Assembly: GCA_964016885.1 (NCBI GenBank) | Contig: CAXHJY010000235.1 | Span: forward strand, 1-64,000 | Origin: Eledone cirrhosa | Lineage: Eukaryota | Length of the DNA stretch: 64,000 nucleotides | Direction of reading: 5' to 3' | Part shown: positions 1 through 64,000 of the stretch, piece after piece | How positions within the stretch are numbered: the first letter of the stretch is position 1 | How the letters are laid out: each line of letters begins with the position of its first letter | Program-made: the position numbers and the translations under genes | Notes under the pieces: generated by a model | What the model was told of the DNA's origin: nothing | The model's input: the letters and a program-made list of their open reading frames with translations, nothing else | Database searches by the model: none

Positions 1-750
1 TATTGTAGGGCTTGGAATTTGCCAGCATTAAACTGCATGTTGTTTTCTTCCGCCCATCTGTATATGGCATCCAGATCCTGCTGTAAGAGGGCAGCGTCAG
101 CCGGGTTTTTGATTGCCTGTGCTACCTTAGTGTCATCAGCATAGCTAGTGAGGGATGTTGTTGCATGCACCACAGAGGGCATGTCCGAGAGAGCCACCAA
201 AAACAGTAGTGGTCCCAGGACTGTCCCCTGAGGCACCCCACTTGTTATCGGTGTTTCCCTCGAGAGGGCCCCATTTGCTGCGACTGCCTGGCTTCTGTCC
301 CTTAGGAAGCCATGCAGCCACTCACCTACTTTTCCAGTTATGCCGAGTCCGTGTAGTTTGTGACATATCATTCCGTGATCGACCTTGTCAAAGGCCTTCG
401 CAAAGATATATCACGTCTACATGTGAGCTGTCTAGTAGTTGTCTCAGTACCCAGTCGTAGTGATGTAGCAGCTGTGTAAGGCAGCTTCTTCCTGGGCAGA
501 AGCCATGTTGCGTGCTAGTCAGGCGGTCATTTTCTTCGAGGAGAGTGATTAGTTTCTTTCTGACGACTCGCTCCATGACCTTACTGATATGCGACGTCAG
601 GGAGACTGGCCTATAGTTCTTGGCCTCCGCTCTACTACCTCCTTTATGGATAGGGCATATTGTGCCTTCTTTCAGCTCCCTGGGTAGTACACCGCTAGCC
701 AAGGAGCTTCTGGAGAGCATCTTCATTGGAGTTGCTAAGGCCCGCTTACA
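1..750 (-). mobile_element. Non-LTR retrotransposon reverse transcriptase fragment (CR1/L2/Jockey-group), frameshifted, runs off the window start
   Basis: Minus-strand translation gives [32 protein letters not shown], then after a frameshift near 405 [24 protein letters not shown] and SYADDTK (about 125-145). These are canonical LINE RT motifs. Confidence 0.92.
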
Positions 751-897
751 TTTTTTTTTTTTTTTTTTTTTTTTGTATATATATATATATGTATATATAT
801 ATGTGTATATATATATGTGTATATATATATGTGTATATATATATGTGTATATATATATGTATATATATATATGTATATATATGTATATATGTATATG

Positions 898-944
<47 letters not shown>

Positions 945-1255
945 GTATATATATATATGTATATATATGTGTATATATATATGTATATATATATGTATAT
1001 ATATGTGTATATATATATGTATATATATATGTATATGTATATATATATGTATATATAAATATATATGTATATATATATGTATATATATGTATATATATGT
1101 GTATATATATACATGTATATATATATGTATATATATATGTATATATATGTATATATGTATATATAAATATATATGTATATATATATATGTATATATATAT
1201 ATGTATATATATGTATATATATATGTATATATATATGTATATATGTATATATATA

Positions 1256-1288
<33 letters not shown>

Positions 1289-1876
1289 ATATATATGTAT
1301 ATATGTATATATATATGTGTATATATATGTGTATATATATGTGTATATATATGTGTATATATATGTGTGTATATATATGTGTGTATATATATGTGTATAT
1401 ATATGTGTATATATATGTGTATATATATGTGTATATATATGTGTATATATGTATATATATGTGTATATATATATATGTATATATATATGTATATATATGT
1501 GTATATATATATATGTATATATATGTGTATATATATATGTATATATATGTGTATATATATATATGTATATATATGTGTATATATATATATGTATATATAT
1601 GTGTATATATATATATGTATATATATGTGTATATATATATGTATATATATGTGTATATATATATGTGTATATATATATGTGTATATATATGTGTATATAT
1701 ATATGTGTATATATATATGTGTATATATATGTGTATATATATATGTATATATTATGTATATATATATATATATGTATATATAAATATATATGTATATATA
1801 TATATGTATATATATGTGTATATATATATATGTATATATATATGTATATATATGTGTATATATATATGTATATGTA

Positions 1877-1941
<65 letters not shown>

Positions 1942-3002
1942 GTATATGTATATATGTATATATATATGTATATATATATATGTGTATATATGTGTATATA
2001 TATATGTATATGTATATATGTATATATATATGTATATATATATATGTGTATATATGTGTATATATATATGTATATATATATATATGTATATGTATATATA
2101 TATATGTATATATATATATGTATATATATGTGTATATATATGTGTATATATATATATGTATATATATGTGTATATATATATATGTATATATATGTGTATA
2201 TATATATATGTATATATATGTGTATATATATATATGTATATATATGTGTATATATATATATATGTATATATATGTGTATATATATATATGTGTATATATG
2301 TGTATATATATATATGTGTATATATGTGTATATATATATATGTGTATATATGTGTATATATATATATGTGTATATATGTGTATATATATATATGTATATA
2401 TATGTGTATATATATATATGTGTATATATGTGTATGTATATATATGTGTATATATATATATGTGTATATATGTGTATATATATATATGTGTATATATATA
2501 TATGTGTATATATGTGTATATATATATATGTGTATATATATATATGTATATATATGTGTATATATATATCTGTATATATGTGTATATATATATATGTATA
2601 TATGTGTATATATATATGTGTATATATATATGTGTATATATATATGTGTATATATATATATGTATATATATGTGTATATATATATATGTATATATATGTG
2701 TGTATATATATATGTGTGTATATATATATATATATGTATATATATGTGTATATATATGTGTATATATATATATGTGTATATATGTGTATATATATGTGTA
2801 TATATATATATATATATGTGTATATATATATATATATATATGTGTATATATATATATATATATGTGTATATATATATATATATGTGTATATATATATATA
2901 TATATGTGTATATATATATATATATGTGTATATATATATATATGTGTATATATGTGTATATATGTGTATATATGTGTATATATGTGTATATATATATATA
3001 TA
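751..3002. repeat. poly(T) followed by about 2.2 kb compound (TA)n/(TG) microsatellite
   Basis: Seen directly. Confidence 0.98.
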
Positions 3003-4194
3003 TCATCATCATCATCATCATCAACGTTTAACGTCCGTGTTCCACGCTTGCATGGATTTGGACGGGGGTATTCCCACTTGAGGCAAGAGTGATTGTCTTG
3101 CTCGCATAGGACTGTCTGGCAGGTTTTCTACAGTTGGATGCCCTTCCTAACACCAACCACATTTACAGTGTGGGTCTGGGACGTTTTTACCGTGTTGCCT
3201 ACACGGCCACATTACAGCGTGGACTGTGTGTTTTTTTGTCGTGACACCTACACGATCTCATTTGTTTCGGCCTGGATGGTGTGGCACCAACATAACTTTA
3301 CATAGAAGGGTGGGGGGGGGTGTATTTTGTTAGAGCTGCCTACTGACTGTAGTAGGTTTTACTTTGTATTTAGGTAAGGCGGGTCTTCTCTATTACTGAG
3401 TACCGCCAAAGGTCTCGGTCCAGTGACATTGTCTTGGTGAGGTGTAAGTGTGTGAGGTCGGAGTTTATCAGCTCGTCCCAGGTTTTTCTGGGTCTGCCTA
3501 TTCCGTGGCTACCGTCTATCTTTATTGCCCTGCACTTTGTTATACAGCTATCGTCCTTCATGCGCATCACGTGACCATACCAACGTAGCCTTCTCTCTAG
3601 TAAACAACATCTGATCCCTCTTATTTCTAATTTTTTCCTTAGTTCGTTTATGCTTTGTCGTTCACGTATATTACTATTACACATCCAGCGGAGCATGCAA
3701 GCTTCGTTTCTCTCTAGTCTGCGTATATCCTCTGCACACAATGCCCAGGTCTCACTGCCATGCAACATTGATGTTCGTATGCAGGCATCGTACAGCCTGC
3801 CTTTCATTTTTAGGGAGAACCCTTTAGCGGCTAATAGTGGTATAAGCTCTCTGAATTTTTTCCACCCAGTTCTGACTCTAGCTACTGTACTTTCAGAGCA
3901 CCCTCCCCCACTGCTGATTTTATCACCCAGGTAACGGAAGCTGTCCACTATTTCTATAGAACCCTCTGCGCAGTTGAAAGAGCTAGTATTTTACGGGCAC
4001 TTGCTGCTACTTATTTCCCCAGAACACCGGCCACATGTAAAATCTATGTTCTTAGTTAGCTTACCTGTGATCCCACTACATCTTTTATGCACCCAAACTT
4101 TGCATTTGGGACACAAAATGGAATTTCTACCTACGCCTTTCCTACACTCTGCGCATGGCCACTTCCCGGAGGGGACCGCCGCCTTATTTTCTTT
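3003..4194 (-). mobile_element. RTE-clade LINE, 5'-truncated copy 1 (PHD-like finger, C-terminal ORF, 3' UTR, (GAT)n tail)
   Basis: ORF 3370-3948 has FRYLG, LHGSETW, RRLRWYGHVMR and GRPRKTW, typical of the RTE ORF C-terminus. The (ATC)n at 3002-3023 is the (GAT)n tail. Flanked by (TA)n on both sides. Confidence 0.93.
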
Positions 4195-5949
<1,755 letters not shown>

Positions 5950-6013
5950 AATATTAAAAAAATAATGAATAAAACAATGAAACAGTTCCTTATATTAAAC
6001 AAAAAAAGTTCAT

Positions 6014-6158
6014 TATTTAACGATCGTTTCTAGGATATATATGTGTTAGAATTGGCATGCATATTCAACAGATCTATGTACAAAATTATACAAAATTATA
6101 CAAACTATCAAGATTAAATATACATACCAAACACACACATATGCCGTCTTCAGAAATA
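6014..6158 (-). ncRNA. Type I hammerhead ribozyme with about 115-nt extended stem II (solo PLE pLTR-like unit, about 5950-6160)
   Basis: Minus strand reads tattt-CTGAAGA-[long hairpin]-GAAAC-gatc-GTT-aaata. Stem I is tattt/aaata and the stem III region is the palindrome AACGATCGTT. The stem II arms pair extensively, with G-U wobbles. Confidence 0.75.
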
Positions 6159-7240
<1,082 letters not shown>

Positions 7241-7449
7241 GTATTAAGTATACTATTTATGGTTATGCAAATACAAAAACCTTTTGTAGTTATATATATT
7301 TTTTTAAACCCTAAATAGTGGTAGGCAGTAATGTATTACTACCTTATTACCAGTAAGTTAAATAGCTCAATGTAATAACATCAGATGATTTACCGAGCAG
7401 TTATATGAATTATAAGAATCAAAGAACTGTTCAAAACATTTTTATCCTT

Positions 7450-8643
7450 CTTTACATTTACGTGGATACCAAGTCTAATCACCCTAGATCAATATTAAAC
7501 TCTATCTCTAAGGGGGTATCCAATAGAATCTCTAATCTATCCTATGACGCAAACATATTTAGCAAAAACTCGCAATATTATAATCAAGCATTAGCTATAA
7601 TTTAGAGATTGAGTTCCTACCTAAGAAAACACATAGCTACAACATCATCTCGCACAATATGTCCATGGGGAAACCTAGTAATATGAATAGCAACCACATG
7701 CACACTAAAGCGGAGGGTGCCACCAAAAGTAACCATTACCACAGAAACTACTGTAGTACATTAGGAGGAAACAACACACCAGACACTAAAAACAAAAATA
7801 GAAGAAATAATACATTTTTCCACCCTCCTTTCAACCTAAACGTCTCCACCAACATACCTAGGGCTTTCTTCTCACTACTAGATAAAAACTTCCCTCTAGG
7901 ACACAAGTACCATAACCTTTTAAACAAAAACATTATTAAAATCTCATACTCTACGACGCCTAACTTAGCATACCACATAGCTAGCAGCAATAAAAGTAAA
8001 ATTAATTCTTACTTCCAACAAACGAAATCACAACAGGAGGTAAACCTTCAAAATACCTCTGTAGCAAGCAACCCTAATAACGGCAGTAATAATAGAAATA
8101 ACACTAGTATAAGAAATAACACCGGGGTCGACAACCCAAATGTCCAAAATCCTATAGCTACCACCCGGACTTCTGCACAGCATTATAACCAGCAGACTAA
8201 CACCCAGGATAATTGTAACTGTATAGCTAATAGAACCTGCCCTTTAGATAATAAATGCCTAACCAAGGATATCATATACTCTTGCACCGTCACAACTAGC
8301 AACTCTTCAGAAACCTATGTAGGCTCCACTTCTAACTGCTTCAAAATCAGATATAATTCGCACATCCACTCGTTCAAAAAGCACAGTCTAGCTAACTCCA
8401 CCTCACTATCTAGCTACATACACTATCTAAAAACTAAAAATAAACCATACACACTCAAATGGGAAGTGATAGGCAGCGCGACTTCGTACAAACCACCTAA
8501 TAAATTTTGTAACCTCTGTATACTAGAGACCCACACTATTATTTTCTCTAACCGTAACCTACTTAACAAAAAAATCTGAAGTGTTTGCAACTTGCCAGCA
8601 CCGCTTCAGACATTCCTTCCAAAACTTTAAGCCCAATATATAG
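7450..8643 (+). pseudogene. PLE ORF C-terminal half: RT thumb/linker plus GIY-YIG endonuclease, with frameshifts
   Basis: YVDTKSNHPRSIL, FHPPFNLNVSTNI, KISYSTTPN, CNCIANRTCPLDNKC, DIIYSC..TYVGST..FKIRYNSH, LKW, CNLC and LLNK, then after an A-run frameshift near 8570 SEVFATCQH. The frame is also broken near 7605-7660. Confidence 0.88.
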
Positions 8644-10058
8644 CAATGTCGGACTTGAACCAGACACCACCTCTAGCATCAAACACCATCGGCACACCTT
8701 ATACCACATCCCCACACTCATTGATCTAATATAACACAAATCGGGACATCCCTCTAGAACCCTTCACAGTAGGAATACTCCTTTGTACTTCTACTTTAGG
8801 TGTGACTACATCCAGTTGCTTGAACTGCACTACACCACTTTATAGTTAATGTAAAATTTAAGCATTGGATTGATTGTATTGTTGGTGCTATGCGGAGGAA
8901 GTGCCATCGTTGGTTAAATGGAAAACTAATTAATCTAGTAACGTTGATGAGCTGTACGACCGGTATGCTGAGTGCAGTGAATGTATTGCAGGTGGTGTAT
9001 GGGTTGTACATATATGTATGATTTGATGGTCGGATCGGAGACATGAGGAGTGTGGATTGACCTCTGGTTGGCCCTGGTGATGATTATCTTTCGACATCCA
9101 ATATAGCATGCACTGACCCGGAACTTACCAGGGATCATTGTGTGTTGAAGTGATTCTGCAATCACCTTGCCTGGTTCTTTGAGTAGACTGCAATCACAAT
9201 GATCAGTAATTTAGAAATCTCGCTCGTCGTGTCTAATATTCATTTGTGGCACTCTACGATGGCGGTTAATCACCATAATAAGAACACCTTCAGCACAGCT
9301 TAATAGACTACTTTATAGTTAAAACACTTTAAATTTTTAGAAATCTTTCAGAAACTGCGCATAACCATATAAGTTAGGGACTATTTTGAGACAGAATTTA
9401 ATAGTTAGTAATAGAAACCACTGAGTTACCTCCCCTTAGCCACACACACACTTCCGGGTAATATTTCGATGTCGATTCTCGCAACCTAACATCCTCCTGT
9501 ATTGAGCTAAAGAACATCAGACTACGATTCTCTAACTGGATTGTCAAACGCCCAATATCGAATCGTCGTGGATTATGTGAGGGGCATATAATCTGAAAAA
9601 TACGCTCCCCAGACTATGAAAATGTCGCAGTGCATGAAATCCATATCATCGCTTCGCTACGCATTTCCAATATTTTTAATGCTTACATTATTTTTAATAC
9701 TTATATTATTTCTCCACACACAGGCTATAACAATCATATAAAGAATTCATTACCAGATCAACCCCCTTAACACTCTTGATTACCTGCTTAAGTGCTTCTA
9801 TTACACGTAACTCTCTGCCACACTATATAAACAAGACGCACGTGCTTGCCACACATATAACCATTGCACTCTATAACCGCTTAATTTCATGTATTTTAAC
9901 CTGTATTTTTGATTATATCTTTTAATATGAATGTAATCTCTAAATGTATACTGCCACACTAAATGCTGTAATGAATGTTGACCCACAAAATTTGCATATG
10001 TATCTGTATGTCTCTTGGGTGAAAAGGAGGTCATATAAGTGTTCATTCAATAATAAAT

Positions 10059-10105
10059 TGCTCCGAAGAATCCAAACCTCGGTTTGGAGGAAACAGTTGT
10101 AAGCA
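10059..10105 (+). ncRNA. Minimal type I hammerhead ribozyme of the PLE pLTR (variant core)
   Basis: tgct-CCGAAGA-a-tccaaacc-tc-ggtttgga-g-GAAAC-agtt-GTA-agca. Stem II is 8 bp and stem I 4 bp, with predicted cleavage after 10101. It has a U4C change and an A.G mismatch at 10.1/11.1. Confidence 0.75.
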
Positions 10106-10147
10106 TAAAAATGTTTTGAACAGTTCTTTGATTCTTATAATTCATAT

Positions 10148-10556
10148 GTATATATATATAAATAAATGTATATATATATATATGTGTATGTATATATATA
10201 TATATATATATATGTGTATGTATATATATATATATATATATATGTGTATGTATATATATATATGTATGTGTATGTATATATATATATGTATGTGTATGTA
10301 TGTATATATATATATGTATGTGTATGTATGTATATATATATATGTATGTGTATGTATGTATATATATATATGTATGTGTATGTATGTATATATATATATG
10401 TATGTGTATGTATGTATATATATATATGTATGTGTATGTATGTATATATATATATGTGTATGTATGTATATATATATGTGTATGTATATATATATATATA
10501 TATGTGTATGTGTATGTATGTATATATATATGTGTATGTATATATATATATATATA

Positions 10557-10589
<33 letters not shown>

Positions 10590-10594
10590 GTGTG

Positions 10595-10631
<37 letters not shown>

Positions 10632-10806
10632 ATGTATATATATATATATATATGTGTATGTATATATATATATATATATATGTGTGTATGTATATATATA
10701 TATATATATATGTGTATGTATATATATATATATATATATGTGTGTATGTATATATATATATATATATATGTGTGTATGTATGTATATATATATATATATA
10801 TATGTG

Positions 10807-10843
<37 letters not shown>

Positions 10844-10849
10844 ATGTAT
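10148..10849. repeat. (TA)n/(TATG)n microsatellite
   Basis: Seen directly. Confidence 0.97.
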
Positions 10850-12115
10850 ATCATCATCATCGTCATCAACGTTTAACGTCCGTGTTCCACGCTTGCATGG
10901 GTTTGGACGGGGTTAGTCCCACTTGAGGCAAGAGTGATTGTCTTGCTCGCATAGGACTGTCTGGCAGGTTTTCTACAGTTGGATGCCCTTCCTAACACCA
11001 ACCACATTTACAGTGTGGGTCTGGGAGGTTTTTACCGTGTTGCCTACACGGCCACATTACAGCGTGGACTGTGTGTTTTTTTGTCGTGACACCTACACGA
11101 TCTCATTTGTTTCGGCCTATGGCGCGGCACCAACATAACTTTACATAGAATGGGGTGGGGGTGGTGGTGGTGGGACGGGGTGTATTTTGTTAGAGATGCC
11201 TACTGGTTGGAGTAGGTTTTACTATATATTTAGGTAAGGCGGGTCTTCTCTGTTACTGAGTACCGCCAAAGGTCTCGGTCCAGTGACATTGTCTTGGAGA
11301 GGTGTAAGTGTGTGAGGTCGGAGTTTATCAGCTCGTCCCAGGTTTTTCTAGGTCTGCCTATTCCGTGACTACCGTCTATCTTTATTGCCCTGCACTTTGT
11401 TATACAGCTATCGACTTTCATGCGCATCACGTGTCCATACCAACGTAGCCTTCTCTCGAGTAAACAACATCTGATCCCTCTTATCTCTAATTTTTTCCTT
11501 AGTTCGTTTATGCTTTGCCGTTCACGTATATTACTGTTACACATCCAGCGGAGCATGCAAGCTTCGTTCCTCTCTAGTCTGCGTATATCCTCTGCACACA
11601 ATGCCCAGGTCTCACTGCCATGCAGCATTGCTGTTCGTATGCAGGCATCGTACAACCTGCCTTTCATTTTTAGGGAGAACCCTTTAGCAGCTAATAGTGG
11701 TATAAGCTCTCTGAACTTTTTCCAACCAGTTCTGACTCTAGCTACAGTACTTTCAGAGCACCCTCCCCCACTGCTGATTTTATCGCCCAGGTAACGGAAG
11801 CTGTCCACTATTTCTATAGAACCCTCTGCGCAATTGAAAGAGCTAGTATTTTGTGGGCACTTGCTGCTACTTATTGCACCAGAACACCGGCCACAATGTA
11901 AAATCTATGTTCTTAGTTAGCTTACCTGTGATCCCACTACATCTTTTATGCACCCATACTTTGCATTTAGGACATAAAATGGAGTTTCTACCTACGCCTT
12001 TCCTACACACCGAGCACGACCATTTCCCAGAAGGGACCGCCGCCTTGTTTTCTTTCCTACAAACTAGAACTTTGGTCTTAGCCAGGTTAATTTTAAGTCC
12101 TTTTGACTCTAGGCC
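10850..12115 (-). mobile_element. RTE-clade LINE, 5'-truncated copy 2
   Basis: ORF 11230-11808 is nearly identical to 3370-3948, with the same 3' UTR and (GAT)n-type tail. Confidence 0.93.
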
Positions 12116-12445
12116 TATATATATATATATATGTGTATGTATATATATATATATATATGTATGTATATATATATATATATATATATATGTATCTATGTAT
12201 ATATATATAGTTATATTTGGGGAGGGTCATATTTGCGTAATATTGCCAGAGTTAATAACAGAACACACTCACTGTTTGGTTGGTTTTCGCTTCTCGCTGT
12301 CTTTTATATATATATATCTGCGATCTAACTTACTCGGTCCTCAATGTTGCCATTGACTGACCGGCGGTCAAAAATAATACAGATACAATATAGACACAAA
12401 CACATATATATAGTTTACATAATTTGAATAAATCCTCGCAAAACT

Positions 12446-12492
12446 ATATATATATATATATCTATCTATATATATATATATATATATGTGTG

Positions 12493-12525
<33 letters not shown>

Positions 12526-12778
12526 GTGTATATATATATATATGTGTATATATGTATATATGTGTGTGTGTGTGTATATATATGTGTATGTGTGTGTGTA
12601 TATATATATGTGTATATGTGTGTGTGTATATATATATGTGTATATGTGTGTGTGTGTATAAATATATGTGTATATGTGTGTGTATGTATATGTGTATATG
12701 TGTGTGTATATGTGTGTGTGTATATATATATATATATGTGTGTGTGTGTATATATATGTGTGTGTATATATATATACA

Positions 12779-12829
<51 letters not shown>

Positions 12830-12888
12830 ATATGTGTATATATGTGTATGTGTATATATGTGTATGTGTGTATATATGTGTATATATA
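12446..12888. repeat. (TA)n/(TG)n microsatellite
   Basis: Seen directly. Confidence 0.97.
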
Positions 12889-12890
12889 CT

Positions 12891-14306
12891 CCTGGCTAAG
12901 ACAAAAGTTCTAGTTTGTAGGAAAGAAAATATGGTGGCAGTCCCATCTGGGAAATGGCCATGCTCAGTGTGTAGGAAAGGCGTAGGTAGAAACTCCATTT
13001 TATGTCTCAAATGCAAAGTATGGGTGCATAAAAGATGTAGTGGGATCACAGGTAAGCTAACTAAGAACATAGATTTTACATGTGGCCGGTGCTCTGGTGC
13101 AATAAGCAGCAGCAAGTGCCCACAAAATACTAGCTCCTTCAACTGCGCAGAGGGTTCTATAGAAATAGTGGACAGCTTCCGTTACCTGGGTGACAAAATC
13201 AGCAGTGGGGGAGGGTGCTCTGAAAGTACAGTAGCTAGAGTCAGAACATCAGCAGTGGGGGAGGGTGCTCTGAAAGTACAGTAGCTAGAGTCAGAACTGG
13301 ATGGAAAAAGTTCAGAGAGCTTATACCACTATTAGCCGCTAGAGGGTTCTCCCTAAAAATGAAAGGCAGGTTATACGATGCCTGCATACGAACAGCAATG
13401 CTGCATGGCAGTGAGACCTGGGCATTGTGTGCAGAGGATATACGCAGACTAGAGAGGAACGAAGCTTGCATGCTCCGCTGGATGTGCAATAGTAATATAC
13501 GTGAACGGCAAAGCATAAACGAACTAAGGAAAAAATTAGAAATAAGAGGGATCAGATGTTGTTTACTCGAGAGAAGGCTACGTTGGTATGGACATGTGAT
13601 GCGCATGAAAGACGACAGCTGTATAACAAAGTGCAGGGCAATAAAGATAGACGGTAGCCACGGAGTAGGCAGACCCAGAAAAACATGGGACGAGCTGATA
13701 AATTCCGACCTCACACGCTTACACCTCTCCAAGACAATGTCACTGGACCGAGACCTTTGGCGGTACTCAGTAATAGAGAAGACCCGCCTTACCTAAATAC
13801 AAAGTAAAAACCTACTACAGTCAGTAGGCATCTCTATCAAAACACACCCCCGTCCCACCACCTCCACCCCACCCACACCGCCCCTTTCAATGTAAAGTTA
13901 TGTTGGCCCCACAACATCCAGGCCGAAACAAATGAGATCGTGTAGGTGTCACGACAAAAAACACACAGTCCACGCTGTAAATGTGGCCGTGTAGGCAACA
14001 CGGTAAAAACCTCCCAGCCCCACACTGTAAATGTGGTTGGTGTTAGGAAGGGCATCCAGCTGTAGAAAACCCGCCAGACAGTCCACGCTGTAATGTGGCC
14101 GTGTAGGCAACACGGTAAAAACCTCCCAGCCCCACACTGTAAATGTGGTTGGTGTTAGGAAGGGCATCCAACTGTAGAAAACCCGCCAGACAGTCCTATG
14201 CGAGCAAGACAACCACTCTTGCCTCAAGTGGGAAAACCCCCGTCCAAACCCATGCAAGCGTGGAACACGGACGCTAAACCTGATGATGATGATGATGATG
14301 ATGATG
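12891..14306 (+). mobile_element. RTE-clade LINE, 5'-truncated copy 3, with two internal tandem duplications
   Basis: [22 protein letters not shown] and ORF 13359-13796. The (GAT)n tail lies at 14281-14306. Duplications at 13198-13297 and 13965-14189. Confidence 0.93.
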
Positions 14307-14921
14307 TGTGTATATATATATATGTGTGTATATATATATATGTGTGTATATATATATGTGTGTATATATATATATATGTGTGTATATATATGTGTGTATA
14401 TATATATATGTGTGTATATAGATATATATGTGTATATATATATATGTGTGTATATAGATATATATGTGTGTATATATATATATGTGTGTATATATATATG
14501 TGTGTGTATATATATGTGTGTGTGTATATATATATGTGTGTGTGTATATATATATATGTGTGTATATATATATATGTGTGTATATATATATATGTGTGTA
14601 TATATATATATATATGTGTGTATATATATATGTGTGTGTATATATATATGTGTGTGTATATATATGTGTGTGTATATATATATGTGTGTGTATATATATA
14701 TGTGTGTATATATGTGTGTGTATATATATATGTGTGTGTGTATATATATATGTGTGTATATATATGTGTATATATATGTATATATGCGTGTATATATATG
14801 TATATATGCGTGTATATATATATATATATGTGTGTGTATATATATGTGTATATATATGTATATATATGTGTATGTATATATATATGTGTATTTATTCATA
14901 TATATATATATATATATATAT
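14307..14921. repeat. (TA)n/(TG)n microsatellite
   Basis: Seen directly. Confidence 0.97.
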
Positions 14922-15395
14922 GGGCTTTAATCTTTCTATATATCATTTGTGTTGTTTTTATTGGTTGTTGTTGGTGGTGGTGGCAGTGGTGCTAGTGGTA
15001 GTGGTGCTAGTGATAGTGGTGATTGTGGTAGTGGGTTGTGGGTGGTAGTGATGGTCTAAACAGATAGCAAGCAGATCAATGACCAATATTCCCTGGTCTG
15101 ATAAAGTAAGATGTGAAACAAAAGCCAAATTGATTGGTTGCATTTTTTCCTTTTTAACGCCAGCCTACTTATGCTGTTTCCTTGTCTTCTTGTATTCTTG
15201 ATCTGCACAACTTTCTAATAGTCGTGTATTGCTGTATATATATATATTTTTATATGCATATATGCATGGTTTTTGTGTGTGTATGTGTATATTTTCCTTT
15301 CATATTCTAGATGTATACAACTTTCTAACAGCCATATATTTGTGAACATGTGTGTGGCTGTGTATATATATATGTGTGTATTTATGTATGTATGA

Positions 15396-15724
15396 TATCC
15401 AATGATGTTGACTTGTTCTTCTTTTTGGTAAATATCATTTTGGTTAAGAGAGTGGGACTGGCTTTGTGCAGTGCTTTTGCTCACTATAAAAGCTTCACGG
15501 CACAGGCATTGCTTTATATCTGGAGATCTCTCTGCACTTGTAGTCACATGGTACCATAGGCCCAGCACTATGTGTCAATAATTGTCACAAGTGTAGTGTT
15601 TGCACCAGAGTTTTCAAGTCGCTGGCTGGACTAAAAAGCCACACTCGTTCAGCGCATCGGTAGGGGTTCTCCTACATGGATATAAAGTAGTGGCCGTACT
15701 CGAAAACGAGCTGGCAGCCACCAT
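15396..15724 (+). mobile_element. 3' fragment of a second RTE-related family (C2H2 zinc-finger remnant)
   Basis: Encodes [23 protein letters not shown], resembling an RTE/BovB C-terminal finger. Highly similar to 48724-49050. Confidence 0.7.
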
Positions 15725-17865
<2,141 letters not shown>

Positions 17866-18139
17866 GCTTATATATGTTTGTCTAGTGTGTTAGCATATGA
17901 TTTTTAAAATTACACAATTTACTTGAATTATGTTTTCTACCTCACTGCCCTTTATAATGCTGACCAATTTAACTATGAAGATGATGTGGTAATATTGATG
18001 CTAGCAGCTGAATTGGTATGGTGCCAAACCATCAACCAAAAACTTTCCCAGAATCAGCAGCATTGCAGAGTTTCTCTAAATAGCAACACTTCACAATGGT
18101 TAGGTACATCTTACTGTAGAGAGATAAATGTGAAGGTTG

Positions 18140-18720
18140 TCACCTAGTTGTTAGTGTTGGACTCGTAAGCATACAGTCTTAGGTTGAATACTTCGACCTG
18201 GCATCGTGTTGTGATCTTGAGCAAACCATTTCATTTCATGTGGATTTTCATAAGATACCTGAGAAACTTCCCATGGGATGTAGACTTATAATAGGCCAGC
18301 CAAACCTGCATAGGTGTGCACTATAACATGATAGCATTGTGGGTCAATTACCATTAAAACACCTGAAAAACTCCCAATGAGATGCAACCTCATAGGAGAC
18401 CAGCTTTATCTGCATGTGTAAGCTATAAGAACATGATAGGACTGAGGCTCTTATCATTAAAACAGCCTAAAAACTTCCTGAGATGCAACCTTGTGAGAGG
18501 CTGGGTTAACCTGCATAGGTGTGCACTGTAACATGAAAAACTGGGGATCTTATGAAAACACCTAAGAGACCTATAAGTTTTATCTTCACAAGAGCCGACC
18601 AAACCTGCATGGGTGTGATCTCTAACATAAGACTGGGGTCCCTATCATTAAAATACCAGAAAAACCCATGATTGAACCTCATAGGAGGCCAACCAATCCC
18701 ACTAATATGTGAACTGTAAC
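18140..18720 (+). mobile_element. Degenerate tRNA/CORE-like SINE head followed by 5-6 tandem ~88-bp units
   Basis: cctagttgttagtgttggactc..cttgagcaaaccatttcatt, then repeated gactggggtccctatcattaaaacacc..gagatgcaacctcataggaggcc..aaacctgcataggtgtg. Related copies at 28275-28830, 41030-41390 (minus), 44488-45400 and 58825-58925. Confidence 0.65.
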
Positions 18721-18775
18721 CTTTTTTATTTATCTATACAGTGTATATAACTATCCACTGTAGTGTGTGCATATA

Positions 18776-18828
<53 letters not shown>

Positions 18829-21184
18829 TGTGTGTGTATACGTGTGTGTGTGTGTATATGTGTGTGTATACGTGTGTGTGTGTGTATATGTGTGTGTATA
18901 CGTGTGTGTGTGTGTATATGTGTGTGTGTATACATGTGTGTGTGTCTGTATATATGTGTGTGTATATGCATATATATATGTGTGCGTATGTGTGTGTATA
19001 TATATATAGAAAGAGAGAGAGATATAGATAGGAGTGTTATGTAAATTTATATTAGTCGGACAAGGTCATTCCAGAAACTACGAAGTTTAATTACTCTGTG
19101 TAATTAAATAGCTGGGAGAACTAACTAATCTATAGAAAATTAGTGCTTATTGCTTGTTAGTCTTATTATGTTAGGCAGTGAATTGGTAGATTTATATTAG
19201 ATTGTAGGCCTTGCAGCTTTCTGTGCTCAGTATGAGTGGCCAGATACAGCCAGTTTGAACAGAAAGAGGTGAGAGAATTCTGACGGGATACGGCCAGTTT
19301 AAATGCTAAAGGCTTAATCTGAACCACATATCTCTCAAATGGGCCAGGGTATTATTCCTGTATTTTACAGAGTTCACTGTACATTTTATCATGTCACCAG
19401 CACTAGGGAGGCTGTCATATCCTTGGCACAAGTGATGAGTTCTCTTCCCTTTGTTTCACAAGGTTTCTCTGACTTGATGCTCTTCCTTAACCAGCCATTT
19501 TACAGTCTACTTAGTGAAATTTATTGTCACTGACACTAGAGGTTGCCATACTCTTGACAGTAAAAAGTCCTCATGACCAGTTGTTTTGGCATGGTTTCTA
19601 CAGCTGGATGCCCTTCCAATCACCAACCACTTTACATGGTGTACTGGGTTCATTTTTCGTTTAAAGGCATTTTCCCTGCTAAAGCAAGTGATTGCCCCTG
19701 GGTGTCCTATAACAGGCTTCATACTCATCATGGGGTCCTTTCTGAGGCAATGTTTTATGGCTGAATGCCCTTCCTGGCAGCAACTCTTATAGACACATCA
19801 TGCGATTGCAGTAATATGGTATATCTATTCTTAACCAGGTGTGCACAGCTTTGTGTGTGTGTTCAATAGTAATTAGTCAATGAATGTATGTAGGAGTTAT
19901 AACCAAACTAGTGTGGTGTGACTCAGTTGTTAAACAGCTGTCTACACAGCCTATAACAGGTGCCTGATACCAAAGCATGACCTATAAGATTAACCATAGT
20001 CACATTTCCTCAGATCAATAGGGACTAAAAATATTTGGTTATGGTGTGCTGTGGTGTGGTATGATGTGTATTATATAAACCTAATGACGTAAATACAATT
20101 TTTGCATTTTAGATTTCACAGGAGATGCACACTAAATATCACAACAAATTTGGTATTAACTGTGTAGTTGCCTTTTGTTTATTCACACATATGTAAAGGA
20201 CAGGTAGTATTGGTCTGGTTTTAAGAGCCACTGCAAAACTAAAAATAATAATTTTATAAAAAGCAAACATTTTTGTACAATTTTTGGATAAATGCCAATT
20301 GCCATTTTCCAAAAACAGCTATTATTCTAAGACAAGAGGAAATCAACTTAACAAAAATCTCCCCTGCATTATATATATATATATATATGTATGTATGTGT
20401 ATGTATATATGTATGTGTAAGTATATGTATGTATATATATTGTTTTTAACTAGGAAACTAATATGTTCAGTTGACTGTATTGTGATAATTGTTGTCTGCA
20501 CTTAGCTTCAATAGGTTTGGCATTCTGTTAATATAAATTGTTGATCCATCCCATAGTGATAGTGATGGTTGTGATGGTTACATAATGTTGTGTGTATGAT
20601 GATACTGTATTGCATGGATTTTGTTTTAAATCCTTGAGTGCAGCTTAGAATGTACCCCCATTGAACTTAGCTGGTTGCTATAGTAATAAGAATCACTTTG
20701 TCCAGCAAGATGTTTTTTTCTGCATCACCATAAAACTTCTCTTGTTGAGTTGTATTTCTCCTTATCTTACACAACCAATATACAGTTACATAACTATGGT
20801 CGTATGCTATCACACATCAGTTTGGGGGAGAGAGGAAAGTCAATTAAATCATACCTAGTGCATTACTGGTACTTTATTTTTATCGACTCTGTAAGAGTGA
20901 AAAGCAAAACTAACCCCAGCGAGATTTGAACTCAGAACATAAAGGGATGTAACTCAACGTCACAAAGCATGTTGGACAACATGCTTCATGGCATAGTTAG
21001 ATCCCTTAATCATGGAAAGGTTATTTACTAAATTCCTCTAAATTTTTGTTTATTTTCAAAATTAATTGCAACACATTAAATGTATTTCATTAGAAATATG
21101 GAAACAAATGGCCTTGTGGGCCTCATAATTGACTTCATACACATTATGGAGTTGTTTTTTTGTTTTTTGAGGCAGTGTTTTTTG

Positions 21185-21420
21185 CATATATGGGACTGGC
21201 AATCCATTGTGGATCTCACTAGGGCTTTGTAGAGAGTTGGTAGTTGTTGAGATCTGCAGTATTTTCTGATCCTGAAGAGTAAAGTCAGTCTTTGTACTGC
21301 AGTTATTGGGTGTGCTTGAATATGCAAGTTCACCAAGAGTGATACTTCAATGATGAAGCAATCTAATATTTATAGCATCTTTGAAGAATCTAATTGTATG
21401 CTGTTCATGTTTAGGGACGG
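21185..21420 (-). mobile_element. Old LINE ORF2 C-terminal fragment (CR1/Jockey-like)
   Basis: LFRIRKYCRSQQLPTLYKALVRSTMDCQSHI resembles the LY(K)xxVRPxLEYxxxIW motif. Confidence 0.55.
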
Positions 21421-22439
21421 TGTGTGATGTTTTGTTCATATGTGTAGTGTCTTTGGACACAAGAATGACATAGTAAAATTAAACTGCCCTTAACTCGCAA
21501 TGGAGTCGTGGGAGCTCTGTCATGATGCACGATGTGGTTCAGACATTTTAAATCTAGTGGAGCCTATCCTCCTTCAGATTATAACACAGCTGATTTCTTC
21601 CAAAGTGAGACAGAATCAATCCCAGTCCATGGCTGGTACTTTATTTATTGATCTCAAAAGGATTTGACTTCAACAGGATTTGAACTCATTGCACAGTGAG
21701 CCAGAACAAATACCGAGGTGCCATCACAACTCTGCGAATTTGCCACCCAAAGAATGACATGGATAGAATACAACAGTATGTAATAGGATACTCATCAGAC
21801 TTTTCAGTTGCTCATTATATATTGTATCACTGTACAAATCAAACGGCTGCAGTCACACTTTTTTATATTATCTTGCTAAAAATGGTTTTTATTAAATTTT
21901 CTATACAATCTCATTAAGGAAGTCCATTGAAAAGTCTAAAGAGTTGTACAAGAGGATTTGTTATCTAAATGACAACTTCAGTCCTTAATTTAGATTTCAA
22001 CATAATAGATAAATTTAGCACAGGCTGGTATCAAAAGGATTAAATTTTTTAAATTTAACTACTACAGTAAAGATTATCACAAGCCAAAGAGGGAGAGACT
22101 CTATCTGGTTGGTAAAAGCAGCATTCAATTCACTATTAAATCACATCCTACTATCTTTTAAAAACAGATGGAGGAAGGGGGGCACATCAGATAATATAAT
22201 TCCATGTACCCTCTGATTCTCTAACTCTTAGTGGTGCTCATCAGTCTCCAAGTCTGAGACCAGCCAATTTCTTCCAGAGAAAGTGAGAGAGAGAAACAAA
22301 GCAACAGAAAATTTACCCTAAAAGGATGAAAGGCAAAGTTAATCTTGGTAAGAGTTGAACTTGGAGTGCAGAGAGCTGGAATGATGTGTAACACTTAATC
22401 AACTAAACCCCCTTCCATACCCCCCCCCCCACACACACA

Positions 22440-22740
22440 CACAGCTACACCACCCTCCCACTTCTGCCCACACTACCCTTACACTCTAAAGTTATGTTGG
22501 TATCACAAAAACATCAGCCCACACTGTAAAGTGGTCTTGTAGGTGTCACAACCAAAAGCACCCAGCACACACTGTAAATGTGATTGACATTAGAAAGAGC
22601 ATCCAGCCGTAGAAATCTAGCCAGAAACAGTCCTATATGAGCAAGACAGTCACATGACCCAACTTGCCTCTAATGTGATAAACCCATCTAACCCATGCTA
22701 GTGTGGAAAATAGATGTTAAACGATGATGATGGTGATGAG
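22440..22740 (+). mobile_element. Older RTE 3' UTR fragment
   Basis: cacactgtaaagtggtc..gcatccagccgtagaaatc..aacccatgctagtgtggaaaa..gatgatgat, similar to the RTE tails in this window. Confidence 0.7.
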
Positions 22741-23770
22741 TCCATCTGAATCTCCTCCGTGTTCACTTTCTCTCTCTCTCTCTCCACACAAACAATTCAG
22801 AATATATATATTGATATTTATTTTCTAAGCTAGCTTCGACAAGGTTTTATGTCTATGACATGTACGATTTAATAACATTTACAGCCTGGACTATATGAAC
22901 AATTAAGTCATCAATTGATTGTTTACTACTTAGTAATGTTTGCTACAATCTTACTTCAGTCAATCCAACTAAAGTCATTATTGGTGTCAAGCCATATTCT
23001 CTTGTTTATCCTTTCAATATTACATTTGACATTCATTTTTATCAATTTTTTCTCAGCTGTCATAAATAACTTAAAAAGGAATCTCAGAGAAACCAACTGC
23101 TTTAGTGTTCAACTAATAATTTAAGTACACAGCTTAACTATGTTCATTTTTCATTTGGTTTCAAGATGCATATCAATGGAAAAAAAAAAAAAATCAATGA
23201 TCAAAGAGTTATCTTTCCTGACTATTTGAATGAATGCTCATGAGTTAGTTGTCCATATTATTGGTTCTTGATAGGGCAATTGATTGGCAGAATCATTAGA
23301 GCATCAGACAAAAATGTCTTTGCAGTATTTGTGCTGGCTCTTTACATTCTGAATTCATAGGACAACTTTGCCTTTTATCCATCCAAGGTTAAAATAAAGT
23401 TATAGTTAAACACTGGGGTTGATATAATCAACTTTTCCTTGTGCCTAAATTGGAAATTCTTGATGGAAATGTTAGAGCATTCAGCTGTAGAAACCATGTA
23501 AGCAAGTGATCCCTGTCTTGTTTAGGTGGACAGTAGCACTAATAAAGTACTGATTTGGTCTGTCACAATGCATCTAACACTTGCTAGTATATGAAACGAA
23601 CATAAAATGATGTCTGGTTGTGACAATAAAGATGAGCAGGGTAGATTAATTTCTTGATCTTGGCAGTCTTGGTTTCTTGGAATAGTTGTAGGTGAGGCTA
23701 GTTAAATGGAGCTATCCATTACTCAGCTATTTTCAAGTGGATGTATTTTATTGAAACCAAAGTAAATGTG

Positions 23771-24008
23771 TTAACCCTTTTGATATCAACCCACCCAAAA
23801 TTGCCTCAGTTTGTATAGTGCAAAACCATCTATTTCAAAGAGTTCCTACTTAAATTAAAACCTAACATTGATATAAGACCCTTTGTGTTATTTTAGAAAG
23901 ACTTAATATTGAAATAATTAAAATTTTAGTAAATCCTTCTTGATTCTTGATTAATAATTAATTCAAATACAGTGTATTTGATTTAAAATGCCATAACAAA
24001 TGGGTTAA
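23771..24008. mobile_element. TTAA-flanked MITE, family 2 (piggyBac-like)
   Basis: ttaacccttttgatatc...ataacaaatgggttaa. Related decayed pieces occur near 21850-22045, 27400-27560, 46660-46952 and 59240-59450. Confidence 0.55.
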
Positions 24009-25110
24009 AAGTTTGCTGTTATCTAGTTCCATGTTAACTCTAGTTCATGAAACCTATGGTCAAAAGCATTCCAGTTATAACCATCCCATCTATTTGTATA
24101 TATCTATGATGCTGTTGTTTAACATCTACTTTCCTTTCTTATATGCCAGTAGTCTGAGTTGACCAAGACATGGTTATTACTTCTAGAAGGTCAAGCAATC
24201 ACATAGTGCTTGTGTTTCTTCGATGGTGTCTGAATGTTTGTGACTGTTTAGCTATGTAATTACAGGAGTCAAGTGGGTTTCAAGAAAGCATAACCTTTGT
24301 CCCCTTGCATATACAAGTGGTCTTTTGATAGTTTTGTTTAATATTGTTTCTTTATTTAGATAGTTACCATTGTTTAACCCCAGGTCAACCCTGTTTGAGT
24401 AAACCTATGATGAATAGTATTCCAGTCATGGACACTGTCTTTTTCTATATACACGGAACCTAGGACTACATTATCTCACGTGTCCTTTTCTTCTTTTTTT
24501 TTCAAAATGGTAGAATGTGAGATGAGAATTAGGCTGCTATTTCTAGCAGGTCGAGCAACTATCTAGAAGCTCCCTTGTTGTATTATATGGTGTATGAGTG
24601 TGGTGTGTGTGCGTGAGTGTACTTTCTATTGATGTTTTTAAAATTTAAGTGTGATGCTTGTATAAAATTTTGTAGGTCATCAGTAAATGACCAACTAGTT
24701 TTAACATGGTTCAACTGACCAAACTAAACCTACACAACAAAAAAAAGCATGACAACACCACCACCACCAACAACAACAAAAAGCATGACAAAACCAATGC
24801 CACCAACAACAAAAAGCCTGACAACACCACCACCAACAACAAAAAGCCTGACAAAACCACTGCCACCAACAACTGCAACAAAATGCATGACACCATGCTT
24901 GCTGTAGGTTTTAAAAGAAAAAGAATAAAAATATTGACCTATACACTGAGTTTACCTTGATGTCCACACCGCCACAACAGCTGTATCCACTTGGCTACTT
25001 TGATACACTCAACCTTCATCATCATTATCACCAAACTACTGTAGTGGACAACCACAATCCTCCTCTTCACCTATTACAGCTTTCGGGGTGTAGGAATAGG
25101 GCCCCTATCA

Positions 25111-25357
25111 TTAACCCTTTAGCATTTACATTACTCTATATTTACTATTGTATTTTTGCGATAAAGGCTTTATCTTGCATAATTATCTCCCATAATATCG
25201 AATCTATAAAATTTTGATATTTATTTTATTTTGATATTTATTTTATTTTGAGAACAATACTTTAATATTGGATGAGCAGTCGGTTACGGCCAGTTAGGGC
25301 AGAAACAGGTGAGAGAATTTTGGCTGGATACTGCCTGTTTAAATGCTCAAGGGTTAA
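25111..25357. mobile_element. piggyBac-type MITE family 1 (TIR CCCTTTAGCATTTA, TTAA TSD)
   Basis: TTAA-ccctttagcattta...taaatgctcaaggg-TTAA. It interrupts a ~88-bp repeat unit exactly at its TTAA. Confidence 0.85.
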
Positions 25358-25924
25358 ATCGCCCAAGAAAACTCCTATGAGATGCAACCTTGAAGGAGGC
25401 TGAATAAACTTTCTGGCTCACTGTGCTCTGAGTTCAAATCCTACTGAAGTCAACTTTCTTTCATCCATTCCAGATTCATAAAGTACACCACTTAAGTACT
25501 GGAGTTGATTCTTACCCCCCCCCCCCCCCCCCCCCCCTCCCCCATCTTCTTTCTCTCTTTCTCTCTTTCTCTCTCTCTCTCTTTCTCTCTCCCTCTCCCT
25601 CCTCCTCTCTCTCCTCCTCTCTCTCTGAAATTGGCTGTCAGATCTGGAGAATGATGGGTCTGCCAAGTTTCATTACCCAAGACATGCCATATATCACGAT
25701 GGTGCTCCTACAACTCTGTAACCATCTGAATTTGCTTGTTTCATTTAATATTTATTCAAATTCACTTTCAAATTTCTCTTACATTTCATTCAGCTGTAAT
25801 ATTTTGCTAATATTTTTGTTTCATTTAGCATCATCAGTAGGAATTTATTAGGATTCATTAAATTCATGTTACAATTATTAAAATATTTTATTAAAACTAA
25901 TTTTCTTCATTTTTCTCTTTCCAG

Positions 25925-25998
25925 AACCACACAAATAGCAATCAGTGCATTTTTGGATACCTTTCAGAAGGTTGCTGACATGGCCACTGGCTCTCGAG
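25925..25998 (+). CDS. MTSS1: Internal coding exon of MTSS1/MIM-like I-BAR (IMD) domain protein
   Basis: Polypyrimidine tract plus ccAG acceptor at 25924 and GTaatt donor at 25999. The 74 bp translate (1-nt lead) as TTQIAISAFLDTFQKVADMATGSRG, matching vertebrate MTSS1 TTVVAAAAFLDAFQKVADMATNTRG as recalled. MTSS1 versus MTSS2 orthology is not resolvable in an invertebrate. Confidence 0.92.
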
Positions 25999-26164
25999 GT
26001 AATTGATTTTATATATTCAGTTTTTGTTTCTAACTACAGAAAAATACAGAAAATACATGTTTATATTTCTTCAAAAGGGTTAACACAAACATACTTCTCC
26101 TCCACCCAATTTTTTTTCCCCATTTCTTTGTTTTCTCACTCTCTAATCTATCTCCATTTATTCC

Positions 26165-26640
26165 CCTTTCTTTTGATGGACTAGTGTCCGAAACGTTAAG
26201 TCTCTTTTCCTATTATTTCAAGCATTAAACTAATGTATTTTTTCGCTTTGTTGTTTTCTGTTTACTTTTAGCATGCATACAATATTACCCGGATTTCTGA
26301 ATTTTTTTTTTTATCTGTTCACCACACTAATAATCTTCTGCGACCTTCTCCCTCCTGTTCCTTTTACTATTGTACTCTCTGGATGAAAGACTAATGTCCG
26401 ATACGCCATACTTTTTTCTCTTTCATCCAAAGTGTGAAACTAGTAAGGCTAATTGTTTTTTGTATCTCTGTGTTTAGATTTTTTATTATACACACATAAA
26501 CCATTCTATTTCTTCTTTAATTTCTCATTCTATTTTCTGATGGACTAGTATCCGAAACGTTAAGATTCTTTTCCTACTATATCAAGCATAAAACTAATAA
26601 TATATTTCTTCATTGTACTGTGTAGTTTATTTTGTTATTT
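26165..26640 (+). repeat. Three tandem degenerate hammerhead-like units (PLE pLTR/retrozyme-like)
   Basis: ttgatggactagtgtccgaaacgtt (~26173), ctggatgaaagactaatgtccgatacg (~26379) and ctgatggactagtatccgaaacgtt (~26537). Each is followed by a similar aagcattaaactaat/aagtgtgaaactagt segment. Confidence 0.55.
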
Positions 26641-26709
26641 CTATTTGCCTTTTGCATATATATATATATATATCATCGTTTAACGTCCATCTTCGATGAT
26701 GATATATAT

Positions 26710-27087
26710 ATATCATCATCATCGTTTAACGTCCATCTTCCACGCTTGCATGGGTTTGGACGGGAGTTTTCCCACTTGAGGCAAGATTGGTTGTCCTGCT
26801 CGTATAGGACTGTCTGGCGAGTTTTCTACGGCTGGATGGCCTTCCCAACGCCAACCACATTTACAGTGTGTACTGGGAGGTTTTTACCGTGTTACCTACA
26901 CAGCCACATTACAGCGTGGACTGTGTTTTTTGTCGTGACACCTACACGACCTCATTTGTTTCGGACTGGATGTTGTGGTACCAACATAACTTCACATTTA
27001 AGGGGGTGGTGTGGATGGGGTGGGGGTAGTGGGACGGGGGTGTATTTTGTTAGAGGTGCCTACTGACTGTAGGTTTCGCTTTGTACT
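26710..27087 (-). mobile_element. RTE LINE 3' UTR-only insertion in (TA)n
   Basis: Near-identical to 3003-3368, with an (ATC)n tail. Confidence 0.9.
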
Positions 27088-27178
27088 TATATATATATAT
27101 ATATATTATATATACTTATAAATATATATATATATATATATACTTGTAAAGTTTTTTCTCATGGCAAAAAGAAATAAT

Positions 27179-27340
27179 TGTCTCTACTTTAGGCACAAGG
27201 CCAGCAATTACCCAGTGCATTACTGGTACTTTATTTTATCAACCCTGTAAGGATGAAAGCAAAGTCAACCTCGGCGGGATTTGAACTCAGATCGTAAAGG
27301 GACGTAACTATGCTGGAAAGCATGGCGTCCGACCCTCTAC
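27179..27340 (-). mobile_element. tRNA-derived SINE family B, 5'-truncated, 17-bp TSD
   Basis: Reverse complement of the 63729-63910 family. TSD tggcaaaaagaaataat at 27162-27178 and 27341-27357. Confidence 0.88.
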
Positions 27341-28274
27341 TGGCAAAAAGAAATAATGAAAAGAAATAATAAGAGAATAAAAAGAAAAAATAGCAATCTG
27401 GGGACACCAGTAGTTTCAGAGGCTAAATATATAATTGTGTGTCTGTTTACATAAATATTGGTGCAACCTCCTTTAAGTACTGTACTGTTTCTGGATAGAT
27501 ACATTATCTATCCAGGAACAGTAGAGTGCTTTCAGGTGGTTTGGTATCAAAATGGTTAAAGTAACTTTAGAAACCTTTCTTTCGACATATTTGCTGCTTG
27601 TTATGGTAACAAGCATTTAACCTGGTTTTTCTAGCTAATCTTTTCCTTGTTATTTTAATTTATCAAAATCACCACCAACATCATCATTGTCGCCATCATT
27701 ATCACCACCACCACTGCCACCATTACAACTATCACCATCATCACTGCCATTATTACCACCACTATTACCATCACCACCACTGCCACCATTACAACTATTA
27801 CCACCACCACCACCACCACCATTATGACATCACTGCCATTATTACCACCACTATTACCATCATCACCACTGTCACCATCATCACTGCCATTTTTACCATC
27901 ACCACCAACATCATGGGATTTAGTTTAAATTCAGTTGAGATTGAGTGAGTCAGAGCAATTTGTCTTGAAAGAGACAAAAGGAGCTGAGACAATTCTGGAG
28001 GTTCTTGACCATTTGCCAAACTTTTTACTTTTTGGTTTTTGTTAAAAAAGACTTTAAAAGTTGGTGTTTATTCTTGGACCACAATAAATTAGCAGACACT
28101 TGTTTGTCATCATTTAATGATTAAAATGTCTAGGATTATTCCAAGGATAAATTAATTAAAAGCTCATTGGGTGTGCTGTCTTTTCAACTTTGGTCATTTG
28201 GTGTTTTTTTTTTTTTTTTCTTTTTTTGCAGTGTGAGAATTTCATAGAATATTATTGTATCATTAAATGTATGA

Positions 28275-28830
28275 ATGCATGTGGCCTAGTGGTTAGGATG
28301 TTGGACTCACAATCATAAGGTTCATGGTTTAATTTCCTGATTTGGTGGCTTATGTTCATGAGTAAGACACTTCATTTTATGTTGCTTTTTGTGATAGGAC
28401 TAGAACCTCTATCATTAAATCACCTGAAAAACATGAGATGCAGCCTCATACAATGCCAGCTAAATGTATGAAGTCGTGTGTCCTAGTGGTTAGGGTGTTG
28501 GACTCACAATCATAATGTTGGCAATTTGGTTTCCTGATCTGGTGGTGTGTTGTGTTCATGAGCACAACGCTTCATTTTACGTTGCTTTCTATAATAGGAC
28601 TGGAGCCCCTATCATTAAATCACCAAGGCCAGCTAAATCTGTGAAGTCTCTTGTCGAGTAGTTATGGTATTGTGTATTTGGTTCCTGGATAAGACCATGT
28701 GTTGTGTTCTTGAGCAAGATACCTCATTTTAGCTTTTCATGGTATGATTGGAGCCCCTATCATTAAATTACCTGAGAAACTTCTTATGAGATACAATCTT
28801 GTAGGAGAGCAGTTAAACCTTCATTAAATA
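28275..28830 (+). mobile_element. Three tandem CORE-like SINE heads, each with a ~88-bp unit
   Basis: Repeated gtggcctagtggttagg..ggactcacaatcat..gagcaagacacttcattt..cccctatcattaaat. Confidence 0.65.
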
Positions 28831-30149
28831 GGAAGTTGGAAGTGAGGATAAAGGTAGTGTCTTTGTTGTTTTTCTACCTTTGTGTAACAAAAGTTTGTGA
28901 CACTACAGTGGGAACAGTACCAACATAGCTTTTTTAGTCACTTTGAAGACCAGATGACCTTACCTATGCACCCAGAAAATATATATGAATTAAATTTGAT
29001 ATAGGATTGTTAGCCTGTGTTTGTGAATGTATTTCACTCTCACATCAGGCAAAGTTGAGAACTCAGAAATCATAGATATATCCATTGGTTTCTCAGGGAA
29101 GAGGCATCAAAATTGATATAATTTTAACAATCCACAAATCAACATATGTATGATGATAGTTCTTCTATTTCACACTCCATTTCACTAGTTTATTGATTTC
29201 TACAACCTTGCATTTAGCTGCAATCTGTTCTTGCTTTGTTATTTCTAACATTTTTAGCCTCTATTTTTTTTATTTTTATTTTTTTTATTTGAAACATTTA
29301 AGTTGTTAATCGATGGTGTCTTGTTTTTCAACAACTAAATCAGTTATCGGTATTATCAATGATTGATCTGTTTGTGTGCATGAGTAGCTTTAGCAGTGTG
29401 TGTGTGTGTGTGTGTATGCAGGATACCCATAGATAAAAGGCCAAGGAAAACAATGCTCAATCTTATTTAGTATAAATAAAATTTCATACACTTAACATTA
29501 CGCATGACCATAGGATTCAGGGTCCAGTTATGGCCACCACTATATATTTATACTACATATGTATATATAGGTATGGCAATGTGGTTATGGAATTTGTTTT
29601 GCAACCACATGGTTTCTAGGTCCACTCCCATTGCATGGCACCTTGGGCAAATGTCTTCCAGTATAACATCAGTTAATTTGGTTGACAGAAACTATGTGGA
29701 ATCTCATTACATGTGTGTATGTCTGTTTTATGTTGCGTATCTCAGCTGTTCAACAAAAAGTAATAAAATAAGTAAACAGACTTTAAAAAAAAAGTTCTAG
29801 GATCAATATAGTCAACTAAAAACCTTAAAGATATATATTTTCTTTATATATATATATTTTTAATAATAATAAATAAATAAATAAATACAAAGATCTGGAA
29901 CAAATACCTTAACAACCCCTCTAATAATTCTGCCAGTCCACCTTCTTTGGCTGCTACTTTAACCCTGGAAGGATGAAACTCAGAGCTTAAACAAATATTG
30001 CAAAGTATTGTCGTACACCCTAACAACTCAACCAATTTATCAGAAAGATGAAAATCAAAGTTAATCTCAGCACAATTTTAGCTGGAACACACATGGAGCC
30101 AGAATAAATACTGCAAGGCATTACTTTTGACATTCTAATATTTTGGTTA

Positions 30150-30503
30150 GATATATGATGGGGGTTCTGGATGAGTAATATCATGTCAGATCTTGAGTTG
30201 ATACATGGTGGGGGTGTGGATAGGTAATGTGATGTCAGATCTTGAGTTGATATATGATGGGCATAGGGATAGGTAATATCATGTTGGATGATCTTGAATT
30301 AATATAGGGGGGGGGGGGGGTAGATGAGTAATATCATGTCAGATATTGAGTTGATACATGGTGGGGGTGTGGATAGGTAATGTGATGTCAGATCTTGAGT
30401 TGATATATGATGGGCATAGGGATAGGTAATATCATGTTGGATGATCTTGAATTAATATAGGAGGGGGGGGGGGTAGATGAGTAATATCATGTCAGATATT
30501 GAG
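30150..30503. repeat. Minisatellite of ~59-bp units arranged as a duplicated trimer
   Basis: Six copies of ggat(g/a)(a/g)gtaat..atgtcagatcttgagttgata. Confidence 0.85.
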
Positions 30504-30706
30504 TTAACCCTTTAGCATTTAAACCAGTGGTATTGGGCCAGAATACTCTCCCCTCTTTCTGTTCACACTGGCTATAACCTGCTGCTCATACCAATGTTAA
30601 GTATTCTCAAAATAAATAAAATCTCGTAGCTTCGATATTATGTGAGATAAAAGCCATTACCGTGAAAATACAATAGTAAATATAGATGTAAATGCTAAAG
30701 GGTTAT
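30504..30706. mobile_element. piggyBac-type MITE family 1
   Basis: ttaaccctttagcattta...taaatgctaaagggtta. Confidence 0.85.
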
Positions 30707-32709
30707 ATCATGGTCCTCATATAGTGTCTGCTGTTGGAATCATGATTGGCTGAAAATATAGGCATCAGTCATTGGCAATAGCCATGTATGTACGGCCTCT
30801 GTTTGTGAGGTGCTGTGAATTCACTGGTTGGATCTGGCATATATAGTGTCTGCTGTAGGAATCATGACTGGCTGGCAATATCTGTGTCGGACATCTGCAA
30901 CCACCATGCATGGCTGGCCTCAATTTGCTTAAACCTTCATGGGTGGGCATTGACACAAGTACAAAAAATAACTATGACATTCTGTTTCTGACTGTTCACC
31001 ATTGAGGCACAGCTAAGTAAAACAGTCATTCAAATATCTTGTCTTGTCAATTTAATCTTTTCTTTATTCTCACTCTTCTTTTCTGTCTCCTTCTTTACCC
31101 CTCTCACCCTTTCTCTATTTATCTATCTCCTATATATCATCTTTTCTCACTTTCTCTCCACAAACCTCTTTCTGTCTCCCCCCCCCCTCTCTCTCTCTGG
31201 TTGTTTAATGTTAAATTGAGTCCCTTTCACATTTGGTTCTATGTAATACTAGCTAGGAAATTAGATTTCGGAAATTGTATTCAAATTTGGTGTTAGAACT
31301 GCAACTTTAAAGTTCTTTTTTATTTTTGAGAAATAATTATTTGGCATGATAGTTTTGGTTCTTCTCTCTTTCACACACACACACATACACCCTCTCTCTC
31401 ATTTCACACAGGAAGTTCTTTGCAAAAGGAATTTACTCGTAACAATAGATGAGAGGGTGGTGAGAAGAATGAAAGGAAATATATGCAGAATGTGTTTTGG
31501 TCACCCAAACATGAAATTATTTAAAAATTCAGCTACATAACACTAAAAAGGACTTTTTCAATGGAAAATTATTGGTGCGTAATTGAAATGAGTTGCAGAA
31601 ATACATTCTTCAAATATATTTTATTTTTTATCAAGAAAAAAGCCAAGAAAATTTGCTTAAGTCGTTTTTTTTTTTTCACAAAAATACAGAATGAAAATCT
31701 AGGGTGTGACTTATCTACTGGACCTACACAACCTCAATTAAAAATATATGGTGTAGTGTAAATGTCATATAGAAAATGGTAGTGAGAGTTATACATAAAT
31801 ATATGTATATTGTAAAGTGGTTGGTGTTAGGAAGGGTATTCAGCCATAGAAACAAAGCCAAAATACAGATCCATGTGAGCAAGTTGGTATCTGGACCTGG
31901 CTTGACTTATAACATTACAACCAGTCTAGCCTATGCAAGCGTGGAAAAATGGGCATTAAACAACAATGATGATGATGATGATGATGGTATGCAATATATA
32001 AAATAACTGTATTGTTTATTTTAACTGTGAGAATTTCTCATAAGTTGGGCATGTTCTGGCTCTCTTTGCTCTGAATTTAAATTCTGCTGGAGTCCACTTT
32101 ACCTTTTATCCTTTCAAAGTCATTGAAGTAAGTACCAGCCCAGTGTTGGTTCAGCCTTCTGTCCTCCCAGCTATCACACCCTGCATGCTCCATTGGATCA
32201 AAGGGAGGACCAACAGGATGTTTCTCATCATCATCATATCATACATAGACCCTGTAAGGATGAAAGGCAAAGCTAACCTTGGCAGGATTTGAACTAAAAA
32301 GGTAAAGGGCAGTGACTCAATGCTGCAAAGCAGAGTGTCCAACACTCATTGATGTAACAGTAGATATTGTGAACATTGGCATAGCATTTGTGAGTGCTCT
32401 AATTGCACACTGTCCATACTTATAGGGGTGGGTGCTGAGATCCAATATTGCTTTCTTTTTATAAGTTCTGGAGTATTCATTTGTTTTGTTTTTTTATTAC
32501 TTTTTTTTTGTTTTGTTTTGTTTTTTTGTTATTTTTTCTGCTGTTGAAAGAAGCAAGATTGGCATGGCCCCATTGGAAGCTACTTTTAATTGTGCAAGCT
32601 TGGTATGAGGTGTGTCTGTCTAGGTAGTATTTTGTCTGGTATGTAAGAATCATTGAATTTTAAAAATCATAACCTATCAATGAATCACCATTATTATTAT
32701 CATTTCAAA

Positions 32710-32925
32710 GAGCGGTGAATTGGCAGTATTGGTGGAGCGTCGGACAACATGCTTTGTGTCATTTTGTTATGTCCCTTTAAATTCTGACTTCAAATCCCAT
32801 CAAGGTTAGCTTTGCCTTTCATCCTTATGGGTCAACAAAACAAAGTACCAGTAATGCACTGAGGTTGATTTAATTGATTTTCTCCTCCCACCAAAATTGT
32901 TGGCCTTTTGCCTAAATCAGAAACC
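32710..32925 (+). mobile_element. tRNA-derived SINE family B
   Basis: gcggtgaattggcagtattggtggag..ttcaaatccc..tttgcctttcatcc..aagtaccagtaatgcactg. Further decayed copies near 20820-20990, 21620-21750, 23275-23460, 38040-38240, 38385-38550, 47164-47357, 49570-49755, 61240-61470, 62645-62830 and 63065-63215. Confidence 0.8.
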
Positions 32926-33732
32926 ACTATTATCATTATTTCACATCTACAGTCAGTCAGTTCTTAAAGATTCTGTTCTAGAACCACCACCACTAAACTA
33001 TCTAGAAATTCATAAATTGTTAATTTAGATTTTCCCACATTTTTTTTTTAATTTATTTATTTATTTATTTATTTTGTTCTTTTGTATTTATCTTATATTT
33101 ATCCTTCCACTTGAAATACAGCCCTGGTAGTTTATCTCCACATCATACTTCTACAGTTCTGTTAATATGATTTTTGGAATAGATTTCATAATTATTGTGA
33201 CCTCTAGCTGACCTCAACTTAAGAACAGCTGATGATAGCCACACACATTTATTATTAAAAGAACAGAAGCTTGTCTCATTCCCTGAGGACAGTTTATTCA
33301 AATATTTCATTGCACATCCTCACCACAATGTATTTCACAGATGCTCCCCTCTTATTGTATCTTAACTTGAGGGGATCCTTTTTCAATGCAGAAGTTCTTA
33401 GATAAAATTCCTTTCTGAACTTACAAATGACACAGAAGTAGTCTTTTAAATCTTTTATTATTTTACTGGTTTCAATCTTTAGACTGGCCAGGCCAGGGCA
33501 CTGCCTTCATGGGGTTTAATCAATCATATAAACCCTGGTACATATTTTATCAATTTCTATTTACTGAACTGATAAATTACAGAACATAAACAAATACAGA
33601 CACTTACACACACACACTACATATATATTACTTGAAGTATAAGTTTCACCTAGTGATCATCCACAAAGTGAAACTATTGCAAGTAATTTGTTGAAATGAA
33701 ATAAATCACCTCACTCTACTCTATGTATAGAG

Positions 33733-33826
33733 GCTTGTATCAAGCTATATCATTTGCTTGTATCAAGCTATATCATTTGCTTGTATCAAGCTATATCATT
33801 TGCTTGTATCAAGCTATATCATTTGC
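33733..33826. repeat. Four perfect 23-bp tandem repeats (gcttgtatcaagctatatcattt)
   Basis: Seen directly. Confidence 0.95.
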
Positions 33827-33868
33827 AACTTGCATAAGTATATGTATGTAGACCTCTCCAACTACATT

Positions 33869-33923
<55 letters not shown>

Positions 33924-33954
33924 CAGGAATCATTCCATCATGGTGCTAACAGAA

Positions 33955-34040
33955 GTCTGATGAGCTTTTGATTCCAGAGTTGAGCCCAATCAATAGAGAT
34001 CGAACCTTTGAGCTGATCAATTGCGAAACACGCATCACAC
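33955..34040 (+). ncRNA. Degenerate type I hammerhead with ~60-nt stem II
   Basis: gt-CTGATGA-gc..ttgat...atcaa..gc-GAAAC-acgc-ATC-ac. GTC is probably mutated to ATC. Starts 35 bp after a (TA)n tract. Confidence 0.55.
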
Positions 34041-34190
34041 CTGATTAAATATAAACATTTGGCACTTCATCCATGCTTATTATTATCATTATTTATAAAC
34101 CCCCACTGTCCCTGTCTTTGTATTGTCCCAGATATGTCAGCCCTTGTGGCTAATAAATGAAATCATTATTATCATTATTTATATATATAT

Positions 34191-34362
34191 ATAGAATGGA
34201 AAACGAAAAATCAGTGATGCATCGGAACTCAATTTATTGTGTTACAATTGTTTCCCCGGCAAACAGCTTGAGGTGTGATCTGTGTTTGGATCAGAAAGAG
34301 GATATACCCCGAAATCAATAGACGTGTCCGATGCATCAATGAATTTTCGTTTTCCATTCTAT
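34191..34362 (-). mobile_element. Short PLE pLTR-like remnant: 36-bp inverted repeat enclosing the 3' half of a hammerhead
   Basis: 34191-34226 and 34327-34362 are inverted repeats with 2 mismatches. The minus strand has GAAAC-aatt-GTA at 34254-34243, then a tail running into (TA)n. Confidence 0.55.
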
Positions 34363-34478
34363 CATACTCTGCTCCATAGGAGCATAGAGTGCTCAACCGG
34401 CATACCGCATATGGATCCATCTTAGCTACCATAAGACATATATGTATATATATGTATATATATATATGTGTATATATG

Positions 34479-35793
34479 TCCTGCAGGCAATAACGGAGGA
34501 GTTTAAGACCGGATGCCCATGGGAACTCCTGTATGCTGATGACCTCGCACTCATAGCTGAATCTATGGTAGAACTAGAGAATAAATTCCAAACCTGGAAG
34601 CAGGGACTAGAAAGAAAGGGCCTCAAAGTCAACATGACAAAGACTAAGGTCCTTGTAAGTAGACGAGAAAACAGAACCCAGACCCCCTCAGGGAAATGGC
34701 CTTGCTCAGTATGTAGGAAAGGTGTAGGTAGGAACTCCATTCTCTGCCCCAAATGCAAACAATGGGTACACAAGAGATGTAGCGGGATCTCAGGAAGCTT
34801 AATTAAGAATGTAGGATTCACATGCAGCAGCTGTGCTGAGACAGCAAACAGCCACAGGAAACAAGTACCACCAATCTCTGGGAGGGCCCTGTAGAAACAG
34901 TTGACAGCTTCTGCTACCTAGGTGACCGAATTAGCAACGGAGGTGGGTGTTCAGAAAGTGCAATAACTAGGGTAAGAACGGGATGGAAGAAGTTTAGGGA
35001 ACTACTACCACTGCTAGCTGCAAAAGGCTTCTCCCTCAGAATGAAAGGCAGACTGTATGATGCGTGTATCCGAACAGCGATGTTGCATGGTAGTGAGACC
35101 TGGACGCTGAAGGTGGAAGACTTACGGAGATTAGAGAGAAACGAAGCCTGCATGCTCCGATGGATGTGTAATAGTAATATACGCGAACGACAAAGCATAA
35201 ATGAATTGAGAGAGAGACTGAGCATAAGAGGAATCAAATGCTGTGTGCAGGAGTGGCGGTTGCGCTGGTATGGACATGTGATGCGTATGAAGGATGATAG
35301 CTGCATAAAAAGGTGCAGAGCACTAGAAGTAGATGGAAACCGCGGAGTGGGGAGACCCAAGATGACCTGGGATGAGGTGATAAAAGCCGACCTTACCCAA
35401 TTACACCTCTCAAAGACAATGACACACGACCGTGACTTCTGGCGTCACGCAGTAATACAGAGTACCAGACCTCCCATGGGTACAAGCTGAAGCATATAGA
35501 CAATATGCCCCCACACCCCCCACCGCAAGGTGGTCGTGGAGGTGCCACGGCAAAAAAGCACCCAGCCCACACTGTAAAGTGGACGTGTAGGCGCCACGAA
35601 AAAGCACCCAGCACTCACTGTAAATGAGGTTGGTGTTAGGAAGGGCATCCAGCTGTAGAAATCAAGCCAAATCAGTTCCTGTATGAGCAAGGCATGGTCA
35701 GCCGGCCAGACACTGCCCACAACAGAACAACCCGTCTAACCCATGCTAGCGTGGAAGAACGGACGTAAAAGGGTGATGATGATGATGATGATG
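34479..35793 (+). mobile_element. RTE-clade LINE, related subfamily, 5'-truncated, includes YADD
   Basis: CPWELLYADDLALIAES (YADD 34532-34543), GLKVNMTKTKV, the C4HC3 finger, ORF 35041-35490 and a (GAT)n tail. Frameshift near 34870-34890. Confidence 0.93.
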
Positions 35794-37152
35794 CTTATAT
35801 ATATATATACTTATATATATATATATACTTATATATATATATGTGTGTGTGTGTGTGCATAGAAAGATGTATAGAGATAAATAAACAAGTTCCATTGTCA
35901 AGACTGTTTTGATGGTTGTTTGTGTATATATATACACACACACACATGCATACATACTTTTTTTTTAATTTCAACTGTAACTTATTAAATTCATACTCTT
36001 CACTTGACATTCCTCGTGAATACTAATTGTCTGTTAATTTGAACAAATTGACAGATTTAATTAACCTGTTCTCCTGCGGTGTCTATAGAGTGTATTCCTG
36101 TTTTTTATCTATCTATTTATTTGTTTGTTTGTTTGTTTTAGTCATGATAAGCCAATTACTACACATCCATTGTAAGCTGTGTTATGACTGGGTTAGTGAA
36201 ATAGGAGGATATCAAATATATCAAACAAGCCTCATGAGGGTATCACATACGCACACACCCAACTTCGGGAGGATATCACACATTCCAGATATCAAATCAA
36301 ACATCATGTGGGTACCACATACACTCACCCACCTGACTCCAGGAGATATCAAACACCCAACCAACCTCATGACAGTATCACACATCCATCTACCAAAGTT
36401 CTGGAGAGTATAACGCATACAAATCTATTAGAAGAGTATCAATATCCATCCAGTCTCTCTGGGAGGTACCAGACAACCCCCCAACACTCGGAGCGTGTCA
36501 AACACACACATACATATACAGCAGTGTATCACACACATACACACACCCTCACACTCTTTCACACACATACACACAAGCCCCTCCACACACACACAGAAAA
36601 GAGTATCACACATCCACCCAGCCACCCGATTGTCAACATGGTTTTAATTGTTGCTGATAATGAGATTATTTTAACTAAGTGGCTGCCTGTCATTTTCATT
36701 TCTTCTGTAAACCTAAAATACAGTTTCTAGCTGACATTTATTGACCTGAAAATAAATAAATAAACCTTTGAAAATGTCCCAAGTTTTCAGTGAGAAAGCT
36801 AGGTGTCATTGAATTACTTTTGACAGAGAGGTGGTTTGTTAGACCCTTAAATGTAAGGTCAGTTGTGTGCTCTGGGAAGAAGTTTTGTAGTTGGTATTTA
36901 TCAAAGCTTTATCATCAGTCCTTTTCTTTTCATCTTAGAGAAGGAGGGGGGGGGGGGGGGGGGGGTTGATTAACAAGATCCCAGACCTCATTCACTTACT
37001 TGAATGAGGTGAAACTCATCAAATTGGACCAAGGAAACAATGTTTTCATTGGTCTTTCCATTGCTGGTTCTATCTACCAGTTGAAACTCCTGACAGAATT
37101 TTCATCTTCGAGAAACCATATTTCTTTTCTTACAGGAAGATATGTCTTTCCT

Positions 37153-37380
37153 TTAACACTTTAGAACTTACATTACTCTACATTTACTATTATATTTTCA
37201 CTGTAAACACTTTATCTCACATAATTATTTCAAATATCGAATCTATGAGATTTTGTTATTATATATATTGAGAATAATACCTTAATTTTGGTATGAGGGG
37301 CTGGTTATAGCCAGATTGAACAGGAGGTGGTGAGAGAAATTCTGGCCGAGTATGGCCGGTTTAAAAGTAAAAAGGGTTAA
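37153..37380. mobile_element. piggyBac-type MITE family 1 (diverged)
   Basis: ttaacactttagaactta...aaaagggttaa, with the internal sequence matching 25111-25357. Confidence 0.8.
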
Positions 37381-38585
37381 GTTTTAAAATTATGAACAAT
37401 TATGTACGAGATAACAACTATAGCATATATTTTAAGGCATTTTCCTGCAGGGATTAATTAGCTTTGCAAGTCCAATGATTGGCTTTATATTCATTATGGG
37501 GGTCCTTTTTATGGCAATGTTCTACATCTGTGGATGTCCTTCCTGGTGCCAATCCATTTTAGTTACCTCTTATGGCATTGAGATATGGTGTGTATTCTAA
37601 ACCAGATATCCTCATCTATATGAGGTTTGTATGTATGGTCCCATAACTCCCAGGGAAGTTTTAGGGGTGCTGCATTGACATGCAGTGTTTCTAGGGCATT
37701 TTTTAACCTGGTGATGCCCATCTCTCTCTTGAGTACAGCAGATTTCTTCCAGAGTGAGAGAATGAAAGTGAGGAAGAGATATAGTGGAAGAATCAACCCC
37801 TGTACTAGACTGGTACATTCTTCATCGACCCTGGATGGACAAAAGGCAAAGCCGACCTCAGTATGTGAGGTTTAGTGAACTAATTAACTTTCAACTTAAT
37901 CCTACTACCCATTTGAGACTGCCCCTAGTCCCATGACATAAGCTTGCTGTTTTAAAGTGTTTGTACCTAAATTAAAACCCTCCAACATAAGTATGTAAGG
38001 CTATTTTGTTAAGTTGTTCCAAAAAGCAGCTTAATAATGGTTTCTGATTTAGGCACAAGGCCAACAATTGGGGGGGGGGTGCAAACTTGATTAAATCGAC
38101 CCCAGTACATTACTAGTACTTTATTTTAGGAACCTTGTAAAGCTAATCTCGGTAGGATTTGAAATCAGAACGTAAAGGGCCGTGACTCTGTGTAACAAAG
38201 TATGGTGTCTGATGCCATTACGACTCTGCCAATCTACCACCTTCCTTCCAGCAGTGAGTTATTCTACTAAATTCTATAAAATTCTGAATCATTTTCAAAA
38301 TTAATAAAAACACAGTGTATTCCTTTGGAATTGTGGTCATTTATTTGATGTAACAATTCTGCTTATCTAGCTGTTGTAATAACTCTTTCTAACATTGGCA
38401 CATGGCCAACAATTTTGGGGAAAGTGAAAATCAATTATAATGACCCCAGTATTTCATCTGTCCTGGAAAGATGGAAAGCAAGGTTGACTGCAGTGGGATT
38501 TGAACTCAAAACATAAAGGGGTGCAATTAAACAGCGCAAAATATTTTGTCCTATCTTTCACCTTAATAAGACAAATGTTTACCTA

Positions 38586-39056
38586 TTTAAACCGGCCGTA
38601 TCCGGCCAGAATTATCTCACCTCTTTCTGTTCAAACTAACCATAACTTTAAGGTATTGTTCTCAAAATAAATATCAAAATCTCATAGAGTCAATATTATG
38701 TGAGATAATTACGTGAGGTAAAGCCATTACCATGAAAATATAATACAATATATAGAATAATGTAAATGCTAAAGGGTTAAATTTAATGTCTCAGATAATA
38801 ATGAATTTTTTTCATCACAGTGACTCTTATCATAAGGTTTTATATAGAATTTATAATATGGAATAAACAATTGGTTTGATGCTGCTTAACCATTCAGCAT
38901 TTATATTACTCTATATTTATTATTCATGGTAAAGGCTTTATCTCACATAATATTGAATCTACGGGATTTTGAGAACAAGTATGAGCAGCTGGTTTGAACA
39001 GAAATAGGTGAGAGAATTCTGGCTGGATACGGCTGGTTTAAATGCTAAAGGGTTAA
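38586..39056. mobile_element. Two oppositely oriented MITE family 1 copies (38586-38781 partial; 38886-39056)
   Basis: Both end in taaatgctaaagggttaa and share the internal sequence. Confidence 0.8.
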
Positions 39057-40184
39057 ATATTTTTTTCTTTGTGTGTGTGTTAGAGGCAGCTTTGCAATCA
39101 TCATAGCTTGGGCTGAATCCCAATGCTAGGCTTTTTGAACCCTTGGGAGTAAAATTTTGAAAAATAGAAACTGTTTGGAAGCCCATCAGATGGACTGTAC
39201 TTGTAATCCAAAGAGCCAGCTTTGTTACACATTGTGTCATACTGAATCTTGCTGAGAATTATGTTAAGGGTACACATGCCTGTGGAATGTTCCATTTGCA
39301 TGTTATTAATTTCAAGAGCAGGTCGTTCCATTGATCAAACAACTGGAGTTCCAAAATTCCAGCAGGTATGACTGTGTGTGTGTTATTGTTTAAAACAACA
39401 AATCAGCATGCTTCTGGCTGGATCTACACAACACTGCACCAAAGAATAAGCATCACTACCACCACATCCACCAACAACAACAGCAACAAGTTCACTCATT
39501 ATAAATGGCATTGTACTTGGTTTCCAATCTATGAAGTAGTTGAGGGTGTGAGGTAATGGTGGGAGGAGTGAAGTAGTAGTAAGGGAGGGGTGTGGTATTG
39601 GAGGCAGTGGTAGGAGTGTGATAATGATGATGGTAGGTGTGAGGTGGTGGTGGTAGTAGTGATGTTGGTAGTGTTGGTGGTGGTGAGTGAGGCAGAAGTG
39701 TGATAATGGTGGGTGAAAAAGGTGAGGTAGTGGTGGTGGTGGGAGGAGTGTGGTAGTGGTAGTCAGTGGAGAAGTGTGAGAATGGTGTGTGGAAGGAGCA
39801 AGATAGTGGTAGTGGTGGTTGTGTGAGAAGGAATTCACCTTCATGGTGGTGTGAGGTGGTAGTGGTGGTCGTGTGAGGAGGAATTCACCTTCATGTCTCC
39901 TTCTTTTGTGGATTTCCCTCATCATGGAGCTGTCAGGAAGTTAACCTTCCATTGACATTAATAGAAGCTTGTGTGCGGGTATGTATGTATTTGTGTGCAT
40001 GTATTTATATATCTGTCTCTGTGAGTGATTTTAATGTGTGTGTGTTTATATACATTATATATACATATACACACACATATATATACATAAATATACACAA
40101 ACATATATATATACATATACACACACACATATATACATACATATACACACACACACACACACACATATATATACGCACACGCAC

Positions 40185-40221
<37 letters not shown>

Positions 40222-40276
40222 CACATATATACACATATATACACATATATACACATATATACACATATATACACAT

Positions 40277-40308
<32 letters not shown>

Positions 40309-40858
40309 GCTCCATCAGTTTAAACTGATGAATCAAAATAACCCTTTGACATTTCCACTGCTGTTCAGTCCTCCAAGGTAGTTTACTCAGGTTTTTAGTT
40401 GTTTGGTTTAGTTGCATTCTTCATTTACATGAAATCCACTACTGCAGCTGCTTTTTCTCTCTCTTCTTTTCTTTCTCTTCTTTTCTTTCTCTTCTTTTCT
40501 TTCTCTTCTTTTTTTCTTTCTCTTCTCTACTTTCACTTTCACTATTTCACTTTTAGTTTTTACTTTTTACATTTTTTTCTTTAGATTTCTCTTACTTTTC
40601 TTTCCCTACATTCTTTTTCTCCTCTCTATTTCTCTATTCGCTCTCCCCTATATCTTTCCATTCCCTTCCTCTATTCCTTCCATCCTCTCTGTATCTCTAT
40701 ATCCTCATCTTTCTAGTCCATCTCCCTTCCATTGTGTCCTACCTTCTTGCTCTCCTCCTCTTATTCTTTCTCTCTCTATCCTCCCGCTCACACTTTCTTG
40801 TCTATTTTTCACTTTTTCACCTACACATTCTCTCTCTCTCTCTCTCTCTTTCTCTCTT

Positions 40859-40891
<33 letters not shown>

Positions 40892-43668
40892 TTCTCTCTC
40901 TCTCTCTCTCTGCCACAGGCAGGCATAATCAAGTAGTTAAGAAGTTTGCTTTGTAATCATGAGGTCAGAGGTTTAATTCCACTGCATCGAATTTTGTTAT
41001 GGTTCATGCCTATGTAGTTTTCACTGACTTCCTATTAGGCTGCAACTTGCAGGTGGTTTCTTGGGTGTTTTAATGATAGTGGCTCCCTATTGCTCACACC
41101 TACATAGGTTTAGCTGGCCTCATATGAAGCTGCATCTTGTAGGAGGTTGCTGGAGTGTTTTAAATATTGGTGTTCCTATTGCTCACAAATACATAGGTTT
41201 AGCTGGCCTCCTATGTAGCTGCATCATGTAGGAAGTTTCTAGGGTGTTTTAATGATAGTGACTCCTTACTAACACTTATGTAGGTTTTGCTGACCTATGA
41301 AACTGTAACATATAGGTTTCTTGGGTTTTTTGCTCACACCTACATAGGTTTAGCTGACCTCCAATGTGGCTGCAGTTTCTCATAGGATGTTTAGGGGGAG
41401 GTCTTTAATTCTTTCATTAGTATATGTATTATACTTTGTATAACATATAATTTATATTTTAATTAATGAAGAATTTGGGAAGTATTTATTGAAATTATGA
41501 TTTCATTAAGATGGTATTAGGAACATTTTGAAATAGGGGGGTTTTGTTTTCTAGAAACAGTGGCAATTTGGGGCAGGTCAAATCAAAGGAGCTATTTATG
41601 ACGGGCCCCAAGCCTATTGTGACAAGTATATTTTACCATAGCCTCTGTTCAAACCCTGTGAATGAAATTGGGGGAAATTGTGTGGAAGCCAATTGAGTTT
41701 ATTATACCTGTAATTCAAATGTACTAATATTGTCACATATTTTGTCATGCTGAATTGCTCTCAAGGTTATTTTATAGGTAGGTATGCCTGTGGAGTACTC
41801 AGCCACTTACATAGTAATTTAACAAGTAGGATGTTCAGCTGAATAACAATGTTCTTAGCTGAAACCAAGGGTGGAGAGATGAAGTCAGATAAATCTGAAA
41901 TGTCTGTCATGTTTCTGGCTTTCTGTTCTCTCTCTCTCTCTCATATATATGTCCTGTCTTTGACTCCAGCCTGCTATACCAACCAAGACAATTCCATAAA
42001 TTTAAGATTAATAATTAAGCTACAGGTGGATTGCTAAGGCCAGTGCTTTAACTTCCTGGATCCAACAGACTTAATTAATTAAGGAAAGAGGAAAGTAATC
42101 AGCTTTTGAATAGAATATCACTCTATTACAGTTCACCATTGCTAGTTGATGTTGTGACTCTTCCATACCTCATCATTATCAATAACTTTACAACTTTATC
42201 ATCATCAGCATCATCATCATCATTATCAACAATTTTATCAACTTTCTCATCATCATAATCACCATCCTCATCATAAACCTTAACATCATTATCATAATCC
42301 TCATCATCATCATCATCATAATCCTCATCATCATCATCATCATCATAATCCTCCTCCTCATCATCAACCTCATCATCACCATCCTCATCCTAAACTTTAT
42401 CATCACCATCCTCATCATTGTCCTTATCAACATCATCTTCAACCTATCATCCTCATTATCTCAGTTAGGTGAACTAAGACATTCAGAGAATGACTATTTC
42501 CTGGGCATTTGTTATTTTCTGTCTGAATTTACAACATGCTGTCTATACTTTCTCTTCAGAGCCTTTTCAAAGTTGAATAATTAAGCTCCATTCTAAGACA
42601 ACACTCATTTCATGTATCAGTGAGTGTTGTTGATGGAGCTAACTCAGATATATCAACTCGTGCAACTATCACTAATAAATTACAAATGTGTGTGTGTGTG
42701 TGTGTGTACTTAGATATATATATAGTACTGAAACGAATTCATTGGATAGGACTGCAAACATTATATATAAAATACTGAAATGAAGTCATCGAATAGGACC
42801 GAAAAACATACATATATACATGATGTCTGCAAACTCTAAGTGTATTGCAATCGCTTGTCAGTTTGGTGCACTTTTAGGCTATGGCCAGCCACACAAACCT
42901 ATAGAATATCCTGAACAAGCAATGCCTGTGCTTTGGTGGTTTTTTAAGTGGGGAAAATCCTTGCACTCGACCAATCACACTCTATCAGCATCAAAAACAC
43001 TACCCGAAAAGGGGAACTGGTCAACATCAGATACTTCTGAAGCCACTGGGTTTTTTTTTTTTTCTCCCTCAGAGTTTCCCTCTCCTAGAAAGATATGATA
43101 ACAACTAGGGGCCTTTCACTCCCAGGGGGGGGGGGGGAGTACCATTTGGATGGTTATTGCTCTGTCCATTACATAGCGTTCTTTTTTTTTCCCTTGATCT
43201 ATTTTTTTGGGAAACTCATAGCACTCTTACATACACACATATATACACATATCATATATATTTGAATATAAGTTGACCCCCTATTTTATGCCTGATAAAT
43301 ATGCAAAAATCCAAATCCTGTGGTGCAGTTTTGAAATTCTCAATGAGTAGAAAATGTACTTATGAAGTTTTAAGCTGTTTTAAGTGTTGTTTAGAGTATA
43401 GTCTTTGTATCACAACTTCATTATATGATGACCTTTTTTTTTACCAATTTCCAACCATTTTCATGGCTATATTTATTCAAAACACCAAAAACAATAGAAA
43501 AGTGAAAATATTTTAGTACCTCATTTATGTTGAATTTAAAGTTGAAGAAAATAGACAAAATATGGACTTTGAATATAAGCTCTCCCCTGCCTCCATTTTA
43601 TCATTTTTATTTATTTTTTTCACCTATTTCTTAACTTATATATATATATAGTATGTATGTGTGTATAT

Positions 43669-44075
43669 TGCCCAATTTCACATCTCAACGGCGATGACAC
43701 AGGACCGTGACCTCTGGCGTCATGCAGTAATACCAAAGACCCAACTTCCCACGGGAACAAGCCAAAGCCGAAACATATCGGCAATATTCCCCCATCCCCT
43801 CCCACTGCAAAGTGGGAGGGGAGGTGTTACAACAAAAAAGCACCGAGACCATGCTGTAAAGTGGTTGTGTGGGTGCCACGGAAAAAAAGCACCCAGCACT
43901 CACTGTAAATGAGGTTGGTGTTAGGAAGGGCATCCAGCTGTAGAAATCAAACTAAAATCAGTTCCCGTATGAGCAAGGCATTGGTCAGCCGACCTAACAT
44001 TGCCCACAATAGGACAACCTGTCTAACCCATGCTAGCATGGAAGAATTGACGTAAAACAGTGGTGATGATGATGA
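43669..44075 (+). mobile_element. RTE LINE 3' end fragment
   Basis: AMTQDRDLWRHAVI plus a 3' UTR matching 35400-35790 and a (GAT)n tail. Confidence 0.88.
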
Positions 44076-44628
44076 TATAGGTGCCCTGATAAAATGCACT
44101 TGATAGTGTGGTAACGTATGTAAGCAAGATGCAGGCCCTTTTACTGACTCTGTCTATGAAGTCCCATCCAAACCTTACTAACAGGGAGAACGGATGTTCA
44201 ACAACAACAATGATGATGATGATGTGTGCATATTGTGTTTCCCCTCCATGCAAGTGGCTGAGCATTCCACTGACACGTAGGAGGAGTAAACAATGTTGCT
44301 ACAAGAGTTTGATGCATGGTTTGCTTGGTATTGTTGTGACATGTCAACCAATATATGGTGGCAGGGATAAACAATGAGACATTTGATAAACAATTGTTTG
44401 CTTATTTGACACTAATTGTAATAACTTTTGTTTGTTTCTACCAAATCTTTGTTGACCTTTTTAAAACTGTCACCCATCTACCTCATGATGGCATGTGGCC
44501 TAGTAGTTAGGGATTTAGACTTGCAATCATAGTCTTGGGAGTTTGATTCCTGAATCAGACTACGCATATTTTTGAGCAAGATTGTTTATTTCACATTATT
44601 TTTCTTGATAGGGTTGGAGCCCCTACCA

Positions 44629-45346
44629 TTAACCTTTTCATGTTCGTATTTCTAATGTAATACACTCTATCTTAACTATAATAAAGAAAGGAGTGCGGGA
44701 TTGTGTCCAGAATATATTTTTTTACCCCGTTTGTATAATAAGTTGGATTACTTTGAATAAATAATGAATGAATATTACATAATTTACGTGCTAAATTTTG
44801 TGGCTGTTGATAAATTATATTTTATAGCTTATTTAAAGACCCTTAAAATTCACTTCTTTAAAATTTTCCAATGTCAACACTTCCGGTTAGCGGCCGTTAT
44901 ATTATAGCACTTATAAAAATATTGCATATATTTCCGTCGCTAATTTTCTCCTAATGCAGTTTATATATAATATCGTCTTTTTTTAAATGTATCATGGATT
45001 ACGTTACTGATTACAGAAGACAGTATAACATAGACTTTGTTCAATTTCTGTGTATATTGTCAATTACGATTTTATTTGATGTATCATATCTACATGTATA
45101 TATATTTGTGTATAATATCAATATACACACTACACACTACGGGTGGTTTTTCTGCTAGTTTCAATTAATGAATTTTACTAAAATTTACTAAAAGAAATTT
45201 TATTACAACAATAGTAACTTAATATATGCTTTTTATATATAATTATATTGGTAAGATTTTAATTTAAATAGGAATACTTTAAAATTGGTTCTATGAAACA
45301 AAGCTACCTGAGTTGGCTTTAACCAGGCTGGTGTCAAAAAGGTTCA
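44629..45346. mobile_element. ~720-bp non-autonomous TTAA-targeting (piggyBac-like) element nested in a SINE-associated repeat
   Basis: Begins TTAA-ccttttca and ends tcaaaaagg-TTCA. The host ~88-bp unit (cccctaccaTTAA...tacaccaaagaaaccttatgaaatacaacc) resumes directly after it. Confidence 0.6.
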
Positions 45347-45921
45347 TACACCAAAGAAACCTTATGAAATACAACCTTTAGGAGGGCAGCTAAATCTATA
45401 TAGGTGTGAGCTATGAATTTTCACTTTTTTTTTTTTATTTCATCCCACCCCCAACCCATCACAATAGTTGCAAAGGAGATCAGCAATGTATTGATTGTAG
45501 TGATTCCTTGCTTCCAAGTATTTTTTCTTTTCTCATTTGTTTGGCTGCTGTTTGTGATGAGAGAAAGTGGTTATATACTTGTGATGATATAGTCGTGGGT
45601 TTGGTTCCTGGGTGGTATGTTTGGTTCTGAAGATGTTTTGTTTTTTACTTTCTATTTAATCAAGGAAAGAAGGGTAGTGTCCATAACTTATTTTAAGGGA
45701 GGGAGGTATCCTTATATTGGATAGTTCAGGCTGAACTTTCACACTTCATGACCTGACTAAATATATGCCTTAACAGATAACACTGTTGACGAATCAAAAG
45801 AAAGCAAATGGGATCATGTGACTATTACAATGTCAAATGAATTATCTAGCAGCTTTCTTGATAACAAACCCTTAGTTATGGTTGAGTGCAGTTGCATTGT
45901 GTGTGTGTGTGTGTGTGTATG

Positions 45922-45953
<32 letters not shown>

Positions 45954-46039
45954 CGCACACACTATCGAATCTGGCTGTAGATCATTATTGACACAAGCTA
46001 AGTATGAAAGACAGACTAGGAAACAAAAAGAAAGGAAAT

Positions 46040-46325
46040 AAGCCAATACTCAGATTGGACCAAAGAAACAATGTTTCCATTGATCATTCTATTACTATTA
46101 TCTGTCAGTTGCAATTCCTAGCAGATGTGTGTATGAAGCTGATCATCATATCAGACCAAGTAAACTATATTTTTATTGGTCTTTCCATTATTGACACTGT
46201 TAGTTACAACTCTTGGCAGATGTGTGTGATAGGAAAGAAGCTGATCATCAGATCAGACCAAGTAAACTATATTTCTATTGGTCTTTCCATTATCAACACT
46301 GTCAGTTATAACTCTTGGCAGATGC
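46040..46325 (+). repeat. Three degenerate ~100-bp tandem units
   Basis: Repeated cagaccaagtaaactatatt..ggtctttccattat..cagtt..aactcttggcagatg. A related unit lies at 37015-37100. Confidence 0.7.
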
Positions 46326-47931
46326 ATCACTACTTTTCTGATGACAGGAAGTGGGATTTGAACTCAGAATGTACAGAACCAGAACAGATACCACAATAAA
46401 TCCTATCCAATGCTGGATCAAGTACTAAGCCATTAAATCCATGACCCTGATATCTTCCAGGGCAATGTCATCTTCATCCTGTTGGCCAGGCCAGGACCAC
46501 GAGGTGGACTGATGGGGATGGCATGTGGAATAGATTTACTTGCATGAAGATGAGTAGTTTAACAAATTAGATTTGTCTAAACTACTGCATTACATAGTGA
46601 TAATTGTGGCTTTCATTGGGGTAGAGCCTTTTGCATGCACCTCTATTTACATGTTGTTCTTAATATTTTTAATACCAACCCGCCTCAATTCGCCCTTGGT
46701 TCTGTAATGCAAAACTGTTTATTTTAAAATGCTTATATTTATCTTAAAACCTTCCATCATAATTTTATGCACCAGCTTTTGTGAAGGTATGTTCCAAACT
46801 GCTGCGTATTTCATTTGAAAGTGCTAAGAAACTCCCAGGAGAGCTGAGCAGGAGATCTTAGAAAAGAACCCCTTCTCTCAAGCAAGTCATATTACTACAT
46901 CCAAAATTCTAGATTATTTTTCTAAATTTGAAATCTGGTTGCAAAAGAGTTAAAATTGTCCTATATCTATTTTGGTTTTTAAAATCAACACGCTTTATCC
47001 ATTGTGTTGTAAGAAGTGACTTTAAAAGGTTTGGAACCAGGAACCCTATTACCATAAGATATATCATCATCATCATCATTTAACGTCTATTTTCCATGCT
47101 AGCATGGATTAGACAAGTTTGTCCCATTAGAGGCAAGTTGGGTTGGGTGACTGTCTCTTGGGTTAGGCGGCGAATTTACAGAGTTGTTAAGACGTCGGAT
47201 AGAATGCTTTGCTGTATTCGTCCCACCTCATTGCGTGCTCTGAGTTCAAATCCCACCGGAGTAAACTTTGCCTTTCATCCTTACGGGGTCGATAAAATAA
47301 AGTACCAGTAATGCACTGGTTAATTGCTGGCCTTGTGCCAAAAGTAGAAACAATTATTAGTACAGATTAAAGTTTAAGCAAAGAATCGTTGCTTTCACAC
47401 TGTTACAGGATCTGAAATTTTATATAATATATAATATATATATGTGTGTGTGTGTACACGCATACCATATGTACTTGTAAGTTGCACCTCTATTTTAATA
47501 CATTTACTATGTACCATATTTTTTGCCTTGAGGTTTTGTAGATTCAGTAGATAAGTCATGTACTGGTTTTAAACGTCCTATTTTCATGGCAAAAGGTGTA
47601 ACGTGTATATGAACATTGTGTGTTACAAAAACAATAACAGCTACGGTAGTAACAGTAACAACAATAACAAAGGTAACAATTACAATGACTTTAATGCTAT
47701 CAAAAATAAAAATAAAAAAACAGTAAAAGCTATCCCTGTGATAACCATTTTTTCATCTTAGCTCGCAGTTGATACTAATTCATTCCTCACTTAAATTTCT
47801 TCATCTCCTATCTTAGCTCACAGCTCATGATAACTCATTCCTCACTCATCACTGACACAGCAAGCATAGTAAGTCGTGTTCAACATATGTTGTCTTCTTT
47901 CCTCAGGAAGTTTTGTGTGTATGTGTGTGTG

Positions 47932-47965
<34 letters not shown>

Positions 47966-48430
47966 TGCCAACAATATATGTTTATTGTTGGTGTTTTGTA
48001 ATTCTTTTCTAGTTTTGAATAGTAACAGCAGTCCCTACGCTAGCAGTGGTGGTGGTGGTGGAAGTTGCTGTTTGTGGTAATGGTGGTGGAAATAATGTTG
48101 CTGTTTGTGGTAATGGTGATGTTGGTGGTAGTGATAGTAGTTGTGGTGGAGGTGATGCTGTTAGTGTTGTTGGTGCAGATGTTGGGAGTGATTGGGATGA
48201 TGGTGGTGGTGTTGATGTGCTGGTTTTAGTGGTAATGGTGGTGTGGGTTGAATAGATGAGACGCTGGTTGCCCCTGGAAGGGAGTTTCAGATTTTCTAGG
48301 TTAAATTCATTAAAGATTTCATTATCTTAAAAACAATTTCTCTCTCCCTCTCTCTTTCTCTCTAAGAAATCAAAATTATAAATCATGGTATGTTAGTGCA
48401 ACTGTTAAATTATGTATGTATGTATGTATG

Positions 48431-49050
48431 TCACCAGTTGGTGCTACTGGTAACATGTATTCCAGTACAACCTGTCTCATGGTCGAGTCGTTGGCGACTA
48501 AACTGGCAACCCCACCAAAGTCACCCTCCTCACCAAGGTTTCTTGGTGAGGAGGGTGACTTTGGACATCCTGCAGGACTAAAAACAAAACCTGTCAAAGG
48601 GCAAAGGAGCTCTTAAGAGTCAATGGCCATTCAAAATCACCGGGAGAGATGACCCCTTAGCCTTTGTCAAGGCAGAATTCTAGAAGGAGGAAAACTCTGA
48701 TATAACACCTGCAACCCTGGTGGTATCCAATGATGTTGACTTGTTCTTCTTTTTGGTAAATATCATCTTGGTTAAGAGAGTGGGACTGGCTTTGTGCAGT
48801 GCCTTTGCTCACTATAAAAGCTTCACGGCACAGGCATTGCTTTATATCTGGAGATCTCTCTGCACTTGTCATCACAGGGTACAATGGGCCCAGCACTGTG
48901 TCAGTAATTGTCACAAGTGTAGTGTTTGTACCAGAGTTTTCAAGTCGCTGGCTGGACTAAAAAGTCACACTCGTTTAACGCATTAGTAGGGGTTCTCCTA
49001 CATGGATATAAAGTAGTGGCCGTACTCGAAAACGAGTTGGCAGCCACCAT
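48431..49050 (+). mobile_element. Bipartite non-autonomous RTE derivative (structured 5' UTR fused to 3' zinc-finger/UTR end)
   Basis: The 5' part has ggcgactaaa and ctagaaggaggaaaactctgat, motifs I recall from RTE 5' UTRs. The 3' part encodes [19 protein letters not shown]. No RT in between. Flanked by (TATG)n and (TA)n. Confidence 0.6.
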
Positions 49051-49057
49051 ATATATA

Positions 49058-49110
<53 letters not shown>

Positions 49111-49239
49111 AAATGAAAAAGAAATATGTATATACAGAGAGAGAAAGAACCATATATCGTATAAGAAACACGATATAATGTATATATATACCAAATACAT
49201 ATTCTATAGAAGAATATGTACACAGGTGGAATCATGTGA

Positions 49240-49396
49240 AACCTTACAGCACTATTTCATACCTGGAGAGTGGCTAAAAATCAATCTATGTAATCGATCA
49301 CCGAAAAAAAATCAATCAATATAATCAATCAATATAATCGATCATCGAAGTCAAACTATCAATTATGATTAAACCACATGGGACTCTGGTACTCAT
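49240..49396 (-). ncRNA. 5'-clipped hammerhead remnant with ~135-nt stem II
   Basis: Minus strand: (TA)n-ATGA-gtacc..gtggtt..aatca...tgatt..agccac..ggtat-GAAA-tagtgct-GTA. CUG is replaced by the microsatellite. Confidence 0.5.
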
Positions 49397-50169
49397 TATA
49401 TATATATATATATATATATATAATTGTGAGAGGACCTTATTTATGTCAAGGACATAACTTTCCTAGTGGTAATAACAGGATAAATACACCCAGTACTTGT
49501 TGTAAAGTTGTAAACCAGAATGTATGTAAGCAAGTTGTGCCTCTACTCCTGACAATTTGGGGAAATAATGGTTTCTGAATTAGGCACAAGACCAACAATT
49601 TTGGGAGATGGGAAAGTTGATTAAATTGACCCCAGTACTTTATTTTATCAACCCTATAAGGATGAAAGGCAAAGTTAACATTAGCAGGATTTGAACTCAG
49701 AACATACAAGGATGTAAGTATATGCCACAGAGCTCTACTAATACTGCCAGTCAGTTTTGACTTTGTCTGTGAGGACTGTCCGACCCATGCTGCTGCTGAT
49801 GATGATGAACCATATACACACGTGTATGAGTCGCACATTTTCCATAAAAATATTACTTGGAAGACCAGTATCTGACTTATCTACAGGATCTACAAAACCC
49901 CAATTTGAAATATGTTTCATTTTAAATGTATGTAGTACTTTCTTATGTACATACCATATACATACATACAAACACACAACTTTTTGTTTGTTTTCCTATA
50001 TGACTTTTTCTCACTCCACCGTCTGTGCATACTTCCTCTTCTTCTCTAATATGTTGGGTTTTGTTTCCATGTCTTCTTCCCAGTTGCAGCACATTAGTTT
50101 GTAGCAAATTCTATATATTTGTAAAGAGTTCAAAGATCAATCGTCCTGCCTTGTGTCCATTAGTTACTG

Positions 50170-50353
50170 GGCGGTGAATTGGCAGTATCGGTAGAGGGTT
50201 GGATGCCATGCTTTCTAGCATAGTTACGTCCCTTTACAGTCTGAGTTCAAATCCCGCCGAGATTAACTTTGCCTTTCATCCTTACGGGGTCGATAAAATA
50301 AAGTACCAGTAATGCACTGGGTAATTGCTGGCCTTGTGCCTAAAGTAGAAACA
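50170..50353 (+). mobile_element. tRNA-derived SINE family B, full length, 11-bp TSD
   Basis: A box tggcagtatcggtag and B box gagttcaaatccc. TSD attagttactg at 50159-50169 and 50354-50364. Confidence 0.9.
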
Positions 50354-50994
50354 ATTAGTTACTGTACCATGTGACTGGTTCTTGTGGTAACAACCTTAAA
50401 ATACAGAAACCATGAGGACTGCCAATGGTTGACTAATGAGAAGGGGCTGTCCTGTGTTACCTCGTTTTTCCGTTGTCTTCGCCCACCTTTTTGATTCATT
50501 ATGTATGATCTTAGCCACGTGGGACACTTTTTCAAATTGATATATATGTGTGTTTTCCCTGCTTTCAACAACATACAGAAACCCCACCTTCATTCTAATT
50601 CCCAGAATTGCTTGCTATACACACATCCCACCCCTGTAATACCCTTTTTATTTCACTCCATCTCTTCAGTTTTGTGTCTTCTCCACCATCCTCCACCCCA
50701 CCTCCTTTTGTTCATCAGAACTACCCCTCTCTTTCTCCCTCCCTTTCTTTATCCGTCTCTCTCTCCCTCACTTTCTCCTCTCTGCATCTCTTCTCCCTCA
50801 CTCCCCTTATCGTACACTCTCTCCCTCTCTTGCCCCTTCTCTCTTCCCTTCACTATCATCATCTCTTGCCCTCTATTCCCCAAACCCCCTCTCCAATTGT
50901 CCCTCACTTTCTCCCCTTGGCTGCTCACTCTAGACACAGCTACTGCTCCCCACCACCACCCGTTCCATCACAGATATCAGTCCCAGTACCACTA

Positions 50995-53900
50995 GACACC
51001 ACTACAACCACTAACTACCACTGCCAATATTAACCCCACAACCACCACCACAACCACTAACTACCACTGCCAATATTAACCCCACAACCACCACCACTAC
51101 CACTAACTACCACTGCCAATATTAACCCCACAACCACCACCACAACCACTAACTACCACTGCCAATATTAACCCCACAACCACCACCACTACCACTAACT
51201 ACCACTGCCAATATTAACCCCACAACCACCACCACAACCACTAACTACCACTGCCAATATTAACCCCACAACCACCACCACTACCACTAACTACCACTGC
51301 CAATATTAACCCCACCACCACCACCACTACCACTAACTACCACTGCCAATATTAACCCCACAACCACCACCACAACCACTAACTACCACTGCCAATATTA
51401 ACCCCACAACCACCACCACTACCACTAACTACCACTGCCAATATTAACCCCACAACCACCACCACAACCACTAACTACCACTGCCAATATTAACCCCACA
51501 ACCACCACCACTACCACTAACTACCACTGCCAATATTAACCCCACCACCACCACCACTACCACTAACTACCACTGCCAATATTAACCCCACAACCACCAC
51601 CACAACCACTAACTACCACTGCCAATATTAACCCCACAACCACCACCACAACCACTAACTACCACTGCCAATATTAACCCCACAACCACCACCACAACCA
51701 CTAACTACCACTGCCAATATTAACCCCACCACCACCACTACCACTGCCAATATTAACCCCACCACCACCACCACTACCACTAACTACCACTGCCAATATT
51801 AACCCCACCACCACCACCACTACCACTAACTACCACTGTCAATATTAACCCCACAACCACCACCACAACCACTAACTACCACTGCCAATATTAACCCCAC
51901 CACCACCACCACTACCACTAACTACCACTGCCAATATTAACCCCACCACCACCACCACTACCACTAACTACCACTGCCAATATTAACCCCACCACCACCA
52001 CCACTACCACTAACTACCACTGCCAATATTAACCCCACCACCACCACCACTACCACTAACTACCACTGCCAATATTAACCCCACCACCACCACCACTACC
52101 ACTAACTACCACTGCCAATATTAACCCCACCACCACCACCACTACCACTAACTACCACTGCCAATATTAACCCCACCACCACCACCACTACCACTAACTA
52201 CCACTGCCAATATTAACCCCACAACCACCACCACAACCACTAACTACCACTGCCAATATTAACCCCACCACCACCACCACTACCACTAACTACCACTGCC
52301 AATATTAACCCCACCACCACCACCACCACCACTACCACTAACTACCACTGCCAATATTAACCCCACCACCACCACCACTACCACTAACTACCACTGCCAA
52401 TATTAACCCCACCACCACCACCACTACCACTAACTACCACTGCCAATATTAACCCCACCACCACCACCACTACCACTAACTACCACTGCCAATATTAACC
52501 CCACCACCACCACCACAACCACTAACTACCACTGCCAATATTAACCCCACCACCACCACCACTACCACTAACTACCACTGCCAATATTAACCCCACCACC
52601 ACCACCACTAACTACCACTGCCAATATTAACCCCCACCACTACCAACTACCACTGCCAATATTAACCCCACCACCACCACCACTACCAACTACCACTGCC
52701 AATATTAACCCCACCACCACCACCACAACCACTAACTACCACTGCCAATATTAACCCCACCACTACCAACTACCACTGCCAATATTAACCCCACCACCAC
52801 CACCACTACCAACTACCACTGCCAATATTAACCCCACCACCACCACCACAACCACTAACTACCACTGCCAATATTAACCCCACCACTACCAACTACCACT
52901 GCCAATATTAACCCCACCACTACCAACTACCACTGCCAATATTAACCCCACCACCACCACAACCACCAACTACCACTGCCAATATTAACCCCACCACTAC
53001 CAACTACCACTGCCAATATTAACCCCACCACCACCACCACTACCACTAACTACCACTGCCAATATTAACCCCACCACTACCAACTACCACTGCCAATATT
53101 AACCCCACCACCACCACCACTACCAACTACCACTGCCAATATTAACCCCACCACTACCAACTACCACTGCCAATATTAACCCCACCACTACCAACTACCA
53201 CTGCCAATATTAACCCCACCACTACCAACTACCACTGCCAATATTAACCCCACCACCACCACCACTACCAACTACCACTGCCAATATTAACCCCACCACT
53301 ACCAACTACCACTGCCAATATTAACCCCACCACCACCACAACCACCAACTACCACTGCCAATATTAACCCCACCACTACCAACTACCACTGCCAATATTA
53401 ACCCCACCACCACCACAACCACCAACTACCACTGCCAATATTAACCCCACCACTACCAACTACCACTGCCAATATTAACCCCACCACCACCACCACAACC
53501 ACTAACTACCACTGCCAATATTAACTCCACCACCACCACCACCACAACCACTAACTACCACTGCCAATATTAACCCCACCACCACCACCACCACAACCAC
53601 TAACTACCACGGCCAATATTAACCCCACCACTACCAACTACCACTGCCAATATTAACCCCACCACTACCAACTACCACTGCCAATATTAACCCCACCACC
53701 ACCACCACCACTACCAACTACCACTGCCAATATTAACCCCACCACTACCAACTACCACTGCCAATATTAACCCCACCACTACCAACTACCACTGCCAATA
53801 TTAACCCCACCACTACCAACTACCACTGCCAATATTAACACCACCACTACCAACTACCACTGCCAATATTAACCCCACCACTACCAACTACCACTGCCAA

Positions 53901-55003
53901 TATTAACCCCACCACCACCACCACCACTACCAACTACCACTGCCAATATTAACCCCACCACTACCAACTACCACTGCCAATATTAACCCCACCACTACCA
54001 ACTACCACTGCCAATATTAACCCCACCACTACCAACTACCACTGCCAATATTAACACCACCACTACCAACTACCACTGCCAATATTAACCCCACCACTGC
54101 CAATATTAACCCCACCACTACCAACTACCACTGCCAATATTAACCCCACCACTACCAACTACCACTGCCAATATTAACCCCACCACCACCACCACCACTA
54201 CCAACTACCACTGCCAATATTAACCCCACCACTACCAACTACCACTGCCAATATTAACCCCACCACTACCAACTACCACTGCCAATATTAACCCCACCAC
54301 TACCAACTACCACTGCCAATATTAACCCCACCACCACCACCACCACTACCAACTACCACTGCCAATATTAACCCCACCACCACCACCACCACTACCAACT
54401 ACCACTGCCAATATTAACCCCACCACTACCAACTACCACTGCCAATATTAACCCCACCACCACCACCACCACTACCAACTACCACTGCCAATATTAACCC
54501 CACCACTACCAACTACCACTGCCAATATTAACCCCACCACTACCAACTACCACTGCCAATATTAACCCCACCACTACCAACTACCACTGCCAATATTAAC
54601 ACCACCACTACCAACTACCACTGCCAATATTAACCCCACCACTACCAACTACCACTGCCAATATTAACCCCACCACTACCAACTACCACTGCCAATATTA
54701 ACCCCACCACTACCAACTACCACTGCCAATATTAACCCCACCACCACCACCACCACTACCAACTACCACTGCCAATATTAACCCCACCACTACCAACTAC
54801 CACTGCCAATATTAACCCCACCACTACCAACTACCACTGCCAATATTAACCCCACCACTACCAACTACCACTGCCAATATTAACACCACCACTACCAACT
54901 ACCACTGCCAATATTAACCCCACCACTACCAACTACCACTGCCAATATTAACCCCACCACTACCAACTACCACTGCCAATATTAACCCCACCACTACCAC
55001 TAC
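50995..55003. repeat. ~4-kb C-rich minisatellite; 46-bp units grading to 34-bp units
   Basis: Near-invariant core actaccactgccaatattaacccc with a variable (acc)n spacer. Confidence 0.97.
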
Positions 55004-55112
55004 TTCATATTTCTTAAACCCTCAATTTATCACCCCCACCCACTATCCTTTTCAACTTGGTTCCTTCAAGTGACATTTCAATGTGACAAGTTTAAAGTAC
55101 AGTTTAGAGCTA

Positions 55113-56115
55113 CTGGTGGTGGTAGTGGTTGTATGGAGGCGTGGTGGTGGTGGTGTGGTGGTGGTGGTGGTTTTATGGAGGTGTGGTGGTGGTGGTGGTT
55201 GTATGGAGGTGTGGTGGTGGTGGTGGTTTTATGGAGGTGTGGTGGTGGTGGTGGTTGTATGGAGGTGTGGTGGTGGTGGTGGTTGTATGGAGGTGTGGTG
55301 GTGGTGGTGGTTGTATGGAGGTGTGGTGGTGGTGGTGGTTGTATGGAGGTGTGGTGGTGGTGGTGGTGGTAGTGGTTGTATGGAGGTGTGGTGGTGGTGG
55401 TGGTGGTAGTGGTTGTATGGAGGTGTGGTGGTGGTGGTGGTTGTATGGAGGTGTGTAGGTGGTGGTGGTGGTAGTTGTTGTGTGGCAGCGTGGTGGTTAT
55501 GGTTGTTGTGGTATGGAAGTGTGGTGACGGTAGTGGTTGTTGTGGTATGGAAGTGTGGTGACGGTAGTGGTGGTTGTGGTATGGAAGTGTGGTGACGGTA
55601 GTGGTGGTTGTGGTATGGAAGTGTGGTGGTTGTGGTATGGAAGTGTGGTGACGGTAGTGGTGGTTGTGGTATGGAAGTGTGGTGACGGTAGTGGTGGTTG
55701 TGGTATGGAAGTGTGGTGACGGTAGTGGTGGTTGTGGTATGGAAGTGTGGTGACGGTAGTGGTGGTTGTGGTATGGAAGTGTGGTGACGGTAGTGGTGGT
55801 TGTGGTATGGAAGTGTGGTGACGGTAGTGGTGGTTGTGGTATGGAAGTGTGGTGACGGTAGTGGTGGTTGTGGTATGGAAGTGTGGTGACGGTAGTGGTG
55901 GTATGGTATGGAAGTGTGGTGACGGTAGTGGTGGTTGTGGTATGGAAGTGTGGTGATGGTAGTGGTTGTTGTGGTATGGAAGTGTGGTGGTTGTGGTATG
56001 GAAGTGTGGTGATGGTAGTGGTTGTTGTGGTATGGAAGTGTGGTGACGGTAGTGGTGGTATGGAAGTGTGGTGATGGTAGTAGTGGTGGTAGTGGTGGTT
56101 GATGTGGAAGTGTGG
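55113..56115. repeat. G-rich minisatellites: 28-bp unit (55113-55460) then 34-bp unit (55500-56110)
   Basis: ggttgtatggaggtgtggtggtggtggt and ggtatggaagtgtggtgacggtagtggtggttgt. Confidence 0.95.
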
Positions 56116-56437
56116 TGGGAAATAAAATAGCAGCAGTGGTAGCTTGGCTGGTGCTAGCTTAATGGTGTAGGCAGTAGCATGCTGGTGGTGGCCATGATAT
56201 GAAACTATAGTAATGAAGGTGGTAGCAGCATAGTGGCGGTGGTGGTGGAATTGCTCTCCATCAGTTTCAATGAGTGTCCTCAGCATGGTCATAATCAAAT
56301 GACTGACACCAATAAAAGTTTTTAAAAGTGTGTATACAGTATATAGGTGTATGTGTGTGTATATATATAGATGTGTAGATCTTTGAGTGTATATATGTGT
56401 AGACGTGTGTATATATATAAATATTTATATAGATGTG

Positions 56438-56488
<51 letters not shown>

Positions 56489-56493
<5 letters not shown>

Positions 56494-56736
56494 GATGAGT
56501 GCGTATATGTAGATGAGTGCGTATATGTAGATGAGTGCGTATATGTAGATGAGTGCGTATATGTAGATGAGTGCGTATATGTAGATGAGTGCGTATATGT
56601 AGATGTGTGCGTATATGTAGATGTGTGCGTCTATGTAGATGTGTGCGTCTATGTAGATGTGTGCGTCTATGTAGATGTGTGCGTCTATGTAGATGTGTGC
56701 GTCTATGTAGATGTGTGCGTCTATGTAGATGTGTAG
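56489..56736. repeat. 18-bp tandem repeat, about 13 copies
   Basis: gtagatgagtgcgtatat changes to gtagatgtgtgcgtctat along the array. Confidence 0.95.
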
Positions 56737-56933
56737 ACGTGTGTGTGTGTGTCAGAGAGAGAATTCATCAATGTTTTATGGTAAAGATCTGCAAATAGTG
56801 TATCAGTGGTGGGAAGGTGGGGTCGTTATCAACAGTAGTGAAAACAAGACTGCTATTTGGATTAGTTCTAAGTAGAAAGAAGGCTTCTATATAAACACAT
56901 GTATTAATTCTTTACCTTCTTTCACTTTGTGTG

Positions 56934-56976
<43 letters not shown>

Positions 56977-57919
56977 TGTGTATGTGTGTGTGTGTGTGTT
57001 GCCTTCCACTTCATTTATATATATACATTCACACTCATGCACATACTGTCACACACACACACATGCATAAATGTATGAAGTAAAACCTTATTGTCTTCCT
57101 CTTCATTTTGTTTTTCCCAACCTTCTCTTTCTTTGTGAACTTTGCTATTTTCTGAAGGACTTTTGTCTGACATGTTGAAACCCTCAGTTAAGTCTTCCTT
57201 CGCGTGAACCTAATAAAACTGTGCTTTTGTATCTGTGTTTGTCTTGTTTATTCTTGAACTAATTGTGTGTGTGTGTAAACAAGCTCATGTGTTTAGAAGA
57301 CAGCAGTGATTGAAATTTTAAAACTGAATTAGTTGCTAGCAGGGTAGGACATGCTATCGCTTTATGAGAGCTCAGGTTGGAAGATCGTGTCTTGCTCACA
57401 TAGAACTGATTTTGGCTTGGCTTCTACGGCTGGATACCTTTACTAACGCCAACCACATTCACAGTATGATATATATACATACCTACATTTTAATGTCCGC
57501 TTTGCCTGATAGCAAGGGTTGGACTATATACAGTTATATCATCATCATTTTTACTTCGACTTTTCATGTTAGATGGAAATATTTGAGAATGTTTTACAGC
57601 TGGATGCCTTTTCTGATACCAACTATTTTAGTCGCATCTCGTGACATACTGGGATACAGTGTACCTATTCTAAACTGAATACACAGTTACACTTTAAATA
57701 TATATGGTTACATCATCATCATCTACTGTACTATTGCTGTTCTGCCTTTATTTCTTCAAGTTGGTCATTTTTAAACTAGGTTAATTCAAAAGCTTGTCTG
57801 ATGTTCTCTTTGAAGTTTCCCATGAATATACATTCATTTCACATCTGCTTCTTTCATGCTATTTCATTCTCCTGCATCTAAAATATTCGCTGTTTATCAT
57901 GTTATTTGGTTTTTGAAGA

Positions 57920-58560
57920 GACTGGTTATATCTGGTGGTGGTGGTGGTGGGCGGCTGCCTGGTTATGTTTGTGGTGGTAGTGGTGGTTGTGGGTGGCAGC
58001 TACCTGGTTATATCTGTTTGTGGTGGTGGTTGTGGGAGGCTGCCTGGTTATATCTGTGATGGTGGTGGACAGCAGTCTGGTTATCTCTTTATGGTGGTGG
58101 CCATCATCATTTGCCTGGTTATATCTGTGATGGTGGTGGACAGCAGCCTTGTTATAACTGTTGGTGTGGTGGTGGTGGGCAGCAGCCTGGTTATATCTGT
58201 GATGGTGGTGGACAGCAGTCTGGTTATCTCTTTATGGTGGTGGCCATCATCATTTGCCTGGTTATATCTGTGATGGTGGTGGACAGTAGCCTTGTTATAA
58301 CTGTTGGTGTGGTGGTGGTGGGCAGCAGCCTGGTTATATCTGTGATGGTGGTGGACAGCAGCCTTGTTATAACTGTTGGTGTGGTGGTGGTGGGCAGCAG
58401 CCTGGTTATATCTGTGATGGTGGTGGACAGCAGCCTTGTTATAACTGTTGGTGTGGTGGTGGTGGGCAGCAGCCTGGTTATATCTGTGATGGTGGTGGTA
58501 GGTGGCTGCCTGGTTATATTTGTGATGATGGTGGTGGTGGATGGCAGCATTGGTTATATT
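57920..58560. repeat. Higher-order minisatellite of 33-40-bp subunits
   Basis: Repeated cagcagcctggttatatctgtgatggtggtgga alternating with cagcagccttgttataactgttggtgtggtggtggtggg. Confidence 0.9.
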
Positions 58561-59450
58561 AATAATTCAACAGTTCTCTAGACAAACATAGTAATCTCTA
58601 TCCACCATTTACCATTAAGTTTACTTAACCCACAAAATGGTGAATCCTACATTTGATTTATTTATGTAACTCTATGATGTTAGAGAGATATGGTGACTGA
58701 GTGGTTGTTCAGGTGATTATTGAAACTACTCACAGCCACTAATCTTCTTCTACAAATATTGCCTTTGGTATTGATAATGTGTGTCTGTTAGCATATAACA
58801 CTTCTGTAATGCTAATGCTACGATAGCACTGAGGCTTCTATCATTAAAACACCCAAGAGACATCCCTATGTGATGCAGCATTATAGGAGGAGGCTGGTTA
58901 AACCAATTCAGGTGTGAGCCATAACCTCAACAGCTTCTTTGATGCAAATCTATGAATCCACTTTTTTTTCTTTTTTTTTTTTTAAGGATCTATAGAAATG
59001 GTTTCTCAATTAAGGTTGTTGTGTGTTTCTTCCAGGCATTATACTTCAATGTAGGCGATGCAGCATGACTGAATGATTAAAGAGTTTCATTTACAATCAT
59101 TAGGTCTAGGTTCAATCCCAGTGCTTGGCATTTTGAGCAAGAACGATTTACCATAGCCTTGTAAGTGAAATTGAGCAAAGAGAAACTATGTAAGTGAAAC
59201 TCATATGTGAGACGAATAGCTCTCCAGCCTTTCTGATGAAAGACATTGTTTATGATTTTTAAATAATTTAGAAATTAATCAAGTTTGGAAGGATTTTGTA
59301 ATATAACTTTCTTGTTATTAAGCTGGTGTTTGGAACATAAAGGTTATTACATAAAAATTATGATGGAAGATTTTAAAATAAATATAAACAGTTTAAAGCA
59401 GTTTGGTATCATAAAACTAGGAGCGGTTTCAGGTTGACTGATATCGAAAG

Positions 59451-60659
59451 TATTAGTACAGTTTTCTGGAAATATTGAAGGTTGTGCATGCGAACCTATA
59501 TAAGAAATGTTGGTATGCACTATATGTATTTCAATTTTACTGTTACGCCATCAAAGGGGGAGCAACATGGATCTATCCAAATCGTTTATTCGTGGCTGTT
59601 TACTTTATGACTTAAAATCAGGTCTAAGCACAGCAGCATCAAGTTGTCACATTAACAATGCATTTGGGTCACACACCATGTCTGAAAGCAGTACCAGGGA
59701 CTGGTTTGCATGCCTCCGTTCCTGTGATTACAGCCTTGAAGATCGACTTCAGACAGGATGTCCATCTGACTTCAATGACAAGCAACTGCTTGAGCTGGTG
59801 GAAGCCAAACCATGCTAGAAATCATGTCCTCTCTCCAAAGTGCTTGAACATCGAAAACAACCATCCTCAATCACTTACATGCAATAGGGAAGGTGTCTAG
59901 CTGGACTAATGCATGCTCAGCAATCTGACTGACCATAATCATAAATGTCAGGCAGCAGCTGCAATTTCTCTGCTCTCCTACCATCGCATAAACAACTGAT
60001 TATATCCTCTTGTCACTGGTGGTGAAAAACACTGACTCTACATTGTCAAGTGATTGTGGATTGATAAAGAGTGCATCACAACAGCAACTTTACTTGCTGT
60101 TGTGGTGCACTCTTGCACCCTTGTAAGGCGTTACTGTGTGTCTGTTGGGACTAGAAAGGTGTCATCCACTATGAGCAACTCCCACCGATCACCAGCATAA
60201 CCTCTGATGTCTATTGTCAACAACTTGACAGATTAGCAGTGAAAATCGCACAGATGTGCCCACACCATGGTCCTGTTTGATTCCTTCATGATAATGCTCA
60301 GCCACATACATCAAGTGTGACCCATGAGACGTTGCTAGAACTAGATTAAGAGGTCCTGCCTCACCCAACGTATTCACCCAACCTCGCGCCTACAGACAAT
60401 CATTTTTTTCTCTCAATGAACAATGCAATCAAAGACCTTCGCCAATGAAGACCAGTTAAATCAGTGGTTAACAGATTTATTTGCATCGAAGCCAAAAGAA
60501 TTCTACAAAGATGGAATCATGTGCCTTCCTCGATGATGGCAGGTGGTAATCACAAATGATGGCAATTACTTTGACTTGTGAAGTTTTCCTAATGTTAAAA
60601 AAACACCAAAGTCAATAACAAATTTGAAAAACAGTGAGAACTTTCCAACCCACCTAATA
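59451..60659 (+). mobile_element. Decayed mariner (Tc1/mariner DD34D) transposon with transposase pseudogene (~59567-60570)
   Basis: MDLSKSFIRGCLLYDLKSG..DWF..SLED..GCPSDF HTH region, then VTGGEK (TGDEKW), HDNA and HPTYSPNLAPTDNH (YSPDLAPSDY). The 3' TIR aaaacagtgagaactttccaacccacctaata is intact and the 5' TIR partly deleted. Many stops. Confidence 0.9.
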
Positions 60660-60660
60660 T

Positions 60661-60662
<2 letters not shown>

Positions 60663-60702
<40 letters not shown>

Positions 60703-61030
60703 ATTTGTGTGTCTGTATATGTATGTGCATGTGTGTGTGTATATATGTGTATGTATATGTATGAGTGTATATATGTATTTGTGTGTGTATATATGAGTGT
60801 ATATATATGTATTTGTGTGTATATATATATGAGTGTATATATGTATTTGTGTGTGTGTATATATGTATTTGTGTGTGTATATATATATATGAGTGTATAT
60901 ATGTATATATGAGTGTATATATGTATTTGTGTGTGTATATATATATATGAGTGTATATATGTATTTGTGTGTGTATGTATACATATATATACATATATAT
61001 ACGTATGTATGTGTATATATGTATATATAT
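60663..61030. repeat. (TA)n/(TG)n-derived minisatellite
   Basis: Seen directly. Confidence 0.95.
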
Positions 61031-61675
61031 CAGTGTATAGGTATTAGGAAGAACTGTTGCTTAATTCTTGTTCTAATAATAGACATTATTTAGAAATATG
61101 GTAAACCTAGTATGTATGCTGCTGCCATTCAGTATAAACATGTACTTGTCTTAGTTAGAAAGGGAAGGGGAAAAAAGAATCAACATTGAAATAAAATAAA
61201 AACTGAATCAATTGGCTCATTGTTCTCTTTTTTAATGTTGACAGTATCGGTAGAGGGTCGGATGCCGTGCTTCGCGGCATAGAGTTACGGCCCTTTACTG
61301 TCCGAGTTCAAATCCCGCCGAGGTTAACTTTGCTTTTCATCCTTACTGGGTTAATAAAATAAAGTACCAGTAATGTACTGGGGTTGATAAAGTAGCAGTC
61401 AAACAGTGGGGTCAGTTTCATTGACTCACTCATGAAATTTCAGACCTTGTATCTAAATTAGAAACTGTTATTATTATCATAACTGGATACATTTTATGGT
61501 GACACCAGCATTGCCAATGTACATTCTGTAAAGTAGTAGTCCTGGTGTCCAATTTGTCTAGTCTATGACTGTAACTGTCCTACTCATGCCAGCATGAAAA
61601 GCGGACATAAAATGATGGTTACCGGATCTTCAGTCTGTCAAGACTCAACAAGGATTTTAGACAGTCAGACTACTT

Positions 61676-61755
61676 CACAAATATTGGGTCGTCAAGTATG
61701 AAATTTGTAGAAAAAAATTTCTACAAATTTCATACTTGACAACCCAATATATGTG
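61676..61755. other. Near-perfect long hairpin (33-bp arms, 4-nt loop)
   Basis: 61681-61713 versus 61718-61750, one mismatch. Confidence 0.9.
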
Positions 61756-63302
61756 CAGTGCCTAAAAGGGCTATCTTTTGTAGGAGAACAATTTGTGATC
61801 TGAGGTCTATCTGCTTAAGATGCTCTTCTGGTTTTCGTGGTATCAAGCCCAGTGGACCTTGAAATGTCTGTCAAGTTTCAACAAGGATCTGAAACAGATA
61901 ATACTTTCCTGATTATATATTAAAGACCCCACTAGGGCAGTCTTTTGTAGGAGAAAAATGTGTTTTAGGATCTATTTACTCAAGAAACCCTCTCAGTTTT
62001 AGTGGTATTAAATCGAAAGCTTCTATGACAATTGGAATTAGCTTGTTGTCAGATGCTATTGACCACATTCATGCAAGTTTATCAATTGTGAATATAAACA
62101 TGTGTGACATATGGTAGTTATATATAAATTACTCTTAACCTCACACACATGATTTGTTGCTCAGAAGAAGAAAACAAACAAAAGTCCTCTCAAAAAAAAA
62201 AAAAAAAACTTAAAATATCCAAAAATGGTTTCAGAATGAATGTTTTCTTTATTTAAACAAAAAAGAAACAGGAGGATAAAGGATAAGAAAGAAGTTGTGT
62301 AAATCTAACAGTTGAGCTACAGTCTAAAATAAAAACCTCTTTACATTTTGATTTATCACACAGCCGATTTAGCTGTATGTCTGTTTGTGTATATGTATGT
62401 ATTTTTTCTTTCTTTCTTAAATTAGTATAGCATTAGACTGTTGCTTTTTATTCAATTTCATAGTAAATGTCTATTTTTTTTTTTTTTATTTTTTTTTTTA
62501 ACTCTAGCCAATTCGTTTATAGATATTATTTGCAAATCCAGCAGTGATAAGGTGCTACTAGCATTTACCACCATTTTAACAGTGTGATAACCCCCCCCCC
62601 CCCCCAAAGACGTCTAACAAGCTCCAAACATACCGATAATATTGTGGCCGAGAGGGCAGTGGCAATCCACTGCATCGGACAACATGCCCCATTACAATCT
62701 GAGTTCAAATCCTGCCATGGTTAGCTTTGCCTTTCATCCTTACCGAGTAAATAAAATAAAGTACCAGTAATGCACTGGAGTTTATTTAACAACTTTCAAA
62801 CTCCCCAAAATTGTTGGCCTTAAAAACCAATATTGTAGCTCACATCTTAAGATTAGCAGACATTGATTATAGAACTTCCCTATCAGGTTTTCTTTTGGTG
62901 TTTCCGACATGTTTAATGAGATGTGAGACATGGATGGTAACAGTAGTAGTGATCATGATATTGACAGTTCTGGTTGATGGTAACCACTGCAAGAAGTCAG
63001 AAGATTACCACTTGGATAGAGGATTGAATCCATTGCCTATTTAAACACCACTCCTTAGGTGCTTTTAGTAGAGTCTAATTTGTAGGGCTGTCTTAGTTAT
63101 TAGAATGTCAAATTACTTTGCAGTATTTGTTCTGGCTCTCTGCACTGTGAGTTCAAATCATCCTGAAGTCAACTTTGCTTTTTATCCTTTCGAGGTCAAT
63201 TAATAAAATAAGTCAGGTCGTAAGATCAATTCTTTCTCTGTCTCTTTCTCTGGGGGATATCAACTGCATTTCACCCTTGGAATAGAATGGGTGCCTCCAG
63301 GT

Positions 63303-63531
63303 TTAACCCTTTAGCATTTAAACCTGCTGTATCCGGCCAGAATTCTCTCACTTCTTTCTGTTCAAACCAGCCATAACCTGCAACTCATACCGATGTTTAG
63401 GTATTGTTCTCAAAATAAATAACATTAAAATCTCATAGATTCGATAGTATGTGAGATAATTATGTAAGATAAGGCTTTTACCATGAAAATACAATAGTAA
63501 ATATAGGATAATGTAAATGCTTAAGGGTTAA
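63303..63531. mobile_element. piggyBac-type MITE family 1
   Basis: TTAA-ccctttagcattta...taaatgcttaaggg-TTAA. Confidence 0.87.
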
Positions 63532-63728
63532 ATGGCTAGGACACAGCAGGAATTAAGGACCTGTGGCATAACTCTATTGCAAGCATTTGGACCATGTTTT
63601 TCGTTTGGTGTCTGTCTTTGGTCACTGAGAAAGGCTCATGGGAGATTGCTCTTCTCTTCCTCACATTTGTGTGTGTGTGTGATAAGTGTCCTACTCTGAG
63701 AACCACGATATGATATTATCATTTGAAT

Positions 63729-63910
63729 GCGGTGGATTGGCAGTATCGGTAGAGGGTCGGACGCCATGCTTTCCAGCATAGTTACGTCCCTTTACGATCC
63801 GAGTTCAAATCCCGCCGAGGTTGACTTTGCTTTCATCCTTACGGGGTCGATAAAATAAAGTACCAGTAATGCACTGGGTAATTGCTGGCCTTGTGCCTAA
63901 AGTAGAAACA
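63729..63910 (+). mobile_element. tRNA-derived SINE family B, full length, 14-bp TSD
   Basis: A/B boxes and the central gccgaggttgactttgctttcatccttacggggtcgataaaataaagtaccag domain. TSD attatcatttgaat at 63715-63728 and 63911-63924. Confidence 0.92.
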
Positions 63911-64000
63911 ATTATCATTTGAATTTATTTTCACTTCATTTCTGTGATAATTTTACTCTACATACAAGCATGTACATTTGTGTGTGTGTGTGTGTGTAAT

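What the first reader, a model, noticed from the sequence alone, without database searches (positions are those of the whole stretch)
5950..6160. Stand-alone hammerhead ribozyme with a ~115-nt, wobble-stabilised stem II inside (TA)n
Seen on the minus strand: an intact core CUGAAGA...GAAAC-gauc-GUU, a 5-bp stem I, and a palindromic stem III region (AACGAUCGUU). Stem II is a long two-part hairpin. In the inner 16-bp helix (uggUaugUauauUuaa-like arm versus uugaauauGcauGcca) all three non-Watson-Crick positions are G-U pairs, which work only on this strand and so argue for selection on the RNA. A ~65-nt AT-rich tail follows, and (TA)n flanks both ends. Established: PLE pLTRs carry minimal type I HHRs with palindromic stem III loops proposed to act as dimers. 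Inference: this is a non-coding HHR-plus-tail unit in which stem II carries a long cargo hairpin, possibly a Dicer/ADAR substrate or RT recognition element. I do not know of a description of this architecture in cephalopods.
Basis: partly seen in the sequence, partly recalled or inferred. Interest (0 to 1): 0.8.

Follow-up and report, generated by a model that had tools for sequence, protein, structure and literature searches.

The report
Retrotransposon hammerhead with oversized stem II
This is the clipped end of a very abundant jumping gene whose hammerhead RNA motif (predicted to self-cut, untested) has a side arm about five times longer than in described relatives, kept across four diverged families, and its copies break off at one sharp spot that likely marks the start of the RNA being copied.

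Summary
The sequence observation is right: type I hammerhead core (C3 at 6153, minus strand), 116-nt stem II, palindromic stem III, GUU site at 6019/6018, microsatellite flanks. It is not stand-alone. It is a 5'-truncated pseudo-LTR of an autonomous RT + GIY-YIG Penelope-like element with Hydra-clade motifs. Its 3' half has 8,100 exact matches in this genome, plus 7,065 and 369 for sister families. The 'AT-rich tail' is the start of the element's 5' UTR, ending at the shorter of two fixed 3' ends. New relative to the literature I could read: (1) stem II is about 100-116 nt in four families, with double changes in 6 of 9 basal pairs and an invariant apical module, against at most about 24 nt in 26 listed Hydra hammerheads; (2) 33 of 88 copies end within 20 nt at stem I, 9-10 nt behind a conserved AAUAAA, but 0 of 16 do so at the distal hammerhead; (3) a tail hairpin is predicted to out-compete stem I. 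The G-U bias is family-specific and derived by A-to-G change. This copy keeps only 5 of 10 stem I pairs and is probably inactive. No RNA data could be examined.

The parts
6154..6158 (-). Remnant of stem I 5' strand; 5'-truncation point (-5 from C3). Untruncated copies have a 10-nt strand preceded by AATAAA at -21..-16
6147..6153 (-). Hammerhead core 5' half CUGAAGA (C3-A9)
6031..6146 (-). 116-nt stem II domain: C.A, G-U, G-C, C.C base; 13-bp outer helix (6142-6130 with 6047-6035); 16-bp inner helix (6129-6114 with 6068-6053); apical module (GAU 6109-6107 with AUC 6073-6071, then UGUA/UACA)
6019..6030 (-). Core 3' half GAAA, palindromic stem III region, GUU triplet; predicted cut between 6019 and 6018
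   Evidence: dimer model from PMC4209133
5960..6018 (-). Tail hairpin: stem I 3' strand (6018-6009) pairs instead with downstream boxes, one of them (5969-5960) an exact copy of the master's stem I 5' strand; start of the element's 5' UTR
5946..5959 (-). Short 3' end of the element (+71 to +73 from the cut site), joined to (TA)n; inferred to be the proximal of two RT start sites (the other near +205)
   Evidence: PMC11167929
5857..5947 (.). (TA)n/(TG) microsatellite target, downstream flank
6159..7230 (.). (TA)n/(TG) microsatellite target, upstream flank

Best explanation
The motif is the 5'-truncated end piece (pseudo-LTR) of a Hydra-clade Penelope-like retrotransposon, whose hammerhead carries a conserved 100-116-nt stem II and is likely held inactive by a downstream hairpin so that the element's reverse transcriptase would copy through it. 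Shown: family identity, copy number, two fixed 3' ends (+70, +205), inverted long/short pairs, (TA)n targets, covarying long stem II, sharp 5' end at -7/-6. Inferred steps: (a) the RT-endonuclease nicks both strands in (TA)n and starts internally at +70 and +205 on uncleaved RNA; (b) the tail hairpin captures the stem I 3' strand, so cutting is limited to a co-transcriptional, dimer- or protein-assisted window; (c) about 40% of templates are short RNAs that begin 6-7 nt before the core, most likely the downstream product of poly(A)-site cleavage behind the conserved AAUAAA (my odds about 0.4), else a pLTR transcription start (about 0.3); copying such an RNA from +70 gives exactly this copy; (d) the long stem II is kept as an RNA structure, most likely a binding platform for the element's protein. 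This copy is probably a dead product.
For: Copies 97-99% identical to the unit sit at the 3' end of RT + GIY-YIG ORFs on the same strand, about 3.5 kb after the stop (L042), and the tail runs on to the ATG 352-360 nt after the cut site in 5 of 5 tandem units. ORF motifs RWR, DKT, CxCx5C, CxxC, CxH match the Hydra definition. Exact pattern counts 8,100 / 7,065 / 369, reversed controls 0. 17 of 21 inverted pairs have one long and one short 3' end, 4 long+long (tandems), 0 short+short. 33 of 88 5' ends lie in -12..+7 and 3 of the remaining 45 in the next 248 nt, about 79-fold per base; 0 of 16 at the hammerhead upstream of an ORF, p = 9e-4. AATAAA at -21..-16 in 130 of 134 untruncated copies while the 7-nt spacer differs by family. 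Stem II median 114, 101, 103, 102 nt in families F1-F4; identity to F1 0.72, 0.60, 0.47 (shuffled 0.45-0.52). 98.9% of 377 cells paired, 6 of 9 basal pairs changed on both sides, apical pairs invariant or one-sided. Stem I probability 0.69-0.98 before the tail is made and 0 after; hammerhead fold 9.5 kcal/mol above the minimum.
Against: No cleavage, expression or RNA-end data. C10.1.A11.1 and GUU are expected to be suboptimal (recalled). The AAUAAA-to-end distance (9-10 nt) is at the short limit for poly(A) cleavage (recalled), and junction microhomology hides whether the end is -7 or -6. F4 is old: 6 full copies, median z -1.7, and no consistent AATAAA, so its long stem rests on length and partial pairing. 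The 21 rows were hand-picked from 135 distinct stem II sequences and the structure was derived from them; the two relatedness-robust measures did not beat the shuffles (100/500 and 69/500). Within F1, pair-keeping bias among transitions alone is not significant (9/0 against 13/7, p = 0.07). The function of stem II is not tested at all.
Confidence: 0.7

Rival explanations
1. Stand-alone non-autonomous ribozyme unit (retrozyme- or SINE-like) that propagates from its own short copies.
For: Solo short copies in (TA)n recur (L138, L158, L167, L168, L184 among 88) and head-to-head short pairs are common; an internal promoter is known for Drosophila Penelope (PMC2377424).
Against: Short copies share stem II haplotypes with long, ORF-linked copies; junctions differ from locus to locus, so each was made anew; no direct-repeat monomers of the retrozyme kind were seen; stem I is crippled.
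Confidence: 0.08
2. The 5' hot spot is a transcription start (initiator-like TCA+1TT) in the pseudo-LTR; short copies are integrated strong-stop-like cDNAs primed at the 5'-proximal start sites of the mRNA.
For: Modal apparent end is the A at -7 (47 of 91 truncated copies, 7 at -6); 14 of 47 have G before it; an initiator-like TCACT is reported in a rotifer pLTR (PMC3846280).
Against: 0 of 16 ORF-continuing units begin at -7, which needs the added assumption that such mRNAs are polyadenylated before the next hammerhead; several of the G bases are explained by the partner arm, and none of the (TA)n-flanked solo copies has one.
Confidence: 0.3
3. The hot spot is a reverse-transcriptase stall or cDNA snap-back caused by the long hairpin and stem I.
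For: Ends fall on the stem I 5' strand in F1-F4 whatever the stem II length; three close pairs of the short-stem family meet about 60-110 nt further upstream (from coordinates).
Against: The same structure at the distal hammerhead stopped 0 of 16 copies; no snap-back product was found among F1/F2 copies held (the 11 hits were native F3 sequence); only 10 of 88 ends lie inside stem II.
Confidence: 0.12
4. The long stem II is a neutral by-product of the element's tendency to make inverted duplications, and its G-U pairs are fixed A-to-I edits.
For: Inversions inside stem II occur (L083); rare A-to-G changes are enriched in the helices (16 events on 14 A sites against 7 on 27 elsewhere; against T-to-C p = 0.03) and one A-to-G recurs on at least four haplotype backgrounds; a short-stem family with the same stem III exists (125 matches, control 6).
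Against: Length is held near 100 nt across families down to shuffle-level identity; outer helix replaced by G-C pairs in register; C.C at 10.4/11.4 and the apical module are kept. A wider A-to-G test was not significant (26 against 21, p = 0.14) and C-to-U is also raised in helices. Editing may explain the wobbles, not the arm.
Confidence: 0.12

Closest known systems
Hydra clade of C-terminal EN+ Penelope-like elements, including Hydra-1_Obim (Craig et al. 2021, PMC8557442)
   Same: RT + C-terminal GIY-YIG ORF with RW[K/R], DKT, CxCx5C, CxxC, CxH; (TA)n targets; hammerhead at the 3' end; non-canonical pair at the base of stem II (U.U in many listed rows).
   Different: Stem II domain 100-116 nt against at most about 24 nt in 26 listed Hydra rows (longest in the whole table about 52 nt, a spike-moss element); unit about 6.4-7 kb with a 3.5-kb 3' UTR against 'generally < 3 kb'; tail extension about 135 nt against 30-40.
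[quoted passage not shown]
   Same: Type I core, palindromic stem III suited to dimers, mostly solo truncated copies, opposite-strand pairs 100-700 bp apart.
   Different: Their helix II is 6-8 bp with G10.1-C11.1 and helix I 4-5 bp; here a multi-helix arm of about 30 bp with C.A at its base, a 10-bp stem I and a competing tail hairpin.
Poseidon element PAc of Anolis (Frangieh et al. 2024, PMC11167929)
   Same: Two internal RT start sites defining an optional tail; both target strands primed; uncleaved RNA is the main template; ribozyme needs the protein.
   Different: There the start sites are 30-40 nt apart inside the ORF; here about 135 nt apart in the 5' UTR, and a fixed 5' end just before the hammerhead is seen.
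Metazoan non-LTR retrozymes (Cervera and de la Pena 2020, PMC7229834)
   Same: Short, AT-rich, non-coding, type I hammerhead, high copy number.
   Different: Retrozymes are tandem repeats of about 300 bp with no ORF; these are solo or head-to-head pieces of an autonomous element.

Membership tests
Hydra-clade PLE | Single ORF, RT followed by C-terminal GIY-YIG | tested here: met
   L042/L034 ORF with YRDD and SYIG...R...H...E...N. Read by motif; Pfam gave no passing hit for P0001; the L042 copy has one in-frame stop.
Hydra-clade PLE | RWK motif, DKG changed to DKT | tested here: met
   RWR at 37, DKT at 115 (definition)
Hydra-clade PLE | CxCx5C linker; CxxC and CxH beside E and N; no CCHH | tested here: met
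   Residues 671, 769, 797; no cysteine pair inside the GIY-YIG core by inspection
Hydra-clade PLE | Insertion into (TA)n | tested here: met
   Nearly all terminal junctions
Hydra-clade PLE | Placement in an RT phylogeny with reference Hydra proteins | not tested
   Reference proteins were seen only as supplement text; no tree was built
Hydra-clade PLE | Short element (< 3 kb) with canonical hammerhead | tested here: not met
   Tandem units 6.4-7 kb (spacing), 3.5-kb 3' UTR, 116-nt stem II; a descriptive trait, hence 'variant'
PLE pseudo-LTR | Tandem/inverted arrangement, optional tail at one end | tested here: met
   17 of 21 pairs long+short, 4 long+long
Type I hammerhead ribozyme | Core CUGAnGA, GAAA, NUH with stems I-III | tested here: met
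   kept in F1-F4. Per-column core counts are partly circular because copies were picked by core motifs
Type I hammerhead ribozyme | G10.1-C11.1 at the base of stem II | tested here: not met
   C.A in F1-F3, A-U in F4 and U-A in the short-stem family; many listed Hydra motifs also lack it
Type I hammerhead ribozyme | Self-cleavage 3' of NUH | not testable with these tools
   No RNA run listed; folding predicts stem I absent in this copy
Non-LTR retrozyme | Non-autonomous tandem repeats, no own ORF | tested here: not met
   Belongs to an ORF-bearing element
Non-LTR retrozyme | Circular RNA intermediates | not testable with these tools
   No RNA reads

The most novel reading that the evidence does not exclude
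These elements split one transcript into two jobs at the hammerhead: poly(A) cleavage 6-7 nt before the core releases the mRNA upstream, and the downstream fragment, shielded by a 100-nt stem II that the RT binds and held uncut by the tail hairpin, is itself reverse transcribed at both target strands, seeding thousands of ribozyme-only mini-elements. The hammerhead would then act mainly as an RT-binding switch.
Probability: 0.25. Interest if true: 0.75.

Novelty: new variant of a known kind. Interest (0 to 1): 0.52.

Why it matters
What hammerheads do in Penelope-like elements is stated to be unclear (PMC8557442, PMC11167929). These families give testable handles: a long arm under structural constraint with an invariant tip, a predicted two-state switch, and a base-precise template start recorded in thousands of genomic copies. 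More than 15,000 such motifs lie in one genome, and this one is missed by Rfam, so descriptor-based counts with short stem II limits probably undercount ribozyme motifs. The copies may also record A-to-I editing of the template.

Tried and rejected
Rfam: no hammerhead among the 150 of 260 whole-window rows shown or the 7 local rows. The neighbouring GIY-YIG element at 7230-10150 is not the parent: 35% identity over 264 aa, own short hammerhead-like motif. Assembly duplicate: the 100% copy on C14 has other flanks. Splice acceptor at the hot spot, as in D. virilis: no AG there. Second hammerhead cut at UUC: stem III cannot pair. cDNA snap-back: none. Cap-derived G: inconclusive. Sequencing runs: no RNA holder listed; this is no evidence on expression. 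Four runs laid gave short contig pieces only; they pointed to the GUA sister family, and two pieces break at -7/-8, too few to count. Earlier-finding look-ups by sequence and by long word list gave nothing. Literature searches showed no description of a roughly 100-nt stem II in a PLE hammerhead or of this 5' hot spot; Lunse et al. 2017 was not held and supplements of PMC4209133 and PMC11167929 were not read, so prior mention there is not excluded.

Full report
Observation. On the minus strand the window holds CTGAAGA at 6153-6147, a 116-nt insert, GAAAC-GATC-GTT at 6030-6019 and AAATA at 6018-6014, which pairs with 6158-6154. The region folds at z = -4.2 against 200 shuffles, with a 13-bp outer and a 16-bp inner helix, the latter with three G-U pairs. 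The insert folds at -42.4 kcal/mol on this strand and -16.9 on the other. A 71-nt tail and microsatellites flank it. The description is accurate.

What it belongs to. Many are inverted pairs, adjacent or 5-10 kb apart. In fetched stretches the unit lies at the 3' end of long ORFs on the same strand. In L042 the ORF starts at 3052, ends near 5487, and C3 follows at 8997; in 5 of 5 tandem units the sequence after the GUU site runs 352-360 nt to the ATG. The protein has RWR, DKT, YRDD, CxCx5C, a GIY-YIG core, CxxC and CxH, the features that define the Hydra clade in PMC8557442 (section 11 read), whose members insert into (TA)n and include Hydra-1_Obim from an octopus (supplement parts 1, 2, 52, 53 read). 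Exact patterns for the 3' half count 8,100 (GUU family, F1), 7,065 (GUA pattern: F2 and most of F3), 676 (F3, overlapping) and 369 (F4), with 0 for reversed controls.

The long stem II is a conserved family trait. Among distinct stem II sequences held (92, 26, 11, 6 for F1-F4) median lengths are 114, 101, 103 and 102 nt; identity to F1 is 0.72, 0.60 and 0.47, the last at shuffle level. On 21 hand-picked F1-F3 rows 98.9% of 377 cells in 18 named pairs are paired, 6 of 9 basal pairs change on both sides, and the apical GAU/AUC and UGUA/UACA pairs barely vary; slid controls fall to 19-62%. The pair-count and pair-type measures did not beat the shuffles (100/500, 69/500), and the inner helix was left out because F3 is misaligned there. 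A C.C mismatch after three basal positions is kept in F1-F3 and, by eye, in F4; pair 10.2-11.2 reads A-U, G-U or G-C by family. Stem I covaries too. In the 26 Hydra rows of the published table the stem II domain is at most about 24 nt, and a short-stem family with the same stem III exists in this genome (125 matches, control 6).

The wobble argument. Strand asymmetry is strong only in F1. Four of four polarisable helix G-U pairs of the window copy are A-U in most F2 rows. Among 224 F1 copies, shared helix variants keep pairing 9 of 11 times (one of the two breaks looks like an alignment artefact) against 13 of 37 for rare ones, p = 0.013, but p = 0.07 for transitions alone. Rare A-to-G changes are raised in helices (16 on 14 sites against 7 on 27; p = 0.03 against T-to-C) and one recurs on at least four backgrounds (one carrier is an inversion), while a broader test gave p = 0.14. 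Pairing is conserved; G-U as such is not, and ADAR editing of the template is a possible source.

Ends of the copies. Of the first 100 listed F1 hits I analysed 88 in 60 regions (5 were held under other ids and the last 7 not fetched). 33 end at -12..+7 from C3, 28 of them at -8..-4; 10 end inside stem II; 3 in the next 248 nt; 42 run beyond 260 nt. That is about 79-fold per base, in 21 of 60 regions. Over all loci, 47 of 91 truncated core-bearing copies match to -7 (this set includes loci chosen by likeness to the window); palindromic and (TA)n junctions leave -7 and -6 indistinguishable. The window copy (-5) is one of these. In 20 of 309 units whose tail continues towards the ORF, 16 carry an upstream hammerhead and none of the 16 begins at the hot spot (p = 9e-4). 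So the spot behaves like the 5' end of a class of templates, not a structural stall. AATAAA stands at -21..-16 in 130 of 134 untruncated F1-F3 copies, with a family-variable spacer. At the 3' side copies end near +70 or +205, one of each in 17 of 21 inverted pairs, as expected from two internal RT start sites used on both target strands in the anole element (PMC11167929, parts 1-2 of 4 read).

Folding switch. In an untruncated copy stem I (10 bp) is predicted at 0.69-0.98 while the tail is absent and at 0 once +75 is present; the hammerhead fold then costs 9.5 kcal/mol, because the tail holds an exact copy of the stem I 5' strand. A like hairpin is predicted in F3, the short-stem family and some F2/F4 copies. 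The window copy, with 5 pairs left, does not form stem I even without the tail. This fits the report that uncleaved RNA is the main template and that the ribozyme needs the protein, and the low activity of minimal PLE hammerheads (PMC4209133, parts 1-2 of 4 read).

Mechanism. Shown: identity, counts, ends, covariation. Inferred: priming at +70/+205 in (TA)n, the tail-hairpin switch, a short template starting at -7/-6 (poly(A) cleavage product about 0.4, promoter about 0.3, stall or other the rest), and a protein-binding role for the arm. Poly(A) spacing rules and hammerhead sequence preferences are recalled, not from a call.

Literature. Also seen as passages only: PMC2377424, PMC3846280, PMC7229834, PMC10085705. 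Eight searches showed no account of this long stem II or hot spot; Lunse et al. 2017 was seen only as a reference title. An earlier scan note on a shark mentions short copies starting at the ribozyme, an unchecked lead that the hot spot may be general.

Verdict. A real motif in a known setting, with an undescribed, constrained oversize arm and an informative truncation signature: new variant of a known kind, interest 0.52.

Noticed in passing
window 7230-10150 (+), ORF 7584-8579, motif about 10058-10106: A different 5'-truncated Hydra-like element (35% aa identity to the parent family) with an inverted end piece at 7230-7445 and its own short hammerhead-like motif, core U4 changed to C, AATAAA just upstream.
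   Followed up: partly
L085, L119, L198, L206-L208, L210, L221; L043, L254: A SINE-like element is inserted at -6 in the stem I 5' strand in 8 copies (both arms of one pair, so present in the template) and in the stem I 3' strand in two others; its end motif also occurs at window 47341, 50342, 63899.
   Followed up: partly
L042 5487-8997; L036: 3.5-kb microsatellite-rich 3' UTR and an asparagine/threonine-rich linker between RT and endonuclease, recalling inserts reported in rotifer Penelope elements.
   Followed up: no
window 5510-5855: tRNA-derived SINE-like repeat (Rfam tRNA match 5520-5577, 31 bits) next to the downstream flank.
   Followed up: no
window 3370-3990, 11230-11904, 13239-13796, 34388-35490: Several 3' fragments of a LINE (RTE-like by recall), interrupted by or abutting microsatellites.
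   Followed up: no
window 50997-56118: Long 46/34-bp ACC-rich minisatellite followed by an oppositely oriented TGG-rich array.
   Followed up: no
PMC8557442 File S2: Several listed Hydra hammerheads have AATAAA or ATTAAA within about 25 nt upstream of the core, so the poly(A)-signal/hammerhead adjacency may be clade-wide; seen by eye only.
   Followed up: no
L003, L139, L155, L195: Head-to-head junctions carry short templated repeats of the arm ends, as in microhomology-mediated end joining.
   Followed up: partly
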